From: a virus
Taxonomy: Duplodnaviria > Caudoviricetes
DNA length: 50,847 bases
IMG/VR virus record: IMGVR_UViG_3300035678_000003
Location: 1-50,847 of that record
Strand: one strand, 5' to 3'
Shown: piece by piece, positions 1 through 50,847 of the stretch
Layout of the letters: each line of letters starts with the position of its first letter
Numbering within the stretch: position 1 is the stretch's first letter
Program-made: the position numbers and the translations under genes
The notes under the pieces: generated by a model
Seen by the model: the letters and a program-made list of their open reading frames with translations, nothing else
The model's database searches: none
Told to the model about the DNA's origin: nothing

Positions 1-127
1 ATCGACCAGACCCAGAAAACGGTGATGCTGCACGGCATCGACCATGCGGGGGTCATGCACACAATCCTCATCTTGAAAGGTGCCGATGGCGGTTGGACTG
101 CGGAACGCAGAGAAGGATGGCTATGAC
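1..127. repeat. 127-nt terminal direct repeat, identical to 50721..50847 (circular-assembly overlap)
   Basis: Exact sequence identity of both ends; it cuts through an ORF; 127 is a common assembler k-mer length. Confidence 0.95.
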
Positions 128-338
128 CACCACTGCAGCCTACGACGCGGCCAGCCGGAACCACGTGAAAGTGAAATTCGTCCGTACGCCGGACCCGGAC
201 TGCCTGGGCTGCTGGCACTGGTACTGCCCGTGTCACCCCGAGCTGGAGGACCGAGGGCCGGGCCGCGCGATTCTGGCAGCTGTCGCCCTGCACGTGACCA
301 AGTGTCACCCGCCGGGCTCGATCGTCGTGCTACGCTAA
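123..338 (+). CDS. small Cys/His-rich hypothetical protein (possible Zn-binding)
   Basis: ATGA overlap with the stop of the wrap-around ORF; CxxC, CxC and H..C residues. Confidence 0.65.
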   Translation: MTTTAAYDAASRNHVKVKFVRTPDPDCLGCWHWYCPCHPELEDRGPGRAILAAVALHVTKCHPPGSIVVLR

Positions 339-392
339 TGGGGCGCGAATACGTCGGGTAGAAGCGCAGGCAGGGATCCGGCAGGGACCCAA

Positions 393-433
393 GATTGACC
401 CCGGGGCGAAGGGGACCCGTCCCGGGGTCGATC
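393..433. terminator. GC-rich hairpin, probable terminator
   Basis: gattgaccccggg / cccggggtcgatc inverted repeat between converging genes. Confidence 0.5.
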
Positions 434-496
434 GCTGTCCGGACCTGCTACGCTAACCGGGCGTTCGCCAATGCAGCCCGCAGGCCGAGGGGCACA

Positions 497-539
497 CAGA
501 CGGGCCCCGGTGGATCCTCTCCCGCCGGGGCCCTTGTCT
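497..539. terminator. probable bidirectional terminator
   Basis: gggccccggtgg / ccgccggggccc stem abutting the RusA stop codon. Confidence 0.6.
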
Positions 540-946
540 TATGGAGCGTCAGTGCCGCGTAGCATCGAGGTACCGGGAGACGGCCCGTACCAGAATTCGG
601 TGCGAGGGTGGTCACGGTCCAGGTGTAGGCCGACGGTCGAGTACATCGTGATCTGGCTGTCGTCTACCCACAGGATGCCGTTCCCGCAGTCGAGAATGTG
701 CTTCAGCAGATTATCCAGATCGACCACCTGACGCGTCGCCCGATAGAACCGCGCGCCGATGAAGACGTTTCCCGTGAGCAGCGGTAGCTTTCGTTCCTGC
801 AGGGCCTCGCGGGTCCGGACCTCGGCCGCCTTATCCTTCGGGTCCTGGTGCGTCCGGCCCCCGCCCCGGCTGATGCGCGGACGCATCTTGGCGTGCGGCT
901 GCCAGTCCAGGATGAGGTACTCGGGTCCGCCCAGTTCGCTATGCAC
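539..946 (-). CDS. rusA: RusA-like Holliday junction resolvase
   Basis: DLDNLLKHILD...LWVDDSQI catalytic motif typical of RusA. Confidence 0.9.
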   Translation of the reverse strand: MHSELGGPEYLILDWQPHAKMRPRISRGGGRTHQDPKDKAAEVRTREALQERKLPLLTGNVFIGARFYRATRQVVDLDNLLKHILDCGNGILWVDDSQITMYSTVGLHLDRDHPRTEFWYGPSPGTSMLRGTDAP

Positions 947-1223
947 CGGACGGCTCCTCGTTGACCACGGGGGCGAGCTTCTCGGCCGCCGCGAGCTCCC
1001 GCCGGGCGAACTCGTCGGCGTAGGCGCGGTCGACGCCCTCGTGCTGGCGCATCTTCGCCTCGATCTGCTCCTCGATCGACCAGTCGAACAGCTTCGAGAT
1101 GCGCAGGATCAGGTCGGTAGACGGGGTGCGGTTCCCGGACCGAATTCGGCTGATCGTCGCGTGGGAGACACCGAGACTGTCTCCCAGCGCGACGTTTGAC
1201 AGTGCGTTGGTGTCTTCGCTCAT
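939..1223 (-). CDS. XRE/Cro-like helix-turn-helix DNA-binding protein
   Basis: LGDSLGVSHATISRIRSGNRTPS HTH; start chosen 8 nt after a minus-strand TACAAT box (possibly leaderless); alternative start at 1232. Confidence 0.85.
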   Translation of the reverse strand: MSEDTNALSNVALGDSLGVSHATISRIRSGNRTPSTDLILRISKLFDWSIEEQIEAKMRQHEGVDRAYADEFARRELAAAEKLAPVVNEEPSGA

Positions 1224-1230
1224 AGCAACC

Positions 1231-1313
1231 ATTGTACCCTGCGGGTAAAGTATTCGTCGTGGTAAGCTCGACCAGCCCAGGGGTTTTGGCCAGCCGTACC
1301 AGTGTGGTAAAAT
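1231..1313. promoter_or_regulatory. divergent promoter region with operator-like palindromes at 1234..1248 and 1296..1310
   Basis: GTACCCTGCGGGTAA overlapping minus-strand TACAAT; GTACCAGTGTGGTAA overlapping plus-strand TGGTAAAAT. Confidence 0.7.
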
Positions 1314-1360
1314 TGTCGCACACCACCTCCCCTGCCGGGACCGAAGCCAAGGAGCTTGAA

Positions 1361-1984
1361 ATGCCGAAGACCACCGAGACCGCGAACCTCCCCCAGTGCG
1401 CTGACCTCTGCGGCATGGCGGTCAACAGCCCGAAGTCGATCTTCCTGCAGGGCCACGACCAGCGGCTGGTGTCGGTGCTGGCTCGCAAGGTCGCCGGGCT
1501 GGAGCACCTCCCCGCCGAGTACGTCGAACTGCTGGGACTGGAGAGCTACGACGAGAGTGGCGACATCCAGGCCCGGATCAACGAGGTTTCGGCCGCTGTC
1601 GGCCGTCGGTTCAGCCCCGCGCTGGCCGCGAAGGCGGACGCGGCGATGATGAGGTTCTGGGCCCTGGGCGAGAAGCGCGCCGCTGCCGCTGCCGCCAAGG
1701 CTGAGCGCCAGAACGCGCCGAAGCCGGAGCGCAAGCCGCGCGCCGCGAAGACTGAGGCCCCGGCCCCCGCCGACGACGCCCCCGCGTCGACGGTCGGCAC
1801 GGTCAAGCGGGCCGCCGGAGTCACGATGGGCAGCCCGGTCAAAGCGAAGATCGGCCGCTGGGTCAAGGACGCCTTCGTGCATGGCATGAACCAGAAGGGC
1901 AGCGTCACCGCCGTCAGCTACACCGACAAGAATGGCAACGACAAGGTCGCGACCGAGGGCAAGTTCACGCTCGTCGTGGAGTGA
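1361..1984 (+). CDS. hypothetical protein with C..CG...F..GHD motif and Ala/Lys/Pro-rich linker
   Basis: AAGGAG RBS before ATG 1361; CADLCG..FLQGHD motif. Confidence 0.8.
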   Translation: MPKTTETANLPQCADLCGMAVNSPKSIFLQGHDQRLVSVLARKVAGLEHLPAEYVELLGLESYDESGDIQARINEVSAAVGRRFSPALAAKADAAMMRFWALGEKRAAAAAAKAERQNAPKPERKPRAAKTEAPAPADDAPASTVGTVKRAAGVTMGSPVKAKIGRWVKDAFVHGMNQKGSVTAVSYTDKNGNDKVATEGKFTLVVE

Positions 1985-2000
1985 CCTTCCTGAATAGAGC

Positions 2001-2045
2001 GCCCCACCCCCGCCGCAGGTGATGCCAACCCGGCGGAGGTGGGGC
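2001..2045. terminator. hairpin between converging genes
   Basis: 15-bp inverted repeat with one mismatch. Confidence 0.6.
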
Positions 2046-2054
2046 CTCTCCATG

Positions 2055-2369
2055 TTACCGGTTGCGCAGCAGCCGTGCACGACAGACCGAGCTACACACG
2101 AGCGTGAACCCCTCGGGGTAGCTGTGCCGCGCCAGCCAGGCGTATTTGTTGCGGGCACCCTGCGGGGGTGGGTCCGGGACGCCCTCGCGCCACACGAACC
2201 CGCCTGCGGGTACCACCATAAAGTTCGGATAGTCGATCGTCCCACACCAGACGCAGCGGCCCCCGTAAGCCTCGATCGCGTCCATCCGGCGCACGCGGTA
2301 CAGGGTGGTTGCGCCTTTACGGGTGCGCTCGCGCTGAGCCTGCTCGGATTCCTCGAAGGTCTTGGCCAT
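2055..2369 (-). CDS. degenerate HNH-like Zn-binding protein
   Basis: YGGRCVWCG ... YAWL..HSYPEGFTLVC pattern of a phage HNH family, but the DH motif is missing. Confidence 0.6.
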   Translation of the reverse strand: MAKTFEESEQAQRERTRKGATTLYRVRRMDAIEAYGGRCVWCGTIDYPNFMVVPAGGFVWREGVPDPPPQGARNKYAWLARHSYPEGFTLVCSSVCRARLLRNR

Positions 2370-2401
2370 GCTAATGAGTGTATCACCCGGCTGGCCTAAT
2401 C

Positions 2402-2430
2402 TTGCCACCTGCTTACCACGCTGGTAAGAT
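2402..2430 (+). promoter_or_regulatory. sigma70/HrdB-type promoter with operator
   Basis: TTGCCA-17bp-TAAGAT; TTACCACGCTGGTAA at 2413..2427. Confidence 0.8.
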
Positions 2431-2471
2431 GGGTAATGCTCGACCCCTGCCGCTCCGAGAGGACCCCGCCC

Positions 2472-3068
2472 ATGTCGATCGAGGCCCTGGCCACGCCACA
2501 GTACCCGACCAGTCCCCCGAAGGATGTGCCAGCGAAAATGATGCGAATCTGGCGTTGCAACTTCTGTGCGAGTGGGGTACATGCGAGCTGCCCCGGGGCC
2601 GTCCGAAACGGCACGAAACAGCTCATCCTGTGCTACTGCTGCCGCAACCCGCCCCGGTGTCTCGACTGCGGCATGAGCCGCCCGGACGAGGTCAACCCCG
2701 AGACCTGGTCCTGCCTGGATAAGTCCGGGTGCGAAGGACGGATCGCGGCCCGGCTGACTCAAGCTCCGCTGTGGAACATGCTACAGCAGTGCAAGGTGTC
2801 GTCGACGAACACCCGCCGCTCTCGTCGCTTGGTCGCTGCCGCATTAAAGGAAGCGATCGGTCCCGAGGTCGACGAGTTCGATCGGCCGATTGTCCGGCCG
2901 CCCCGCCAGCCTCGCCCGTCCGCCGGGGTCTGCGAGTGCTGCGGCTCCCCGACCAAGGGGGGCAAATTCCTGCCAGGCCATGACGCCCGAATGAAATCCC
3001 GACTCCGCACCGCTGCCAAGGCTGGCGACGGTACCGCGCAAGCTGAACTCAATAAGCGAGGCTGGTAA
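2472..3068 (+). CDS. multi-Cys Zn-binding hypothetical protein
   Basis: GAGAGGA RBS; several CxxC pairs; C-terminal CECCG..FLPGHD motif. Confidence 0.8.
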   Translation: MSIEALATPQYPTSPPKDVPAKMMRIWRCNFCASGVHASCPGAVRNGTKQLILCYCCRNPPRCLDCGMSRPDEVNPETWSCLDKSGCEGRIAARLTQAPLWNMLQQCKVSSTNTRRSRRLVAAALKEAIGPEVDEFDRPIVRPPRQPRPSAGVCECCGSPTKGGKFLPGHDARMKSRLRTAAKAGDGTAQAELNKRGW

Positions 3069-3994
3069 TGCCCAGTAGCATCATCACGGTCCGGCACTCC
3101 GAGATCGCCGACTTCCGGCAGTGTCCCCTCAAACACAAGCTGAACTGGTTCGAGCTCTGGGCGAAGCCGGAGGAGTCGGTAGCTTCGACGATGGGGACCG
3201 CCTGGCACGAGGTGATGGCCGCCCACTACCTCACGATCCGCGAACACCAGCTTCGCGAAGGGAAGTTTCGGCTGTCCAGCCATTACCAGCAGGATGTACT
3301 CGACGCGGTCGACGCCCTGATCGAGAGCGGCATTCACGACGACCTGCAGGAAAACATCTCCTGGATGTACGACGGGCACATCGAGAAGTACGGGTTCAAC
3401 GACGGCTGGGAGATCCTGTCGGCGGAGGAGACCCATACCATCCCGTTCCGGGAGAAGAATGGCCGCGCGTCGCGATTCCACTACCGATGGACCAGTGACC
3501 TGGTGATCCGGGACCACACCTCGTCGGCAAAATCGCGGTACGTGGTGGACCACAAGTCGACGGCGAACAAGCTGCAGCAGGACGAGATCGATCTGATGGA
3601 TAGCCTCGCCCTGTACGTCTGGGCCTGGCGACAGAAGAAGCTCGACATTCTTGCGCCCGTCATCATGCAAGCCCACACCAAGAAGCTGAAGCGGCCCCAG
3701 ACCCTGGGGGAGCGCTTCGCGTGGATGCCGAGCTACCGCACCGAAATTGAGCTTGCGAACGTACAGGCCGAGTGCCTGGGTATCGCGAAGGCGATCCACT
3801 CGAAACTAAACAAAGAGCAGCCGTACTCGTCGCCGGACCCCCGGACCTGCGGCTGGAAGTGCGACTTCAAGGAAGCGCACCTGCTCATGCGTAAATCCAA
3901 AGACCCGGTCCGAACCCTGCCTTCGCTGATGCATTCGCGGGGCTACGTGCAGCGCGAGGAGGTGCCCTCCGGACACGCCCCGCCCCTGGCTTGA
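3068..3994 (+). CDS. Cas4/RecB-like PD-(D/E)XK exonuclease
   Basis: N-terminal CP, GTAWHE, E..., DLV, VDHKS and C-terminal C..C-D-F cysteines. Confidence 0.85.
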   Translation: MPSSIITVRHSEIADFRQCPLKHKLNWFELWAKPEESVASTMGTAWHEVMAAHYLTIREHQLREGKFRLSSHYQQDVLDAVDALIESGIHDDLQENISWMYDGHIEKYGFNDGWEILSAEETHTIPFREKNGRASRFHYRWTSDLVIRDHTSSAKSRYVVDHKSTANKLQQDEIDLMDSLALYVWAWRQKKLDILAPVIMQAHTKKLKRPQTLGERFAWMPSYRTEIELANVQAECLGIAKAIHSKLNKEQPYSSPDPRTCGWKCDFKEAHLLMRKSKDPVRTLPSLMHSRGYVQREEVPSGHAPPLA

Positions 3995-4020
3995 CACGGT
4001 GGTAAACACCGTGGTGTGAT
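3991..4020 (+). promoter_or_regulatory. promoter with two overlapping operator-like sites
   Basis: TTGACA -35; TTGACACGGTGGTAA followed by ACACCGTGGTGT. Confidence 0.65.
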
Positions 4021-4047
4021 TACGCTACAACTACCCGAGAGGACACC

Positions 4048-5589
4048 ATGCCGAAGCGAGACCGCAGCGCCGCCGCTGCCCCCGCGACACCCGCTCCTGA
4101 GCCCGAGGAGACGCCGGAGGCCACCCCCGCGCCCGTCGAGCCGGAAGCGGCCGAGGAGCCTGCCGACGAGGCTCCCAAGCCCGCACGCCGGGGCCGTCGC
4201 AGCACCCGCGTCGAGGAGGGTGCGAAGTCCGAGGCTGGCGAAGACATGGACGGCGCGGTCGACCCGCGACCGGACGAGGAGCCGGACGAGGCGCAGCAAA
4301 AGCCCGCGCGCCGCCGGGGCCGGACCGCCAAGCCGAAGCCCGAGGGCGACTCCGCCGACGTGGCGGAGGTCGACGAGGCCAAGCAGCGCGAGTACAAGTT
4401 CGCCGACGTGGACGACGCCGAGATCGAGTTCACCTCGCTGGCGGACGCGGACGACTACATCTCCGCCGTGTACTACGGCCGCGAGGGGATGACCAAGACG
4501 ACTTCGGCCGTCATGGCGTCCGCGCTCACGGAGCCCGGCAAAGTCCTGCTGATCAACGCCGAGGGCGGCGCGAAAAAGAAGGCACTGGAGCAGCACGGCG
4601 TCCAGTCCGATCGCGTCATGGTCTGGCCCGCGCCCGGCAAGCGAGTGTCGTTCGCCGGGCTCGAGAAGCTCTTCTACAAGCTGGCCGCCGACCTCGCAAA
4701 GGACAAGGATTCCTGGCTGGCCGTCATCTGGGACTCCGGTACCGAGATCGTGCAAACCGTGCTCGACCAGGTCGTTGAGGGCGTGATCCAGGACCAGGAG
4801 GAGATCATCTCGCGGGCCAAGGGTCGCGCCGGAAACATCAAGATGCGGGACCGTTTCGACAACGACCGGGACGACTACCGGAAGATGTCGAACATGGTCC
4901 GGGGGCTCGTGCGGAAGTTCCGCTACCTCCCGTGCCACTTCATCATGACGGCGCTGCTGCGCAAGGACGAGGACGAGAAGACCCACAAGGTCACGTACAA
5001 CCCCGCGTTCACCCCCGCGCTGCAGACCGACATCCTGGGCTACATGGACTGCGTTTTGTACTGCCAGTCCACGGTATCGGACGGGCAGCCGCTGTTCTAT
5101 GCGATGACAGTCGCGGCGAAGGACGACCGGGCGAAGGACCGGTACAACACGCTGCCGGGAGAGCTGGTCAACCCGACCTTCGACCGCGTCGTCGGCTACA
5201 TCCGGGGCGAGCTGGACCCGGACACCGACCCGATCCAGAAGCTCATGCCCGGCGGTGCCGCCAAGCGCGGCGCAGAGGTCAAGGCCGACGCGCCGAAGCT
5301 CGCCCGTGCGCCGCGTGCCAGCCGCGCCAAGAAGACCGAGCCCGCCCCAGCCGAGCCGAAGGCGGACCCCGAGCCGGAACCTGACGCGGCCAAGGAGTCG
5401 GCCGCCGCGAAAGCCCGCGTTCAGTCCGAGATCGCCGACAAGGAGGGCACCCCTGCCACTCGATCCCGCGCCCGGGTGTCCCGGGCCGCACGGGGAGCCG
5501 CTCAGGCCGACCGCGACAAGGCCAAACCCCGCCCCGGTACCCGGACCACCCGGCCCGTCGTCGGCTACAGTGAAGAACCGCCCTTCTAG
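4048..5589 (+). CDS. AAA_24/Sak4-like ATPase (recombination) with disordered N- and C-terminal arms
   Basis: YGREGMTKTT Walker A variant, LLINAEGG, VIWDSGTE Walker B; lies between exonuclease and SSB-like gene. Confidence 0.8.
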   Translation: MPKRDRSAAAAPATPAPEPEETPEATPAPVEPEAAEEPADEAPKPARRGRRSTRVEEGAKSEAGEDMDGAVDPRPDEEPDEAQQKPARRRGRTAKPKPEGDSADVAEVDEAKQREYKFADVDDAEIEFTSLADADDYISAVYYGREGMTKTTSAVMASALTEPGKVLLINAEGGAKKKALEQHGVQSDRVMVWPAPGKRVSFAGLEKLFYKLAADLAKDKDSWLAVIWDSGTEIVQTVLDQVVEGVIQDQEEIISRAKGRAGNIKMRDRFDNDRDDYRKMSNMVRGLVRKFRYLPCHFIMTALLRKDEDEKTHKVTYNPAFTPALQTDILGYMDCVLYCQSTVSDGQPLFYAMTVAAKDDRAKDRYNTLPGELVNPTFDRVVGYIRGELDPDTDPIQKLMPGGAAKRGAEVKADAPKLARAPRASRAKKTEPAPAEPKADPEPEPDAAKESAAAKARVQSEIADKEGTPATRSRARVSRAARGAAQADRDKAKPRPGTRTTRPVVGYSEEPPF

Positions 5590-5658
5590 GGACGGGCTCG
5601 CCGAGCTCCTTCCCGAGACACAAGAACGCTTCATGCACGTGATGAGAGGAAACTGACC

Positions 5659-6087
5659 ATGGTTATGGTACCCGACGAGGTCCTGGAAGTCCTGGACTCG
5701 GGCGCGGACGAGCGCACCGAATTCGAGACGCTGCCGGAGGGCCACTACCTCTGCCAGATCGAAAAGATCGTCGAGAAGGACGGCAAAGAGTACCCGTACA
5801 TGGAGTGCGAGTGGAAGGTATTGCAGCCGCGCGAGCACAAGGGCCGCAAGCTGTGGGACAATATCTCGTTCAACCCGAAGGCCGCCTTCAAGGTCCGGGC
5901 GCTGTTCGACGCGTTCGACTACGACTACGACTCGGACACCGACGAGTTCGTGCAGGAGAAGGAACAGGCCGTCCTGTACGTGAAGCAGGAGATCCAGGAG
6001 CAGGGCAAGAAGAAGGGCCAGCTTCGCGAAGTGGTCGACGAGGTCCTCCCGGCCGACGAGGAAAACATGGACCTCGTCGAGGAGTAG
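5659..6087 (+). CDS. DUF669-like single-stranded DNA-binding protein
   Basis: FETLPEGHYLCQI...GRKLWDNI pattern; acidic; typical position after the AAA ATPase. Confidence 0.7.
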   Translation: MVMVPDEVLEVLDSGADERTEFETLPEGHYLCQIEKIVEKDGKEYPYMECEWKVLQPREHKGRKLWDNISFNPKAAFKVRALFDAFDYDYDSDTDEFVQEKEQAVLYVKQEIQEQGKKKGQLREVVDEVLPADEENMDLVEE

Positions 6088-6104
6088 CAGGGCTAGACTG
6101 ATCA

Positions 6105-6207
6105 GTGGCGCACCCGCGCGGGAGTCGGTCGGGGCCGACGACGGCGCACCCGTAACAGGGTAGGCGGGCCGGGGGTAGTGACTCCTGGGCCCGCCGGGGT
6201 GCGCCAC
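6105..6207 (+). ncRNA. candidate structured leader RNA upstream of the primase-helicase
   Basis: 11-bp closing stem (6105..6115/6197..6207) enclosing several hairpins. Confidence 0.35.
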
Positions 6208-6242
6208 ATCCTTTCTCACCACCCTGCCGAGCAAGGAGCACG

Positions 6243-8066
6243 ATGCACAACCCGACGTTCGAGGCGATCTGCACCGCCGTGGAGGAGCAGACTGGTTATC
6301 CGCCCAAGGGCAGCGACACCCGCAAGAAGGGGGTCTGCCCGGCCCACGAAGACACCAAACCCTCGCTGTCGATCCGCTGGGACGCGGAGAAGCTCGTGGT
6401 CGGAGTGACCTGCTGGAGCGGGTGCACGTTCGACGAGATCGTTAAGTCCCTGGATCTGACGAAGGAAGATTTCCGGGACAAGCTTCCCGGTGCCCGTTCC
6501 GGCCGACGGGGTGCCAGCCGGACCAAGCGTGCGCCGAAAGCCACCGAGGCCGACGACGAGCAAACGAGCGGCAAGCGCGGGGCCCCGGAACCCGGCCGCA
6601 ACGAGGTGGCGCGATACCCCTACACCGACGAGACCGGGAAGGTCCTGTACTACAACGTCCGGTTTGAGCCGAAAGACTTCCGTATGGCGGGGCCGGATGG
6701 GCAGATGAAAGCCCTTCCAAAGAACCTGCGGCGCGTCCCCTACAACCTCCCGAAGCTGCTGGCCGCAATCGAGGCTGGCGAGGTCGTGTACTGGGTCGAG
6801 GGCGAGAAGGATGTCCACTCGCTCGCCGAGAAGGGCGTGGTCGCCACAACGTCCGCTGGCGGAGGAGGCACCCCGCCCGAGCCCGCCTGGGCTGCCCTGT
6901 TCGAGGGCGCGCACCTTGTCGTGGTCGGCGACAAGGACAAGACCGGGCAGAAATACGCGAAGAATATCGCGAAGCTGGTCGTCAATGAGGTAGCGTCGGT
7001 CCGGGTAGCGCAAGCCGCGACCCCGCAGGCCAAGAGCGACGTCACGGACCATCTCGCTGCCGGGTACCGCCTGGACCAGCTCGATTGGCAGCCGATGCGC
7101 TCGATCCGGCGCACGCGCTGGACGATGTCGGATCTGATGAGCACCCCGCCCGAGCCGCTGCGCTGGGCCCTGCCCGGCGTCATCCCCGAGGGGCTCACCC
7201 TGTTGGTCGGGGCCCCGAAGGCGGGCAAATCGTGGTTTAACCTCAACCTCGTGACCGCCCTGACCACGGGCCGCCCCGTCGAGGTGTTCGGGTGGGGCCA
7301 GGACCTGGAGCCCTGCCCGTCCCTGTACCTGGCTCTGGAGGACCCGCACCGCCGGGTTTACGACCGGATGAACCAGATCACGCGAGGGCTCGACTTCAAA
7401 GCGCACCGCGCGGGTGACGTGTGGCTATCGCTGGACCCGCTGCATTCCGGCGGCCGGGACGAAATTGAGCGGTGGCTAGAGAAGAACCCGACCGCCCGAA
7501 TGATCGCGGTCGACGTGCTGGCAAAGGTGCGCGACGGCGACGAGGGCCAGACGATGTACCAAGCCGACTACGAGGCCGTGGGCGCGCTGAAGGATATCGC
7601 CGACGACTACGGGATCGGCGTGGTCGTCACCCACCACGACCGCAAGAAGACCGACGACGACTTCGTAAACATGGTGTCCGGCACCAAGGGCGTCACGGGT
7701 GCGGCGGACACGATTCTGTACTTGGAGCGGAAACGCGGCTCCGACGAGGGCACGCTCAAGAGCGAGTCGCGCGACGTGGAGAGCTGTACATACAAAATGC
7801 AATTCGTGCGTGAATTCGGTCGCTGGCAGATCCTGGAGCGATTGGACCCGGATGCCGAGCCGTCGCCCAACGCCGAGCCGAAGATGGCGCTCGCCGACCA
7901 GATCAGCCAGGTCCTGATGCACCGGGGCGAGTCGAGCCTCAAGGATGTGGCGAAGGTGCTCGACGTGCCCGAGGCTACGGTCAAGCGTGCGGCTGCCGAC
8001 GCGCGCGAGAATGGGGCGCTGAACCAGACCTCAGACGGCAAGTGGTACGTCCCTAAGGTGAACTGA
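6243..8066 (+). CDS. DNA primase-helicase (Zn-finger + TOPRIM + AAA_25/RepA-like helicase)
   Basis: CPAHEDTKPSL..CWSGC, VEGEKD, DKD, GAPKAGKS Walker A, VVTHHDRK. Confidence 0.92.
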   Translation: MHNPTFEAICTAVEEQTGYPPKGSDTRKKGVCPAHEDTKPSLSIRWDAEKLVVGVTCWSGCTFDEIVKSLDLTKEDFRDKLPGARSGRRGASRTKRAPKATEADDEQTSGKRGAPEPGRNEVARYPYTDETGKVLYYNVRFEPKDFRMAGPDGQMKALPKNLRRVPYNLPKLLAAIEAGEVVYWVEGEKDVHSLAEKGVVATTSAGGGGTPPEPAWAALFEGAHLVVVGDKDKTGQKYAKNIAKLVVNEVASVRVAQAATPQAKSDVTDHLAAGYRLDQLDWQPMRSIRRTRWTMSDLMSTPPEPLRWALPGVIPEGLTLLVGAPKAGKSWFNLNLVTALTTGRPVEVFGWGQDLEPCPSLYLALEDPHRRVYDRMNQITRGLDFKAHRAGDVWLSLDPLHSGGRDEIERWLEKNPTARMIAVDVLAKVRDGDEGQTMYQADYEAVGALKDIADDYGIGVVVTHHDRKKTDDDFVNMVSGTKGVTGAADTILYLERKRGSDEGTLKSESRDVESCTYKMQFVREFGRWQILERLDPDAEPSPNAEPKMALADQISQVLMHRGESSLKDVAKVLDVPEATVKRAAADARENGALNQTSDGKWYVPKVN

Positions 8067-10132
8067 TGACGGTCCTGCGCGGATTCAAACCTAGCCAACT
8101 ACCCGACCTCGAAACCTTCGTTGCCGCTGACACCGAGACCTCCGGCCTGCACCCCGATGATGGCGGCCGGGTGGCCGTCGTGTCGGCCGCGTGGCACACG
8201 CCTTCGGGCAAGATCGAGTCGTGCGCCTTCCCGTTCTGGCAGGGCTTGTACGAGAAGCCCGACGTGCTGGAGAAGGCCGACTTCGGCTGGAAGGATTATG
8301 TCGAAGGGCCCGAGGTCCACGGGTACTTCAAGAATGGCAAACCCCGATCGAAGAAGATCCACCGGAAGTGGACGATCGAGGAGAAAATGGAGGCGCTCGG
8401 GGCTAACCCGAACCTCGGGCCGGAGGACTGGGCTATCCTGATCGAGTGGCTCCTGAAGGTACCGGGCCTGGTCTGGCACAACGCGCTGTTCGACCTCGTC
8501 GTGATGTACGCGGGCACCCCGGACTTCCCCGGCGTCGACCTGCTGCAGCACACGGCTTGGGACACCATGCTCGGGCAACGCGCCCTGGATCCGGAACACC
8601 CGCTCGCGCTGAAGGACACCGCCGAGCGGCTGTTCGACCGCCCGCCCACCGAACAAGACGCGCTGAAGGAGCACCTGAAATCGCGCAAGTTCCCGACCGC
8701 CGGTAAGAACGTGCGGTACGACTACGCCGACTGGGACGTGATGGAGGAGTACGCGGCAGTCGACACCGAGGACACGATCCAGCTCGCCCGGCACCAGTGG
8801 CACCGCTTCAGCGAGGGCGAGTCGAGCTGGGACCTGATGCACCACAACATGGACGTCATGGCCGCCCTGACCCGCATGGAGCAGCGCGGGGTGCCGTACA
8901 AGGCGGAGGAATCGTTGGTCTGGGCCGAGAAGCTCGACGCCCGGATCGCCGCCATGGTAGACGGGTTCCCGTTCAACCCGACCGCCCCGCAGGCGACTGA
9001 GTTCTTCTTCGGGCAGGGCGAGACCCAGCGCGGGGTGCACTGCCTCGGGCTTAAGCCCGTCAAGCTTACGGGCAACGGGAACGCGTCGCTTGATGGCGAG
9101 GTGGTGGACGAGCTGGCCGCTCGCGACGTGCCCTGGGCCAAGGAGTACCGCGAGTACGGAATGAGCCAGGACGCGGTCGGGAGGTACTACCGGGGGTACG
9201 CGGAAGCCACCGGGGAGGACGGCCGCCTGCGGACGCGCTTTCGGCAGACCGGGACCCGAGCGGGCCGCCTGTCGTGCGAGCGCGTCAACCTGCAGGCCAT
9301 CCCGCACGACCACCGCTTGCTCGCCGGTAACTCGGAGATCCTGGCGGAGGCTCCGAGCCCGCGCGCCCTGATTGAGATTCCCGAGGGCTACCGAGGGTTC
9401 CACATGGACCTCGCGCAGGCCGAGCTACGGGTTGCCGCCCTGGAGGCGCGGTGCGAGCCGATGCTGCAGTACTTCCACGAGGGACGCGACCCGCACGGCG
9501 AGACGGCTATCGGTCTGGGCCTCACCGCTGGCAAGGACGACCCGGATGGCATGGACTGGTACAAGGCGCGGTCCGTGATCGGGAAACGCTCGAACTTCTC
9601 GCTCGTCTTCGGCATCGGCCCTAAGAAGTTCCGCGAGGACCTGCGCAAGCAGTCCGGCATCGACTTCGGCATCAAGAAGGTGACCGAGATCCACAAGGAC
9701 TGGAACGCCCTATACCCCGAGTTCAGCCGCGCGATCAAGCGCCACATGTACGCGGCCGAGAAGCAGGGGTGGACGCCGATCAAGGGCGACCTGCGCCGTT
9801 ACTACACGCCGCTGGAGATGGGCATCGGGCCGGACGGCCGACGGCTGCAGTACAACGACCTGCACAAGGCGTTTAACCAGCGAGTACAGGGCCTGCTCGG
9901 CTGGTTCGGCCAGTATTGGCTCAAGAAGGCCGAACGGCACCTGTTGGACGCCGGGCTCGACGAGTTCGAGTGCGGCCTGCTGCTGCAGATTCACGACGCG
10001 CTGATGGTCATGGTCCCCGTAGGGATGGAGCACCTGGCCGAGGAGTGCGCCCAGATCGCCCGCGACATGTGGGTCGAGTGGTTCCCGGACGTCCCCGGCG
10101 GGGTGGACGTGGAGGAGTGGAACCACAAGTAG
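8066..10132 (+). CDS. family A DNA polymerase with 3'-5' exonuclease; DpoZ candidate
   Basis: DTETSG, HNALFD, GRLSC..NLQAIP, DLAQAELR, KRSNFSLVFG, QIHDA motifs; adjacent to purZ. Confidence 0.93.
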   Translation: MTVLRGFKPSQLPDLETFVAADTETSGLHPDDGGRVAVVSAAWHTPSGKIESCAFPFWQGLYEKPDVLEKADFGWKDYVEGPEVHGYFKNGKPRSKKIHRKWTIEEKMEALGANPNLGPEDWAILIEWLLKVPGLVWHNALFDLVVMYAGTPDFPGVDLLQHTAWDTMLGQRALDPEHPLALKDTAERLFDRPPTEQDALKEHLKSRKFPTAGKNVRYDYADWDVMEEYAAVDTEDTIQLARHQWHRFSEGESSWDLMHHNMDVMAALTRMEQRGVPYKAEESLVWAEKLDARIAAMVDGFPFNPTAPQATEFFFGQGETQRGVHCLGLKPVKLTGNGNASLDGEVVDELAARDVPWAKEYREYGMSQDAVGRYYRGYAEATGEDGRLRTRFRQTGTRAGRLSCERVNLQAIPHDHRLLAGNSEILAEAPSPRALIEIPEGYRGFHMDLAQAELRVAALEARCEPMLQYFHEGRDPHGETAIGLGLTAGKDDPDGMDWYKARSVIGKRSNFSLVFGIGPKKFREDLRKQSGIDFGIKKVTEIHKDWNALYPEFSRAIKRHMYAAEKQGWTPIKGDLRRYYTPLEMGIGPDGRRLQYNDLHKAFNQRVQGLLGWFGQYWLKKAERHLLDAGLDEFECGLLLQIHDALMVMVPVGMEHLAEECAQIARDMWVEWFPDVPGGVDVEEWNHK

Positions 10133-10158
10133 ACAGGGGTTTACCACCGTGGTAAGAT
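10130..10158 (+). promoter_or_regulatory. promoter and operator for the purZ operon
   Basis: TAGACA-17bp-TAAGAT; TTACCACCGTGGTAA at 10141..10155. Confidence 0.8.
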
Positions 10159-10193
10159 AGACCCTATTACCCTGCCCGATGGAGAGGAACAAC

Positions 10194-11354
10194 ATGTCAG
10201 GACGCCTTATCGTCGTGGTCGGCGGACAGTTCGGCAGCGAGGCCAAGGGCCACGTCGCTGCCCAGCTCGCCGAGTACCACGATGCGGATCTGGTCATCCG
10301 TACCGGCGGGCCGAACGCGGGCCACACCGTATACAGCCCCGCCCAGGTGGCACACGACGCGTCGACCGCCCACCCGTTCAAATTGCGGCAGCTGCCGACC
10401 GCCAGCGTGAGCAACCCCCGCTCGACGCTCGGAATCGCGGCCGGGGGGCTAATTGACCCCGAGCTGCTGGAGGAGGAGCTGAACTCGACCGACGCGAACC
10501 GCGTGCTGATCGACCCGGCCGCCACCATCCTGGAGCCGAAGCACCGCCACGCGGAGGAGGCCGACCCCGAGATGCAGTGGGGTTCGACCAAGGAAGGCAT
10601 CGGGGCCGCCCGTGCCGACCGTGTTCACCGGACGGCGCGCACGGCCGGGGACTGGTACAAGGAGTTCCCCAACAAGCGGGTCGCGCTGGCAGACCTGGCC
10701 CAGATCGCCCGCGACACGCTGCGACACGGTGGCGCGGTGCTGGTGGAGGCCGCCCAGGGCTACGGGCTCGGACTGCACACCGACTATTACCCGAAGACCA
10801 CATCGGCGGACTGCCGCGCGGTCGACGCACTGGCGGATGTTGGCCTGTCGCCCTGGTCCATTCCGTTCGTCGACCTGAACGTCTGGGTGGTCGTCCGCCC
10901 CTACCCGATCCGTGTGGCGGGGGAGTCCGGGCCGCTGGCAGGGGAGACCACCTGGGATGACCTCGGGCTGCCGGAGGAGCGGACCACAGTCACCAACAAG
11001 GTCCGGCGCGTCGGCGGCTGGGACCCCGAGCTGGTGTACAAGGCGATTCAGGCGAACGGGGGCGGCCTGGGTACCAACCCGAAGACCGTGCGCGTCGCCC
11101 TGACCATGGTCGACCAGGTGATCCCGAACCTGGCGAACGTCGGCTCGGGACACGAGCTGTTGAGCGCGGAGCTGCAGGACCTGTCCGACCTGATGGACTG
11201 GTTCCACCGGGTCGGCAACTGCGGGGCGGACGTCGGCATGATCACGACCTCGCCTTACTCGGCGGTGTTCGATATGGACGCGAACCCGATGGTCCGCGCC
11301 CTCACCCAGGCATCCAGGCTCGTCACGGAATCCCGCATGGCGGAACCCCTCTGA
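10194..11354 (+). CDS. purZ: PurZ (PurZ0-type) N6-succino-2-amino-2'-deoxyadenylate synthase, adenylosuccinate synthetase homolog
   Basis: GGQFGSEAKG (Ser at the PurA catalytic Asp), GPNAGHT, EAAQG, RTTVTNKVRRVG, LTMVDQ. Confidence 0.9.
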   Translation: MSGRLIVVVGGQFGSEAKGHVAAQLAEYHDADLVIRTGGPNAGHTVYSPAQVAHDASTAHPFKLRQLPTASVSNPRSTLGIAAGGLIDPELLEEELNSTDANRVLIDPAATILEPKHRHAEEADPEMQWGSTKEGIGAARADRVHRTARTAGDWYKEFPNKRVALADLAQIARDTLRHGGAVLVEAAQGYGLGLHTDYYPKTTSADCRAVDALADVGLSPWSIPFVDLNVWVVVRPYPIRVAGESGPLAGETTWDDLGLPEERTTVTNKVRRVGGWDPELVYKAIQANGGGLGTNPKTVRVALTMVDQVIPNLANVGSGHELLSAELQDLSDLMDWFHRVGNCGADVGMITTSPYSAVFDMDANPMVRALTQASRLVTESRMAEPL

Positions 11355-11836
11355 TGGCGGTCCACCAAGGGCCGGGGCTGTGTTACTGCGACTTGCTGGC
11401 ACAGCCCCACAAGGCCCATCAAGACGGAGTCGGCGGCATTTCGCTACAGACCGAGGAGGGTGCAGTGGTGTTCAACCCGGACCTGAGCAAGCCGACGGAG
11501 ACGTACGTCGGCGGAGGGCAGCGCGAGGCCAACGCGGGCCGCCCTCGCTACGACCTAATGTGGACCCGCAGCCAGCCGCTGGACGAGCAGATGCTGACGC
11601 GGGACGCCAAATGGATCGCCTACGGATCGGCGAAGTACGGCGAACGGAACTGGGAGGCATTTGAGGGCCCGGACGCCCTCGCCCGCTGCGAAGCGTCGCT
11701 CGGTCGGCACTACGCGGCCTTCATGCTGGGCGAGGACGACGAGGACCACGCGGCAGCTATCCGCGCCAATGTCCAGTTCATCGAGTACATCCGCTGGCGG
11801 ATGATCCCCGACGGAAGCACCGAAGGCCCATTCTAA
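11354..11836 (+). CDS. dATP/dGTP diphosphohydrolase-domain protein (DUF5664-like)
   Basis: GGQRE...GRPRYDL...YGSAKYGERNWE...RH...EDH.AA pattern; coupled to purZ by TGATG overlap. Confidence 0.8.
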   Translation: MAVHQGPGLCYCDLLAQPHKAHQDGVGGISLQTEEGAVVFNPDLSKPTETYVGGGQREANAGRPRYDLMWTRSQPLDEQMLTRDAKWIAYGSAKYGERNWEAFEGPDALARCEASLGRHYAAFMLGEDDEDHAAAIRANVQFIEYIRWRMIPDGSTEGPF

Positions 11837-11846
11837 GGAGAAATTC

Positions 11847-12722
11847 GTGTCCCTGACTGCCTACCTTGCCCGACCGATCGACCTGTCGTCCCTGACCGGC
11901 GCGCAGTCCAATCACCTGGCGTTCGTCGAGGACTACCTCCTCGAACGCGGCGTGGTCGTCTTCAAGCCCGCCGGAGCGTTCGCAGTGCCGCCCGAGACGC
12001 CCCCGCACGGCGCAATCCAGGACATCAACCGCTACGCCCTGGAACGATCCGACCTGCTCGTCGCGCTGTACCCCGAGGCCGTCGGGGTAGGCACCGCGAT
12101 GGAGCTGGAGTACGCCCGTGCGGCCAAAAAGCCCATCCTCGTCGTAACCGACGTGGCCCACAAGTCGTGGTCGCTGGCGGGGGTCCCGAAGGCCGTGAAG
12201 ACCCAGTTCCCGACGGGGTCCGAGGTCGAAGCCGTCGTCGCCTGGGCCCACCTGGCGCAGACCGAGCGGGAGAAGGATGGGGCGGCTGCTCGCCCGGTGC
12301 TCAAGTTCCAGCTCGACGACGATGCCAAGATGCCGACGCGTGGCTACGCCGGAGACGCCGGGTACGACCTGTACGTCCAAGAGGACATCGTGATTGGCCC
12401 GGACGCGTTCGCCGACGTGCCCATGGGCTGCGCGGTCGAGCTGCCGCCCGGCGTCTGGGGGTTCATCACCGGTCGCTCGTCGACCCTGCGCAAGCACAAC
12501 CTGCTGGTGACCACCGGAATCATCGACACGGGCTACCGAGGGCCGCTGTTCGCCGGGGTCAAGAATCTCGACTTCAACCGCCCGTTCACGGCGGAGAAGG
12601 GAACCCGGCTCGCCCAGCTCATCCCGCTCCCGAACCTCGCGGACGGTATGCTGGCGGTAGAAGCGCAAACCCTCGACCCGTCCGAGCGGGGAACCGCCGG
12701 ATTCGGGTCGTCTGGCCACTAG
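11847..12722 (+). CDS. fusion: nucleoside 2-deoxyribosyltransferase/N-glycosidase-like domain + trimeric dUTPase
   Basis: N-term AYLARP...SDLLVA...GTAMELEYARAAKKP; C-term AGYDL, GRSS, GIIDTGYRG, RLAQL, RGTAGFGSSG. Confidence 0.85.
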   Translation: MSLTAYLARPIDLSSLTGAQSNHLAFVEDYLLERGVVVFKPAGAFAVPPETPPHGAIQDINRYALERSDLLVALYPEAVGVGTAMELEYARAAKKPILVVTDVAHKSWSLAGVPKAVKTQFPTGSEVEAVVAWAHLAQTEREKDGAAARPVLKFQLDDDAKMPTRGYAGDAGYDLYVQEDIVIGPDAFADVPMGCAVELPPGVWGFITGRSSTLRKHNLLVTTGIIDTGYRGPLFAGVKNLDFNRPFTAEKGTRLAQLIPLPNLADGMLAVEAQTLDPSERGTAGFGSSGH

Positions 12723-12730
12723 GAGGGGCG

Positions 12731-13456
12731 ATGCCTGCTGGCAAGCCAATCAAACGGACGGCGGAGGAGCGCGCGAAGCTTCCGCCGTCCAAGCGGGGCG
12801 CGCACAACACCAAGCCGCCCGTGCCGCTCAAGCGCGAGCTGTGCGGCGCGACCAAGCCAAATAAGGAGAAGTGCGGCCTGCCCGCCGGGTACGGCACCGA
12901 CCACCCCGGCAAGGGCCCCTGCAAGCACCATTTCGGGAACACGGCCGGAGTGGTCCGGGGCGTAGCGATCGACGATGGCAAGGACGTTATCGCTACGCTG
13001 CGCGGAATGGGTGTCGAGATGGACATCGACCCTATCGACGCGCTCGTGTGGGAGGTGCGCAACTCGGCTGGACACGTCGCCTGGCGGCGCTCGATTATCG
13101 CCACCTGGGAGACCCGGGACAAGAAGGGTGACTTCATCCCGCTTACGGCGGAGCAGGAAAACTTCTACGCTGCGTACCTGGAAGAGCGCAAGCAGCTCGT
13201 CTACGCCGCCCGGATGGCCGAAGCGGCTGGCGTGCAGCAGCGGGCAATCACGATCTCGGAGAAGCAGAGCGTCATGCTCGCGGACGCGGTCGAGGCCATC
13301 CTTATTGGGCTCGGGCTGTCCGAGCGGCAAAAGGAGCTGGTGCCGGAGATTGTGCCGCCCACCCTGCGCGCGATCGCCATGCGCGTGCCGCTGCTGGAGG
13401 AGCTCGTGAGCACGGATCCGGACATCAACGAAGCGTGGATCGAGAGGAACCGATGA
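12731..13456 (+). CDS. putative terminase small subunit / DNA-binding protein
   Basis: CGA...C...AGYGTDHPGKGPCKHHFG motif followed by a helical region; AGGAGG RBS. Confidence 0.55.
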   Translation: MPAGKPIKRTAEERAKLPPSKRGAHNTKPPVPLKRELCGATKPNKEKCGLPAGYGTDHPGKGPCKHHFGNTAGVVRGVAIDDGKDVIATLRGMGVEMDIDPIDALVWEVRNSAGHVAWRRSIIATWETRDKKGDFIPLTAEQENFYAAYLEERKQLVYAARMAEAAGVQQRAITISEKQSVMLADAVEAILIGLGLSERQKELVPEIVPPTLRAIAMRVPLLEELVSTDPDINEAWIERNR

Positions 13457-13770
13457 CCAACACCTGGAACTACTTGATCGCGGCCGGACAGGAGATCGCG
13501 ACATCCGCCCGTCCGGCCGAGTGGCGGGCCCGCGTCGACGCCCTGCTGGTCTGGCACCTGAACAAGACGGCTGCCGACGCGGCTATCGAGTACTCCCGCC
13601 TGATCAACGAGAATGTCGCGCCGGAGATCGCCGCCATGTCCGTCGAGATGGGGGCCGAGTACCTGATGGCGATGGAAGCGGCGGCCGACGTGCTGGGCGT
13701 CGGTTACTCCAAGTGGTCGGTGGACGCAAATTTCAAGAAGGCGTTCCCGAACGCCAAGAGTGACGGATAG
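13453..13770 (+). CDS. hypothetical protein
   Basis: ATGA overlap, GAGAGGA RBS. Confidence 0.75.
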   Translation: MTNTWNYLIAAGQEIATSARPAEWRARVDALLVWHLNKTAADAAIEYSRLINENVAPEIAAMSVEMGAEYLMAMEAAADVLGVGYSKWSVDANFKKAFPNAKSDG

Positions 13771-13779
13771 TAATCAAGA

Positions 13780-13833
13780 TGATGAGTTTATAGCAAGACA
13801 TGTACCCAGGGTGGGCTTGCTATAAACTCATCA
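13780..13833. repeat. perfect 18-bp inverted repeat with 18-bp core (element A)
   Basis: TGATGAGTTTATAGCAAG - ACATGTACCCAGGGTGGG - CTTGCTATAAACTCATCA. Confidence 0.95.
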
Positions 13834-13844
13834 GGCGCTACTAC

Positions 13845-13879
13845 GGGCGGTGACGACTCTACGGGTGTCGTCACCGCCC
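13845..13879. repeat. 13-bp perfect inverted repeat
   Basis: GGGCGGTGACGAC / GTCGTCACCGCCC. Confidence 0.85.
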
Positions 13880-13904
13880 ACCTATATACGGGGAGTAGTC
13901 GGGA

Positions 13905-13934
13905 TTGCGGGGTATCTTACCATCGTGGTAAGGT
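13905..13934 (+). promoter_or_regulatory. promoter with operator
   Basis: TTGCGG-18bp-TAAGGT; TTACCATCGTGGTAA at 13917..13931. Confidence 0.7.
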
Positions 13935-13961
13935 GGTAACCCTACCCCGGAGGTGTGCACG

Positions 13962-14255
13962 ATGTCGGTTCCCAGACCATCCGCAGTAGTGCGGGTGTTC
14001 TACATCGCCAAGTACACGTTCAAGCTGACGGAAAACCACGACGGCACCTTCGCCGTCGTCAAGGTCCCCATCGTCAACCCGGTTCGGCGATCCATGGAGA
14101 TGCCCCAGCCGGACGCCCTGATCTTCAGTCGCAAGATCGCCGCCATGGGTGGGCAGTCGAAGGTAATGCGCTGGAAGACGAACCAGGGCATGTACGGCGA
14201 ATGGGTCTTGGTAGAGGATTCGAACAAACCCGACAAGGAGAAGCGCAATGGCTAG
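13962..14255 (+). CDS. hypothetical protein
   Basis: GGAGG RBS, follows promoter. Confidence 0.75.
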   Translation: MSVPRPSAVVRVFYIAKYTFKLTENHDGTFAVVKVPIVNPVRRSMEMPQPDALIFSRKIAAMGGQSKVMRWKTNQGMYGEWVLVEDSNKPDKEKRNG

Positions 14256-14982
14256 ACACCGCAAACCTCGTACCCGCAAGTACCGCTTGCTGGGCTACTT
14301 GGTCGGCCCGCTCCTGATGGCCGCCTTGACCGCCTGCGGCTTCGCGGGACCCGACGCGCCCCCGGAGGCTGCAGCATGGACGGCCCCTTCGTCGGTCCCG
14401 GTCGCTTTGCCCTCCCCGAGCAGCCCGCCCCCGTCCATCGTGCCTGCAGCCCCTTCATCGACCCGACCGACGCCCCCGACCACTTCTACAGCAGCCCGCA
14501 CGACCCCTTCGACCACCAAGGCGGCCCCGAAGACCGTGCCGAGTAAGAAGCCCGCCGTCGCCCCGGCCGCCAAGCCGAAGCCCGCCGCGAAGCCGTCCAC
14601 CTCCGGGTGCGACTGGCGGACCGAGTTCGCCCGGAACGCGGCCTCGATGCCCGGCAAATGGAACGCCGTTGCGATGACCGAGACCGGGTCCAGCGCCGAA
14701 ACCCAGGTCAGTACCGGAGAGGTCTGGGTACGCACCGACGTGGCGTGCGTCTACCTGCACGACCTTATGCTGCACGAGTCGATGCACGTCCGCCAGGGAC
14801 GCATCTACGGGACCGCTGCGGCGGCCTCTCGTGCGCTCGGGGCGTACGGCGGTATCGAGGTCAACGCGGACTGCGCCGCCCGTGCGGCTGGCGCACGCAA
14901 CGGCTCGGGCTACACCGACGGCCCATGCGCGGGCAAGTACGCCGAGGCTGGTCGCGCCACGCTCGCCGGGCGGTCGGTCTGA
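14248..14982 (+). CDS. lipoprotein with Pro/Thr/Ser-rich linker and HExxH metallopeptidase-like domain
   Basis: Basic N-terminus, hydrophobic stretch, LTAC lipobox; LHESMH then E.NADC. Confidence 0.75.
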   Translation: MARHRKPRTRKYRLLGYLVGPLLMAALTACGFAGPDAPPEAAAWTAPSSVPVALPSPSSPPPSIVPAAPSSTRPTPPTTSTAARTTPSTTKAAPKTVPSKKPAVAPAAKPKPAAKPSTSGCDWRTEFARNAASMPGKWNAVAMTETGSSAETQVSTGEVWVRTDVACVYLHDLMLHESMHVRQGRIYGTAAAASRALGAYGGIEVNADCAARAAGARNGSGYTDGPCAGKYAEAGRATLAGRSV

Positions 14983-15368
14983 TGGCGTTCAAGAAGACAG
15001 CGGCGCAGGTCGCCCGTCAGAAGCTCATGGGACCCGCTGCCAACGACGAGTTCGACCTGCTCGACCAGGAACGCGGCGTGTGCCCGGACCACACCGCGCC
15101 TGGCGAGAGCACGACAATGTGGTGCGCCTACCAGCCCAAGACGCTGTGGGGCCACACCGCGAAGGGGCGGCTGCTGTATCTGCCCCGGACCGAGATGGTC
15201 GTGGTCCCGTTCGAGATGACCGACTCGGGCTGGAACGTGGTAGTGGTCCGGGGGAACAAAACCTACCCGCGCGGTGGCTACCACCTCTGCCTCGGAATGG
15301 CCGAGATCGAGTGCGCTATCGTTTTGGACCGGGAAGGTCTGGGCCCCGGCAATGACCGACCCGAATGA
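14982..15368 (+). CDS. hypothetical protein
   Basis: TGATG coupling with upstream gene. Confidence 0.7.
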   Translation: MAFKKTAAQVARQKLMGPAANDEFDLLDQERGVCPDHTAPGESTTMWCAYQPKTLWGHTAKGRLLYLPRTEMVVVPFEMTDSGWNVVVVRGNKTYPRGGYHLCLGMAEIECAIVLDREGLGPGNDRPE

Positions 15369-15597
15369 GCCCGAAGGTTATGATGCCTACATCGACTACG
15401 TCTGTGGTCGTACCGTCGAGGACGCGCCCGAGGAGAAGCCCGTGAACGACGCTGACACGCCGATCTTCAACGCGCTGTTGGAGGAACACCCGAACTTGGT
15501 CGCCCTGCTGGAGCCGGAATGCCCGCGTGTGCGCCGTCGTCGGCTGGCGCACCGCCCGCGCCGCCGGATGCCCACCCCATACCCCCGGGGCGAGTGA
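15352..15597 (+). CDS. hypothetical protein
   Basis: Overlapping operon gene. Confidence 0.6.
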   Translation: MTDPNEPEGYDAYIDYVCGRTVEDAPEEKPVNDADTPIFNALLEEHPNLVALLEPECPRVRRRRLAHRPRRRMPTPYPRGE

Positions 15598-16085
15598 TGG
15601 GGACACGGCTGGCGGGCCGGACAGTCGAGGAGAAGCTGCGGTTCAACGTCGAATACGTCGGCAGCACCTGCTGCTTGCTCTGGACGGGCACGAAGACGGG
15701 CAACGGGTACGGCTCGATCCACTTGAATGGCTCGTCCGTCCCCGTGCACCGGGTGGCCTACGAGCTGTGGGTGGGGCCGCTGCACGCCGACGACACGGTC
15801 GACCATAAGCCCCGGTGCCGCCGCGCCCTGTGTATCAACCCCGCCCACCTCGAAGCGGTGTCGGGGCCGGAGAACACCCGGCGGATGAACGCGGCGCTGC
15901 GCGAGATCAAGCAGGCGGCCGACCTGGGCATCCGAGTGGCGTGCGGCAGGCCCCGTCCCGGCAGCGGCACCACAATCTACTGTGAAATGGAACAGACCTG
16001 GCACCGGACTCACCGCGTGCCGGGCTCGCACCTTCACCACGGCCGGGGCAAGGGCGGCCGTTGGTACACCTGGGAGGACCGATGA
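15597..16085 (+). CDS. HNH endonuclease
   Basis: CLLWTG...GYG...VHRVAYEL..G...DH..C....CINPAHL...EN. Confidence 0.9.
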   Translation: MGTRLAGRTVEEKLRFNVEYVGSTCCLLWTGTKTGNGYGSIHLNGSSVPVHRVAYELWVGPLHADDTVDHKPRCRRALCINPAHLEAVSGPENTRRMNAALREIKQAADLGIRVACGRPRPGSGTTIYCEMEQTWHRTHRVPGSHLHHGRGKGGRWYTWEDR

Positions 16086-17356
16086 GCCGCCAGCCGTTTT
16101 GGGACGCGATGAACTGCGGGGAATGCGGGGCCGACGCCTGCACCCACAGCCGCTCTGCGCACACGTATCTGGTGGAGAGCCAGGAGGTCGCCGACGCGAT
16201 CGAGGCCGCTACCGGGGTCCATCCGGTCGTCAATCCGCTCGTCCCGCAGGGCACGGCGTATGTCTTCCCCGCAGGCGTCGACGGACTGCCCGAATCACCC
16301 GCTGCGGGTTGGGTTGACCGGGGATACACCGACGACGGCTTCATGCGGTCGATGGAGGAGCGGAGGGCCGGGCACTGGCGGAACTATGTTCGGCTGATGA
16401 ATGAGCAGATCGAGGGGACGCTCATCCCTCCAGTCGGCTCGGTCCCTCCGCCCAACTCCGAGCTCGGACGGCTAATCGCGTCGGGGGCACACGGCGAGGT
16501 TCTGTTCGATGGCCCCGCTCGGCTGATCGTTACGCCCGACGACACTACCCCGCTCGGGGTGCCAATGGCGGACCACGAAAGGGCGAATACACACGCCCAG
16601 CTTCGGCAGCGATTTGAGCAGATGGCCGCACGCAGGGGGCTGACCACCGAGGTGATGCCCGGAGGGCTGGTGCACCGCGATCCGCACGACTTCTCGAACA
16701 TCGACGAGGCGCTGCGCTGCTGGAACTGGGCGAACTGTGGCGGCGAAGACCAGGGTCTCGGGTGGTGCTCCGAGTCGTGCCACACGGCCTTCCTGGAGTC
16801 GAAGTGGGGCCCCGCGCATCTGCGGCCGACCGACCGCTCCGAGGTCGCTCCCGATCTGCCGGAGCTGGAGGGCGACCCGCACGGGCTCAACGGCCGCGCC
16901 CACTGGTCATCGTCGCGGGGTGGTCAGGGCCTCACCGTACCGCCCGCCGAGCCGTCCACCGTGGTGGGGATTGGGTTCGACCGAAGCGAGTGGGAGGAGA
17001 TCGGGGCGACCACCGATCCGGCCGACGACTTCGGCTGGGTGCAATACGGGAACGCCGAGGCTGTGGCCCAGGCTCTGCCACACACCCGGTACGCCCCGGT
17101 CTCGGCGGCGATCACCGCGATCGAGCTGGCCGCCCGCCGCTGGTTCGACCCGTCCAACGCCCTGGATTTCCTCTGGGCTTGTAACTTCCAGCGCGAGGAG
17201 TGGCGAGTCACGATCGGTTGGGAGACCCGGCGGGCAGATGAGCAGGGAGCTGTCTACCATATGCGAAACGTGCACCAGCAGATGCTGCGCGCCGAGATGT
17301 TGGCCACGGTCGCCCCCGAATTCATCGCGGGTCGGCTCGTGTCCTACCTGGTCTAG
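16082..17356 (+). CDS. hypothetical protein
   Basis: ATGA overlap; long ORF. Confidence 0.75.
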   Translation: MSRQPFWDAMNCGECGADACTHSRSAHTYLVESQEVADAIEAATGVHPVVNPLVPQGTAYVFPAGVDGLPESPAAGWVDRGYTDDGFMRSMEERRAGHWRNYVRLMNEQIEGTLIPPVGSVPPPNSELGRLIASGAHGEVLFDGPARLIVTPDDTTPLGVPMADHERANTHAQLRQRFEQMAARRGLTTEVMPGGLVHRDPHDFSNIDEALRCWNWANCGGEDQGLGWCSESCHTAFLESKWGPAHLRPTDRSEVAPDLPELEGDPHGLNGRAHWSSSRGGQGLTVPPAEPSTVVGIGFDRSEWEEIGATTDPADDFGWVQYGNAEAVAQALPHTRYAPVSAAITAIELAARRWFDPSNALDFLWACNFQREEWRVTIGWETRRADEQGAVYHMRNVHQQMLRAEMLATVAPEFIAGRLVSYLV

Positions 17357-17383
17357 ACGCGATACTTACCACCGTGGTAAAAT
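17354..17383 (+). promoter_or_regulatory. promoter with operator
   Basis: TAGACG-18bp-TAAAAT; TTACCACCGTGGTAA at 17366..17380. Confidence 0.75.
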
Positions 17384-17421
17384 GGCGGGGTACACCTTCC
17401 CTGCCGGATGGAGTGATTCTA

Positions 17422-17919
17422 GTGGTTTCTGGACAGCAGCCGGGCGAGTCGGACCGCGACTACTTCCGCCGTCTCACGGCTGAGGCGAACAACCAAAAGC
17501 GTGCCAGCAAGGACGCGGAGACGCAGCGCTCGCTCGACGCCCAGGCGCGGGAACAGCGAGTCCGCGAGGCCCTGCAGTCGCAGGACGAGGAGTGGGTGGA
17601 CGAGCTGTCGTCCCTGCTCGGGGACGACTTCGCCCAGGCCAAGATCGACATCGAGCGGTACAAGATCCACACGCCGGGCCTGGACGCGGCGCTCTCGGAC
17701 ATCAACGCGGCGCAGTCGAAGTGGACGGCCGCCGGACGCGCGAAGGCGGGCAAAAAGGCCGTGCGCAAGCACAAGAACACGCTCAAGAAGACCAAGAAGG
17801 AGATCCAGAAGAACAAGGGCTGCGTGGTCTGGGCCGTCGTGATCGTCGGTGCGCTCGCGGGGGCCGTCTACGGCTCGTACGAGGGCGTTACCGCCATCGT
17901 GGGGGCCCTGGGCCAGTGA
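17422..17919 (+). CDS. C-terminally membrane-anchored hypothetical protein
   Basis: Helical, Lys-rich, then hydrophobic C-terminus. Confidence 0.75.
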   Translation: MVSGQQPGESDRDYFRRLTAEANNQKRASKDAETQRSLDAQAREQRVREALQSQDEEWVDELSSLLGDDFAQAKIDIERYKIHTPGLDAALSDINAAQSKWTAAGRAKAGKKAVRKHKNTLKKTKKEIQKNKGCVVWAVVIVGALAGAVYGSYEGVTAIVGALGQ

Positions 17920-18116
17920 GTCACCGCCTGCCCCAGGGACATCGCCCGCCCACCACTCCGGTGAGCGTAGCGATGGCCGTGGTAGCTTTCATCGTCTCCT
18001 GTGCGGTCGAGATCGCGGGCCGTGTCTGGTTCGACTTCGAGGCGCTCGGGCTGGTCGCCTGGCCGCTGCTCTACTTCGCCCTCACCACCTACTGCACCAA
18101 CCGCCCGAGAGGATAG
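17916..18116 (+). CDS. small membrane protein (2 TM)
   Basis: GTGA overlap; two hydrophobic segments. Confidence 0.6.
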   Translation: MSHRLPQGHRPPTTPVSVAMAVVAFIVSCAVEIAGRVWFDFEALGLVAWPLLYFALTTYCTNRPRG

Positions 18117-18120
18117 CCTC

Positions 18121-18246
18121 ATGGCCCGCCGTCGCTCAACCTGGTCACGCTGGAAGCGGGTTCGCCCGGTCCCCGTGCTCGTCTGGGTGACGGCGGGCTT
18201 GTTCTGGCTCATCTGGGGCATCACCCAGCTCGTCCACCGTTTCTAG
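18121..18246 (+). CDS. small membrane protein
   Basis: GAGAGGA RBS; basic N-terminus plus TM segment. Confidence 0.6.
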   Translation: MARRRSTWSRWKRVRPVPVLVWVTAGLFWLIWGITQLVHRF

Positions 18247-18259
18247 CTCAGGAGTCCTC

Positions 18260-18715
18260 GTGAACGACAGAATCAACGGCATGGCTGCCCGCGCCCACTC
18301 GCTGCAGTTCAGCGACACGGATATCGAGGCTGGTGCGAAGGCGATCATTCGCGCCGAGGTCGACCGGGGCCGCGTCACGCCCATCAACAACCCGAACTTC
18401 GAGCAGCTTTGGGTCAACTGCGCCAAGGAGCTGCGGGCCCAGGCCATCGACACCGCCCGCGCCGTCCTGCGGGCCGCCGAGGCCGTCTCCGCGCGCTCCG
18501 TGATCGTCCCCGCTGCCCCCGGTCTGGAGGGCGAGCTTGCGGCCCCCGGCGACTACGTGGAGGGCATCGGCGATGGCGGCCGGACCTGGCGCGGCGAGGT
18601 CATCCACTCGGCCACCTACACGACCACCATCCGCCGCGAGGGCACGAACTTCGAACAGACCGTGTGGACCCGCACCCTGCACAACGTCGAGCGCCCCGGG
18701 GTCGTCCGAACGTGA
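18260..18715 (+). CDS. hypothetical protein
   Basis: AGGAG RBS, GTG start. Confidence 0.75.
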   Translation: MNDRINGMAARAHSLQFSDTDIEAGAKAIIRAEVDRGRVTPINNPNFEQLWVNCAKELRAQAIDTARAVLRAAEAVSARSVIVPAAPGLEGELAAPGDYVEGIGDGGRTWRGEVIHSATYTTTIRREGTNFEQTVWTRTLHNVERPGVVRT

Positions 18716-18975
18716 TCCTGACCATCGCCAAAGTCATTGGCGGCCTCGCCGTCGTGTTCGTCATCCTGGGCATCCTCGCTGGCTGCCTGGTCGTGCTCTT
18801 CGAGAGGCTCGAACGTGAGATTAAGCACCACAAGGGCCATCGCCCTGAACGCGGCCGTCCAGTTAGTAAGCACCGATCGCGTGGGCCAGGACGGCGAGCT
18901 GTACGTGACGCGAACCCTGCAGATGGCCGAAGCGTTCGAGCAGTGGCTGAACCGCCCGAGTACGACCGCTACTGA
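18712..18975 (+). CDS. small membrane protein (3' part overlaps next gene)
   Basis: GTGA overlap; strongly hydrophobic N-terminus. Confidence 0.4.
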   Translation: MILTIAKVIGGLAVVFVILGILAGCLVVLFERLEREIKHHKGHRPERGRPVSKHRSRGPGRRAVRDANPADGRSVRAVAEPPEYDRY

Positions 18976-19072
18976 GGCCCCGCCCGTGCGCAAACCTGCC
19001 GCCTGGTTCCATCAGGCACCCGGTGCGGTCGAGGCCAGCAGTCCCCTCCCGAACATCGACCCGCCCCGCTAA
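18815..19072 (+). CDS. hypothetical protein
   Basis: GAGAGG RBS before GTG 18815. Confidence 0.6.
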   Translation: MRLSTTRAIALNAAVQLVSTDRVGQDGELYVTRTLQMAEAFEQWLNRPSTTATEAPPVRKPAAWFHQAPGAVEASSPLPNIDPPR

Positions 19073-19086
19073 AAGGAGAACCGACC

Positions 19087-19548
19087 ATGGGATTCCCTGC
19101 CGTTACCCCGAAGTTGCTCAACTACCTGTTCACCGTGCCGCCGGACTCGGTCGTCACCATCGACCAGATCTACGCCGCGACGGGCATCCCGCCCCGCTCC
19201 ATCGTCTCCGGCGTCGAGCACTCCATCCGTACGCGCCGGATCGACGGCGACGTGATCCACCCCGGCCGCGAGTGGCGTTGGATGGGTCTGGGCGAGAACG
19301 CCAAGGGCGTCGACCGCGAACGTCAGGCGCTGGTCGGCCTGAAGTTCCTCGCGCCGCCGACTGCTCACGACGCCGAGGTCGCCCAGCGCATCGACTTCGT
19401 GGCCAAGCAGCTCGCCGCCCCCACTTCGCCCCCGCGCGTCGCTGGTAAGAACGGCCGCGTCTTCGAGCAGCTCCGAGTCCTGAAGGACGGCTCCCTGCTG
19501 ATCGAGGACGAGAACGGCGAGCTGTACCGCGCAACGGAGATCCTGTGA
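19087..19548 (+). CDS. hypothetical protein, possibly winged-helix
   Basis: AAGGAG RBS; TIDQIYAATGIPPRSIVSGV helix pattern. Confidence 0.75.
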   Translation: MGFPAVTPKLLNYLFTVPPDSVVTIDQIYAATGIPPRSIVSGVEHSIRTRRIDGDVIHPGREWRWMGLGENAKGVDRERQALVGLKFLAPPTAHDAEVAQRIDFVAKQLAAPTSPPRVAGKNGRVFEQLRVLKDGSLLIEDENGELYRATEIL

Positions 19549-19622
19549 GCTGGCCTGAAGCGGTCGTCTTTGTCGCGATCCTGGCGACCTTCGCGCTCGT
19601 GATGCGCTGGTGCCTGAAGTGA
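19545..19622 (+). CDS. 25-aa hydrophobic peptide
   Basis: GTGA overlaps at both ends; MSWPEAVVFVAILATFALVMRWCLK. Confidence 0.45.
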   Translation: MSWPEAVVFVAILATFALVMRWCLK

Positions 19623-19861
19623 AGCCCCTGTGCAAGCACGGCGTCCGCCGGGGCACCTGCCGCGACGCGGACTGTCGTCCCTCCCACCCGGCCGCCCGAT
19701 CTGCTAGCGTGGCCGTGGACTCGCCGGATCGCGGACCGACTATCGCCGCCGCGTTCGACTCCGAGTGCGGTGAATGCTTCGGCCCGGTGAGTCAGGGAGA
19801 CGAGATCTGCCCCGTGGACGGGGTCTGGATGCACGACGAATGCGCTGACGCGCTCGAATAA
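19619..19861 (+). CDS. small Zn-finger-like protein
   Basis: CKHG..C...C and CGEC...H.EC motifs. Confidence 0.65.
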   Translation: MKPLCKHGVRRGTCRDADCRPSHPAARSASVAVDSPDRGPTIAAAFDSECGECFGPVSQGDEICPVDGVWMHDECADALE

Positions 19862-19870
19862 GGAGAACCA

Positions 19871-20068
19871 GTGATCACCATCATCCGCCCGAAGCACTCG
19901 CACCTGTTCGAACTGCGCCACAACGGGGCCCTCATCATCGCCTCCGGGCACAAGGAGATCCTCGGGGCCCGCCTGCTCGACCTGATGGTGAAGGAGGGCT
20001 CGGAAACCGTCGCGTACAACGACGAGCGCAGCATGACCGCTCGCGCGGCCGACACCAAGACCGAGTAG
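19871..20068 (+). CDS. hypothetical protein
   Basis: AAGGAG RBS. Confidence 0.7.
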   Translation: MITIIRPKHSHLFELRHNGALIIASGHKEILGARLLDLMVKEGSETVAYNDERSMTARAADTKTE

Positions 20069-20069
20069 C

Positions 20070-20126
20070 TTGTAGAGGGTCTACAACGCGACGCCCCTGG
20101 GATCCGCTCCTGGGGGCGTCGACTTG
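20070..20126 (+). terminator. tandem hairpins, probable terminator
   Basis: ttgtaga/tctacaa and cgacgcccc/ggggcgtcg stems. Confidence 0.6.
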
Positions 20127-20160
20127 TTCAAGGCAAACAATGAATAAGCGCCTGCTTACC

Positions 20161-20209
20161 TTACCTGCGTGGTAAGAGAGCACCTCCCCCTAAACCACGG
20201 TGGTAAACT
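20161..20209 (+). promoter_or_regulatory. two operator-like palindromes upstream of terminase
   Basis: TTACCTGCGTGGTAA (20161..20175), AAACCACGGTGGTAA (20192..20206) plus TAAACT. Confidence 0.7.
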
Positions 20210-20216
20210 CCGTCGT

Positions 20217-21785
20217 ATGCCGGAGACGAGCTTGCAGAAAGCGCCCGACCCATTCGAGCTGGCGGCTCGGCGATTCGAGCGACGTGGGTCCGCGCAATAC
20301 CTGTACAACCCGCTGGGATGGATCGACCGGTTCGTTAAGTTCCCGGTCACGAGCGACGGCCCAGGTGCCTTGACGCCGTACCAGCGCGAGTCTATCAACG
20401 ACCTGGTGATAGCTCGGCGCGTGGCAGTCCGGGGCCCGCACGGGCTAGGCAAGACGACCTCGAACGCACTGGTGATCCTGTGGTTCGCGCTATCGCGGGA
20501 GGACGCGCGGATCGACTGGAAGATCATCACGACGGCCGGGGTCTGGCGGCAGCTGGAAGTGTACCTCTGGCCCGAGATCCACAAGTGGGCCGGACTGCTG
20601 GACTGGGAGGCGCTGGGCCGCGCGCCGTTTGACCCGATCCACGAGCTGCAGACCCTGAATCTCAAGCTTCACCACGGCGCGGCCACCGCCGTCGCGTCCA
20701 GTAAGAAGGAACTGATCGAGGGTGCGCACGCCGACTCGATCCTGTACGTGTTCGACGAGGGCAAGGCGATCGACGCCGACATCTTCGACGCGGCCGAGGG
20801 TGCGTTCTCCGGAGCTCGCGAACAGGGCTTGCCCGAGGCGTTCGGCCTGGCGCAGTCGACCCCCGGCGACACCTCCGGCCGCTTCTACGACATCCACCGA
20901 CGGGCCCCCGGGCTAGATGACTGGAAGGTCCGGCACGTCACGCTGTCCGAGTGTATCGCGGCCGGACGGGTGTCCCCGACATGGGCTAACAACCGTGCTA
21001 AGCAGTGGGGTATCGACTCCGCCGTCTACGCCAACCGCGTACTCGGCGAGTTCCACTCCTCGGACGAGGACACGACGGTACCGCTCGCGTGGGTCGAGGC
21101 CGCAATCGAGCGCTGGCACATGTGGGAGGAGCAGGGCAAACCCGTGCTGGACGGCCGCCGGGTGGTCGGGGTCGACGTGGCGCGCGGGGGTGGCGACCTC
21201 ACGGTCATCGCGGACCGCATCGGGCCGATCGTCTACCCGCTCACGCGCATGGATGTGGCGGACACGATGAAAGTCGCGAAGGCAACCGCGCGTCGCATGC
21301 CGAACCGCACCGACCTGGCCGTGATCGATGTGATCGGCATCGGCGCAGGCGTGGTCGACTACCTGCGGATGAAGAAGGTGCACAACATCCACGCGTTCAA
21401 TGCGGCCCGCAAAACCAGCATGCGGGACAGGTCCGGGGAGTTCGGCTTCGTGAACCAGCGCGCGGCCATGTGGTGGACGATGCGCGAGATGCTGGATCCC
21501 ACATTCGGGCCGACCCTCGCGCTGCCGGACGATGATGACCTGATCGGCGAACTGACCTCGCCGCGCTGGTGGGTCACCCCGAGTGGCAAAATCCAGGTCG
21601 AATCGAAGGACGAGGTTCGGAAGCGGATCGGTCGCTCGACTGACTCGGCGGACCCGGTTTGCCAATCGCTCCTGACCGACACCGAATTCAACCAGGTAGA
21701 ATCGACCGAACCAGACGCCTACGCGTACGCGGATTCGCCTTCCGCTAGCCAGGGCTCGAACACCGACGCCTATTCGTGGGAGTGA
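20217..21785 (+). CDS. terL: terminase large subunit
   Basis: GPHGLGKTT Walker A, VFDEG Walker B, GVDVARGGGD nuclease motif, RSTDSAD. Confidence 0.93.
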   Translation: MPETSLQKAPDPFELAARRFERRGSAQYLYNPLGWIDRFVKFPVTSDGPGALTPYQRESINDLVIARRVAVRGPHGLGKTTSNALVILWFALSREDARIDWKIITTAGVWRQLEVYLWPEIHKWAGLLDWEALGRAPFDPIHELQTLNLKLHHGAATAVASSKKELIEGAHADSILYVFDEGKAIDADIFDAAEGAFSGAREQGLPEAFGLAQSTPGDTSGRFYDIHRRAPGLDDWKVRHVTLSECIAAGRVSPTWANNRAKQWGIDSAVYANRVLGEFHSSDEDTTVPLAWVEAAIERWHMWEEQGKPVLDGRRVVGVDVARGGGDLTVIADRIGPIVYPLTRMDVADTMKVAKATARRMPNRTDLAVIDVIGIGAGVVDYLRMKKVHNIHAFNAARKTSMRDRSGEFGFVNQRAAMWWTMREMLDPTFGPTLALPDDDDLIGELTSPRWWVTPSGKIQVESKDEVRKRIGRSTDSADPVCQSLLTDTEFNQVESTEPDAYAYADSPSASQGSNTDAYSWE

Positions 21786-23290
21786 CCGTGACCAGCACCG
21801 AGGAAATCCCGATCAACGGCCGTCCCCTCACCGACGACGAGCGGATGGACAAGGAGAAGGGCACCGCGTTCGACTGGGTAGCCTGGCCCGCAAACGTCAG
21901 CCTCGACGGGGACGTCGCGACCGAATACCCGGACCGCGAATGGGCCGCCATGATCGAGGACATGCTCAAGCAGGACGGACAGGCGAGCGCCGTGCTGACG
22001 GCCCTGACCATGCCCCTGCGGATGGCGAACACGACCATCGAGAAGCCGGATGGCGTCGGTGCCGAGAAGATCACCGACTGGATCACGCAGGCACTGACCG
22101 CGCGGGAGTGGGAAGGCGGAATGGAAACGCCGCTCGCGACCGTGATCGGGCAGATGACGCGGGCCCGAGCCATGAAGCGCAGCTACCACGAGAAGGTGTT
22201 CACGCGGGACTCCGAGGGCAAGACGATCTACAAGAAGCTCGCGTGGCGGCCCCCGGTCAGCTGCCACCTGATGCGCAAGAAGAGCAACGGCGACATTATC
22301 GGGTTCAAGCAGTGGCAGGACCCGTTCGGCACCGACGAGCAGGACCTCGACAAAGAGGGCTACGTCGTGATCGAGAAGCCGTACGCGCTGGTCTACGTGC
22401 ACGGGCAGCACATCGACCCGATGTACGGGCACTCCGACATGGACGTGAGCGCCTGGGCCTTCGAGATGAAGTCGCGGGTGGTCAAACTGTGGATCCGGTA
22501 CTGCGACCGGATGAGCATGCCGAAGACCGTGGTGTACGGCAAGGACCCGACCACTGCGGCGAACAACGCGCGGTCGATCAGTCGGCTCGGTGGCGCGGGA
22601 GTCGCGGCCGTCACCCGGACCAGCCCCGACGAGAAGATGTTCGACGTGCTGGACAACTCGGGGGGTGGCGCGGCGCAGGCAGCGTTCGCCGACCTGGTCA
22701 AGTACCTGGATGGCATGATGAGCCGCTCGGTGATGGCGAGCTGGATCGACCTCCCGTCGTCGGCCGGATCCGGCGCGGGCAGCTACGCACTGTCGGCCGA
22801 CCAGTCCGGCATCTTCATGCAGGGCACGTTCGCCGTCGCGCAGGAGATCGGGGACCTGGTCACGGCTCGGGTGATCGCGCCACTGGTGCGGCGGAACTTC
22901 GGCCCGAAGGCACCGGTCCCGCGCTTCGTGTTCGAGAAGATCGACTCGGACCAGACCGACCGGATGCTTGCGCTGATCACCGCCGTGATGACGGGGCCAT
23001 CGGGTCAGGGTATGCCGCAGGGAATCTTCCACATGCTGGTGGAGAAGCTCGGGCAGTTCCTGAACCTGGACGACCAGCGGGTGCGCAAGATCCTGGCCGA
23101 GGAGCCCCCGCCAGCACCCCCAGTCGACCCCAACGCACCCGTCCCCGTGGACGCAGGAGCGCCGGTAGACGGGGCCGGGGCACCGGACGCCGGACCCGCG
23201 CCCGCACCCGCTGCGGTAGGCTCGGACGGGCAGCGGCTGGCGGATCTGCTCAAGGCCGCGAACATCCAGTTGACACGAGAGGGCAAGTAA
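21776..23290 (+). CDS. portal protein (DUF935/Mu gp29-like)
   Basis: Position after terL, ~500 aa, GSYALS motif; start uncertain (GTG 21776/21782/21788). Confidence 0.85.
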   Translation: MGVTVTSTEEIPINGRPLTDDERMDKEKGTAFDWVAWPANVSLDGDVATEYPDREWAAMIEDMLKQDGQASAVLTALTMPLRMANTTIEKPDGVGAEKITDWITQALTAREWEGGMETPLATVIGQMTRARAMKRSYHEKVFTRDSEGKTIYKKLAWRPPVSCHLMRKKSNGDIIGFKQWQDPFGTDEQDLDKEGYVVIEKPYALVYVHGQHIDPMYGHSDMDVSAWAFEMKSRVVKLWIRYCDRMSMPKTVVYGKDPTTAANNARSISRLGGAGVAAVTRTSPDEKMFDVLDNSGGGAAQAAFADLVKYLDGMMSRSVMASWIDLPSSAGSGAGSYALSADQSGIFMQGTFAVAQEIGDLVTARVIAPLVRRNFGPKAPVPRFVFEKIDSDQTDRMLALITAVMTGPSGQGMPQGIFHMLVEKLGQFLNLDDQRVRKILAEEPPPAPPVDPNAPVPVDAGAPVDGAGAPDAGPAPAPAAVGSDGQRLADLLKAANIQLTREGK

Positions 23291-23520
23291 TGGCAACGGT
23301 TTGGGAGAACAGGCACCCCGGGACCCAGCACTTCGAGGAGGTCTTCCAGTTCGACCACCTCGCGACGGGCCGACTGCGCGACATCAGTTCGAAGTGCGCG
23401 GAGCTGGCCGAGTTCATGGTGTCGGAACTGCCGGACGGGCAGGAGCTCACGGCCGGGCTGCGCTCGCTGTGGGAGGCTAAGAACTGCTTCGTGCTGCAGG
23501 CAGCGAGGTTCGACAAATAA
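23290..23520 (+). CDS. small helical-hairpin protein, Acb2/Tad1-like candidate
   Basis: F.FDHL...LP...ELTAGLRSLWEAKNCFV pattern. Confidence 0.6.
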   Translation: MATVWENRHPGTQHFEEVFQFDHLATGRLRDISSKCAELAEFMVSELPDGQELTAGLRSLWEAKNCFVLQAARFDK

Positions 23521-23681
23521 TGCCTGTCACCTGGCCGTACTACGACGAACGCAACCTGTTCGAGGACAACACGCTCGTGGTCGTGCCGAATAGGCGCGAA
23601 AAGAGGGCCCGGATGAAGGCCCAGTTCCGCACCGCGAAGAACGGCCGGGGCAAGCAGTCCCGAAGGGGGAAGCGAAAGTGA
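23520..23681 (+). CDS. small basic hypothetical protein
   Basis: TAATG and GTGA coupling on both sides; 53 aa. Confidence 0.55.
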   Translation: MPVTWPYYDERNLFEDNTLVVVPNRREKRARMKAQFRTAKNGRGKQSRRGKRK

Positions 23682-23893
23682 AATACCTCGTGGCTTGCAT
23701 GACGTGCATCCAGGTCGACGACGCGGTGATCGCGGTCGAGCCGGAGCAGGACGGCGAAGGCGCGTACGTCGGCACCCGGCAGAACACGGCATGGGTGCCG
23801 GACTTCAGCACCCGGCAGGCATGGGTGACCGCGCACAACGCGCGGGTGGAATCGGCCTCGCACGACGTCGAAATCATGGGGACCGAGTACTGA
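23678..23893 (+). CDS. hypothetical protein
   Basis: Coupled ORF; CxxC...H...H. Confidence 0.65.
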   Translation: MKYLVACMTCIQVDDAVIAVEPEQDGEGAYVGTRQNTAWVPDFSTRQAWVTAHNARVESASHDVEIMGTEY

Positions 23894-24261
23894 TGAGCGA
23901 TACCGAGAAGGACCTTCCAAATGAGGTGAGCGACGGCGAACCGGGGCTATTCGACCGGTTCGCCGACCGAGTGTCGCGGGTCACCGCCAAGGCGTGGTTC
24001 TTCACGGCGTGCGTGGCGCTGGTGATCGTGTGGGCCCCGTCGTTCCTGGTGGTGCCCGACATCGACACCTGGCAGCTACTGATCAACACCCCGACAACGG
24101 TAGTGACGTTCCTGCTGGTAGGGCTGATGCAGAATTCAGCTGCACGCACCAACGCTGCTACGCAACAGAAACTGAACGCCATCGCGCGATCCCTGCTCGA
24201 CCCGATGGACACGCGAGACCTAGAAGAGGTCGTCGGCCTGGAAGACCGAGAGGGCAGCTAA
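23893..24261 (+). CDS. low-affinity iron permease (Fet4-like) family membrane protein
   Basis: FDRFA...DTWQLLINTPTTVVTFLLVGLMQN...QQKLNAI family signature. Confidence 0.8.
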   Translation: MSDTEKDLPNEVSDGEPGLFDRFADRVSRVTAKAWFFTACVALVIVWAPSFLVVPDIDTWQLLINTPTTVVTFLLVGLMQNSAARTNAATQQKLNAIARSLLDPMDTRDLEEVVGLEDREGS

Positions 24262-24262
24262 G

Positions 24263-25282
24263 ATGACCGCACCCACTGCGCCAGCCGAGACACCGCCGAC
24301 AATCCCCGAACAGAAGTACATCGAGCAGATAGCAGTGCTGCTTGCGGGAGCGGCGACGGTTGGCGCAGTGGTGGCGGCGCTCGGCGCGATCCCCGGCATC
24401 GGGCTGCAGGCGGCCAAGCAGCTGTTGCACCCGGACCATGACGTGGTTGACCTGCTCGAACTGCGGCCCCCCGCGCTGGCCCCCTCAGTGGTCCGGGTGC
24501 AGCACCGCGCGAACAGCATGCGCCGTGCCGCCTACCTGGTCAACGCGGGCCGTCGGGTGGGCACGGCGGTACTGCGGGCCCGGCGAGACCCGGGAGCGAT
24601 CGGGAAGGCCATCGAGGCTGAGCGTCGGCACCTCAAGTCGCACCTGGCCGCGACCAAGCTGCGGGTGGCGGCAGCCCAGCAGGTGCAGGCGGAGTACGAC
24701 AAAGAATCGGCTCGGCGGCCTTCGGCGAACGCGAGCAAGCCGACGCTGCAGGCGATGGCGCAGTCGCGCAACATCGAGCTCGGCTGGTACGCGATCCTGG
24801 ACAAGAAGACCAGCCCCGAGTGCCGCGCCGCGAACGGCAAAAACTTCGACCCGATCAACCCACCACCGATCGGCCTGCCTGGCACGGTGCACCCGAAGTG
24901 CCGTTGCACGGCCGGGCCAAAACACGCGACGAACAAACAGGTAGCAAGCATCCCGCTCGTGGTGGCGGCGACGAACGAAGGGTACGTCATGCGCGTCGTT
25001 AAACTGACCAAGCACGAGGTGGACTCACGGTCCCTGCCCGAGCTGGAGAACAAGCCCGGCAAGACGAATTGGGTGGAGAAGAGTGGCGGCCTGCCCAGCT
25101 ACATCAAGCGGATCGCGAAGCACCTGCAGGCGAAGGGAATGGCCGAGGGCCACGCGATCGCGGCGGCGCACAACACGTGCGTGAGGTGGGCAGCGGGTGG
25201 CGACGGGGTGACGGCCGAGACGCAAGCGAAAGCGGCGGCAGCCCTGGCCGAGTGGAACGCCAAGGCCGCCGCCAGCCACTAA
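24263..25282 (+). CDS. MuF-like head morphogenesis protein with C-terminal extension
   Basis: WYAILDKKTSPEC...G...HPKCRC MuF motif. Confidence 0.8.
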   Translation: MTAPTAPAETPPTIPEQKYIEQIAVLLAGAATVGAVVAALGAIPGIGLQAAKQLLHPDHDVVDLLELRPPALAPSVVRVQHRANSMRRAAYLVNAGRRVGTAVLRARRDPGAIGKAIEAERRHLKSHLAATKLRVAAAQQVQAEYDKESARRPSANASKPTLQAMAQSRNIELGWYAILDKKTSPECRAANGKNFDPINPPPIGLPGTVHPKCRCTAGPKHATNKQVASIPLVVAATNEGYVMRVVKLTKHEVDSRSLPELENKPGKTNWVEKSGGLPSYIKRIAKHLQAKGMAEGHAIAAAHNTCVRWAAGGDGVTAETQAKAAAALAEWNAKAAASH

Positions 25283-25557
25283 AGGTCGTGCCGGGCCTTG
25301 TTGACGACGGCCACCACATCGGCGAAGAACGTGTCGACCGAGACCGTGTCGGCCCGGATGCATGCGCCGCAGAATGCGGACTTCATGATCTCGGGCAGAC
25401 GCAGGGCCATGCGGTCGACGCCGAACTTGCCACAACGCGACATCGTTCCGGACGGCCGCAGGACGTGCAGCTTCCAGGAGACCGAACCATCCGGCTTCGT
25501 GACGCCGAAGACGGCGGTAGCCTCGGTGACAGCCAGCGCCACGCGGTCCGGGGTCAC
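25279..25557 (-). CDS. hypothetical protein
   Basis: Overlap-coupled with the upstream minus-strand gene; H...C...CxxC. Confidence 0.65.
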   Translation of the reverse strand: MTPDRVALAVTEATAVFGVTKPDGSVSWKLHVLRPSGTMSRCGKFGVDRMALRLPEIMKSAFCGACIRADTVSVDTFFADVVAVVNKARHDL

Positions 25558-26102
25558 GGCTTGACCAGCTTAGCTTCACGCTCGGCGAACACGGTGCGGG
25601 CCCGCTCCACTGCGGTGCCCCACGTGCTGCTCATATCCTGCGCGGACTGCGCTGCCTCGCAGGCCCAGACCAAATTCTGCAGGGGCGGGTCAACCAGTTC
25701 GTGGGTGGCGGTGTTCTCCTGCCCGGTGATCAGCTTCAGCAGGTTGAACACGACCGACTTGCCCTCGCAGATGTCGGCCGGGCTGTAGCCCAGGAACGCG
25801 AATGCGGAGCCGAACAGGCAGCGCGGGCATTCGGTTTCGGCCTCGGGGTCGAAATACACGCAGGTCTCGTTGCGGCCGACCAAGTCGCGGTACGGCTGGT
25901 TGTCGACCATGTCGAAGCTGAAGCGGTGTTCCAGCGGGTAGACGTAGTCAGCCCCCTGGGTCTCGACCGCGCGGTCTAGCGCGGCGAACATGGACTCGGG
26001 GGTGATCTTGGCGCGGAAACGGTGCGGGGTCGGCGAGTGCAGGGAGTCGACGTGGTGGTACGAGCTCTGGGGCTCGTTGCAGGTGCGACAAAGGATCGGC
26101 AT
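25554..26102 (-). CDS. hypothetical protein
   Basis: GGAGG RBS on minus strand; YVY...CVY...CLFG motif. Confidence 0.75.
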   Translation of the reverse strand: MPILCRTCNEPQSSYHHVDSLHSPTPHRFRAKITPESMFAALDRAVETQGADYVYPLEHRFSFDMVDNQPYRDLVGRNETCVYFDPEAETECPRCLFGSAFAFLGYSPADICEGKSVVFNLLKLITGQENTATHELVDPPLQNLVWACEAAQSAQDMSSTWGTAVERARTVFAEREAKLVKP

Positions 26103-26138
26103 CGGGACCTCCGGGGTAGGAGCGGGTGGAAAGACCAG

Positions 26139-26176
26139 TTTACCACGGTGGTAAAGTCACCACAACATGATACAAT
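26139..26176. promoter_or_regulatory. divergent promoter with 17-bp operator
   Basis: TTTACCACGGTGGTAAA; TAAACT on minus strand, TGATACAAT on plus strand. Confidence 0.75.
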
Positions 26177-26234
26177 CCGCACGGATTTACCGACCGTGCC
26201 GGATCGCACGCGACCTCTCTACCGAGGAGCCCTC

Positions 26235-26573
26235 ATGGCTGCAGCTGTCATCCCCGTGACGAACATCGACCGCAGCGGCGGGGCTCCCCCGGCCGAGGTC
26301 GCGATGGATGTGGCAAACGGGAACGTCCTGCCGAACAACAACGGCCAGATGTGGGTCGAGGTGACGAACTCGACTGGTTCCACCAAGACGCTCACGGTTC
26401 AGCAGCCGAACAAGCAGGATGGCGTGAGCTCGCCGGGCAAGGTCTACTCGCTGGCCACCACGGTCAAGCGCCGGATCGGCCCGTTCCCCGTCGGCACCTA
26501 CGGCACGGACGTCCTGTTCAACGCCGAAGCCGCTTCCACGATGACGATCATGGGCTACCAGGTCGGTGCTTGA
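26235..26573 (+). CDS. putative virion protein (beta-rich)
   Basis: GAGGAG RBS; Thr/Gly/Val-rich. Confidence 0.7.
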   Translation: MAAAVIPVTNIDRSGGAPPAEVAMDVANGNVLPNNNGQMWVEVTNSTGSTKTLTVQQPNKQDGVSSPGKVYSLATTVKRRIGPFPVGTYGTDVLFNAEAASTMTIMGYQVGA

Positions 26574-28093
26574 TGGCGGCCCCGACCAGCGCGGATTCGG
26601 CTGCCGCGAGTAACGGCACCAAGAAGAAGCGGTACGTCCGCACGCAGCAGGGCTCGGCGCGGTACCGTGTGCCAGTCGGGGCCGAGATCGGCAGCGCGCG
26701 GAACAAGGACGCGGAGGGCATCCAGAAGGATAAGGGTGCGCGGGACAACTACTCGGCCCTGGTTGGTGGCGACCCGAAGGCGCGACAGGAGGCGCTGTCG
26801 AAGATGAGCACGGCCGACCTGGACAAGCTCGCCGATATCGCGTTCTCGTTCAAGTCCAGCAACCCGCAGGTAGTGGCGCTGCGGATCGCGGCGCGCAACG
26901 AACAGAGCAAGCGCGGCAACAAAATCAAGCCGGGCCAGACCACCTCGTCCGGCGGCTCGGGCTACGCGGCCAAGCAGGCGAGCATCAACTACAGCAGCAC
27001 GGCCCCGAAGGCGTTCACGAACAACGGCCCGTCGGAGCGGCTGGTCGAGTTGGTCCGGGCCCGCCGGAAGGCGGCCGTCAACCCGGACTTATCCCACTTG
27101 CGCGCGATCGTGCAGAACATCGACAAGGCCGCGCCGGAGACCAAGCAGGCAATCGCGGAGCACGCCGTTGCCTTGGCCCAGACCCTCGGGGCTGAGCACG
27201 TGCTGTCGGACCGGGTGATCGAGCTGACGGGGAAGTGGAAGCACGGGTTCATCCCGGTAGACGCCGAGGCCGTGCGCGTGAAGATGAAGGGTGGAAAAGG
27301 CAAGCAGTGGTGGTCGGCGGGTGGTGGTCGCCCAAAAGGCAGCCCTAAGGGTTCGGGTGGGGGTGGCAAGCAGCGTACCACCGTGGTAAACTCGGGGTCC
27401 CCCGCAAAAGGAGCTCCCGTGACACACCCGAAGGTCAGCGACGCGCAGACCACCCAGCACTACGCCGACATGCGCGCGGACAGCAAGTACGGACGGATGT
27501 CGCTCAAGCAGAAAGACGACTACGTCACCGCGCGGGGCAACGGCAAGTCGCACAGCGAGGCGATGAGCGGGGTGTTTAGCAATGAAAAGGGGCATTTCGT
27601 CGCTCCTGCTACCAAGCGGGCCCCGCGTCCGCCTACCACGCTCAAGGAGAAGGACGCAGCTTGGGCGAAGAAGTACCCCGCGTCGGCTGGCAAGAAGCTG
27701 GTCGACCCGAACAAGCTGCCGAAGCGCGAGGGGTTCAACCTGATCACGGGCAAGGTCGAGGCCGGTCCGGCGATCTCGATCACGAAGGCCAAGTCGCCGT
27801 ACAAAGCGAAGGTCAACGCGAAGCGTACGCCGGACCGCAAGTCGGCTGATGACCGCCTGAACAGCTTCCAGCGCACCCCGACCGGGATGAATGAGAAGCC
27901 CAAGCCGGGTGCCGGACAGACGCCGACGGGCTCGCACGAGTCGCCGAATGTGCTGGCCGCGAACTACGTCAAGATGCACGGTGACGCCGGGGCCAAGCGC
28001 AAGATCGCGCAGCTGGAGTTGCTCCAGAAGAAGGGCCGTCTGACCGGGAATGGCCCGGACCTGCTCACCGCGCTGAAGGCGGCTGTCAGGTGA
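26573..28093 (+). CDS. Lys-rich putative head-associated/internal virion protein
   Basis: RYVRT..G...Y.VP.G and WKHGFIP motifs; very basic. Confidence 0.65.
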   Translation: MAAPTSADSAAASNGTKKKRYVRTQQGSARYRVPVGAEIGSARNKDAEGIQKDKGARDNYSALVGGDPKARQEALSKMSTADLDKLADIAFSFKSSNPQVVALRIAARNEQSKRGNKIKPGQTTSSGGSGYAAKQASINYSSTAPKAFTNNGPSERLVELVRARRKAAVNPDLSHLRAIVQNIDKAAPETKQAIAEHAVALAQTLGAEHVLSDRVIELTGKWKHGFIPVDAEAVRVKMKGGKGKQWWSAGGGRPKGSPKGSGGGGKQRTTVVNSGSPAKGAPVTHPKVSDAQTTQHYADMRADSKYGRMSLKQKDDYVTARGNGKSHSEAMSGVFSNEKGHFVAPATKRAPRPPTTLKEKDAAWAKKYPASAGKKLVDPNKLPKREGFNLITGKVEAGPAISITKAKSPYKAKVNAKRTPDRKSADDRLNSFQRTPTGMNEKPKPGAGQTPTGSHESPNVLAANYVKMHGDAGAKRKIAQLELLQKKGRLTGNGPDLLTALKAAVR

Positions 28094-28428
28094 GCAGGCT
28101 CGACATCCAGCAGGGAGCAGACTTCGCCGTCGCGTGGGACATCTTCGCGCCGGACGGGGTCACGCCCCTAAATATCAGCGGGTGGTCGGCTCGGGCCCAG
28201 GCGCGGGCAACGACCGAGTCGACCACCGCGCTGTACAACTGGAGCAACGTGCTGGGGAACCTGGTGCCCGAGGCCGGGTCCCTGACCCTGAGTGTGACTG
28301 CGGCCCAAAGTAGCGCCTGGGCCTGGCAGCGCGCAGTGTTCGACGTAGAGTTGATTGACCTGTTGGGGAAGGTAGCGTCGGTCGACCGGGGGTTCATCAT
28401 TGTCATTCCCGAGGTAACGAGGAGCTAG
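28090..28428 (+). CDS. putative virion Ig-like (BppU N-terminal-like) protein
   Basis: I.QGADF...P..ISGW.ARAQ.R...FDVEL...PEVTR pattern. Confidence 0.7.
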   Translation: MSRLDIQQGADFAVAWDIFAPDGVTPLNISGWSARAQARATTESTTALYNWSNVLGNLVPEAGSLTLSVTAAQSSAWAWQRAVFDVELIDLLGKVASVDRGFIIVIPEVTRS

Positions 28429-28430
28429 CC

Positions 28431-28910
28431 ATGGCGGCAATCACCGACCCGTTCGTCTTCAACATCGCCAAAGGGTGGATCGGCTACTACGCCAGCCTGC
28501 CCGCCGCGAACGACGCGCTGATGGTAGCGCTGCTCAAGTCGTCAGGTCTCGAGACGTTCGAGACGCTGGCGGACTACGACAGCCTCTCGCTCCTGCTCGC
28601 CGGAACCAGCGACGAGGCGACCTTCACGAACTACGCACGCAAGACGCTCGGGTCGATCACCTCGGTCGTGGACGACACGTCGCCGAACAACTGGCGCACG
28701 CTGGACGCGGCCGACTTCACCTACGCCACTGCGGGTGGCGCAGATAACACGGCAGTCGGCGCGCTGGTGATCTACTACAACCCGGACACCACGGCGGGGG
28801 CAAACGACGCATCCTGCATCCCGCTGTTCGGGTACGGCTACGCGTTCACGCCGGATGGCACCGACTTCACGGTCGTCCTCAACGCGGCGGGGTTCGGTAG
28901 GGCCCAGTAA
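28431..28910 (+). CDS. putative virion structural protein
   Basis: AGGAG RBS; EATFTNYARKTL, TPDG.DF motifs. Confidence 0.7.
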   Translation: MAAITDPFVFNIAKGWIGYYASLPAANDALMVALLKSSGLETFETLADYDSLSLLLAGTSDEATFTNYARKTLGSITSVVDDTSPNNWRTLDAADFTYATAGGADNTAVGALVIYYNPDTTAGANDASCIPLFGYGYAFTPDGTDFTVVLNAAGFGRAQ

Positions 28911-30346
28911 TGGCAGCGGTTGCGGATGCGGCAACCGACCGCGTCAGCCGCGCGAGTATGGGAACGTTGACCGGGCTCACCGTTTGTGTGTGGGCCCGGA
29001 TCAACGCCGTGCACGCGGGCAACCTGTTCCACCCGATCATGCGGATTGCGGCGGCATCCGGCTCGGCGATGATCCTCGGATTTAAGGGGACCAACGGCCG
29101 GACGCCCTCGCTGTATTCCGGCTCCTCGACCACGGGCATCTCCGGCGCTGAGCAAGCGCTTAGTACCGACGTATTCATCGCATGCACGATGAACGCGGGC
29201 CCGGCGGCGATCTTCTATGGCAACACCCCCGGCGGGCCGCTCACCAAGGTTACGGGAACTGTCAACACCACCGGTACGCCGGACACGATCACACTATTCA
29301 GCCGCGCCCCCGCCGACGGAACGGAGTGGCTGGAGGGCGTGCTATCGCACGTGCGGGTGTGGTCCGGCACGCTGCTCACGGATGCGGAGATCGCGGCCGA
29401 AAGTGGGTCCGGCACGGCCGTCAAAGCGGGGGCGTGGTCCGCCTGGGAGATGGTCGGGGCCTCGCTGCTGGACTCGTCGGCGAACGCGCGGCACCTGACC
29501 GCCGGAACCACGGCTCTCGCCAGCGCGGCGGACCCGATCGGCCGCAGTCTGGCGCTCGGGTTCGCGACCGAGACGGATGCGGCTCTCGCCCCCGGACGCA
29601 CCCGCAGGCGGACGCTCTCGATCGCGGCGGAGACGGACACCGCACTGGCCGCCGGACGGGTGCGGCTGCGCGCCCTGGGCCTGGCGACCGAGATCGACGG
29701 CGCGCTGGCACCGGGACACCGCAAGGCGCGAACCCTGGGCATCGCGGCCGAGACCGATACAGCGCTCGCCCCGACTCGCACGCGGGCACGGACGCTCGGG
29801 CTGGCCAGCGAAACCGACATGGGGTTGACCCCGACCCACAGGCGGTCCCGCACGCTGGCGGTAGCGGTAGAAACGGCCGCCGCCCTGGCAAGTACGCGGG
29901 TCCGCTCGCGCGTGCTGGGGCTCGCGGCGGAAGCCAGCCAGGCGCTGGCACCGGGGAGGGTCCGGGCGAGGCTGCTCGGTTTGGCGACGGAGCTGTCGCA
30001 GGCGCTGGCCGCGACGCATCGACGCGCGCTCACGCTGGGGCGAGCGACCGAAACGGACCTGGCACTCTCGCCGGGCACTGGTCGGCAGCAGGCGCTGGGG
30101 CTCGCCGTGGAGACGTCGCTCGCCCTGCTCCCCGGCCACCGGAGGGCACGGGGGCTGCAGGTCGGGGTCGAGTGGGGCCAGGCGCTCGCGATGGTGCGGG
30201 AGGAAGGCCCGTGGCCGCCGGAGTCCCCCGGACCACGCCCCGTTCCGCCGCTGGCCGTTGGCGCACCCGGTACGCGGGTGGTCGTCGCCAGCGGGCCACG
30301 CGAGACGTTGGCGTTCGTTGTCGGCACGCCGCGCGTGCTTCACTAA
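28910..30346 (+). CDS. LamG/lectin-like domain plus 20-aa tandem repeats; putative fibre
   Basis: LSHVRVWSGTLLTDAEIAA LamG-like end; about 11 repeats. Confidence 0.7.
   Translation: MAAVADAATDRVSRASMGTLTGLTVCVWARINAVHAGNLFHPIMRIAAASGSAMILGFKGTNGRTPSLYSGSSTTGISGAEQALSTDVFIACTMNAGPAAIFYGNTPGGPLTKVTGTVNTTGTPDTITLFSRAPADGTEWLEGVLSHVRVWSGTLLTDAEIAAESGSGTAVKAGAWSAWEMVGASLLDSSANARHLTAGTTALASAADPIGRSLALGFATETDAALAPGRTRRRTLSIAAETDTALAAGRVRLRALGLATEIDGALAPGHRKARTLGIAAETDTALAPTRTRARTLGLASETDMGLTPTHRRSRTLAVAVETAAALASTRVRSRVLGLAAEASQALAPGRVRARLLGLATELSQALAATHRRALTLGRATETDLALSPGTGRQQALGLAVETSLALLPGHRRARGLQVGVEWGQALAMVREEGPWPPESPGPRPVPPLAVGAPGTRVVVASGPRETLAFVVGTPRVLH
29549..30208 (+). repeat. about 11 x 60-nt (20-aa) degenerate coding tandem repeat
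   Basis: R.LG.A.ETD.ALAP.R.R. units. Confidence 0.9.
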
Positions 30347-30347
30347 G

Positions 30348-30389
30348 GTTTCGGCCCGAGCCTCTTCCCCGACTGGCTCGGGCCGAAAC
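30348..30389 (+). terminator. 15-bp perfect hairpin
   Basis: GTTTCGGCCCGAGCC / GGCTCGGGCCGAAAC right after a stop codon. Confidence 0.75.
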
Positions 30390-30418
30390 TTGTGCGAGGT
30401 TTACCAAGCTGGTAAAGT
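30390..30418 (+). promoter_or_regulatory. promoter with operator
   Basis: TTGTGC-17bp-TAAAGT; TTACCAAGCTGGTAA at 30401..30415. Confidence 0.8.
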
Positions 30419-30426
30419 AGGCACTT

Positions 30427-30508
30427 CGAGCGGGGCCCACCCCGGCGGTAACGCAGCCGGGGCACCCCAGCCGAGTCGGTAACGCGGACTCGGGCCCGGC
30501 CCCGCTCG
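30427..30508 (+). ncRNA. candidate three-way-junction leader RNA with twin GGUAACGCR loops
   Basis: 11-bp closing stem and two 7-bp hairpins with near-identical 9-nt loops. Confidence 0.55.
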
Positions 30509-30535
30509 TCCTGCCGATCAACCAGAGGAGCCCCG

Positions 30536-30904
30536 ATGCCGACCTTCTCCCACACCCGCCGTCCGTTCAGTGGTTGCAACGATGACGAGCTCGCCGTGGT
30601 CATCCGTTCGCTGTCCGGCATGGGAGACACCCCGAACGCGCTGGACGCGGCGATGCGGGAAAGCGAGCTGCGGATCGTCGCCAAGGCGCTGCCCGGCATC
30701 GACGAGCGCGAAGAGCGCATCCTGTTCGCACTGGCGCTGCGCAAGACCCGCGAGGTCCGGCAGGCGAGCGACAAGACGGGCTTCGAGGCCAAAAAGGCGT
30801 CCGCTATCGCGAAGATGGCCGAGGACGAGCTGCGCGAGACCTACGGGCTCGAGATCGACTGGACCGACTGCTCGGTCGAGCCCGTGCAGGAGCTGCAGGG
30901 ATGA
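30536..30904 (+). CDS. hypothetical protein
   Basis: GAGGAG RBS. Confidence 0.8.
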   Translation: MPTFSHTRRPFSGCNDDELAVVIRSLSGMGDTPNALDAAMRESELRIVAKALPGIDEREERILFALALRKTREVRQASDKTGFEAKKASAIAKMAEDELRETYGLEIDWTDCSVEPVQELQG

Positions 30905-30987
30905 GCGAAGCGGATCTCACCCTCGTGTACGCGCTGGCAGCCCTGGGGCTGGTCATCTGGGCCTGTTTGGTAGCGCGACCCAAATAA
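30901..30987 (+). CDS. 28-aa membrane peptide
   Basis: ATGA overlap; hydrophobic. Confidence 0.5.
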   Translation: MSEADLTLVYALAALGLVIWACLVARPK

Positions 30988-30990
30988 AAC

Positions 30991-31019
30991 TTGCGTCGTG
31001 TTTACCTTCATGGTAAAGT
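30991..31019 (+). promoter_or_regulatory. promoter with operator
   Basis: TTGCGT-17bp-TAAAGT; TTACCTTCATGGTAA at 31002..31016; A-rich upstream element. Confidence 0.8.
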
Positions 31020-31057
31020 AGTCCTCACACCGCTTCCCCTGCCTGAAGGAGCCCCCG

Positions 31058-31459
31058 ATGCCGAACACCACCCCGACCCGCAAGCCGCTCACCGACGCCA
31101 CCTGGGCCGACCACGGCACGGTCCAGGGCAACTCGCAGATCGCGTGGCCCGCGCTGTCGGACCTGGAGCACCAGCTTGCCGAGGCGCGCGGCTGGGACAT
31201 CGAGATTGCCCGTGCGCTCATGTACTCGGTCAACACCCTGATGCCGATCGTGCTCACCTGGGACACGCAGCTGAACGGCGCGTACGGCGAGCCGGGCCGG
31301 ATCGAGCGCACCACGACCACCGTGATCGTTAACTACGTCACGAACCCACACAAGGACTCGCCTGCCATCCGCATCCGACACTGCGGCTTCGGCCACGAGG
31401 TACGCATGGAGCGCATCGTGTCCGCCAAGGTGCCCGAGACCACCGTCGAATACATCTGA
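31058..31459 (+). CDS. hypothetical protein
   Basis: AAGGAG RBS. Confidence 0.8.
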   Translation: MPNTTPTRKPLTDATWADHGTVQGNSQIAWPALSDLEHQLAEARGWDIEIARALMYSVNTLMPIVLTWDTQLNGAYGEPGRIERTTTTVIVNYVTNPHKDSPAIRIRHCGFGHEVRMERIVSAKVPETTVEYI

Positions 31460-31504
31460 GAGGAGGTGGCACCTGGACTGACCAACAACTAAATTGATCT
31501 CCCC

Positions 31505-31538
31505 CGATGGCCCGTCTGGTCGCTCAGACGGGCCATCG
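31505..31538 (+). terminator. 14-bp perfect hairpin
   Basis: CGATGGCCCGTCTG / CAGACGGGCCATCG. Confidence 0.65.
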
Positions 31539-31710
31539 TCATGTGGCGTGGGCTAGGAGAGGGGAAGGGGTAATTCTTTTTGAAAGCGCTTCCTTGATTC
31601 ATCGAGTCTTGATTGATCCCTCCGTCGTCACCGCGCGTAGACAGCGGCGGGTTGGTCCGGGCCTCGCAGAGGTGTCGCGCGGGGCTCGTCGTCACTCCTC
31701 GTTGCGCAAG

Positions 31711-31766
31711 CTGATGAGTTTATAGCAAGCCCACCCCCGGTACATGTCCTGCTATAAACTCATCAG
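31711..31766. repeat. 19-bp inverted repeat with 18-bp core (element B, paralog of element A)
   Basis: CTGATGAGTTTATAGCAAG - CCCACCCCCGGTACATGT - CCTGCTATAAACTCATCAG. Confidence 0.95.
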
Positions 31767-31920
31767 GCTGCTACGCGGAGTAGTCGCGGGTCGAGTGTTA
31801 CGGGGAGTAGCTGCGGGGCTGTAGCACACCTCGCGAGCTGCGCGCAAGTTCGGGAAAGGCGGGTTCCTGGTATGATGGCGCTCGGAACTTCGGTCCGGAC
31901 CCCGAACGGAAGCGCACCCC

Positions 31921-33063
31921 ATGACCACAGACAAGCAGATCCTCACGCCCTCCGCCGTCAGCGAGGCCATCGAGCTGAGCACCGGTGGACGCTGGCGTAA
32001 GCAGATTTTGCCGCTGCGTTCGATCGAGTACAAGGGCCGGACGCTCGACTTCAACCGCCAGTACCTGACCGGGCTGCGCGACTCGTTCAAGCGACGCGCG
32101 TTCGATCAGGTGCCCGTGCAGATCGCCGACTCGAAGAACAAGCACAACAACGACCCGCGCAACTTCGGCGGCGACCTGGTCGACGTGGAATTGGCGTCTG
32201 ACGGGTTGTACGGAATCTTCGAGCCCAGCCCCGGCGGCCGGGCCATCCTGGAGACGAACCCCAAGATCGGTGTTTCCGCCCGGATCTTGGAGGGCTACAC
32301 TCGCTCCGACGGCAAGCAGTTCCCCAAGGCGCTGCAGCACGTGCTGCTCACGGTCGACCCCCATATCGCGGGCATGAAGCCGTGGGAGAAGGTCGAGCTG
32401 TCCAGCGAACTCGAAGCGGCCGACACCCTGGATCTGTCGGACACGGAATACGAACAGGAGACCGGAATGGTTGTCAAGAAGGCCGCGCCCAAGGCGGAAG
32501 ACAAGACCACGGACGGCGAGCCGATCACGCTGTCGGCCGAGGAGTACGCGACGTTCCAGGAGATGGCCAAGCAGCACGCGGCCGTCCTGGAGTTCACCGC
32601 GAATCTCGACCCGGCGGACGTCGAGGACGACCCGGACGACGAGGAAGACGCGGAGGACACCGAAGACGGCGAGGACAAGGCCCCGACCGTCGACCCGAAC
32701 GTCACGCTCACCCTGGACGCGCAGTCGGCCCAGATCCTGGAGCTGACGAACCGCCTTCGCGAGAAGGACATCCAGCGCGAACTCGATGACCTCGCGGACA
32801 CCGGGCTCGCCCCCTCGATCATCGAGGCTGCTCGGCCGCTGCTGTCGGTCGGCGAGGGCACGATCGAGCTGTCGAACGGCGAGGACCTCGACCTGGGGGA
32901 GGCGACGCGCTCGCTGCTCAAGACGATCACGGAGCTCGCCAACAACGGCGAGGCCCTGGTCAACTTCGACGCGGAGGTGGGGCTTTCGGCTGAGTCCGAC
33001 CCGCAGCAGGCCGCACGAACCGCGATGCTGGACGCGTGGGAAGCCGTTTCCCCGACCGACTAA
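31921..33063 (+). CDS. capsid maturation protease/scaffold (Mu I-like)
   Basis: Upstream of capsid genes; H..DP, GVSARI, LQHVLLTVDPHIAGM; acidic scaffold-like C-terminus. Confidence 0.8.
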   Translation: MTTDKQILTPSAVSEAIELSTGGRWRKQILPLRSIEYKGRTLDFNRQYLTGLRDSFKRRAFDQVPVQIADSKNKHNNDPRNFGGDLVDVELASDGLYGIFEPSPGGRAILETNPKIGVSARILEGYTRSDGKQFPKALQHVLLTVDPHIAGMKPWEKVELSSELEAADTLDLSDTEYEQETGMVVKKAAPKAEDKTTDGEPITLSAEEYATFQEMAKQHAAVLEFTANLDPADVEDDPDDEEDAEDTEDGEDKAPTVDPNVTLTLDAQSAQILELTNRLREKDIQRELDDLADTGLAPSIIEAARPLLSVGEGTIELSNGEDLDLGEATRSLLKTITELANNGEALVNFDAEVGLSAESDPQQAARTAMLDAWEAVSPTD

Positions 33064-33104
33064 GTCCGGGCGACCGGTCAACCCGCTAGAAAGGAAAAGC
33101 CGTC

Positions 33105-33536
33105 ATGGCAGCAGTCGTTCCTTACAACACCCTCGGCCCGGACACCTACGACGCGAACGTCCTCATTCCTGGGGCCGTGCTCGTCGAGCCGGACGCGACC
33201 ACGGGCAAGGTGAAGGTCGCAACGGCCGCCACCGTGAAGTGCCTCGGCGTCGCGCTCTACTCGGCCGCGCCGCAGGGCTCGATCCAGGGCGCAACCGCGT
33301 ACGGCGAGGTTGTGATCGACATGTCGACCCTGCAGACCGAACTCGCGGTCGGCTGGCAGGGTACGTACAAGCTCAAGGCTACTGGCGCGATTGCGTTCGG
33401 TGACCCGGTCATCTGCGCCGCAAACGGCACGGTGGCGAGTGCCGCCGCTCCCGCTGCGGGCACCCAGGTGGGTCGGTGCGTCGAACCGCTCGGTATCGCG
33501 GGTGGCGCAATCGGCCTGATCCGGCTCTCGCTCTAA
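33105..33536 (+). CDS. capsid decoration/cement protein
   Basis: Ala/Gly-rich 143 aa between scaffold and MCP; ATGAIAFGDPV. Confidence 0.75.
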   Translation: MAAVVPYNTLGPDTYDANVLIPGAVLVEPDATTGKVKVATAATVKCLGVALYSAAPQGSIQGATAYGEVVIDMSTLQTELAVGWQGTYKLKATGAIAFGDPVICAANGTVASAAAPAAGTQVGRCVEPLGIAGGAIGLIRLSL

Positions 33537-33573
33537 GGGCGTCCGGGAAACTCGATAGGAAAGGGAAACTCGG

Positions 33574-34497
33574 ATGGCAACCGTTCCGGTTACGTACAGC
33601 AACCAGGGCCCCCGGATCACCGTCAACGCGATGATCAAGGACCCCCTGCTCATCCGTCAGCGCATGCTGCGCATGTCGGACAAGCAGTTCATCATGGAGG
33701 CCCTGCTCCGCAACGCGGGGTCGGCCGAGAGCGGCGTGATCCAGTACGAGGAGAGCGCGCCGCAGTTCCTCGACGACGACATGGCCGTCGTCGCGGAAGG
33801 TGCCGAGATCCCCCTTGGCACCGGGTCCGAGGGTCTGTGGAAGGCAGCCGCGACGATCAAGATCGCTCGCGGTATCGTCATCACGCAGGAGGCTCGTGAC
33901 CGGAACCGCTTCGACCTGGTTCAGAAGCGCATGAACCAGGTTCGCAACACCATGGTCCGCGCCTGGGAACGTCGGCTCTTCGCGATGCTCTCGACCCACC
34001 CGGACATCCCGACCGTCTCGACGGCCGGGGACGCGTGGACCGGTGCGGTGCCGCTGATCCGCAAGGACATCATCCTGGCAAAGAAGCAGGTCGGGCAGGC
34101 CGTCGCGCCGTCCACAGGCAACGCGGACGACTTCCTCGGATTCAACGCGGACACCCTGGTCGTGTCGGAGAACGTCGCCTACACGATGACCCTGGACCCC
34201 GCGTTCGTCGACATCTACAAGTCGAGCCCGATCATCACGAAGAGCCCGATCTACACCGGGCAGCTTGAAAACGAAGTCGAAGGTCTCACGATCATGACTT
34301 CGCGCTTCCTCCCGGACACGTTCGCGTACGTCATGGAACGGAAGACGATCGGCGGCTACGCGGACGAGCGTCCGCTGTTCATCTCCCCGACCAAGCGGGA
34401 CGACGACCGCGAGATCTGGCGCTCGAACGTCGTGCGCCGGACCGGGATGTTCCTCGACGAGCCGCTGGCTTGCGCGAAGATCGCCATCACCGTCTAA
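33574..34497 (+). CDS. major capsid protein
   Basis: VAEGAEIP motif, ~307 aa, position. Confidence 0.88.
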   Translation: MATVPVTYSNQGPRITVNAMIKDPLLIRQRMLRMSDKQFIMEALLRNAGSAESGVIQYEESAPQFLDDDMAVVAEGAEIPLGTGSEGLWKAAATIKIARGIVITQEARDRNRFDLVQKRMNQVRNTMVRAWERRLFAMLSTHPDIPTVSTAGDAWTGAVPLIRKDIILAKKQVGQAVAPSTGNADDFLGFNADTLVVSENVAYTMTLDPAFVDIYKSSPIITKSPIYTGQLENEVEGLTIMTSRFLPDTFAYVMERKTIGGYADERPLFISPTKRDDDREIWRSNVVRRTGMFLDEPLACAKIAITV

Positions 34498-34538
34498 TCG
34501 GGTACGCTGGGGTCCCCCTCCCGAGGAAAGGTAGTGGA

Positions 34539-35048
34539 ATGACCGAGAAGAAGGTAGCCTGGTCGCAGATCACACTTGCGACGGGCCGAGTGCACCAGGC
34601 GTCCAAGGAGCCGTATGTGGTCTCCTACAAAAAGGGCGACCTGGTCGACCGCGACGAGCACGATTCGGACGCGTGGCGTGAGAAGTTCGACCGGCTGGTC
34701 GAGGCGAAGGCGCTCGTGGACGTGGACGAGGCCGTGGACCGCTCGCAGTACCAGAGCGCGTTCGACGTCCCGCTCACGGGTGGTCCGGGCGAGAGCGAAG
34801 TCCGGTTGGTCGTGGACGAGGAGAACGACGATCTCGGAGACGACGACGAGGAGGACGGCGAAGAGCCGACCGACTCCGTCACGCCGGACTCGGTACCGGA
34901 CGACCAGCCCACCGACGAGCCCGCTCGACCGAGCGTCAACGCGTCGGGTGCCGTGTGGCACCAGTACGCCGAGACCGTCGGTGTCGAGGTCGCGCCGGAC
35001 GCCAAGCGCGCCGACGTGATTCAGGCTGTCGAAGCGGCGGGGAAGTAA
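34539..35048 (+). CDS. acidic protein with C-terminal small helical (HeH/Rho-N-like) domain
   Basis: PSVNASGAVWHQYAETVGV...KRADVI. Confidence 0.7.
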   Translation: MTEKKVAWSQITLATGRVHQASKEPYVVSYKKGDLVDRDEHDSDAWREKFDRLVEAKALVDVDEAVDRSQYQSAFDVPLTGGPGESEVRLVVDEENDDLGDDDEEDGEEPTDSVTPDSVPDDQPTDEPARPSVNASGAVWHQYAETVGVEVAPDAKRADVIQAVEAAGK

Positions 35049-35054
35049 CGCACC

Positions 35055-35540
35055 ATGAGCCAGTACGTGACTGAAGAAGAGGTTCGGCTAGTCCTCAGTC
35101 GCAACAAAGATGACGTCGCCGGAAACGCGGCAAGCCTGGACGACGCGAACATGCGAGACCAGATCGAGGAGGCCCAGACCCGGGTCGACTCGAAGCTGGC
35201 GACCGTATACAAGACGCCGTTCGAGCCTGTCCCGACCATGATCCGAAACATCACTCGGGACATCGCCGCGTATCTGGCCGACCTCACCTTCCGGGAATTT
35301 CGGGACTACGGTTCCGAGCTGAACCCGGTCTACCTGCGGTACAAAGACGCGATCAAGCAGCTGGACGAGATCGCGGCCGGAAAAATCGTGATTCCCGGCA
35401 ATCCCCCGCCGGACGACGGCGCGCAGGCCGGATCCAACGAAGTGGTCGCCGTGTTCGGCGGCGAACTGGAGTTGGACTACGACCCGTACCGCAACCGCAA
35501 GGACTACGAGCGGCCCGTGTTCTTCGGCCGCTATGAGTAA
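35055..35540 (+). CDS. head-tail adaptor (Mu gp36-like)
   Basis: Y.T...V...VDSKL...Y.TP....DIAAY...RYKDAIK.L..IA.G. Confidence 0.8.
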   Translation: MSQYVTEEEVRLVLSRNKDDVAGNAASLDDANMRDQIEEAQTRVDSKLATVYKTPFEPVPTMIRNITRDIAAYLADLTFREFRDYGSELNPVYLRYKDAIKQLDEIAAGKIVIPGNPPPDDGAQAGSNEVVAVFGGELELDYDPYRNRKDYERPVFFGRYE

Positions 35541-35976
35541 GAACTTCGCCGACGAGGGCGTGCCGGAGATCCTCGACATGGTCGGGGATGGCAAGCTGTC
35601 CGGTACCCTCACGATCGACCAGGTCTACGCGAAGTACCAGCACGAGCGCCTGGACCTGCACCACCCGCGCGGCGGCAAGGCGCGGTACCTGGCGGACCCG
35701 TTCGTCGAGAACTACCGCCTATACCTGCAGCGAATCGCGGACCACGTGCTGGAGCCAGACGGGATGGTCGACGCGATGGCGGACGTGCTAGACAGCCTCT
35801 CGTCAGCATCCGCGCGCGAGACCCCCGTCGAGTTCTACAACCTGGCCCGCAGTCACGGGGTGGTGGTCCGGGATCGTGGAGCGATTGCCCGCCAGCGTCG
35901 GCCCGCTCAGGGGCGGCTGAGCAAGGACGAACTCCGTGAACAACGGAAGGGCAGGCGCAGCCGTGGCAATCGATGA
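35533..35976 (+). CDS. neck/tail-completion protein
   Basis: YA.YQHE.LDLHHP.GG.ARYL motif; position. Confidence 0.7.
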   Translation: MSKNFADEGVPEILDMVGDGKLSGTLTIDQVYAKYQHERLDLHHPRGGKARYLADPFVENYRLYLQRIADHVLEPDGMVDAMADVLDSLSSASARETPVEFYNLARSHGVVVRDRGAIARQRRPAQGRLSKDELREQRKGRRSRGNR

Positions 35977-36373
35977 CACTCTGCTGGCGAAGTGGCTATC
36001 GGACACGGCAACCGAGGCCGGATTCCTGAAGAAGGTCCCGTTCGAGGTCGGCCCGGACATTTCCGAATACGCCAACGCCGACACGGCCGGATGCGTTACT
36101 CCCGTCGGCGGATTCGGCTTGGCGAATGAGGGAATCTTCGATCAGCCGCAGTTCCAGGTGCGTATCCGGGCCCGCGAGCACCAGCTGCAGGCGCTCAAAC
36201 AGACGATGGACTACATCGACCGGAAGCTGATTCTGGAAGTGTCCCATATGGCGCTATGGGACACTTGGGTAGTGGTAGCTGGACGCAGTGGGTCCGGACC
36301 CGTCCCGCTGCAGGAAGACACCAGGGAGAGGCGCTCCTACGTGTGCACCTACTTCGCACAAGTCGAACTGTAG
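35963..36373 (+). CDS. tail terminator
   Basis: QPQFQVRIR, P.PL.ED..ER motifs; precedes major tail. Confidence 0.7.
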   Translation: MAIDDTLLAKWLSDTATEAGFLKKVPFEVGPDISEYANADTAGCVTPVGGFGLANEGIFDQPQFQVRIRAREHQLQALKQTMDYIDRKLILEVSHMALWDTWVVVAGRSGSGPVPLQEDTRERRSYVCTYFAQVEL

Positions 36374-36410
36374 TAAGCTTCACCCGAGAGCGCGACCCGA
36401 GGAGCACGCA

Positions 36411-36770
36411 ATGACCAAGAAGGTTCTTCTTCAGCCCCGATTCCCGATCCACATTTTCGGGGCGCGCGAGGGTGGCTGGCCCGAGATTGGCCCCGGACCC
36501 ACCGAGGTCACTGAGGTCGAAGCGACGGACGCGGCGAAGGCCGCCCACGAGTTGGGGGTGGAGCTCGACGTGATCGCGGTCGACGACGTCCCGCTGGCGG
36601 TCGACACGACCGGCGAGCCCGTGCCGCCGACCCCTGTCGAGCCCAGCCGGAACGCATCCACCGAAGAGTGGCGCGCGTACGCCGAGGCCCTCGGACTGGA
36701 CGTGCCGGACGACGCGAACCGCACCCAGATTCAGCTCGCCATCCAGGCCGACCAGAACAAGGGAGAGTGA
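36411..36770 (+). CDS. hypothetical protein with the same C-terminal helical domain as 34539..35048
   Basis: PSRNASTEEWRAYAEALGL...NRTQI. Confidence 0.7.
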   Translation: MTKKVLLQPRFPIHIFGAREGGWPEIGPGPTEVTEVEATDAAKAAHELGVELDVIAVDDVPLAVDTTGEPVPPTPVEPSRNASTEEWRAYAEALGLDVPDDANRTQIQLAIQADQNKGE

Positions 36771-36773
36771 CCC

Positions 36774-37370
36774 ATGCCCAGCTACATTCCGTCCTACGCT
36801 CGTGACAAGGTCCTGGTCGGGCTTGCCCGGCTGTTCATCGGGCCGTACAACGCGACCTCGCCGCTGCTGGCCCCCGCGAACTCGGTGCCGCTGAACGGCG
36901 CGTGGCCCGTCGGCTGGGTCCCGATCGGCGCGACCGAAGAGGGCGTGACCTTCAACTTCCAGCGGTCCACCGAGGCCGTGCGGATCGAGGAGCAGGCGAC
37001 CCCGGTCTACAAGAACACCAGCGAGATCGACTGGAACATCGAGGCCGTCCTCTCGCAGGACTCGTTGGACACGATGAAGCTCGCCATGGGTGGCGGCACC
37101 ATCGTCGTGACGCCCCCGGGCTCGGGTACGGTTGGCACGCGCAAGCTGACGATCTCGACCGACATGGACCAGCTGTGCTTGGGCATGGAGGGTCAGAACG
37201 AGTTCGGCTTCTGGCGTCGGTTCCGCGTCCCGCTGATCACCTCGGAGGGCAACGTCGGAGCGAAGTTCCGCCGGGCTGCCGACGCTCGCCGGTACGCGTG
37301 CAAGTTCAACGCGCTGTGCGCCCCGGAAGAGGTCGACATCATCGAGATGAACGCGGCGGCTCTTCCGTAA
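36774..37370 (+). CDS. major tail tube protein
   Basis: VLVG.ARLFIGP, W..IGATEEGV motifs. Confidence 0.85.
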   Translation: MPSYIPSYARDKVLVGLARLFIGPYNATSPLLAPANSVPLNGAWPVGWVPIGATEEGVTFNFQRSTEAVRIEEQATPVYKNTSEIDWNIEAVLSQDSLDTMKLAMGGGTIVVTPPGSGTVGTRKLTISTDMDQLCLGMEGQNEFGFWRRFRVPLITSEGNVGAKFRRAADARRYACKFNALCAPEEVDIIEMNAAALP

Positions 37371-37415
37371 GTCGGAGCCGGTACTATTGGAGACCCAACC
37401 GCGAGAGGACACGAG

Positions 37416-37940
37416 ATGGGTTTCAAGGCCGCAGAGTTTGTGGAGCCGCTCGATTTCGACTTCGCTCCGTACGCTGACCTCAAGGGGACAGTGCCGGAGC
37501 CGTCGGATCGAGCGGTCAACAAATTCCTGAAGCGCTGGCAAAAGCTGGTCGCCGAGATCATCCGGCTCAACATGCAAGAGCTGCAGGAGATGCCGACCGG
37601 CGAGGCACTGGCGGCGCTGCCGGAGGAAGAGCGAGCCCGGATCGAGGCCCAGCAGGCCGAGATCGAGAAGGCTCTTCCGACCACGGTGTCCGGCGCGCTG
37701 GAGGCAATGAACGACATGTCGTTCGACGACTCCGGTGTCGAGGGCAAGTCGGCGGGCGAGTTGGTCGCCGACCGGATGTGCGAGATCGTGGACGAGCTGT
37801 CCGGCGGCAAGCCGTCGGCGGCCCAACTGCTGGCCGTCCCCTACCGGCCGCGTTCGCAATTCCTGGGCTGGTTGGTCGGGGAGCTCACGAACCCGGAAAA
37901 AGGGAAAGCCGGATCGAGCACCACCTTGCGAGCCGTGTAG
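37416..37940 (+). CDS. tail assembly chaperone (G)
   Basis: Between major tail and tape measure; G.VPEPS motif. Confidence 0.8.
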   Translation: MGFKAAEFVEPLDFDFAPYADLKGTVPEPSDRAVNKFLKRWQKLVAEIIRLNMQELQEMPTGEALAALPEEERARIEAQQAEIEKALPTTVSGALEAMNDMSFDDSGVEGKSAGELVADRMCEIVDELSGGKPSAAQLLAVPYRPRSQFLGWLVGELTNPEKGKAGSSTTLRAV

Positions 37941-38131
37941 AACGGCGCGACGAGCGTGAGTACTACTGGGTCCGGCGACACCTCGGTTTCAGTGCAAACG
38001 AGTGGGACGCACTGCCGCAATGGCAGTGCGACATGTACTGGGACGGCATCATCTTCGAGTTCGTCGATAAGGACGCCGAGGGCGATTTTGACGACTGGCA
38101 CGACGATCCAAACGTCGTGGTGACGATGTAA
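37895..38131 (+). CDS. -1 frameshift extension of tail assembly chaperone (GT)
   Basis: G GAA AAA slippery site at 37895..37901; open -1 frame YYWVRRHLGFS..EW..LP.W. Confidence 0.75.
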   Translation, partial: GKRESRIEHHLASRVERRDEREYYWVRRHLGFSANEWDALPQWQCDMYWDGIIFEFVDKDAEGDFDDWHDDPNVVVTM

Positions 38132-38142
38132 GGGAGCCGGGA

Positions 38143-41100
38143 ATGGCGTTCAACGCTGGAGCCATCGAAGCGACACTCGATGTCCAGCGGAACCCGTTCA
38201 CCGAAGGTCTCCGCAAGGCGCAGCAGCAGGCCCGGGACTTCGAGAAGAAGGAGTTCCGGGCCAAGCTGTCTGTCGACGCGGATACGAACACCGCCCGGAC
38301 CAACCTGGAGCGCTTCCGCGCGGCCGAGGCGAACAAAGACATCAACATCGGCGTGGACGTCGACACCTCGCAGCTGTCGGCGCTGCGGGGGCAGCTCGCT
38401 GCCGCTGGTGTCCGGATCCCGGTCAACCTCGATAAGGATGGCGTCAGCCAGCAGCTCGGGGAGATCGTCAACAACACCGAGAAGACGGCCGCACGATCTG
38501 GCAACGCGATCGGCCGCGCCCTGCTGAACCCGCTGGTCCTGCAGTTCGGGTTGCTGCCGGGAATCGCGGCCGTTGCCGCCGCCGGGTCCGCCGTCGCGCT
38601 GGGTGCGATCGTGCTGGGGTTCGGCGCGCTGGCTGGCGCGGCGCAAAAAAACAACCCGCTCATCAAGGCGTCCTACTCCAACATGTGGAAGGACATCAAG
38701 AGCGACACCGAGACCATCACGGCCCCGATGGTGCCGTACTTGCTCGGGGTATCAGGCCAGATCAAGCGCGGGTTCGATGACCTGAAGCCGTCGCTGTCTA
38801 CTGTGTTCGCGGTGCTGGGGCCGCAGGTGCAAGACGCGGTCGGCGGTCTGACCGGACTAGCCAAGAACGCGCTGCCCGGCGTGACGATCGCGGCGCTCAA
38901 CTCGAACCACGCGATCGAGGGTCTGGCGAACCTGCTGAAATCGGCTGGTACCGGTATCTCGGGGTTCTTTACCGAGATCTCGTACAAGCAGGCCGATGTC
39001 GGCAAGGGCGCGACCTACATGGGCCAGATCATCGAGAGGGTCCTCACGACCCTCGGTACGCTGCTCGCCCAGTTCTCGACCGCGTTCGCCAGTATCGGTC
39101 CCAACTTCGTGACGACGTTCACGATGCTGCTGAACATCCTGACCCAAGTCACGCAGGGTGGTCTGGGCACGTTTAGCGCGACACTCAACATTTTGCTGCC
39201 GATCTTGAACGCCGTGCTCTCGATCATCCAGCCGATCGCCGCCGGGCTCGGTTCGATGGGTGGTATCCTGCTGGGGGTCATCGCCGGATGGAAGCTGCTT
39301 GGCGGCTCGGTCGGCCTGGTCACGAAGGCGTTCGGGCTGCTGGCTCCCGCTGCTATCGCGTCGCGCTTCGCGTCCCTGACCCCCATGCTGGCAGGGGCAG
39401 CCGACCGGTTCGGCGACCTGACTACGCGGGTGACCGGGTCCGGCAAGGCGGGCGACATCGCCGAACGGTCGATGACCAAGGTCGGCACCGCGATCGGCAA
39501 GGCAGCGTCCGCGCTCCCCATCCTCGGTGCCGCAGTGATCGCCGGACAGGCCGCGCTCGACCACTTCTTCCCGTCCGCCGACGCGCTGGCCGAGAAGCTA
39601 ACCAAGGGTGGGTTCGAGGCACACGAAGCCGCCGCGAAATTCTCGGAGTACGGTGATCAGACCACCATTGCAGGAGCGCTGCAGAGCCAGTTCGGCACCT
39701 CGATGGAGGATACCCTCAACAAGGTTGAGGAGATGCGCGGAAAGATGACCGGGCTAGAGCGCGCGCAGATGGATGCGACGGCCGCCCAGAACGACTTGAC
39801 CTACGCACAGAAGACGTTCGGGGACTACTCGCCGCAGGCCGCTACCGCGCAATCCCTGCTGGCGACGGCAACCGACCGCGTCGAGGAGGCGCAAAAGGCC
39901 GCCGCTGACGCGACCAAGAGCCACACCGATCGGATTATCGAGCAAACGAACCTGATGCTCGGGGAGGTCGGGGCGCGGCTGAACTACCAGGCCGGGTTGC
40001 TCTCCCTGGAAACTGCGCAGAAATCGCTGAACGACGCGACCAAGCAGCACGGCGCGACCTCGCTGGAGGCACGGAACGCGGACGTCGCGTATCAGCAGTC
40101 GCTCGTGCAGGTCGTGACCGCGATCGGCCAGCGCGCGACGGCGGAGGCTGAGGCAAAGGGGATCACGGACACGGCCGCCTACGCGGCGTCCGCGATGAAC
40201 GCCGAGATCCTCCGGCTGGCCGAGGCTGCCGGGAACAACGCGCCGCCCGCCCTGCGGCAGATGGTCGCCGGGTTGAGCGATACCGCACTGAACGCGATCG
40301 GCGCACGACGCGAGGTGGACAACGCGGGCAACGCGATCATCCACCTGCCAGACGGCAAGACCCTAACCTTCCCGAACGACGCGGACTCGGCGCGACTGAA
40401 GGTGCAGGACCTCAAGGCAGCTGTCGACGCCGTCCCGAAGAGCAAGACCACGACCTGGTACGTCAACTACATCAAATCGGTTACCGGGCAGGGACCCGCG
40501 ATCTCCAGCGGCTCGGACGGGCTGCTGCCGGGGTCCGCCATCGGCGGGTACGCGATGGGTGGGCCCGTTAGGGGTCCGGGTGGTCCCCGAGACGACAAGG
40601 TCCTGCGGTGGCTGTCCAATGGCGAGTACGTCATCAACTCGAAGGATACGGCCGCGTTCCCCGGACTGCTGGCCTATATTAACTCCGGCCGGGCCCGCAA
40701 GGACTACGGGATGTCGACTGGTGGGATGGTTCAGGCCGAGGACGGCTCGTGGGTGCCAGACAGCTTCTACAGCGGCGCGCCAGCCGGACCGCACGCGGCC
40801 TACACCGCGTCCGGCTTCGCCAAGCTGCGCGCACAGGCCCAGCAGTACGGCATCAGCTCGCTGCGGGCCGACGACCAGGCGCAGCTACGGACGTACGGTG
40901 GCTGGATCGACCCGCCAGCGGCGTCACAGCTACCGGCGAGTAACAGCTACTCGGAAGCCGTGCTCGACTCGAAGCCCGCGAACTGGCGGCCGTCCGGCAA
41001 CGCGTTCACGTCGGTGAACTCGTGGATGGGCAACACCACGCCGATCTCGCTGACGACCGCGCAGCCGTGGAAGTCACCCGCTCCGCCGACTGGCGCGCAC

Positions 41101-41289
41101 GGCGGTGACCAATCGCTAATGGGCGGCCAAAACCAGCAGATGGGGAACGTCGTCTCGCAGCTCTCGGCCGCGCTGGACCGCATCCTGCAGCGCGCGATGT
41201 CGTCCCTGGACGGCGCTCGCCTGGAGGTCGGCGGAAACGGGCTTGCTAAGATCATCCGGAATGAGACCCGTTTGACGAACCAGCAGTAA
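38143..41289 (+). CDS. tape measure protein
   Basis: 1048 aa, Ala-rich helical, GG.VRGPGGPRDD...LSNGEYV motif. Confidence 0.93.
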   Translation: MAFNAGAIEATLDVQRNPFTEGLRKAQQQARDFEKKEFRAKLSVDADTNTARTNLERFRAAEANKDINIGVDVDTSQLSALRGQLAAAGVRIPVNLDKDGVSQQLGEIVNNTEKTAARSGNAIGRALLNPLVLQFGLLPGIAAVAAAGSAVALGAIVLGFGALAGAAQKNNPLIKASYSNMWKDIKSDTETITAPMVPYLLGVSGQIKRGFDDLKPSLSTVFAVLGPQVQDAVGGLTGLAKNALPGVTIAALNSNHAIEGLANLLKSAGTGISGFFTEISYKQADVGKGATYMGQIIERVLTTLGTLLAQFSTAFASIGPNFVTTFTMLLNILTQVTQGGLGTFSATLNILLPILNAVLSIIQPIAAGLGSMGGILLGVIAGWKLLGGSVGLVTKAFGLLAPAAIASRFASLTPMLAGAADRFGDLTTRVTGSGKAGDIAERSMTKVGTAIGKAASALPILGAAVIAGQAALDHFFPSADALAEKLTKGGFEAHEAAAKFSEYGDQTTIAGALQSQFGTSMEDTLNKVEEMRGKMTGLERAQMDATAAQNDLTYAQKTFGDYSPQAATAQSLLATATDRVEEAQKAAADATKSHTDRIIEQTNLMLGEVGARLNYQAGLLSLETAQKSLNDATKQHGATSLEARNADVAYQQSLVQVVTAIGQRATAEAEAKGITDTAAYAASAMNAEILRLAEAAGNNAPPALRQMVAGLSDTALNAIGARREVDNAGNAIIHLPDGKTLTFPNDADSARLKVQDLKAAVDAVPKSKTTTWYVNYIKSVTGQGPAISSGSDGLLPGSAIGGYAMGGPVRGPGGPRDDKVLRWLSNGEYVINSKDTAAFPGLLAYINSGRARKDYGMSTGGMVQAEDGSWVPDSFYSGAPAGPHAAYTASGFAKLRAQAQQYGISSLRADDQAQLRTYGGWIDPPAASQLPASNSYSEAVLDSKPANWRPSGNAFTSVNSWMGNTTPISLTTAQPWKSPAPPTGAHGGDQSLMGGQNQQMGNVVSQLSAALDRILQRAMSSLDGARLEVGGNGLAKIIRNETRLTNQQ

Positions 41290-41300
41290 GGGCAGGAGCG

Positions 41301-42176
41301 ATGGCGAACCGCAAACGTTTCTACCTGGGTCGGCCCGGACGCGTGGACGCGCTCGATTCCCTCACCCGAGCGTCCAACCCGTCGGCGACCGAGACGATCG
41401 TGGGAGCGGTGAACCGCAGCTTGTCCGGCCGGACCACCCGCGACGTGTTCGCCGTTAAGCGCTCGTGGTCCCTGACCTGGGACCGGATCTTGAACGAGGA
41501 CGCCTACCAGCGGCTGCGCGCCTACCTGCGCGCGAACCCGACGCTCGGGCCGTTCCGCTTCGTCGACCTGCGCAACCGCAACCTCGCCCGCGCGGGCGTT
41601 TCGCTCGGGGGCTCGGACTGGCTGGACAAGCGGGACTTCGAGGTCGTCAACACCGGGGTGAACTCGACGGGCGCGTTCGTCTGGGTAACTGACGTGGCGT
41701 GGAACCCGGAAGTCGCCGACCATATCGACGGGGGCTGCCGCTGGACGATCACCCCGGCTGGTGTACCCGTACTGCGGGACAAGGCGACCGTGGTCGTGTG
41801 GCCGACCAGCGTCTACCGGTTCAGCTTCTACGCCTACGGCACGGGGTCGGTGCAGGTCCGGGTGCGCAACCTCGGGCCGGATGGCGCGGAGCTGTCGACG
41901 ACCAACGGGCCGACCATCGCGCTGAACGGTACGAAGACGCGGTACGAGTACACCTACACCCCGCCCGCCGGGACCGCCGAGGCGCAATTCGGGCTGCAGG
42001 CGGTCCATGCCGGGTCGCTGATCATCAACACCACGGCGTGGTACTACGGAGTAGATGAGCCGTCAATGCAGCCGTGGGTCGTCGGCAACGGGACCCCCGA
42101 GGTGCTTCTCGACTTGACGACGAGCTACCCGTGGCCGGGGCAATACCAGTGCGTGCTGACCGTGCAGGAGGTCTGA
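41301..42176 (+). CDS. distal tail protein with inserted carbohydrate-binding-like domain
   Basis: Follows TMP; beta-rich insert. Confidence 0.7.
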   Translation: MANRKRFYLGRPGRVDALDSLTRASNPSATETIVGAVNRSLSGRTTRDVFAVKRSWSLTWDRILNEDAYQRLRAYLRANPTLGPFRFVDLRNRNLARAGVSLGGSDWLDKRDFEVVNTGVNSTGAFVWVTDVAWNPEVADHIDGGCRWTITPAGVPVLRDKATVVVWPTSVYRFSFYAYGTGSVQVRVRNLGPDGAELSTTNGPTIALNGTKTRYEYTYTPPAGTAEAQFGLQAVHAGSLIINTTAWYYGVDEPSMQPWVVGNGTPEVLLDLTTSYPWPGQYQCVLTVQEV

Positions 42177-44653
42177 TGCAGTACCTGGGCGACACCGCGC
42201 TACAGAAGGCCATCTACGCGGCCGACCGCCGAGTCCGGTTCGAGTTCTGGGTGGACTGGAACAGGAACGGGCTGTACGACCACCCGTACTCGGACCTGTC
42301 CGACCTCTACATCTCGGGCCAGCGGTCCGGCTCGATCAATAGTGACCTCCCCGAGCAGGTGAACGTCATCACCGGGACGGCTGCCAGCGACGTGCGGATC
42401 GTTCTCGGCGGCAAGCGCAAGTACAGCGAGCTGCGCGCGATCGACATCTTCAGCCCGTTCGAGTTCGACTCCCCGATCTACGGCAAGCAGATCGAGGGGA
42501 CGCCGTGCAAGTACATCCGGACCGTCTACTCGTCGGCCGGACCGAAGACCGTGCGGCAGTTCACCGGGAAAATCCGCGAGTACAAGCCCGCTCAGGCGTC
42601 CTCGACCGTGCAGGTCCTGTGCCAGGACAACCTTGACGTGTCCGGCGCTCCCTGCACGCTGCCGCTGTGGGCCGTCGGCACCGCGTCGCCCTACTTCAAC
42701 TTCTTCTGGACCGACCCAGCCGTCGGCCGCCCCGTGTCGACCACCTGGGTCGTCGAGGAAATCTGCCGCCAGGCCGGATACCACACGGGCCCGCTACCGC
42801 GACCGGGCTGCCTGAGCTACCAGACGTGCAACGGCGCGTTCTTTCCGTCGTTCGGCTACGGCAACATGACGCAGGGCACGAACGTCGACAAGTACCCACA
42901 CTTCCTGAGCTACGACCCGACCGTGCCGTTTGCGAAAATCGGCCCGTACGGGATCGCGCCCCAGCGCCAGAATGTCGGGGTGCACAAAGCGTACTTCAAC
43001 ACGAACGATTATGTCTACGTGCCGCAGAACGGCACCGGAAACGGCCCGGTCAACCTCGTGTACAGCCAGTATGTACACTTCCGCACGTCGGCCGGAGCGA
43101 GCTCGAAGAGCACCACCTCTACCTTCTGGCTAGACGACGCACCCGCGATCGACGGAGGTGGGTCCGGGAACTACGGCCGTTGCTCCGTGATCGCCTACGA
43201 GGATGGCGACATCCGGCTAAACTGCACCGAAGGATGGCTCGCCGACGCAGTCACATACAAGACCTGGTACGCCCAATGGCAGCGGACGGCGCTGCAGCTC
43301 CCGGACGGCCCCCACTACATCTCGGCGCTGTTCAAATTCCGCAATAACGACGTGGACTTCGAGCTGTGGATCGACGGGGTGAACGTCGGGGCCCCGAACA
43401 ACGGTGCGGACTCGCTGTCCGGCCTCGGATTCCGGCATGGCACCAACAGCCCCAACCGCGTGAGTAACCCCGTTTCGTTCACCACCTCGATCCCCGTGCA
43501 GCACTGCCAGTGGTCGGTGGGGTTCACGACCGGGTATCCCGCGTTCACCGCCGGGGAGCAGCTGCCGCCGCTCGGTGCGGACGGGTTGGTCAAAGCGATC
43601 GTCGGCGAGTCGGTCAACGAGATGGCCTGGATCCCCGACATCGTCGACGGCGACTGCTGGGAAGTGCTCAAGGACCTGGCCAACGCCGAGTTTGGCGCGA
43701 CCTTCTTTAACGAGTACGGGCAGCTTATCTGGATGTCGCACAAGGAGCTGCGCGAGCTGACGCAATTCGACCAGGACAACGCGATCATCATGTCGGACGA
43801 CCAGCTGAACGACTTCGTAATCAACCCCTCGGTCGACCAGTACCGCAACTCGATCTCGGCGTCCTGGACATTCCGGTACTCGCAGGAAGACATCGTCTGG
43901 CGCAACCAGAACGCGAAGGACTTCATCATCGGGGCCGGGCAGACCTCCCCCGTGGTCGACATGCCCCTGACCGAGGTCATCGCGATCGACGAGTCGGTGT
44001 ACGCGATTAACTACATCGCCCCCGCCGAACAGGACATCCCGATCTACAACACCCAGGTAGCGGCCGTCACATATGCGAACCCGGACGTTGCGGCAAACTC
44101 GGGCTGGGTCATCGGTGTGTTCCCTCGCCGGAACCAGCGCACAGTGGGGCTGATCTGGGGAGCGGGATCGACGGGCCAGGACCTCTACATCGGGGCCTTC
44201 AAGGGCGCAAACCAGCCCGCATTCCTGATCTCGGGCCGCAAATACTCGCAGCCGCAGATCGTGCGCAAGACGACGCAGGACACGGCGTCGATCGCCACCA
44301 ACGGGGGCAGGGTCCGGGGCATCTCGCTGCCGGACAACAAGTGGCGGCAGACCGAAGATGGAATTGACGCTATCTGCGCCGAGCTGCTGTCGGACATGGT
44401 CGTCCCCGCCCCGGCGGTCGAGGATGTCGAGATCGTCGGCGACCCGCGCATCCAATATGTCGACGTGATTGCCCTGACCAACAAGCGCGGGGTCACGGGC
44501 AAGGTGTTCGCGCAGGTGCTGGGACGCGGGTTCGACGACTCGGTGCAAGGCGGCATGAAGGATCGGCTGACGCTGCGGCTGATCAAGACCCCGAACAACT
44601 GGATCCTCGGTGACCCGGATCTCTCGATCCTCGGTGACACGACCGTTCTTTAA
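42176..44653 (+). CDS. minor tail/baseplate hub protein
   Basis: TGATG coupling; VDWNRNG.Y; W.LG....S.LG.TT.L end. Confidence 0.8.
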   Translation: MQYLGDTALQKAIYAADRRVRFEFWVDWNRNGLYDHPYSDLSDLYISGQRSGSINSDLPEQVNVITGTAASDVRIVLGGKRKYSELRAIDIFSPFEFDSPIYGKQIEGTPCKYIRTVYSSAGPKTVRQFTGKIREYKPAQASSTVQVLCQDNLDVSGAPCTLPLWAVGTASPYFNFFWTDPAVGRPVSTTWVVEEICRQAGYHTGPLPRPGCLSYQTCNGAFFPSFGYGNMTQGTNVDKYPHFLSYDPTVPFAKIGPYGIAPQRQNVGVHKAYFNTNDYVYVPQNGTGNGPVNLVYSQYVHFRTSAGASSKSTTSTFWLDDAPAIDGGGSGNYGRCSVIAYEDGDIRLNCTEGWLADAVTYKTWYAQWQRTALQLPDGPHYISALFKFRNNDVDFELWIDGVNVGAPNNGADSLSGLGFRHGTNSPNRVSNPVSFTTSIPVQHCQWSVGFTTGYPAFTAGEQLPPLGADGLVKAIVGESVNEMAWIPDIVDGDCWEVLKDLANAEFGATFFNEYGQLIWMSHKELRELTQFDQDNAIIMSDDQLNDFVINPSVDQYRNSISASWTFRYSQEDIVWRNQNAKDFIIGAGQTSPVVDMPLTEVIAIDESVYAINYIAPAEQDIPIYNTQVAAVTYANPDVAANSGWVIGVFPRRNQRTVGLIWGAGSTGQDLYIGAFKGANQPAFLISGRKYSQPQIVRKTTQDTASIATNGGRVRGISLPDNKWRQTEDGIDAICAELLSDMVVPAPAVEDVEIVGDPRIQYVDVIALTNKRGVTGKVFAQVLGRGFDDSVQGGMKDRLTLRLIKTPNNWILGDPDLSILGDTTVL

Positions 44654-44665
44654 GGAGGTAGTCCC

Positions 44666-45448
44666 ATGGCCCAAGTCACGATGCCGACGTTCACCGATGG
44701 CATGCAGGTGCACGATACGGACCTGACTCCGTTGCGGTCGAACATCGCCGACCACGAAACTCGGATGCTCGCGGCGGAGTCGACGAACACCACCCAGACC
44801 ACCAACATCTCGACCATCAACGGCCAGATCGGCGCGCTGTCGGCGGGCAGTCCGGCGCACAACCGATTGAACGCGCTGGAGACGATCACTGGTGCCGCCA
44901 CCTCAGGCAACGCGGATCTCAACACGCGGCTTGGTGCGGGGGTCGGTACGACCGCGAACGTGACGACCGGTACGGTGACCGCACAGAACAACGACCTGCG
45001 GTCCCGGATGACCTCGGTCGAGGGTCGCGCAACGGCGCTGGAAACCATCACCTCGACCGAGCGAAACAGCACGACCGCAACCGCGCTGGCGAACGGCTCG
45101 CAGGTGGACGTGCCATTTCCGAACTCGGCGCAATCCAGCTCGGACATCACATACGCGGCCCCGGTGTTCACGGTGGCCCGTGCGGGGGTCTACGCGGTAG
45201 AGTCGACAGTCCGCACAACCGGTGGCGCGCTGGAAATCAACCTCTGGTACGACGCGACCGGTGGTGGAACTTACCGCCGTCGCTCGGGTAACGTTACGAC
45301 CACGATGGGCGTCGTGGCAACGACGATGCGGATGCCCGTTGGCGCGAAGCTTAAGGTCACCGCGCTGAACACCTCCGGCGCGGCGAAGACGATCGAGACC
45401 GGAGCAGAGGAGACCACGCACATCTCGATCGTGCGGCTCGGAGGATAG
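44666..45448 (+). CDS. tail fibre/receptor-binding protein
   Basis: Coiled-coil N-terminus; C1q-like C-terminus (FTVARAGVYAV). Confidence 0.7.
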   Translation: MAQVTMPTFTDGMQVHDTDLTPLRSNIADHETRMLAAESTNTTQTTNISTINGQIGALSAGSPAHNRLNALETITGAATSGNADLNTRLGAGVGTTANVTTGTVTAQNNDLRSRMTSVEGRATALETITSTERNSTTATALANGSQVDVPFPNSAQSSSDITYAAPVFTVARAGVYAVESTVRTTGGALEINLWYDATGGGTYRRRSGNVTTTMGVVATTMRMPVGAKLKVTALNTSGAAKTIETGAEETTHISIVRLGG

Positions 45449-45449
45449 C

Positions 45450-45860
45450 ATGTACCGACGCGGACGGCGGTGGACTTCAGCCGCTGCCTACACGCTGTTC
45501 ATTGGCGTCGGCTTCGTAACCTTCATCGCGCCCCTGACCAGCTTCACCGCGACGCTGCAGGGGTGGTTGACTTTCATTTGGTCATTGACCTTGGTTGTGG
45601 GCGGTACACTCGGCGTAGCCGGGGTGGTCGCTAAAAGACCCGGACTGGAATTTGGAGGGCTCCCCGTGCTGGCAGCGTCGATCACCGTATTCGGTGTGGT
45701 GCTGATCGCCCGGGGGCTCTCCGGTGCAAGCGCCAGTGTGTGGGGAACCGTCTTGGTAGGGATGCTGATGCTCGCGCTCGCGCTGAAGCTCCTGGCTCGT
45801 TTTCTTGATATCGGCTTTCTGGTCCGCGCGGACAGCCGAAGACAGGATGGCTCGAAGTGA
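45450..45860 (+). CDS. 4-TM membrane protein (lysis cassette)
   Basis: Four hydrophobic segments. Confidence 0.7.
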   Translation: MYRRGRRWTSAAAYTLFIGVGFVTFIAPLTSFTATLQGWLTFIWSLTLVVGGTLGVAGVVAKRPGLEFGGLPVLAASITVFGVVLIARGLSGASASVWGTVLVGMLMLALALKLLARFLDIGFLVRADSRRQDGSK

Positions 45861-46159
45861 ACATCGACATCAACGCCGTGGTTGGGGCGATCTTCGGGGC
45901 TGGCGGCATCGGTGGTGTTGCCGGGTGGATCAAGTACCGCGATTGGGCGAAGAAGTCGAAGGTGGAGTCGGGGGCGGCCTCGCTCGCGCGCCTACAAGAC
46001 GAAAATATTCGGGTGGGGCTGCGGGCCAAGGAGGCTGAGGCGACCGAGGCGAAGTTGCGCAAGCGCATCGGTGAACTCTCGGACGACGTAGCCCTGTATC
46101 GCGGTATGCTTATTGAGGCAGGATTGCTCAAGAAGGCGAAGCCCGATGACCCCAGATGA
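45857..46159 (+). CDS. membrane protein with coiled coil
   Basis: N-terminal Gly-rich TM then heptads. Confidence 0.7.
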   Translation: MNIDINAVVGAIFGAGGIGGVAGWIKYRDWAKKSKVESGAASLARLQDENIRVGLRAKEAEATEAKLRKRIGELSDDVALYRGMLIEAGLLKKAKPDDPR

Positions 46160-47009
46160 GCGGCTCACCCCCATCGCGCAGGAGCTGGTCCCCGAGATCC
46201 GGCGCGCACAAAAGATCGAGGGACGCAAGCCCGTGCTTTCGGCGGTGCTGGTTGCGGCCGTGGTGGTTCTTGCTGGCGGCTTGATCTACCTGTTCGCCGC
46301 GACCAGCGCCGCCGACCAGACCCTGCAGGAACAGAACGGGGTCCGGGACAAGGCGATCTCGGATGTACAGGACCAGCTCAAGGGCGTGTGCCGGAAGGTC
46401 GTCAACCCGGGGCAGCTCTCGCCGTCCGAGAAGGACGGGTGCTACCGCGCGGAAAACTCGATTCCTCCGCCTGCGCCCTCTAACGCGCCCGTGCAGCAGC
46501 CCGTGCAAGTGGGGCTCACGGTCGGGGAGGTCCGGGGACTGATCGCCGACCAGGTGACGGCGCTCCCGCGCCCCCTGACCATCGACCAGGTGACTGCGGT
46601 AGCGGCCGACGCGGCGGCGAAGAACAAGCCGAAGGACGGCGCGAACGCGACCCCGGACCAAATAGCCGACGCTGTGGCCTCCTTTTGCGCCGGAGACTCT
46701 TGTGTGGGTCGGCCGGGCACCAATGGCGAGAAGGGCCTCGACGCCCCTCCCGTGACCGACGAGCAGGTACGAGCGCAGGTCGCGGTATTCTGCGCCGCCA
46801 ACAACGACTGCGCAGGGCCCCCGGGAGCAACGGGCAGTACCGGAGCCCGGGGCCCGCAGGGCATCAGCGTCCAGTCATTCAAGAACCCCGAGCGCGCGGA
46901 TCCGGCCGACCCGCTGTCGCAGTGCCGGGTGCCGTACCTGTTGATCGACCCCGCGACGGACGCTGTGACGACGGACTACTTCAACGTTCCGAGCGCCTTC
47001 TGTCTCTGA
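46146..47009 (+). CDS. membrane-anchored protein with C-x4/5-C and collagen-like repeats
   Basis: TM; VA.FCA...C.G.PG repeated; GxxGxxG. Confidence 0.75.
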   Translation: MTPDERLTPIAQELVPEIRRAQKIEGRKPVLSAVLVAAVVVLAGGLIYLFAATSAADQTLQEQNGVRDKAISDVQDQLKGVCRKVVNPGQLSPSEKDGCYRAENSIPPPAPSNAPVQQPVQVGLTVGEVRGLIADQVTALPRPLTIDQVTAVAADAAAKNKPKDGANATPDQIADAVASFCAGDSCVGRPGTNGEKGLDAPPVTDEQVRAQVAVFCAANNDCAGPPGATGSTGARGPQGISVQSFKNPERADPADPLSQCRVPYLLIDPATDAVTTDYFNVPSAFCL

Positions 47010-47042
47010 TGGGTTACCATGGTGGTACACGAGAGGAGAGCT

Positions 47043-47360
47043 ATGGGCACCATATACACGCGAGACATCCCGAGCGAGCTCGACCCGGCCGACTTCGAGC
47101 GGTCCATCGAGCATGTCCGGGACACGGTTCGCTCGGTGGTTGCGGTCGACGACGTGCCGGACCCGTTCGTCGAGGTCCGGATCACGGTCGATCGCCTGGA
47201 CGACAAGATGACGCGGATCACGGGTCGGTCGGACCTCGACCCGCAGGCGGACTACCTCCGGGACGGCTTCGACCCGGACAAGGATGCGTACATCGACAAC
47301 CCCCTGCACCCCGACGTTTCCCCGATCCACACGATCGGCAACCCGCCGGAGGCGAAATGA
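47043..47360 (+). CDS. hypothetical acidic protein
   Basis: GAGGAG RBS; operator-like TTACCATGGTGGTAC at 47014..47028. Confidence 0.7.
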   Translation: MGTIYTRDIPSELDPADFERSIEHVRDTVRSVVAVDDVPDPFVEVRITVDRLDDKMTRITGRSDLDPQADYLRDGFDPDKDAYIDNPLHPDVSPIHTIGNPPEAK

Positions 47361-48292
47361 GCGTCGCACGAGCGCGCGAATGGGCCGCCCGGTGCCGTGC
47401 CGCCGGAATCGTCGTGCACGAGGTCGCCGGGTACGAGACGCGCGGCAACGGCCAGTCCAGCGCCTACGAGGGCTGGGTCAACCACCACACCGCGACACCG
47501 AAGTCGAACACGCTGCCTGGCGTGCTGATCAACGGCCGCCCGGACCTCTCACCCCCGCTGTGCAACTCCTGCGGGTACGCGGATGGCTCGGTCGGCCTCG
47601 TGGCGGCACACCCGGCGAACCACGCCGGAGCGTCCGGGGGCTACGACACCTCGCCGCTGCCTCGGACCTCGCTATTCAACAAGATGGTGTGGGGCCACGA
47701 GATCGTGTATGAGGGCACCTCGCCCATGACGGACGCGCAGTACCGCACCGCCCAGATCGTCAGCAAGATCGGCGTGGACATCTGGGGCTACGGCGATGTG
47801 AACCGCATCAAGTTCCACGCGGGTACCTCGATCACGGGCAAGTGGGATCCGGGCTACGCCAACGGCAAGACCTACGACGTCCGTGCGTTCCGCAACACCA
47901 TCCCCGCCGGGGGCAGCGTTCCGCCGACCACCACACCCCCGCCCGCAGCTACACACCGAGAGGTAGAATTGATGGAACGGATCAACGTCCCCGAGAGCCT
48001 GGAAACCACCAGCATCCGCCTGTGGCTGCCGGGCACCGACACGACCAAGATCATCGTCCGCCCCGCGATGGACAAGAGCGGCGTGGTGAGCAGCCCCGTG
48101 TTCATCGGAAACCTGTTCGCCTGGGGTTCCGGCGGCTCGCGTACCAAGGTCGGCATCGGGCACAACTGGAAGAACGACCCGAACGTCGGAGACCGGATCA
48201 TGGCCGCGTTCCCCTGGGCCCTGCCGGGTGGCTTGTGGGCTGACCTGGAGTACAGCAACAAGGGCGGCTTCCAGATCGACATCGTCGGATAA
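47357..48292 (+). CDS. endolysin, N-acetylmuramoyl-L-alanine amidase (Amidase_2)
   Basis: VNHHTA, NGRPDL..PLC, ANHAG, GHEI, FH...KWDP. Confidence 0.9.
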   Translation: MSVARAREWAARCRAAGIVVHEVAGYETRGNGQSSAYEGWVNHHTATPKSNTLPGVLINGRPDLSPPLCNSCGYADGSVGLVAAHPANHAGASGGYDTSPLPRTSLFNKMVWGHEIVYEGTSPMTDAQYRTAQIVSKIGVDIWGYGDVNRIKFHAGTSITGKWDPGYANGKTYDVRAFRNTIPAGGSVPPTTTPPPAATHREVELMERINVPESLETTSIRLWLPGTDTTKIIVRPAMDKSGVVSSPVFIGNLFAWGSGGSRTKVGIGHNWKNDPNVGDRIMAAFPWALPGGLWADLEYSNKGGFQIDIVG

Positions 48293-48306
48293 GAAGGAGA
48301 AGCACG

Positions 48307-48600
48307 ATGGTAACTGTCAAATCGCAGTACGCGATCGACCTCGCCGAGCGGGTCTTCTGGACCTTCCTCGCCGGGTTCTTCGGCGCGGTATCGCTCGACA
48401 TCACGCAGATCACCGATCTCGGCTGGGTGGCGTGGGTCACCTCGGGCGTCGGTGCCGGAGTCATCTCGCTGCTCAAGGGCCTGGCGGCCAAGGCGATCGG
48501 CAACTCGGATTCCGCCAGCCTGACAAAGTCGGTCGGCCCCAAGGCGGTCGTCGCCGACAACGAGGACGTCGGCTACCCGGGATTCTCCGACGGCGGTTGA
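48307..48600 (+). CDS. holin (r1t-like)
   Basis: DLAERVFWTF, two TM, SLLKGL...G...SASL. Confidence 0.85.
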   Translation: MVTVKSQYAIDLAERVFWTFLAGFFGAVSLDITQITDLGWVAWVTSGVGAGVISLLKGLAAKAIGNSDSASLTKSVGPKAVVADNEDVGYPGFSDGG

Positions 48601-48607
48601 TCTCCAC

Positions 48608-48660
48608 CCTGAACGTCGGCCCCGCCATCTATCCACTGGCGGGGCCGACCTATGTTCAGG
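48608..48660. terminator. bidirectional terminator
   Basis: GTCGGCCCCGCCA / TGGCGGGGCCGAC between converging genes. Confidence 0.7.
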
Positions 48661-49456
48661 CCTTGCCCAACCACTCCTTTCGGGTGACCTCAACCCACCG
48701 GTTGGGGACGGCTCCACTGAGGTCGGGGTCCAACCAGTAGCCGTGGTCCCGCTGCGCGTCGGTGAGTCGTTCGTCCAGCACCCATTTGCCCGTCGTGAGC
48801 TCGATCCGGTCCCGGCCGTCCTGGTGCCCCCGGTAGATGCGGCCGGTCAGCTGCGGCTGTCCTTCGGGGTACTTCGACCGCTTGTAGGTGGCGGGTCCCA
48901 AGGGGAGGGGGTTTTCCTCCGGGGGCGGGTCCACCGCCGCGTTCACCCGTGTTACCAGCGGGTTGTCCTCGATCTTGAACGGCGGTAGTTTGATTTTCGG
49001 TCGCTCGACTACTTTCGTGTCGGCCTCCACCTCTGCGTTCCGACGCTCGCGGTCCCTACGAGCATCTGGCCACACGGTGTGCCGCTTCTCCGGCAGCGGA
49101 CGATGTGCTCCTTCCATCGAGATCAGCACGTCGGTATTCTGGCCACAGGCCGGGCACGCAAACACCGGGGGCCGCTCCGCTGGCGGGATCCGGTGGTCTG
49201 GGTTCACGCACTGCCTGTCCTCGCATCGTGGCGGCACTCGTGTCCCCGGACTCACCACGGTGTTGGGGCAAAGGCTGCGGAACAAAAACCGCCAAACCGA
49301 GGTCCGTCGGTGCACCGGGTTGCCGGACGGGGAGTAGGCCCCGTTCCAGATCCAGCAACCAAGATCCGGGTCGTGGAGGATCTTCGCCCAGTACGACTGC
49401 GGTACGCGGGTATCACCGTACGCGGCAGGCAGCGGAGGGGTGTCATCTCTCGTCAA
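48656..49456 (-). CDS. HNH-like (degenerate) Zn-binding protein
   Basis: YWAKI....GCWIWNGA...C.DRQCVNPDH; catalytic His position appears replaced. Confidence 0.65.
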   Translation of the reverse strand: MTRDDTPPLPAAYGDTRVPQSYWAKILHDPDLGCWIWNGAYSPSGNPVHRRTSVWRFLFRSLCPNTVVSPGTRVPPRCEDRQCVNPDHRIPPAERPPVFACPACGQNTDVLISMEGAHRPLPEKRHTVWPDARRDRERRNAEVEADTKVVERPKIKLPPFKIEDNPLVTRVNAAVDPPPEENPLPLGPATYKRSKYPEGQPQLTGRIYRGHQDGRDRIELTTGKWVLDERLTDAQRDHGYWLDPDLSGAVPNRWVEVTRKEWLGKA

Positions 49457-49750
49457 GGTGTCATCCTTTCGGGTGGTTGAGGTGTCATCCTACCAGACGA
49501 GGTGACACCGTGGCGAGGTGGCGTCGGTCGGTGAGATGTAGGAAGGTCACGGGGTGGGGGTAGCGCAGAGGGCCTCGGATAAACTCATCAGGCGGGGGTA
49601 GGTGTCAGTTAAGATGCCACCCACGATGACACCCCCCATTTCCTGATGAGTTTATTGCTGAAAGCCGCTCCTCCCCCAGTGTGTGACCTTCCTACATCTC
49701 GGCGCAGGTGGCATCTGGCGCGGCACTTACCACCGTGGTAAGATGACACC
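49439..49750. repeat. iteron-like GGTG(T/G)CATC repeats and nested inverted repeats; candidate origin
   Basis: About 10 copies of the 9-mer in both orientations; 18-bp IR 49533..49550/49683..49700; 14-bp IR 49579..49592/49642..49655. Confidence 0.75.
49727..49744 (+). promoter_or_regulatory. operator overlapping extended -10
   Basis: TTACCACCGTGGTAAGAT, 8 nt before ATG 49752. Confidence 0.75.
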
Positions 49751-49751
49751 T

Positions 49752-50036
49752 ATGACCGCACCGCGTGCCGCTAACATCAGCCGGACCCTTCGCCTTGGCG
49801 GGGCCCGTCCGAATACCTACGCCCGGCGGGGCCGCAGCGAGGGGATATTCGTCGGTCAGCGCGGCCAGTCGGTCGCGATCGGGTTCGACTTCGATAGCCC
49901 GCGAGAGCTGCGGGAATTCCGGGCTACCGCGTGGCGGATCCTGACCGAGGCTGGCTGGGAAGTCGAGACCTCGACCGGAAACGCGCTGTACGTCACGCGC
50001 CGAGCGGCAGTAGAATCAACGGAAGAGGAAGGCTGA
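49752..50036 (+). CDS. hypothetical protein (possibly leaderless)
   Basis: ATG directly after promoter, no SD. Confidence 0.65.
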   Translation: MTAPRAANISRTLRLGGARPNTYARRGRSEGIFVGQRGQSVAIGFDFDSPRELREFRATAWRILTEAGWEVETSTGNALYVTRRAAVESTEEEG

Positions 50037-50038
50037 CC

Positions 50039-50635
50039 ATGGACTGGACAGACCGGGGCGGGGACGCCACCCAGCACGATCGGGTGACCTGCTGGGTTTG
50101 CATGCAGCAGGTGCCGATGAATCTCGGCTCGGGGGCGATCTTCGACCACCCCGTCCGGCCGACCGCCCCCGGCGAACACCCGGAGCCCTGGTGCGGTGGG
50201 TCCGGGCTCCGTGAGGACGGGACAAGGGTGCGGCAGTTGCCGGGGTGGATGCCGCATCGCGAGGGTGCGGGTTGCGGGGTGACCCACCCGCTGGGCAGCG
50301 TGCTGGTAGCGGCACCGGACAAGGCGGGGTGGTCCGGGTGGGGCCCGTATTCCGGCCCGTTCTATCTCGGGCGCGAGTCGTTCGACCAGGTGCGCTTCCC
50401 GCGCCACTCGGTCGACATGCCGAACTTCCCTGGCGTGCCGGACGAGTCGCTGTGGTACCGGTTCATGCTCCCTCAGTTCCACGCGATCACGGGGTCGATC
50501 ACCGACGCCTACCGCGCGGTCAATGCTCTGGCCCCCCTGATCGGGTGGGTTAAGGATTCAGATGGAAGCATCGGCCGCGCGCTGCTGGCCGTGCTAAACG
50601 GAGGTGTTGAAAGTGCGGATACTCCCGAAATCTGA
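50039..50635 (+). CDS. hypothetical protein
   Basis: GAGGAAGG RBS; CxxC...H...C..SG Zn-ribbon-like motif. Confidence 0.7.
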   Translation: MDWTDRGGDATQHDRVTCWVCMQQVPMNLGSGAIFDHPVRPTAPGEHPEPWCGGSGLREDGTRVRQLPGWMPHREGAGCGVTHPLGSVLVAAPDKAGWSGWGPYSGPFYLGRESFDQVRFPRHSVDMPNFPGVPDESLWYRFMLPQFHAITGSITDAYRAVNALAPLIGWVKDSDGSIGRALLAVLNGGVESADTPEI

Positions 50636-50846
50636 CGCCCCGCTCGTCACCGACGAACGTGATGTCGAGCTCGCTGTGCAGACCGCGATCGGCGGACTGG
50701 AGGAGCACGGCTACGAGCTGATCGACCAGACCCAGAAAACGGTGATGCTGCACGGCATCGACCATGCGGGGGTCATGCACACAATCCTCATCTTGAAAGG
50801 TGCCGATGGCGGTTGGACTGCGGAACGCAGAGAAGGATGGCTATGA
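50613..50846 (+). CDS. hypothetical protein (its 3' end is duplicated at 1..126)
   Basis: GGAGG RBS, GTG start; stop overlaps ATG at 123 in the circular genome. Confidence 0.65.
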   Translation: MRILPKSDAPLVTDERDVELAVQTAIGGLEEHGYELIDQTQKTVMLHGIDHAGVMHTILILKGADGGWTAERREGWL

Positions 50847-50847
50847 C
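50721..50847. repeat. 127-nt terminal direct repeat (copy of 1..127)
   Basis: Exact identity. Confidence 0.95.

What the first reader, a model, noticed from the sequence alone, without database searches (positions are those of the whole stretch)
8066..12722. Probable 2-aminoadenine (Z) genome pathway with a non-canonical gene set: PolA - PurZ0 - dATP/dGTP diphosphohydrolase - NDT::dUTPase, no DatZ
Seen: a PurA homolog with GGQFGSEAKG (Ser where PurA has the catalytic Asp in GDEGKG) and a TTVT..VRR loop. It lies right after a family A polymerase and is tightly coupled to two nucleotide-hydrolase-like genes under its own promoter. Established: PurZ converts dGMP to the dZMP precursor, and host PurB and kinases finish dZTP. 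Characterised Z phages use an HD-domain dATPase (DatZ) and a MazG/DUF550-like MazZ to remove dATP and supply dGMP. Here I find no HD-domain or MazG-type gene anywhere in the genome. Inference: the phage puts Z in place of A using a different set of pool-editing enzymes.
Basis: partly seen in the sequence, partly recalled or inferred. Interest (0 to 1): 0.9.

Follow-up and report, generated by a model that had tools for sequence, protein, structure and literature searches.

The report
Known PurZ0-type Z-DNA gene module
This uncultured phage carries the gene set that lets some phages of actinobacteria replace adenine with 2-aminoadenine, and the same gene set was described and tested biochemically in Arthrobacter phage Wayne in 2026, so it is a new example of a known system.

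Summary
Window 8066-12722 encodes four translationally packed genes.

- **PolA:** a family A polymerase that passes NCBI's DpoZ model.
- **PurA homologue:** it has Ser at the catalytic Asp position.
- **PF18909 protein:** 160 aa, from the family the 2026 paper calls DUF5664.
- **NDT::dUTPase fusion:** 291 aa.

The complete 50.8-kb genome has no HD/DatZ, MazG or DUF550 gene in six-frame searches.

The claim of a new, non-canonical gene set does not hold. DpoZ, PurZ0, DUF5664 and an NDT-Dut fusion in this order is the architecture of Arthrobacter phage Wayne. Poubanne et al. (NAR 2026, PMC12884076) showed that:

- the Dut part (DutZ) and DUF5664 hydrolyse dATP and dGTP to dNMPs;
- the NDT part (DmtZ) cleaves dAMP and transfers deoxyribose-5-phosphate to the Z base.

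All 98 PurZ0 genomes they surveyed carry dutZ.

In my trees the window's PurA homologue falls in the PurZ0 clade and its Dut domain in the clade of PurZ0-genome Duts. Its NDT domain keeps all six key DmtZ residues.

Two points are modestly new:
- the phage belongs to a PurZ0 subclade with no cultured member in my sample;
- its DUF5664 is a separate lineage from Wayne's.

Z in the DNA remains inferred. Verdict: new member of a known kind, low to moderate interest.

The parts
6243..8066 (+). Primase/helicase (Toprim plus AAA_25). It is the upstream neighbour and its stop overlaps the PolA start (TGATG).
   Evidence: Pfam PF13481 at 97.2 bits and PF13155 at 22.2 bits; sequence. Wayne has a primase/polymerase gene upstream of its polymerase.
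8066..10132 (+). Family A DNA polymerase of the DpoZ type found in PurZ0 phages of actinobacteria.
   Evidence: NF038381 at 394.3 bits against a cut-off of 350. The same model scores 1144.7 for the Wayne polymerase and 1372.7 for PermaG, whereas the PurZ-phage polymerases DMU1 and Bm1 hit NF038380 instead. 34% identity to Wayne gp47 over the full length, E 1e-102.
10130..10158 (+). Promoter-like site TAGACA-17-TAAGAT overlapping the palindrome TTACCACCGTGGTAA (10141-10155), in the PolA/PurZ0 gap.
   Evidence: This is a consensus match only; function is not shown.
10179..11354 (+). PurZ0-type succino-amino-deoxyadenylate synthase. The likely start is at 10194.
   Evidence: Best PDB match is 7vf6 at E 1.1e-69, which PMC12884076 names as PurZ0 of Gordonia phage Archimedes. 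Weaker matches are archaeal PurA (1e-36), phiVC8 PurZ (1e-26) and S-2L PurZ (2e-22). Ser20 replaces the catalytic Asp. The protein lies inside the PurZ0 clade, SH-aLRT 100. 44% identity to Wayne PurZ0.
11354..11836 (+). Stand-alone PF18909 (DUF5664) protein, a putative dATP/dGTP pyrophosphohydrolase, with an N-terminal Cys/His-containing extension.
   Evidence: PF18909 at 39.2 bits against a cut-off of 27 and 39.8 bits in the six-frame search. All 51 database proteins listed, the window's own among them, carry PF18909. Conserved KYGERNW, RH and DEDHAAA motifs. Wayne gp50 is PF18909 at 110.8 bits and is the enzyme assayed in PMC12884076.
11847..12281 (+). N-terminal NDT-superfamily domain of the fusion, DmtZ-like (dAMP N-glycosidase and deoxyribose-5-phosphate transferase to the Z base).
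   Evidence: PF05014 at 29.1 bits against a cut-off of 28.8. Y6, D12, P41, N61, E86 and W108 align with Y6, D12, P57, N77, E103 and W124 of the Gordonia-phage DmtZ; these are the residues named and mutated in PMC12884076.
12282..12722 (+). C-terminal trimeric-dUTPase-family domain of the fusion, DutZ-like (dATP/dGTP/dUTP to dNMP).
   Evidence: PF00692 at 87.8 bits. The whole fusion is 34% identical to Wayne gp52, E 5e-47, and 37% to Galactica gp67. The domain lies in the clade of Duts from PurZ0 genomes, SH-aLRT 98, apart from 8 canonical phage Duts.

Best explanation
The region is the nucleotide-metabolism and replication module of a PurZ0-type 2-aminoadenine (Z) genome phage. It has the same architecture as Arthrobacter phage Wayne.

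Proposed mechanism, inferred by homology to assayed enzymes:
1. The DutZ domain and the DUF5664 protein hydrolyse dATP to dAMP. This removes the competitor of dZTP.
2. The same two enzymes hydrolyse dGTP to dGMP, which is the PurZ0 substrate.
3. [quoted passage not shown]
4. PurZ0 condenses dGMP with aspartate. The phosphate donor is GTP according to Tong et al. 2023, which I recall but could not read.
5. Host PurB and kinases finish dZTP. This genome has no PurB of its own.
6. The DpoZ-type polymerase incorporates dZTP.

Shown here: gene identities, clade memberships, catalytic-residue conservation, operon structure, and the absence of DatZ, MazZ and DUF550. Inferred: all enzyme activities, and the presence of Z in the virion DNA.
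For: - Family assignments.
- Closest solved structure is PurZ0.
- PurZ0 clade membership: SH-aLRT 100 for 23 rows that include Wayne, Frizzle, Galactica, PermaG, Olihed and the window, with the PurZ clade separate at 100.
- Identity is bimodal in tblastn against phages: 38-47% to PurZ0 of phages of actinobacteria and 26-33% to PurZ and other PurA-like hits.
- The DpoZ model for PurZ0 phages is passed.
- The fusion matches Wayne gp52 and Galactica gp67 over its full length.
- All six DmtZ key residues are kept.
- The Dut domain lies in the clade of PurZ0-genome Duts.
- Gene order matches Wayne: primase, polymerase, PurZ0, DUF5664, NDT-Dut.
- 75 of 80 IMG/VR PurZ0 loci have a Dut homologue beside PurZ0, and 0 of 80 have DatZ, MazZ or DUF550.
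- Biochemistry of the Wayne and Ghobes enzymes: PMC12884076.
Against: - There is no direct evidence of Z in this DNA.
- The PurZ0 score against NCBIfam NF038379 is 289.4 bits, just under the cut-off of 300. Four known PurZ0/PurZ proteins score 345-396.
- The DpoZ score of 394 is far below that of isolates (1145-1373), so both enzymes are divergent.
- The DUF5664 protein is barely alignable with the assayed Wayne gp50: BLASTP E 0.11, and 39 against 111 bits on PF18909. Transfer of function to it is the weakest link.
- Its structure model is mediocre (pLDDT 70).
- The NDT hit passes Pfam's cut-off by only 0.3 bits.
- Ser at the Asp13 position also occurs in cellular short PurA-like genes. That residue alone is therefore not diagnostic.
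Confidence: 0.85

Rival explanations
1. One reading: a genuinely new Z pathway variant whose pool-editing enzymes have not been described.
For: DatZ, MazG and DUF550 are truly absent. The DUF5664 gene is a different lineage from Wayne's. The phage sits in a PurZ0 subclade with no cultured member in my sample.
Against: The gene set and its order match Wayne. Its enzymes were assayed and named DutZ, DmtZ and DUF5664-1 in PMC12884076. The 2025 preprint says the same of Wayne-like clades.
Confidence: 0.05
2. No Z genome. The PurA homologue is an auxiliary adenylosuccinate synthetase, the Dut domain is an ordinary dUTPase, the NDT domain is a salvage enzyme, and the polymerase is an ordinary PolA.
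For: The PurZ NCBIfam score is below its cut-off. Ser at the Asp13 position also exists in cellular PurA-like genes. In PMC12884076 the Wayne Dut domain still prefers dUTP kinetically.
Against: The protein nests deep inside the PurZ0 clade, not with the cellular short PurA-like sequences. The polymerase passes the DpoZ model. The Dut lies in the clade of PurZ0-genome Duts. The NDT domain keeps Asp12, which the paper's model proposes for dAMP specificity and whose mutation abolished activity, and the other key residues. All four genes co-occur in one packed cluster.
Confidence: 0.05
3. The phage has a Z genome, but the 160-aa PF18909 protein has a role other than dATP/dGTP pyrophosphohydrolysis, for example another nucleotide substrate. 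Its divergence and its extra Cys/His N-terminal segment would fit that.
For: It aligns only weakly with the assayed Wayne gp50. Of the 80 IMG/VR loci holding its best relatives (at most 50% identity), 0 have a PurZ homologue within 5 kb, so the family is mostly used by phages without PurZ. Fold searches were uninformative.
Against: It is translationally coupled to PurZ0. The conserved acidic DEDH motif is kept.
Confidence: 0.1

Closest known systems
Arthrobacter phage Wayne Z module (DpoZ, PurZ0, DUF5664-1, DmtZ-DutZ fusion; PMC12884076)
   Same: Same gene order and same four families, including the NDT-Dut fusion. Identities are polymerase 34%, PurZ0 44% and fusion 34% over full length. Neither has DatZ, MazZ or DUF550.
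   Different: Wayne has an HNH gene and a 73-aa ORF inside the cluster. The DUF5664 proteins are hardly alignable (E 0.11) and fall in separate clades. The window's PurZ0 belongs to a sister subclade with no cultured member in my sample.
Gordonia phage Ghobes/Archimedes type (PurZ0 with separate DmtZ and DutZ genes; PDB 7vf6)
   Same: PurZ0 is the best PDB match. DmtZ catalytic residues are conserved with the related Gordonia phage Frizzle. The Dut lies in the same clade.
   Different: In these phages DmtZ and DutZ are two genes, there is no DUF5664, and an unrelated helical gene follows purZ0 (Frizzle gp50).
Streptomyces phage Galactica / Hiyaa (closest PurZ0 among isolates, 45-47%)
   Same: PurZ0 followed downstream by an NDT::Dut fusion of 291 aa, 37% identical to the window's.
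   Different: The genome is about 82 kb. The polymerase is not adjacent. A gp66-type gene follows purZ0 instead of DUF5664, and the phage has its own PurB-like lyase.
Canonical PurZ systems (phiVC8/VP5, S-2L, Acinetobacter SH-Ab 15497/DMU1): PurZ, DatZ, and MazZ or DUF5664-DUF550
   Same: The logic is the same: deplete dATP, supply dGMP, make the dZMP precursor with a Ser-bearing PurA homologue, and in most cases replicate with a DpoZ.
   Different: The PurZ clade is different, as is the DpoZ family (NF038380 rather than NF038381). An HD-domain DatZ and a MazZ or DUF550 are present there and absent here.

Membership tests
PurZ0 clade of PurZ (Tong 2023; Poubanne 2026) | PurA-family protein (PF00709) | tested here: met
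   109.3 bits against a cut-off of 27.
PurZ0 clade of PurZ (Tong 2023; Poubanne 2026) | Ser in place of the catalytic Asp13 of E. coli PurA | tested here: met
   GGQFGSEAKG, with Ser20 invariant in 10 of 10 aligned PurZ0/PurZ sequences. The paper reports Ser in 100% of 147 phage PurZ-group sequences.
PurZ0 clade of PurZ (Tong 2023; Poubanne 2026) | Groups with PurZ0, not with PurZ or cellular PurA | tested here: met
   Tree of 38 rows: PurZ0 clade SH-aLRT 100 includes the window, and the PurZ clade is separate at 100. PDB ranking is PurZ0 7vf6 at 1e-69, archaeal PurA at 1e-36 and PurZ at 1e-26.
PurZ0 clade of PurZ (Tong 2023; Poubanne 2026) | Uses dGMP plus aspartate, with GTP as phosphate donor | not testable with these tools
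   This needs an enzyme assay. Tong et al. 2023 is not held, so I did not check the GTP-pocket residues against it.
NCBIfam NF038379 (PurZ naming model) | Score at or above the curated cut-off of 300 bits | tested here: not met
   289.4 bits. Four known PurZ0/PurZ proteins score 345-396. This is an annotation threshold, not a biochemical criterion, and it shows divergence.
DpoZ of PurZ0 phages (NCBIfam NF038381; 'DpoZ-1' in PMC12884076) | Passes the family model and is homologous over full length to the Wayne polymerase | tested here: met
   394.3 bits against a cut-off of 350. 34% identity, E 1e-102, to Wayne gp47. Wayne and PermaG hit the same model.
DpoZ of PurZ0 phages (NCBIfam NF038381; 'DpoZ-1' in PMC12884076) | Prefers dZTP over dATP | not testable with these tools
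   This needs a polymerase assay.
DutZ (PMC12884076) | Trimeric dUTPase family with the five motifs | tested here: met
   PF00692 at 87.8 bits. AGYDL, GRSS, GIIDTGYRG, RLAQL and RGTAGFGSSG are visible in the alignment. The motif names are recalled.
DutZ (PMC12884076) | Monophyletic with Duts of PurZ0 genomes | tested here: met
   12 PurZ0-genome Duts, including the window's, form a clade at SH-aLRT 98, apart from 8 canonical phage Duts. The sample is small and the search was quick.
DutZ (PMC12884076) | Hydrolyses dATP and dGTP to dNMP | not testable with these tools
   This needs an enzyme assay.
DmtZ (PMC12884076) | NDT-superfamily domain | tested here: met
   PF05014 at 29.1 bits against a cut-off of 28.8, a marginal pass. 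It aligns over full length with the Wayne and Galactica fusions.
DmtZ (PMC12884076) | Catalytic triad Tyr6/Asn77/Glu103 plus Asp12, Pro57 and Trp124 (Ghobes numbering) | tested here: met
   All six columns are invariant in the 4-sequence alignment. The window residues are Y6, D12, P41, N61, E86 and W108.
DmtZ (PMC12884076) | dAMP hydrolase activity and dR5P transfer to Z | not testable with these tools
   This needs an enzyme assay.
DUF5664 / PF18909 | Passes the Pfam model | tested here: met
   39.2 bits against a cut-off of 27 and 39.8 bits in the six-frame search.
DUF5664-1 (the Wayne/Arthrobacter-phage lineage) | Groups with Wayne gp50 | tested here: not met
   BLASTP E 0.11. In the tree, the window's group (SH-aLRT 96) and the Wayne group (95) are separate, with proteins from loci without PurZ between them. 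Branches are long and the search was quick.
Canonical DatZ / MazZ / DUF550 set | HD-domain dATPase and a MazG or DUF550 pyrophosphohydrolase present | tested here: not met
   No hit for PF01966, PF12917, PF13023, PF03819 or PF04447, or for the S-2L, DMU1 or VP5 proteins.

The most novel reading that the evidence does not exclude
The slot directly after purZ0 is a swappable cassette, filled by non-homologous genes in different lineages.

- Most PurZ0 loci (68 of 80) carry an uncharacterised four-helix 'gp66-like' domain there.
- Arthrobacter phages carry DUF5664-1.
- The window's subclade, which has no cultured member in my sample, carries a third DUF5664 lineage with a Cys/His N-terminal extension. 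It appears to have been recruited independently from phages without PurZ.

If the slot always holds the dGMP-supplying or dATP-removing pyrophosphohydrolase, the gp66-like domain would be a further, unrecognised enzyme family of the Z pathway.
Probability: 0.3. Interest if true: 0.5.

Novelty: new member of a known kind. Interest (0 to 1): 0.3.

Why it matters
The finding extends the characterised PurZ0/DutZ/DmtZ system to a group of roughly 50-kb phages with no cultured member in my sample. In my sample this group is sister to the subclade that holds all five cultured isolates. It also adds a third DUF5664 lineage to the published picture of repeated, convergent recruitment of pool-editing enzymes. 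It does not open a new pathway. Its practical value is a divergent set of DpoZ, PurZ0, DutZ-DmtZ and DUF5664 sequences for comparative enzymology, and a pointer to the conserved, unstudied gene that follows purZ0 in most other PurZ0 phages.

Tried and rejected
- **Close DNA relatives in phage records:** a megablast search of the region found none. The tool warns that the window's own record and near relatives may be left out.
- **Single-protein search of IMG/VR with the PurA homologue:** nothing found. An alignment-based search then worked.
- **Gene context of the closest DUF5664 homologues:** I used coincidence of contig lengths between instead. This is indirect evidence.
- **Fold of the DUF5664 protein:** the model has pLDDT 70.2, with only the C-terminal three helices confident. 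Foldseek against the PDB gave nothing at E of 0.001 or better; MazG, RS21-C6 and HisE-type entries appear only among rows with E above 3. VIA-align wide gave a best Z of 6.5 among generic helical matches. This shows neither that the fold is MazG-like nor that it is not.
- **The gp66-like domain as a hidden DUF5664/MazG relative:**
  - hhalign against the DUF5664 alignment gave probability 0.3%.
  - No Pfam hit better than E 0.011, and none near a cut-off, in the 14 members scanned.
  - A good model (pLDDT 89, four helices) has no Foldseek PDB match at E of 0.001 or better.
  - The domain remains unexplained.
- **Other nucleotide-metabolism genes in the window:**
  - 20 further ORFs were scanned with Pfam. 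They gave RusA, an HTH, PD-(D/E)XK, a below-cut-off HNH hit and three other sub-threshold hits. AAA_24 and a sub-threshold DUF669 hit came.
  - tblastn with Galactica PurB found nothing in the window.
  - No tRNA genes were found.
  - ORFs shorter than about 90 aa and most structural genes were not scanned.
- **Tong et al. 2023:** not held. The GTP-donor statement and any GTP-pocket motif rest on recall and were not checked.
- **Supplements of PMC12884076:** not seen. They may list which genomes carry DUF5664 and the gp66-like gene.
- **One sentence in that paper's Results:** it assigns ATP to PurZ0 and GTP to PurZ 'respectively', which conflicts with the paper's own Introduction. I followed the Introduction.


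Full report
**What is there.** The window is a complete virus record of 50,847 bp with direct terminal repeats and 64-68% G+C. Between 6243 and 12722 lie five + strand genes, two pairs of them joined by overlapping stop and start codons.

| Coordinates | Gene | Key evidence |
|---|---|---|
| 6243-8066 | Primase/helicase | Pfam PF13481, PF13155 |
| 8066-10132 | Family A polymerase | PF00476 |
| 10179-11354 (start probably 10194) | PurA homologue | PF00709 |
| 11354-11836 | 160-aa PF18909 protein | 39.2 bits, cut-off 27 |
| 11847-12722 | 291-aa NDT::dUTPase fusion | PF05014 and PF00692 |

Stop and start codons overlap as TGATG at two junctions, and a Shine-Dalgarno sequence precedes the fusion gene. 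The 46-bp gap before the PurA homologue holds a promoter-like site. That site overlaps one of 12 copies of the palindrome TTACCA-N3-TGGTAA, against 0.02 copies expected by chance.

**Absence of the canonical pool editors.**
- Six-frame searches of the whole genome found no HD domain (PF01966, PF12917, PF13023), no MazG (PF03819) and no DUF550 (PF04447). Each of the three HD models and the MazG model matched above its curated cut-off in at least 4 of the 14 control genomes. The DUF550 model matched above its cut-off in none of them, so its negative result has no positive control.
- The S-2L DatZ protein gave nothing in the genome search. DatZ of S-2L, DMU1 and VP5 and MazZ of S-2L gave nothing significant by tblastn.
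- PF12917 and PF13023 were included because the DMU1 DatZ hits those models and not PF01966.

**Identity of each gene.**

*PurA homologue.*
- Its best solved relative is 7vf6 (E 1.1e-69). Archaeal PurA (1e-36), phiVC8 PurZ (1e-26) and S-2L PurZ (2e-22) follow.
- PMC12884076 names 7vf6 as PurZ0 of Gordonia phage Archimedes.
- In a 38-row tree the window falls in a PurZ0 clade (SH-aLRT 100) with Wayne, Frizzle, Galactica, PermaG and Olihed. The PurZ clade is separate at 100.
- Ser20 replaces the catalytic Asp.

*Polymerase.*
- It passes NCBIfam NF038381 (394 bits, cut-off 350).
- The Wayne and PermaG polymerases hit the same model. Polymerases of PurZ phages hit NF038380 instead.

*Fusion protein.*
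- It aligns end to end with Wayne gp52 (34%, E 5e-47) and Galactica gp67 (37%).
- Its NDT domain keeps all six residues that the 2026 paper identifies in DmtZ. These are the Tyr/Asn/Glu triad, Asp12, Pro57 and Trp124 (paper passages).
- Its Dut domain groups with Duts of 11 other PurZ0 genomes (SH-aLRT 98), away from 8 canonical phage Duts.
- It shares the clade's signature residues, such as Trp204 and Gly in the GRSS motif. This comparison is exploratory and the sample is small.

*160-aa protein.*
- It passes PF18909. Wayne gp50 hits the same model. The paper calls gp50 the DUF5664 protein and shows that it converts dATP, dGTP and dUTP to dNMPs.

**What is already known.** Poubanne et al. (NAR 2026, PMC12884076; I read the Introduction, Results and Discussion and one Methods passage, but no supplements) characterised this gene set.
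- DutZ and DUF5664-1 hydrolyse dATP and dGTP.
- DmtZ hydrolyses dAMP to adenine and transfers deoxyribose-5-phosphate to Z.
- All 98 PurZ0 genomes have dutZ, 85 have dmtZ, and 77 of these are fused.
- PurZ0 phages use DutZ, DmtZ and DUF5664 where PurZ phages use DatZ and MazZ or DUF550.

Yang et al. (bioRxiv 2025; abstract and passages read) independently tie NDT and dUTPase to Wayne-like dZ phages that lack DatZ and MazZ. My own survey agrees: of the 80 best IMG/VR PurZ0 loci, 75 have a Dut homologue nearby and none has DatZ, MazZ or DUF550.

**What is particular to this phage.**

1. *A subclade without cultured members in my sample.*
   - Its PurZ0 lies in a subclade of 15 rows (SH-aLRT 98) made only of metagenomic sequences. 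The sister subclade holds all five cultured isolates sampled (SH-aLRT 96).
   - The closest database PurZ0s are 61-66% identical, and several come from contigs of 50.7-50.8 kb.
   - The best isolate match is 47%.

2. *A separate DUF5664 lineage.*
   - Its DUF5664 is not the Wayne type: pairwise E is 0.11 and the two fall in separate clades in a quick tree.
   - None of the 80 IMG/VR PurZ0 loci has a homologue of it.
   - None of the 80 IMG/VR loci holding its relatives has a PurZ homologue within 5 kb.
   - The pattern fits a third, independent recruitment of a DUF5664 gene from phages without PurZ. It parallels what the paper proposes for DUF5664-1.

3. *Two missing genes.*
   - The window lacks a PurB gene. 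17 of the 80 PurZ0 loci have one, including its nearest IMG/VR relatives.
   - It also lacks the gp66-like gene that follows purZ0 in 68 of the 80 loci.

**Limits.**
- Every activity, and the presence of Z in the DNA, is inferred from homology.
- The PurZ0 score is 10.6 bits below NCBI's naming cut-off.
- The NDT Pfam pass is marginal.
- The DUF5664 functional transfer spans a large sequence distance.
- All trees used the quick search with SH-aLRT support only. Some rows were stop-to-stop translations.
- Tong et al. 2023 could not be read.

**Verdict.** This is a new, divergent member of a known kind.

Noticed in passing
window 1296, 2413, 10141, 13917, 17366, 20161, 26140, 27375, 30401, 31002, 47014, 49727: The palindrome TTACCA-N3-TGGTAA occurs 12 times at one mismatch or fewer, against 0.02 expected. 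Nearly all copies lie at gene starts or in gaps. It is probably a phage-specific promoter or operator element. One copy sits just before purZ0.
   Followed up: partly
L002:7742-8092, L005:6394-6744, L007:5403-5753, L008:5500-5850 and 68 of the 80 loci L014-L093: A conserved helical domain of about 100 aa is encoded right after purZ0 in most PurZ0 phages but is absent from this window. Its signature is WW..A..E, KA.EYG, ELG.YFY..GK..RW, SDDT..D.GVY.RM and GGWP. It has no significant Pfam family and no detectable link to DUF5664. The AF2 model is a four-helix bundle (pLDDT 89) with no PDB match.
   Followed up: partly
L288, L303, L321, L331, L266, L313, L262 (cellular genomes): Chromosomal short PurA-like genes of Binatia, Lacibacter, Bradyrhizobium, Mariprofundus, Nitrospira, Dehalococcoidia and Acidobacteriota read GGQ[FY]GSEGKG, with Ser at the Asp13 position. 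Ser alone therefore does not mark a phage PurZ. The search pattern required Ser, so no frequency can be given. In the tree these genes fall outside the phage clades.
   Followed up: partly
window 11354-11500 (N-terminal ~50 aa of the PF18909 protein) and homologues P0004-P0017: The close homologues share an N-terminal C.C ... PH ... CP segment that more distant PF18909 proteins lack. The window's copy keeps only C.C and PH. It may be a small metal-binding extension. It is modelled with low confidence.
   Followed up: no
L014:3820-4839, L015:3811-4839, L016:8051-9220 and 14 further PurZ0 loci: A PurB-like adenylosuccinate lyase gene sits in 17 of the 80 IMG/VR PurZ0 loci, including the window's nearest IMG/VR relatives. 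The window has none and must rely on host PurB.
   Followed up: partly
window 12282-12722 (Dut domain): Six alignment columns separate the 12 Duts of PurZ0 genomes from 8 canonical phage Duts. In fusion numbering they are F188, D190, W204, G209 of GRSS, F235 and I259. They are candidate determinants of purine dNTP acceptance.
   Followed up: no
window 539-1232, - strand: A RusA-like resolvase and a CI/Cro-type HTH gene lie on the minus strand at the left end. No integrase was seen among the ORFs scanned.
   Followed up: no

What the first reader, a model, noticed from the sequence alone, without database searches (positions are those of the whole stretch)
11847..12722. NDT/N-glycosidase-like domain fused to dUTPase inside the purZ operon: candidate new adenine-depletion enzyme
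Seen: the N-terminal ~150 aa match the nucleoside 2-deoxyribosyltransferase/Rcl(DNPH1)/MilB fold pattern (Y in AYLARP, SDLLVA, catalytic Glu in GTAMELEYA..KKP). The Asp residues typical of true transferases appear replaced (DINRY, GVGTAME). The C-terminal ~140 aa carry all five trimeric dUTPase motifs. Established: Rcl/MilB-type members cleave the N-glycosidic bond of nucleoside monophosphates. Inference: this domain could destroy the dAMP made by the neighbouring diphosphohydrolase while sparing dGMP/dZMP, replacing DatZ. Alternatively it could swap bases onto deoxyribose phosphate. I am not aware of this fusion being described in a Z pathway, but cannot verify novelty.
Basis: partly seen in the sequence, partly recalled or inferred. 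Interest (0 to 1): 0.85.

Follow-up and report, generated by a model that had tools for sequence, protein, structure and literature searches.

The report
Fused dAMP-cleaving and dATP-hydrolysing phage enzyme
This phage gene fuses a domain that very likely cuts adenine off dAMP to a dUTPase-like domain that very likely turns dATP into dAMP, helping the phage replace A with 2-aminoadenine in its DNA; the same fusion was characterised biochemically in a 2026 paper, so this is a divergent new member and not a new enzyme.

Summary
ORF 11847-12722 (+, 291 aa) has an N-terminal NDT/DNPH1/MilB-fold domain (residues 1-141) and a C-terminal trimeric-dUTPase domain (149-291). It follows DpoZ-like PolA, PurZ0 and a DUF5664 diphosphohydrolase in a complete 50.8-kb phage genome that lacks DatZ.

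Poubanne et al. (NAR, Feb 2026, PMC12884076) characterised this fusion (DmtZ-DutZ) from Arthrobacter phage Wayne, and the separate proteins from Gordonia phage Ghobes. DutZ hydrolyses dATP, dGTP and dUTP to dNMPs. [quoted passage not shown]

The window protein aligns end to end with Wayne gp53 (34% identity, E 5e-47). It keeps every residue the paper names as critical: Y6, D12, P41, N61, E86, W108, matching Ghobes Y6, D12, P57, N77, E103, W124. The AlphaFold model (pLDDT 93.8) matches MilB and NDTs (Z 13.4) and dUTPases (Z 16.5).

Of 80 IMG/VR loci with DutZ relatives, 76 carry PurZ just upstream. The other 4 are cut at the contig end. None has DatZ.

Verdict: correct inference, already published; a divergent new member on an uncultured actinophage backbone. 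Activity was not measured here.

The parts
11847..12722 (+). DmtZ-DutZ fusion ORF (291 aa, GTG start)
   Evidence: ORF and translation. BLASTP to Arthrobacter phage Wayne gp53: 34% identity over the full length, E 5e-47. Pfam PF05014 plus PF00692. AlphaFold model pLDDT 93.8.
11847..12269 (+). DmtZ domain (residues 1-141): NDT-superfamily fold, predicted dAMP N-hydrolase and deoxyribose-5-phosphate transferase
   Evidence: VIA-align: MilB 4ohr_A Z 13.4, NDT 6evs_B Z 13.4, Rcl 2khz Z 10.4. Residues Y6, I11, D12, L13, P41, N61, V81, G82, E86, W108 align with Ghobes DmtZ Y6, V11, D12, Q13, P57, N77, V98, G99, E103, W124. In 70 metagenomic homologues Y6, D12, P41, G82 and E86 are invariant, N61 is kept in 66/70 and W108 in 67/70.
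12291..12722 (+). DutZ domain (residues 149-291): trimeric-dUTPase fold, predicted dATP/dGTP/dUTP diphosphatase
   Evidence: PF00692 E 6.8e-25 and phrog_135 E 2.4e-44. Foldseek and VIA matches to dUTPases, Z up to 16.5. Motif residues align with the phage 80alpha dUTPase.
11835..11840 (+). Shine-Dalgarno AAGGAG, 6 nt upstream of the GTG start; it overlaps the TAA stop of the preceding gene
   Evidence: Read directly from the sequence.
11354..11836 (+). DUF5664-type dATP/dGTP diphosphohydrolase-like gene
   Evidence: PF18909 E 7.2e-10, 39.2 bits. The same family occupies the same position in Wayne gp51 and in IMG/VR loci L006 and L007. It is only weakly similar to Wayne gp51 pairwise, E 0.11.
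10179..11354 (+). PurZ0-type 2-aminoadenylosuccinate synthetase
   Evidence: PF00709 and phrog_1211. 44-47% identity to PurZ of Hiyaavirus and Korravirus actinophages, against 28-32% to PurZ of Vibrio and Acinetobacter phages and S-2L.
8066..10132 (+). Family A DNA polymerase, DpoZ-like
   Evidence: PF00476. 34% identity over the full length to the Wayne DNA polymerase I, E 1e-102.

Best explanation
The ORF encodes a bifunctional DmtZ-DutZ enzyme of a PurZ0-type 2-aminoadenine (Z) genome phage.

The C-terminal Dut-like domain (DutZ) hydrolyses dATP, and also dGTP and dUTP, to the monophosphates. This removes dATP from the polymerase pool and supplies dGMP to PurZ0.

The N-terminal NDT-fold domain (DmtZ) then takes the dAMP. 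Using Glu86 as nucleophile, positioned by Tyr6 and Asn61, it breaks the N-glycosidic bond and releases adenine. The deoxyribose-5-phosphate goes either to water (hydrolysis) or to free 2-aminoadenine (giving dZMP).

Together with the upstream DUF5664 diphosphohydrolase, this replaces the DatZ/MazZ pair of PurZ-type phages.

Shown here: domain architecture, fold, conservation of all named catalytic residues, gene context, and absence of DatZ.
Shown by others, on homologues at 31-34% identity: the activities.
Inferred: that this protein has the same activities and specificity.
For: - Full-length BLASTP to the characterised Wayne fused enzyme: E 5e-47, 34% identity.
- N-domain to the stand-alone DmtZ homologue of Sapo (Ghobesvirus): E 4e-12. 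31% identity to Ghobes DmtZ in alignment A3.
- All residues whose mutation abolished or lowered Ghobes DmtZ activity (Y6A, D12A/R, E103A, N77D, P57A), plus the lid Trp124 named from the paper's model (not mutated there), are conserved. They are Y6, D12, E86, N61, P41 and W108.
- Across 70 homologues Y, D, P and E are kept in 70/70, N in 66/70 and W in 67/70.
- Fold: MilB and NDT at Z 13.4; dUTPases at Z 16.5; model pLDDT 93.8.
- Synteny PolA-PurZ-DUF5664-fusion, as in Wayne.
- The complete genome (direct terminal repeats, 100% complete) has no YfbR-like or HD_3 domain at E<=1. It has no tblastn match to S-2L DatZ or MazZ.
- In 80 IMG/VR loci with DutZ relatives, 76 have a PurZ homologue 1-3 kb upstream and 0 have an S-2L DatZ match.
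- tblastn with the N-domain alone against 50,697 phage records hits 13 records, all Arthrobacter, Streptomyces or Gordonia phages. The Sapo DmtZ query hits 109 records from the same three host genera only.
- Biochemistry of the homologues: PMC12884076.
Against: - No activity was measured for this protein, and identity to the assayed enzymes is only 31-34%.
- The Pfam NDT match passes its cut-off by only 0.3 bit.
- Position 13 differs among members: Gln in Ghobes, which contacts the phosphate in the paper's model; Phe in Wayne; Leu here. Ghobes DmtZ also cleaves dZMP while the Wayne domain does not, so fine specificity varies within the family and cannot be read off for this member.
- The DatZ absence test used two Pfam HD families and one DatZ sequence. 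A very divergent dATPase would be missed.
- The 80 IMG/VR loci are the best-scoring matches, not a random sample, so the 76/80 linkage describes the close DutZ clade only.
- In vitro transfer yield was only about 20% for the homologues, so the weight of the transferase role in vivo is open.
Confidence: 0.85

Rival explanations
1. The N-terminal domain is a nucleoside-level purine 2'-deoxyribosyltransferase (dA + Z base -> dZ + adenine), like the NDT-M2 enzyme from dZ-enriched metagenome contigs. It would then not be a nucleotide-level dAMP enzyme.
For: PF05014 is the Pfam family it hits. The bioRxiv preprint 10.1101/2025.10.22.683976 (abstract and section 7 read) shows a dZ-associated NDT that prefers dA as donor.
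Against: Those NDTs co-occur with DatZ, which makes dA, and this genome has no DatZ. The domain is fused to a diphosphatase whose product is dAMP. The closest relatives (Wayne, Ghobes) act on dAMP, and the paper describes a 5'-phosphate pocket without the Asp/Asn that hold the 5'-OH in NDTs. The aligned pocket residues here are I11, V81 and G82.
Confidence: 0.06
2. The protein is an ordinary dUTP-sanitising dUTPase. Its N-terminal domain would be a degenerate or purely structural or regulatory appendage with no glycosidase activity.
For: GenBank and RefSeq annotate all the homologues simply as dUTPase, deoxyuridine triphosphatase or dCTP deaminase. The Wayne enzyme still has its highest apparent kcat on dUTP.
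Against: The catalytic triad and Asp12 are invariant or nearly invariant in 70 homologues, which argues for selection on catalysis. The Wayne N-domain alone is active on dAMP. The close DutZ clade is tied to PurZ in 76 of 80 loci.
Confidence: 0.03
3. It has the same chemistry but a shifted specificity in this divergent lineage. For example it might also cleave dZMP, as Ghobes DmtZ does, or use another dNMP donor or base acceptor.
For: Identity to the assayed enzymes is only 31-34%. Specificity already differs between Ghobes and Wayne. Position 13 is variable: L in 42, F in 17, Q in 3 of 70.
Against: Asp12, proposed to read the adenine 6-amino group, is invariant. Residue 13 is hydrophobic, as in Wayne, whose domain is dAMP-exclusive.
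Confidence: 0.1

Closest known systems
DmtZ-DutZ fused enzyme of Arthrobacter phage Wayne (gp53; Poubanne et al., Nucleic Acids Res 2026, PMC12884076)
   Same: Same two-domain order, similar length (291 vs 306 aa) and full-length alignment (E 5e-47). Same catalytic residues. Same gene order PolA - PurZ0 - DUF5664 - fusion. No DatZ in the window genome.
   Different: Only 34% identical. The inter-domain linker region is shorter. The neighbouring DUF5664 is barely similar (E 0.11). Wayne has an extra small ORF (gp52) before the fusion. The phage backbones differ: the terminase here is nearest Streptomyces phage TurkishDelight and Actinoplanes phage phiAsp2, both of which lack PurZ.
Stand-alone DmtZ (gp53) and DutZ (gp55) of Gordonia phage Ghobes
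   Same: The DmtZ residues Y6, D12, P57, N77, G99, E103 and W124 are all conserved in the window protein. Both sit next to PurZ0.
   Different: Two separate genes in Ghobes, one fused ORF here. Q13 and V11 in Ghobes are L13 and I11 here. Ghobes DmtZ also cleaves dZMP.
DNPH1/Rcl and MilB (2'-deoxynucleoside or CMP 5'-phosphate N-hydrolases) and classical nucleoside 2'-deoxyribosyltransferases
   Same: Same alpha/beta fold: MilB Z 13.4, NDTs Z 11.4-13.4, Rcl Z 10.4. The Tyr...Glu nucleophile arrangement is the same according to the paper's alignment.
   Different: Sequence identity is 15-21%. The triad has Asn where most family members have Asp (paper; N61 here). The domain is fused to a dUTPase-fold domain. 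The homologues are dAMP-specific and combine hydrolase with dR5P-transferase activity, which the paper reports as unprecedented.
DatZ (HD-domain dATP triphosphohydrolase) plus MazZ of PurZ-type phages such as S-2L
   Same: Same pathway role: removing dATP and supplying dGMP, so that Z replaces A.
   Different: Unrelated folds. DatZ yields dA and triphosphate, whereas this system yields dAMP and then adenine. No DatZ or MazZ match in this genome. It is a functional analogue, not a family member.

Membership tests
DmtZ (NDT-superfamily dAMP hydrolase / dR5P transferase of PurZ0 phages) | NDT/DNPH1-type alpha/beta fold | tested here: met
   AlphaFold model pLDDT 93.8. Residues 1-141 match MilB at Z 13.4, NDTs at Z 11.4-13.4 and Rcl at Z 10.4.
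DmtZ (NDT-superfamily dAMP hydrolase / dR5P transferase of PurZ0 phages) | Catalytic triad Tyr6 / Asn77 / Glu103 (Ghobes numbering) | tested here: met
   Y6, N61 and E86 align with the Ghobes residues. Y and E are kept in 70/70 homologues and N in 66/70.
DmtZ (NDT-superfamily dAMP hydrolase / dR5P transferase of PurZ0 phages) | Asp12 (proposed adenine reader), Pro57 and lid Trp124 | tested here: met
   D12, P41 and W108 align. Kept in 70/70, 70/70 and 67/70 homologues.
DmtZ (NDT-superfamily dAMP hydrolase / dR5P transferase of PurZ0 phages) | Uncharged 5'-phosphate pocket (Val11, Gln13, Val98, Gly99) | tested here: inconclusive
   The window has I11, L13, V81 and G82. These are uncharged as required, but Gln13 is replaced (Wayne has Phe). 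No ligand model was made here.
DmtZ (NDT-superfamily dAMP hydrolase / dR5P transferase of PurZ0 phages) | Encoded next to dutZ in a PurZ0 genome | tested here: met
   It is fused to the Dut-like domain, 493 nt downstream of PurZ. The PurZ is 44-47% identical to actinophage PurZ0 and 28-32% to PurZ.
DmtZ (NDT-superfamily dAMP hydrolase / dR5P transferase of PurZ0 phages) | [quoted passage not shown] | not testable with these tools
   Shown only for the Wayne and Ghobes enzymes (PMC12884076).
DutZ (Dut-like dATP/dGTP/dUTP diphosphatase of PurZ0 phages) | Trimeric-dUTPase fold with the conserved motifs | tested here: met
   PF00692 E 6.8e-25. Foldseek E 2e-12 to dUTPases. VIA Z 16.5. Motif residues align with the 80alpha dUTPase. 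The trimeric state itself was not tested.
DutZ (Dut-like dATP/dGTP/dUTP diphosphatase of PurZ0 phages) | Belongs to the PurZ-linked dUTPase clade | tested here: met
   The best phage matches are the Korravirus and Hiyaavirus fused genes. 76 of the 80 best IMG/VR relatives have PurZ upstream, and the other 4 are cut at the contig end. No tree was built here.
DutZ (Dut-like dATP/dGTP/dUTP diphosphatase of PurZ0 phages) | Hydrolysis of dATP and dGTP as well as dUTP | not testable with these tools
   Shown for the Ghobes and Wayne enzymes only.
Classical nucleoside 2'-deoxyribosyltransferase (PF05014) | Pfam gathering score | tested here: met
   29.1 bits against a cut-off of 28.8; marginal.
Classical nucleoside 2'-deoxyribosyltransferase (PF05014) | Asp/Asn that bind the 5'-OH of a nucleoside substrate | tested here: inconclusive
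   The paper states that these are absent in DmtZ. Here the residues aligned to the Ghobes pocket are I11, V81 and G82. I made no residue-level alignment to a solved NDT.
DatZ (HD-domain dATP triphosphohydrolase) | HD / YfbR-like domain | tested here: not met
   No PF12917 or PF13023 match anywhere in the genome at E<=1. No tblastn match to S-2L DatZ. The ORF has other folds.

The most novel reading that the evidence does not exclude
The four-gene Z cassette (DpoZ-like PolA, PurZ0, DUF5664, DmtZ::DutZ) sits here on a phage backbone not so far associated with Z genomes. The nearest cultured relatives of the backbone's terminase, Streptomyces phage TurkishDelight and Actinoplanes phage phiAsp2, have no PurZ. 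This would be a further, uncultured lineage of Z-DNA actinophages that gained the cassette by horizontal transfer.

In this lineage the fused enzyme may assemble into a higher-order complex, with an NDT-type dimer or hexamer joined to Dut trimers, that channels dATP straight to adenine or dZMP. The assembly idea is pure inference. No oligomer was modelled.
Probability: 0.3. Interest if true: 0.4.

Novelty: new member of a known kind. Interest (0 to 1): 0.22.

Why it matters
This shows that a first-pass reading from raw sequence correctly predicted the chemistry of a recently discovered enzyme family.

It adds a divergent member (31-34% identity) from a complete, uncultured, 66% GC phage genome. 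Comparison with it sharpens which residues are truly invariant: Y6, D12, P41, G82 and E86.

It also shows that the DutZ/DmtZ/PurZ0 linkage holds in 76 of 80 IMG/VR loci. The paper surveyed only NCBI genomes.

Public annotations still call these genes dUTPase or dCTP deaminase, so re-annotation is warranted.

It opens no new biological question beyond those the 2026 paper already raises: the in vivo weight of the transferase route, the source of free Z base, and the structure of the fused enzyme.

Tried and rejected
- **Megablast of 10179-12722 against phages:** no match. The phage has no close cultured relative at the DNA level.
- **The search for related loci with the single protein:** nothing found. 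I repeated it with alignment A2 and obtained 80 loci.
- **Foldseek against PDB with the whole model:** the listed rows were all dUTPases, so it said nothing about the N-domain. VIA-align wide resolved both domains, so I ran no separate N-domain fold.
- **PDB profile search with A2:** the 60 listed hits were all dUTPases. No NDT-family chain appeared in that list, so sequence alone does not link the N-domain to solved structures.
- **tblastn of the window's DUF5664 against the 80 IMG/VR loci:** 0 hits at E<=1e-3. Pfam nevertheless finds PF18909 genes at the same position in L006 and L007, so the blank reflects divergence and not absence.
- **Sapo as a stand-in for Ghobes:** I first treated the Gordonia phage Sapo DmtZ as near-identical to Ghobes DmtZ. 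It is only 52.5% identical. I therefore fetched Ghobes itself and repeated the residue mapping. The result did not change.
- **Complex prediction:** considered for the oligomer idea and not run, because no claim in this report rests on it.
- **Trees:** no tree of PurZ, DutZ or DmtZ was built. The PurZ0 assignment rests on identity bands.
- **Fused versus separate count:** this used a short motif of my own (Y-x-x-x-P/A-hydrophobic-D) within 3 kb. It gave 20 fused, 47 separate and 13 none. By my rough estimate a chance match occurs in about 1 locus in 50. That estimate was not computed in a call.
- **Supplements:** Its supplementary tables may list further genomes or residues that bear on novelty.
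- **Print searches:** PurZ+dUTPase gave 6 papers. PurZ+deoxyribosyltransferase gave 2. DmtZ gave 35 papers, of which 10 were listed; only 1 of those 10 was relevant and the other 25 were not seen. PurZ0 gave 3.
- **What I read:** for PMC12884076, the abstract and outline, all of Results and the Discussion, plus passages found in Methods. For the bioRxiv preprint, the abstract and outline and section 7. All other papers were seen only as search listings.
Full report
**What is there.** The window is a complete virus record: 50,847 bp, direct terminal repeats, 100% complete by CheckV. It is 66% GC with a 127-bp terminal repeat.

At 11847-12722 on the + strand there is a 291-codon ORF that starts with GTG. 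An AAGGAG Shine-Dalgarno sequence lies 6 nt upstream and overlaps the stop codon of the preceding gene.

Pfam finds two domains. Nuc_deoxyrib_tr (PF05014) covers residues 19-106 at E 1.2e-6, with 29.1 bits against a cut-off of 28.8. dUTPase (PF00692) covers residues 159-290 at E 6.8e-25. PHROGs sees only the dUTPase part.

Upstream, on the same strand, lie these genes:
- a primase/helicase at 6243-8066;
- a family A polymerase at 8066-10132;
- an adenylosuccinate-synthetase homologue at 10179-11354 that PHROGs places in the PurZ family;
- a PF18909 (DUF5664, dATP/dGTP diphosphohydrolase N-terminal) protein at 11354-11836.

**Structure.** I built an alignment of 70 metagenomic homologues (A2) and ran AlphaFold2 on it. 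The model has mean pLDDT 93.8 and pTM 0.71. It shows an alpha/beta domain (strands at 4-8, 37-39, 70-74, 97-100 and 116-119), a long helix at 124-145, a short less confident linker, and a beta-rich C-terminal domain.

Foldseek against the PDB listed only dUTPases. VIA-align against 48,161 representative chains resolved both halves:
- Residues 149-263 match dUTPases at Z 16.5-13.4.
- Residues 1-141 match MilB 4ohr_A (Z 13.4, rmsd 3.2 A, 137 aligned).
- They also match the 2'-deoxyribosyltransferases 6evs_B (13.4), 7m5h_B (13.0), 7o62_A (12.5), 1s2d_A (11.7) and 1f8x_A (11.4), and Rcl 2khz (10.4).

Unrelated Rossmann-like folds (TIR domains, receiver domains, LOG proteins) follow at Z 10-11. The fold class is therefore clear, but fold alone would not fix the family.

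**It is already known.** Full-text searches for PurZ with dUTPase and for PurZ with deoxyribosyltransferase led to Poubanne et al., Nucleic Acids Research, February 2026 (PMC12884076). I read its abstract, all of Results and the Discussion. The authors studied exactly this architecture:
- Arthrobacter phage Wayne has a 'Dut-like' protein with an N-terminal extension that AlphaFold and Foldseek matched to DNPH1/Rcl, MilB and NDTs.
- Gordonia phage Ghobes has the two parts as separate genes.
- The Dut-like part (DutZ) hydrolyses dATP, dGTP and dUTP to monophosphates.
- The full Wayne protein turns dATP mainly into free adenine.
- The isolated Wayne N-domain converts only dAMP to adenine.
- In Ghobes DmtZ, the mutations Y6A, E103A and D12A/R abolish activity, and N77D and P57A lower it.
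- All 98 PurZ0 genomes they surveyed have dutZ, 85 have dmtZ, and 77 of those 85 are fused.
- PurZ-type phages use DatZ and MazZ instead.

A bioRxiv preprint (10.1101/2025.10.22.683976; abstract and section 7 read) independently links PF05014 NDTs to dZ-enriched metagenome contigs. Those NDTs act on nucleosides and co-occur with DatZ.

**Is the window protein a member?** BLASTP against Wayne gp53 aligns both domains end to end at 34% identity, E 5e-47.

I fetched Ghobes gp53. Its residues carry exactly the paper's numbering, which confirms it is the characterised DmtZ. In the alignment the window protein compares with Ghobes as follows:

| Window | Ghobes DmtZ |
|---|---|
| Y6 | Y6 |
| I11 | V11 |
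| D12 | D12 |
| L13 | Q13 |
| P41 | P57 |
| N61 | N77 |
| V81 | V98 |
| G82 | G99 |
| E86 | E103 |
| W108 | W124 |

Every residue shown by mutagenesis to matter is therefore kept, and so is the lid Trp124 that the paper named from its model. The phosphate-pocket positions stay uncharged. Only position 13 differs (Phe in Wayne).

Among 70 metagenomic homologues, Y6, D12, P41, G82 and E86 are invariant. N61 is kept in 66 and W108 in 67.

That replacement is the Asn77 feature the paper discusses.

The C-terminal domain carries the dUTPase motif residues, aligned with the phage 80alpha dUTPase.

The PurZ here is 44-47% identical to those of Streptomyces Hiyaavirus and Arthrobacter Korravirus phages. 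It is 28-32% identical to those of Vibrio and Acinetobacter phages and S-2L, which places it with the actinophage PurZ0 group.

The polymerase is 34% identical over its full length to Wayne's.

The genome has no YfbR-like (PF12917) or HD_3 (PF13023) domain at E<=1. It has no tblastn match to S-2L DatZ or MazZ.

In the phage collection, 119 of the 981 records that match the query cover at least 80% of it. These are mostly Arthrobacter phages plus Streptomyces Hiyaavirus. The synteny PurA-like, one or two small genes, then the fusion is seen in HunterDalle, Galactica and Wayne.

The N-domain alone hits 13 records, all Arthrobacter, Streptomyces or Gordonia phages. The Sapo stand-alone DmtZ hits 109 records from the same three host genera.

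In IMG/VR, 80 loci with the best DutZ-like matches were fetched:
- 76 have a PurZ homologue 1-3 kb upstream.
- In the 4 without one (L011, L018, L062, L063) the match lies within 1.2 kb of the contig end.
- None has an S-2L DatZ match.
- By a motif test of my own, 20 of the 80 are fused, 47 have a DmtZ-type motif in a separate ORF within 3 kb, and 13 have none. PurZ is present in 17/20, 46/47 and 13/13 respectively.

The condition 'equally common in phages without purZ' is thus not met. The caveat is that these are the closest relatives and not a random sample.

The wide protein search found 573 homologues at E<=1e-3. The top 120 are 277-315 aa long, which is fused length.

**Mechanism.** The most likely mechanism runs in four steps:
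1. DutZ and the neighbouring DUF5664 enzyme drain dATP to dAMP, and convert dGTP to the dGMP that PurZ0 needs.
2. DmtZ attacks dAMP with Glu86, held in place by Tyr6 and Asn61. Asp12 reads the adenine 6-amino group.
3. Adenine leaves.
4. The deoxyribose-5-phosphate is passed to water or to free 2-aminoadenine.

The activities are shown only for homologues at 31-34% identity. For this protein they are inferred from residue conservation, fold and context. Fine specificity cannot be predicted with confidence, for example whether dZMP is spared as in Wayne or cleaved as in Ghobes. Residue 13 is hydrophobic, as in Wayne.

**What is new here, modestly.** The phage has no DNA-level relative among 50,697 phage records.

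Its large terminase is closest (51-54%) to those of Streptomyces phage TurkishDelight and Actinoplanes phage phiAsp2. Neither has a PF00709 gene, while the controls Wayne, Galactica and Ghobes do.

The Z cassette therefore sits on a backbone whose nearest cultured relatives have no purZ gene. This fits the paper's view that the machinery spreads horizontally.

PF18909 genes sit between PurZ and the fusion here, in Wayne, and in the closest IMG/VR loci L006 and L007. The paper had reported DUF5664-1 in the PurZ0 phages that infect Arthrobacter.

**Verdict.** The claim of novelty fails. This is a new, divergent member of a known kind, and interest is low.

Noticed in passing
window 20169-21785 compared with 8066-12722: The genome is a mosaic. 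The large terminase is 51-54% identical to those of Streptomyces phage TurkishDelight and Actinoplanes phage phiAsp2, which lack any PF00709 (PurZ) gene. The Z-pathway genes are closest to Hiyaavirus and Korravirus phages.
   Followed up: partly
window 11354-11836: The DUF5664-type gene passes Pfam PF18909 at 39.2 bits but is barely similar to Wayne's DUF5664 gp51 (pairwise E 0.11). It gave no tblastn hit in 80 related IMG/VR loci, although L006 and L007 carry PF18909 genes at the same position. It is a very divergent copy with an N-terminal extension.
   Followed up: partly
L013:9390-9992: In one IMG/VR relative an adenylate-kinase-like gene (PF00406, E 4.6e-14) lies between PurZ and the fused DmtZ-DutZ gene. 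It is a candidate phage-encoded dNMP/dZMP kinase in the Z cassette.
   Followed up: no
L066, L067, L068, L071, L077, L080: In these IMG/VR loci the DmtZ-like domain lies downstream of the DutZ gene, the opposite order to the window, and in a separate ORF.
   Followed up: no
L088:2998-3483; L001:7995-8909; RefSeq copies listed: Public annotation is misleading. Ghobes gp53, the stand-alone DmtZ, is labelled 'deoxyuridine triphosphatase'. The fused genes are labelled dUTPase or, in several RefSeq records, 'dCTP deaminase'.
   Followed up: no
L014, L015, L020, L058, L060, L064, L065, L070, L072-L075, L082: Thirteen PurZ-linked DutZ loci show no DmtZ-type motif within 3 kb. This echoes the 13 of 98 PurZ0 genomes without dmtZ in the paper. 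How these phages dispose of dAMP is open.
   Followed up: no
window 12767-13456, 13435-13770, 14248-14982, 16061-17356: The ORFs just downstream of the fusion have no Pfam match at E<=0.01. An HNH_3 endonuclease-like ORF lies at 15519-16085, below the Pfam cut-off at 22.1 bits against 24.8.
   Followed up: no
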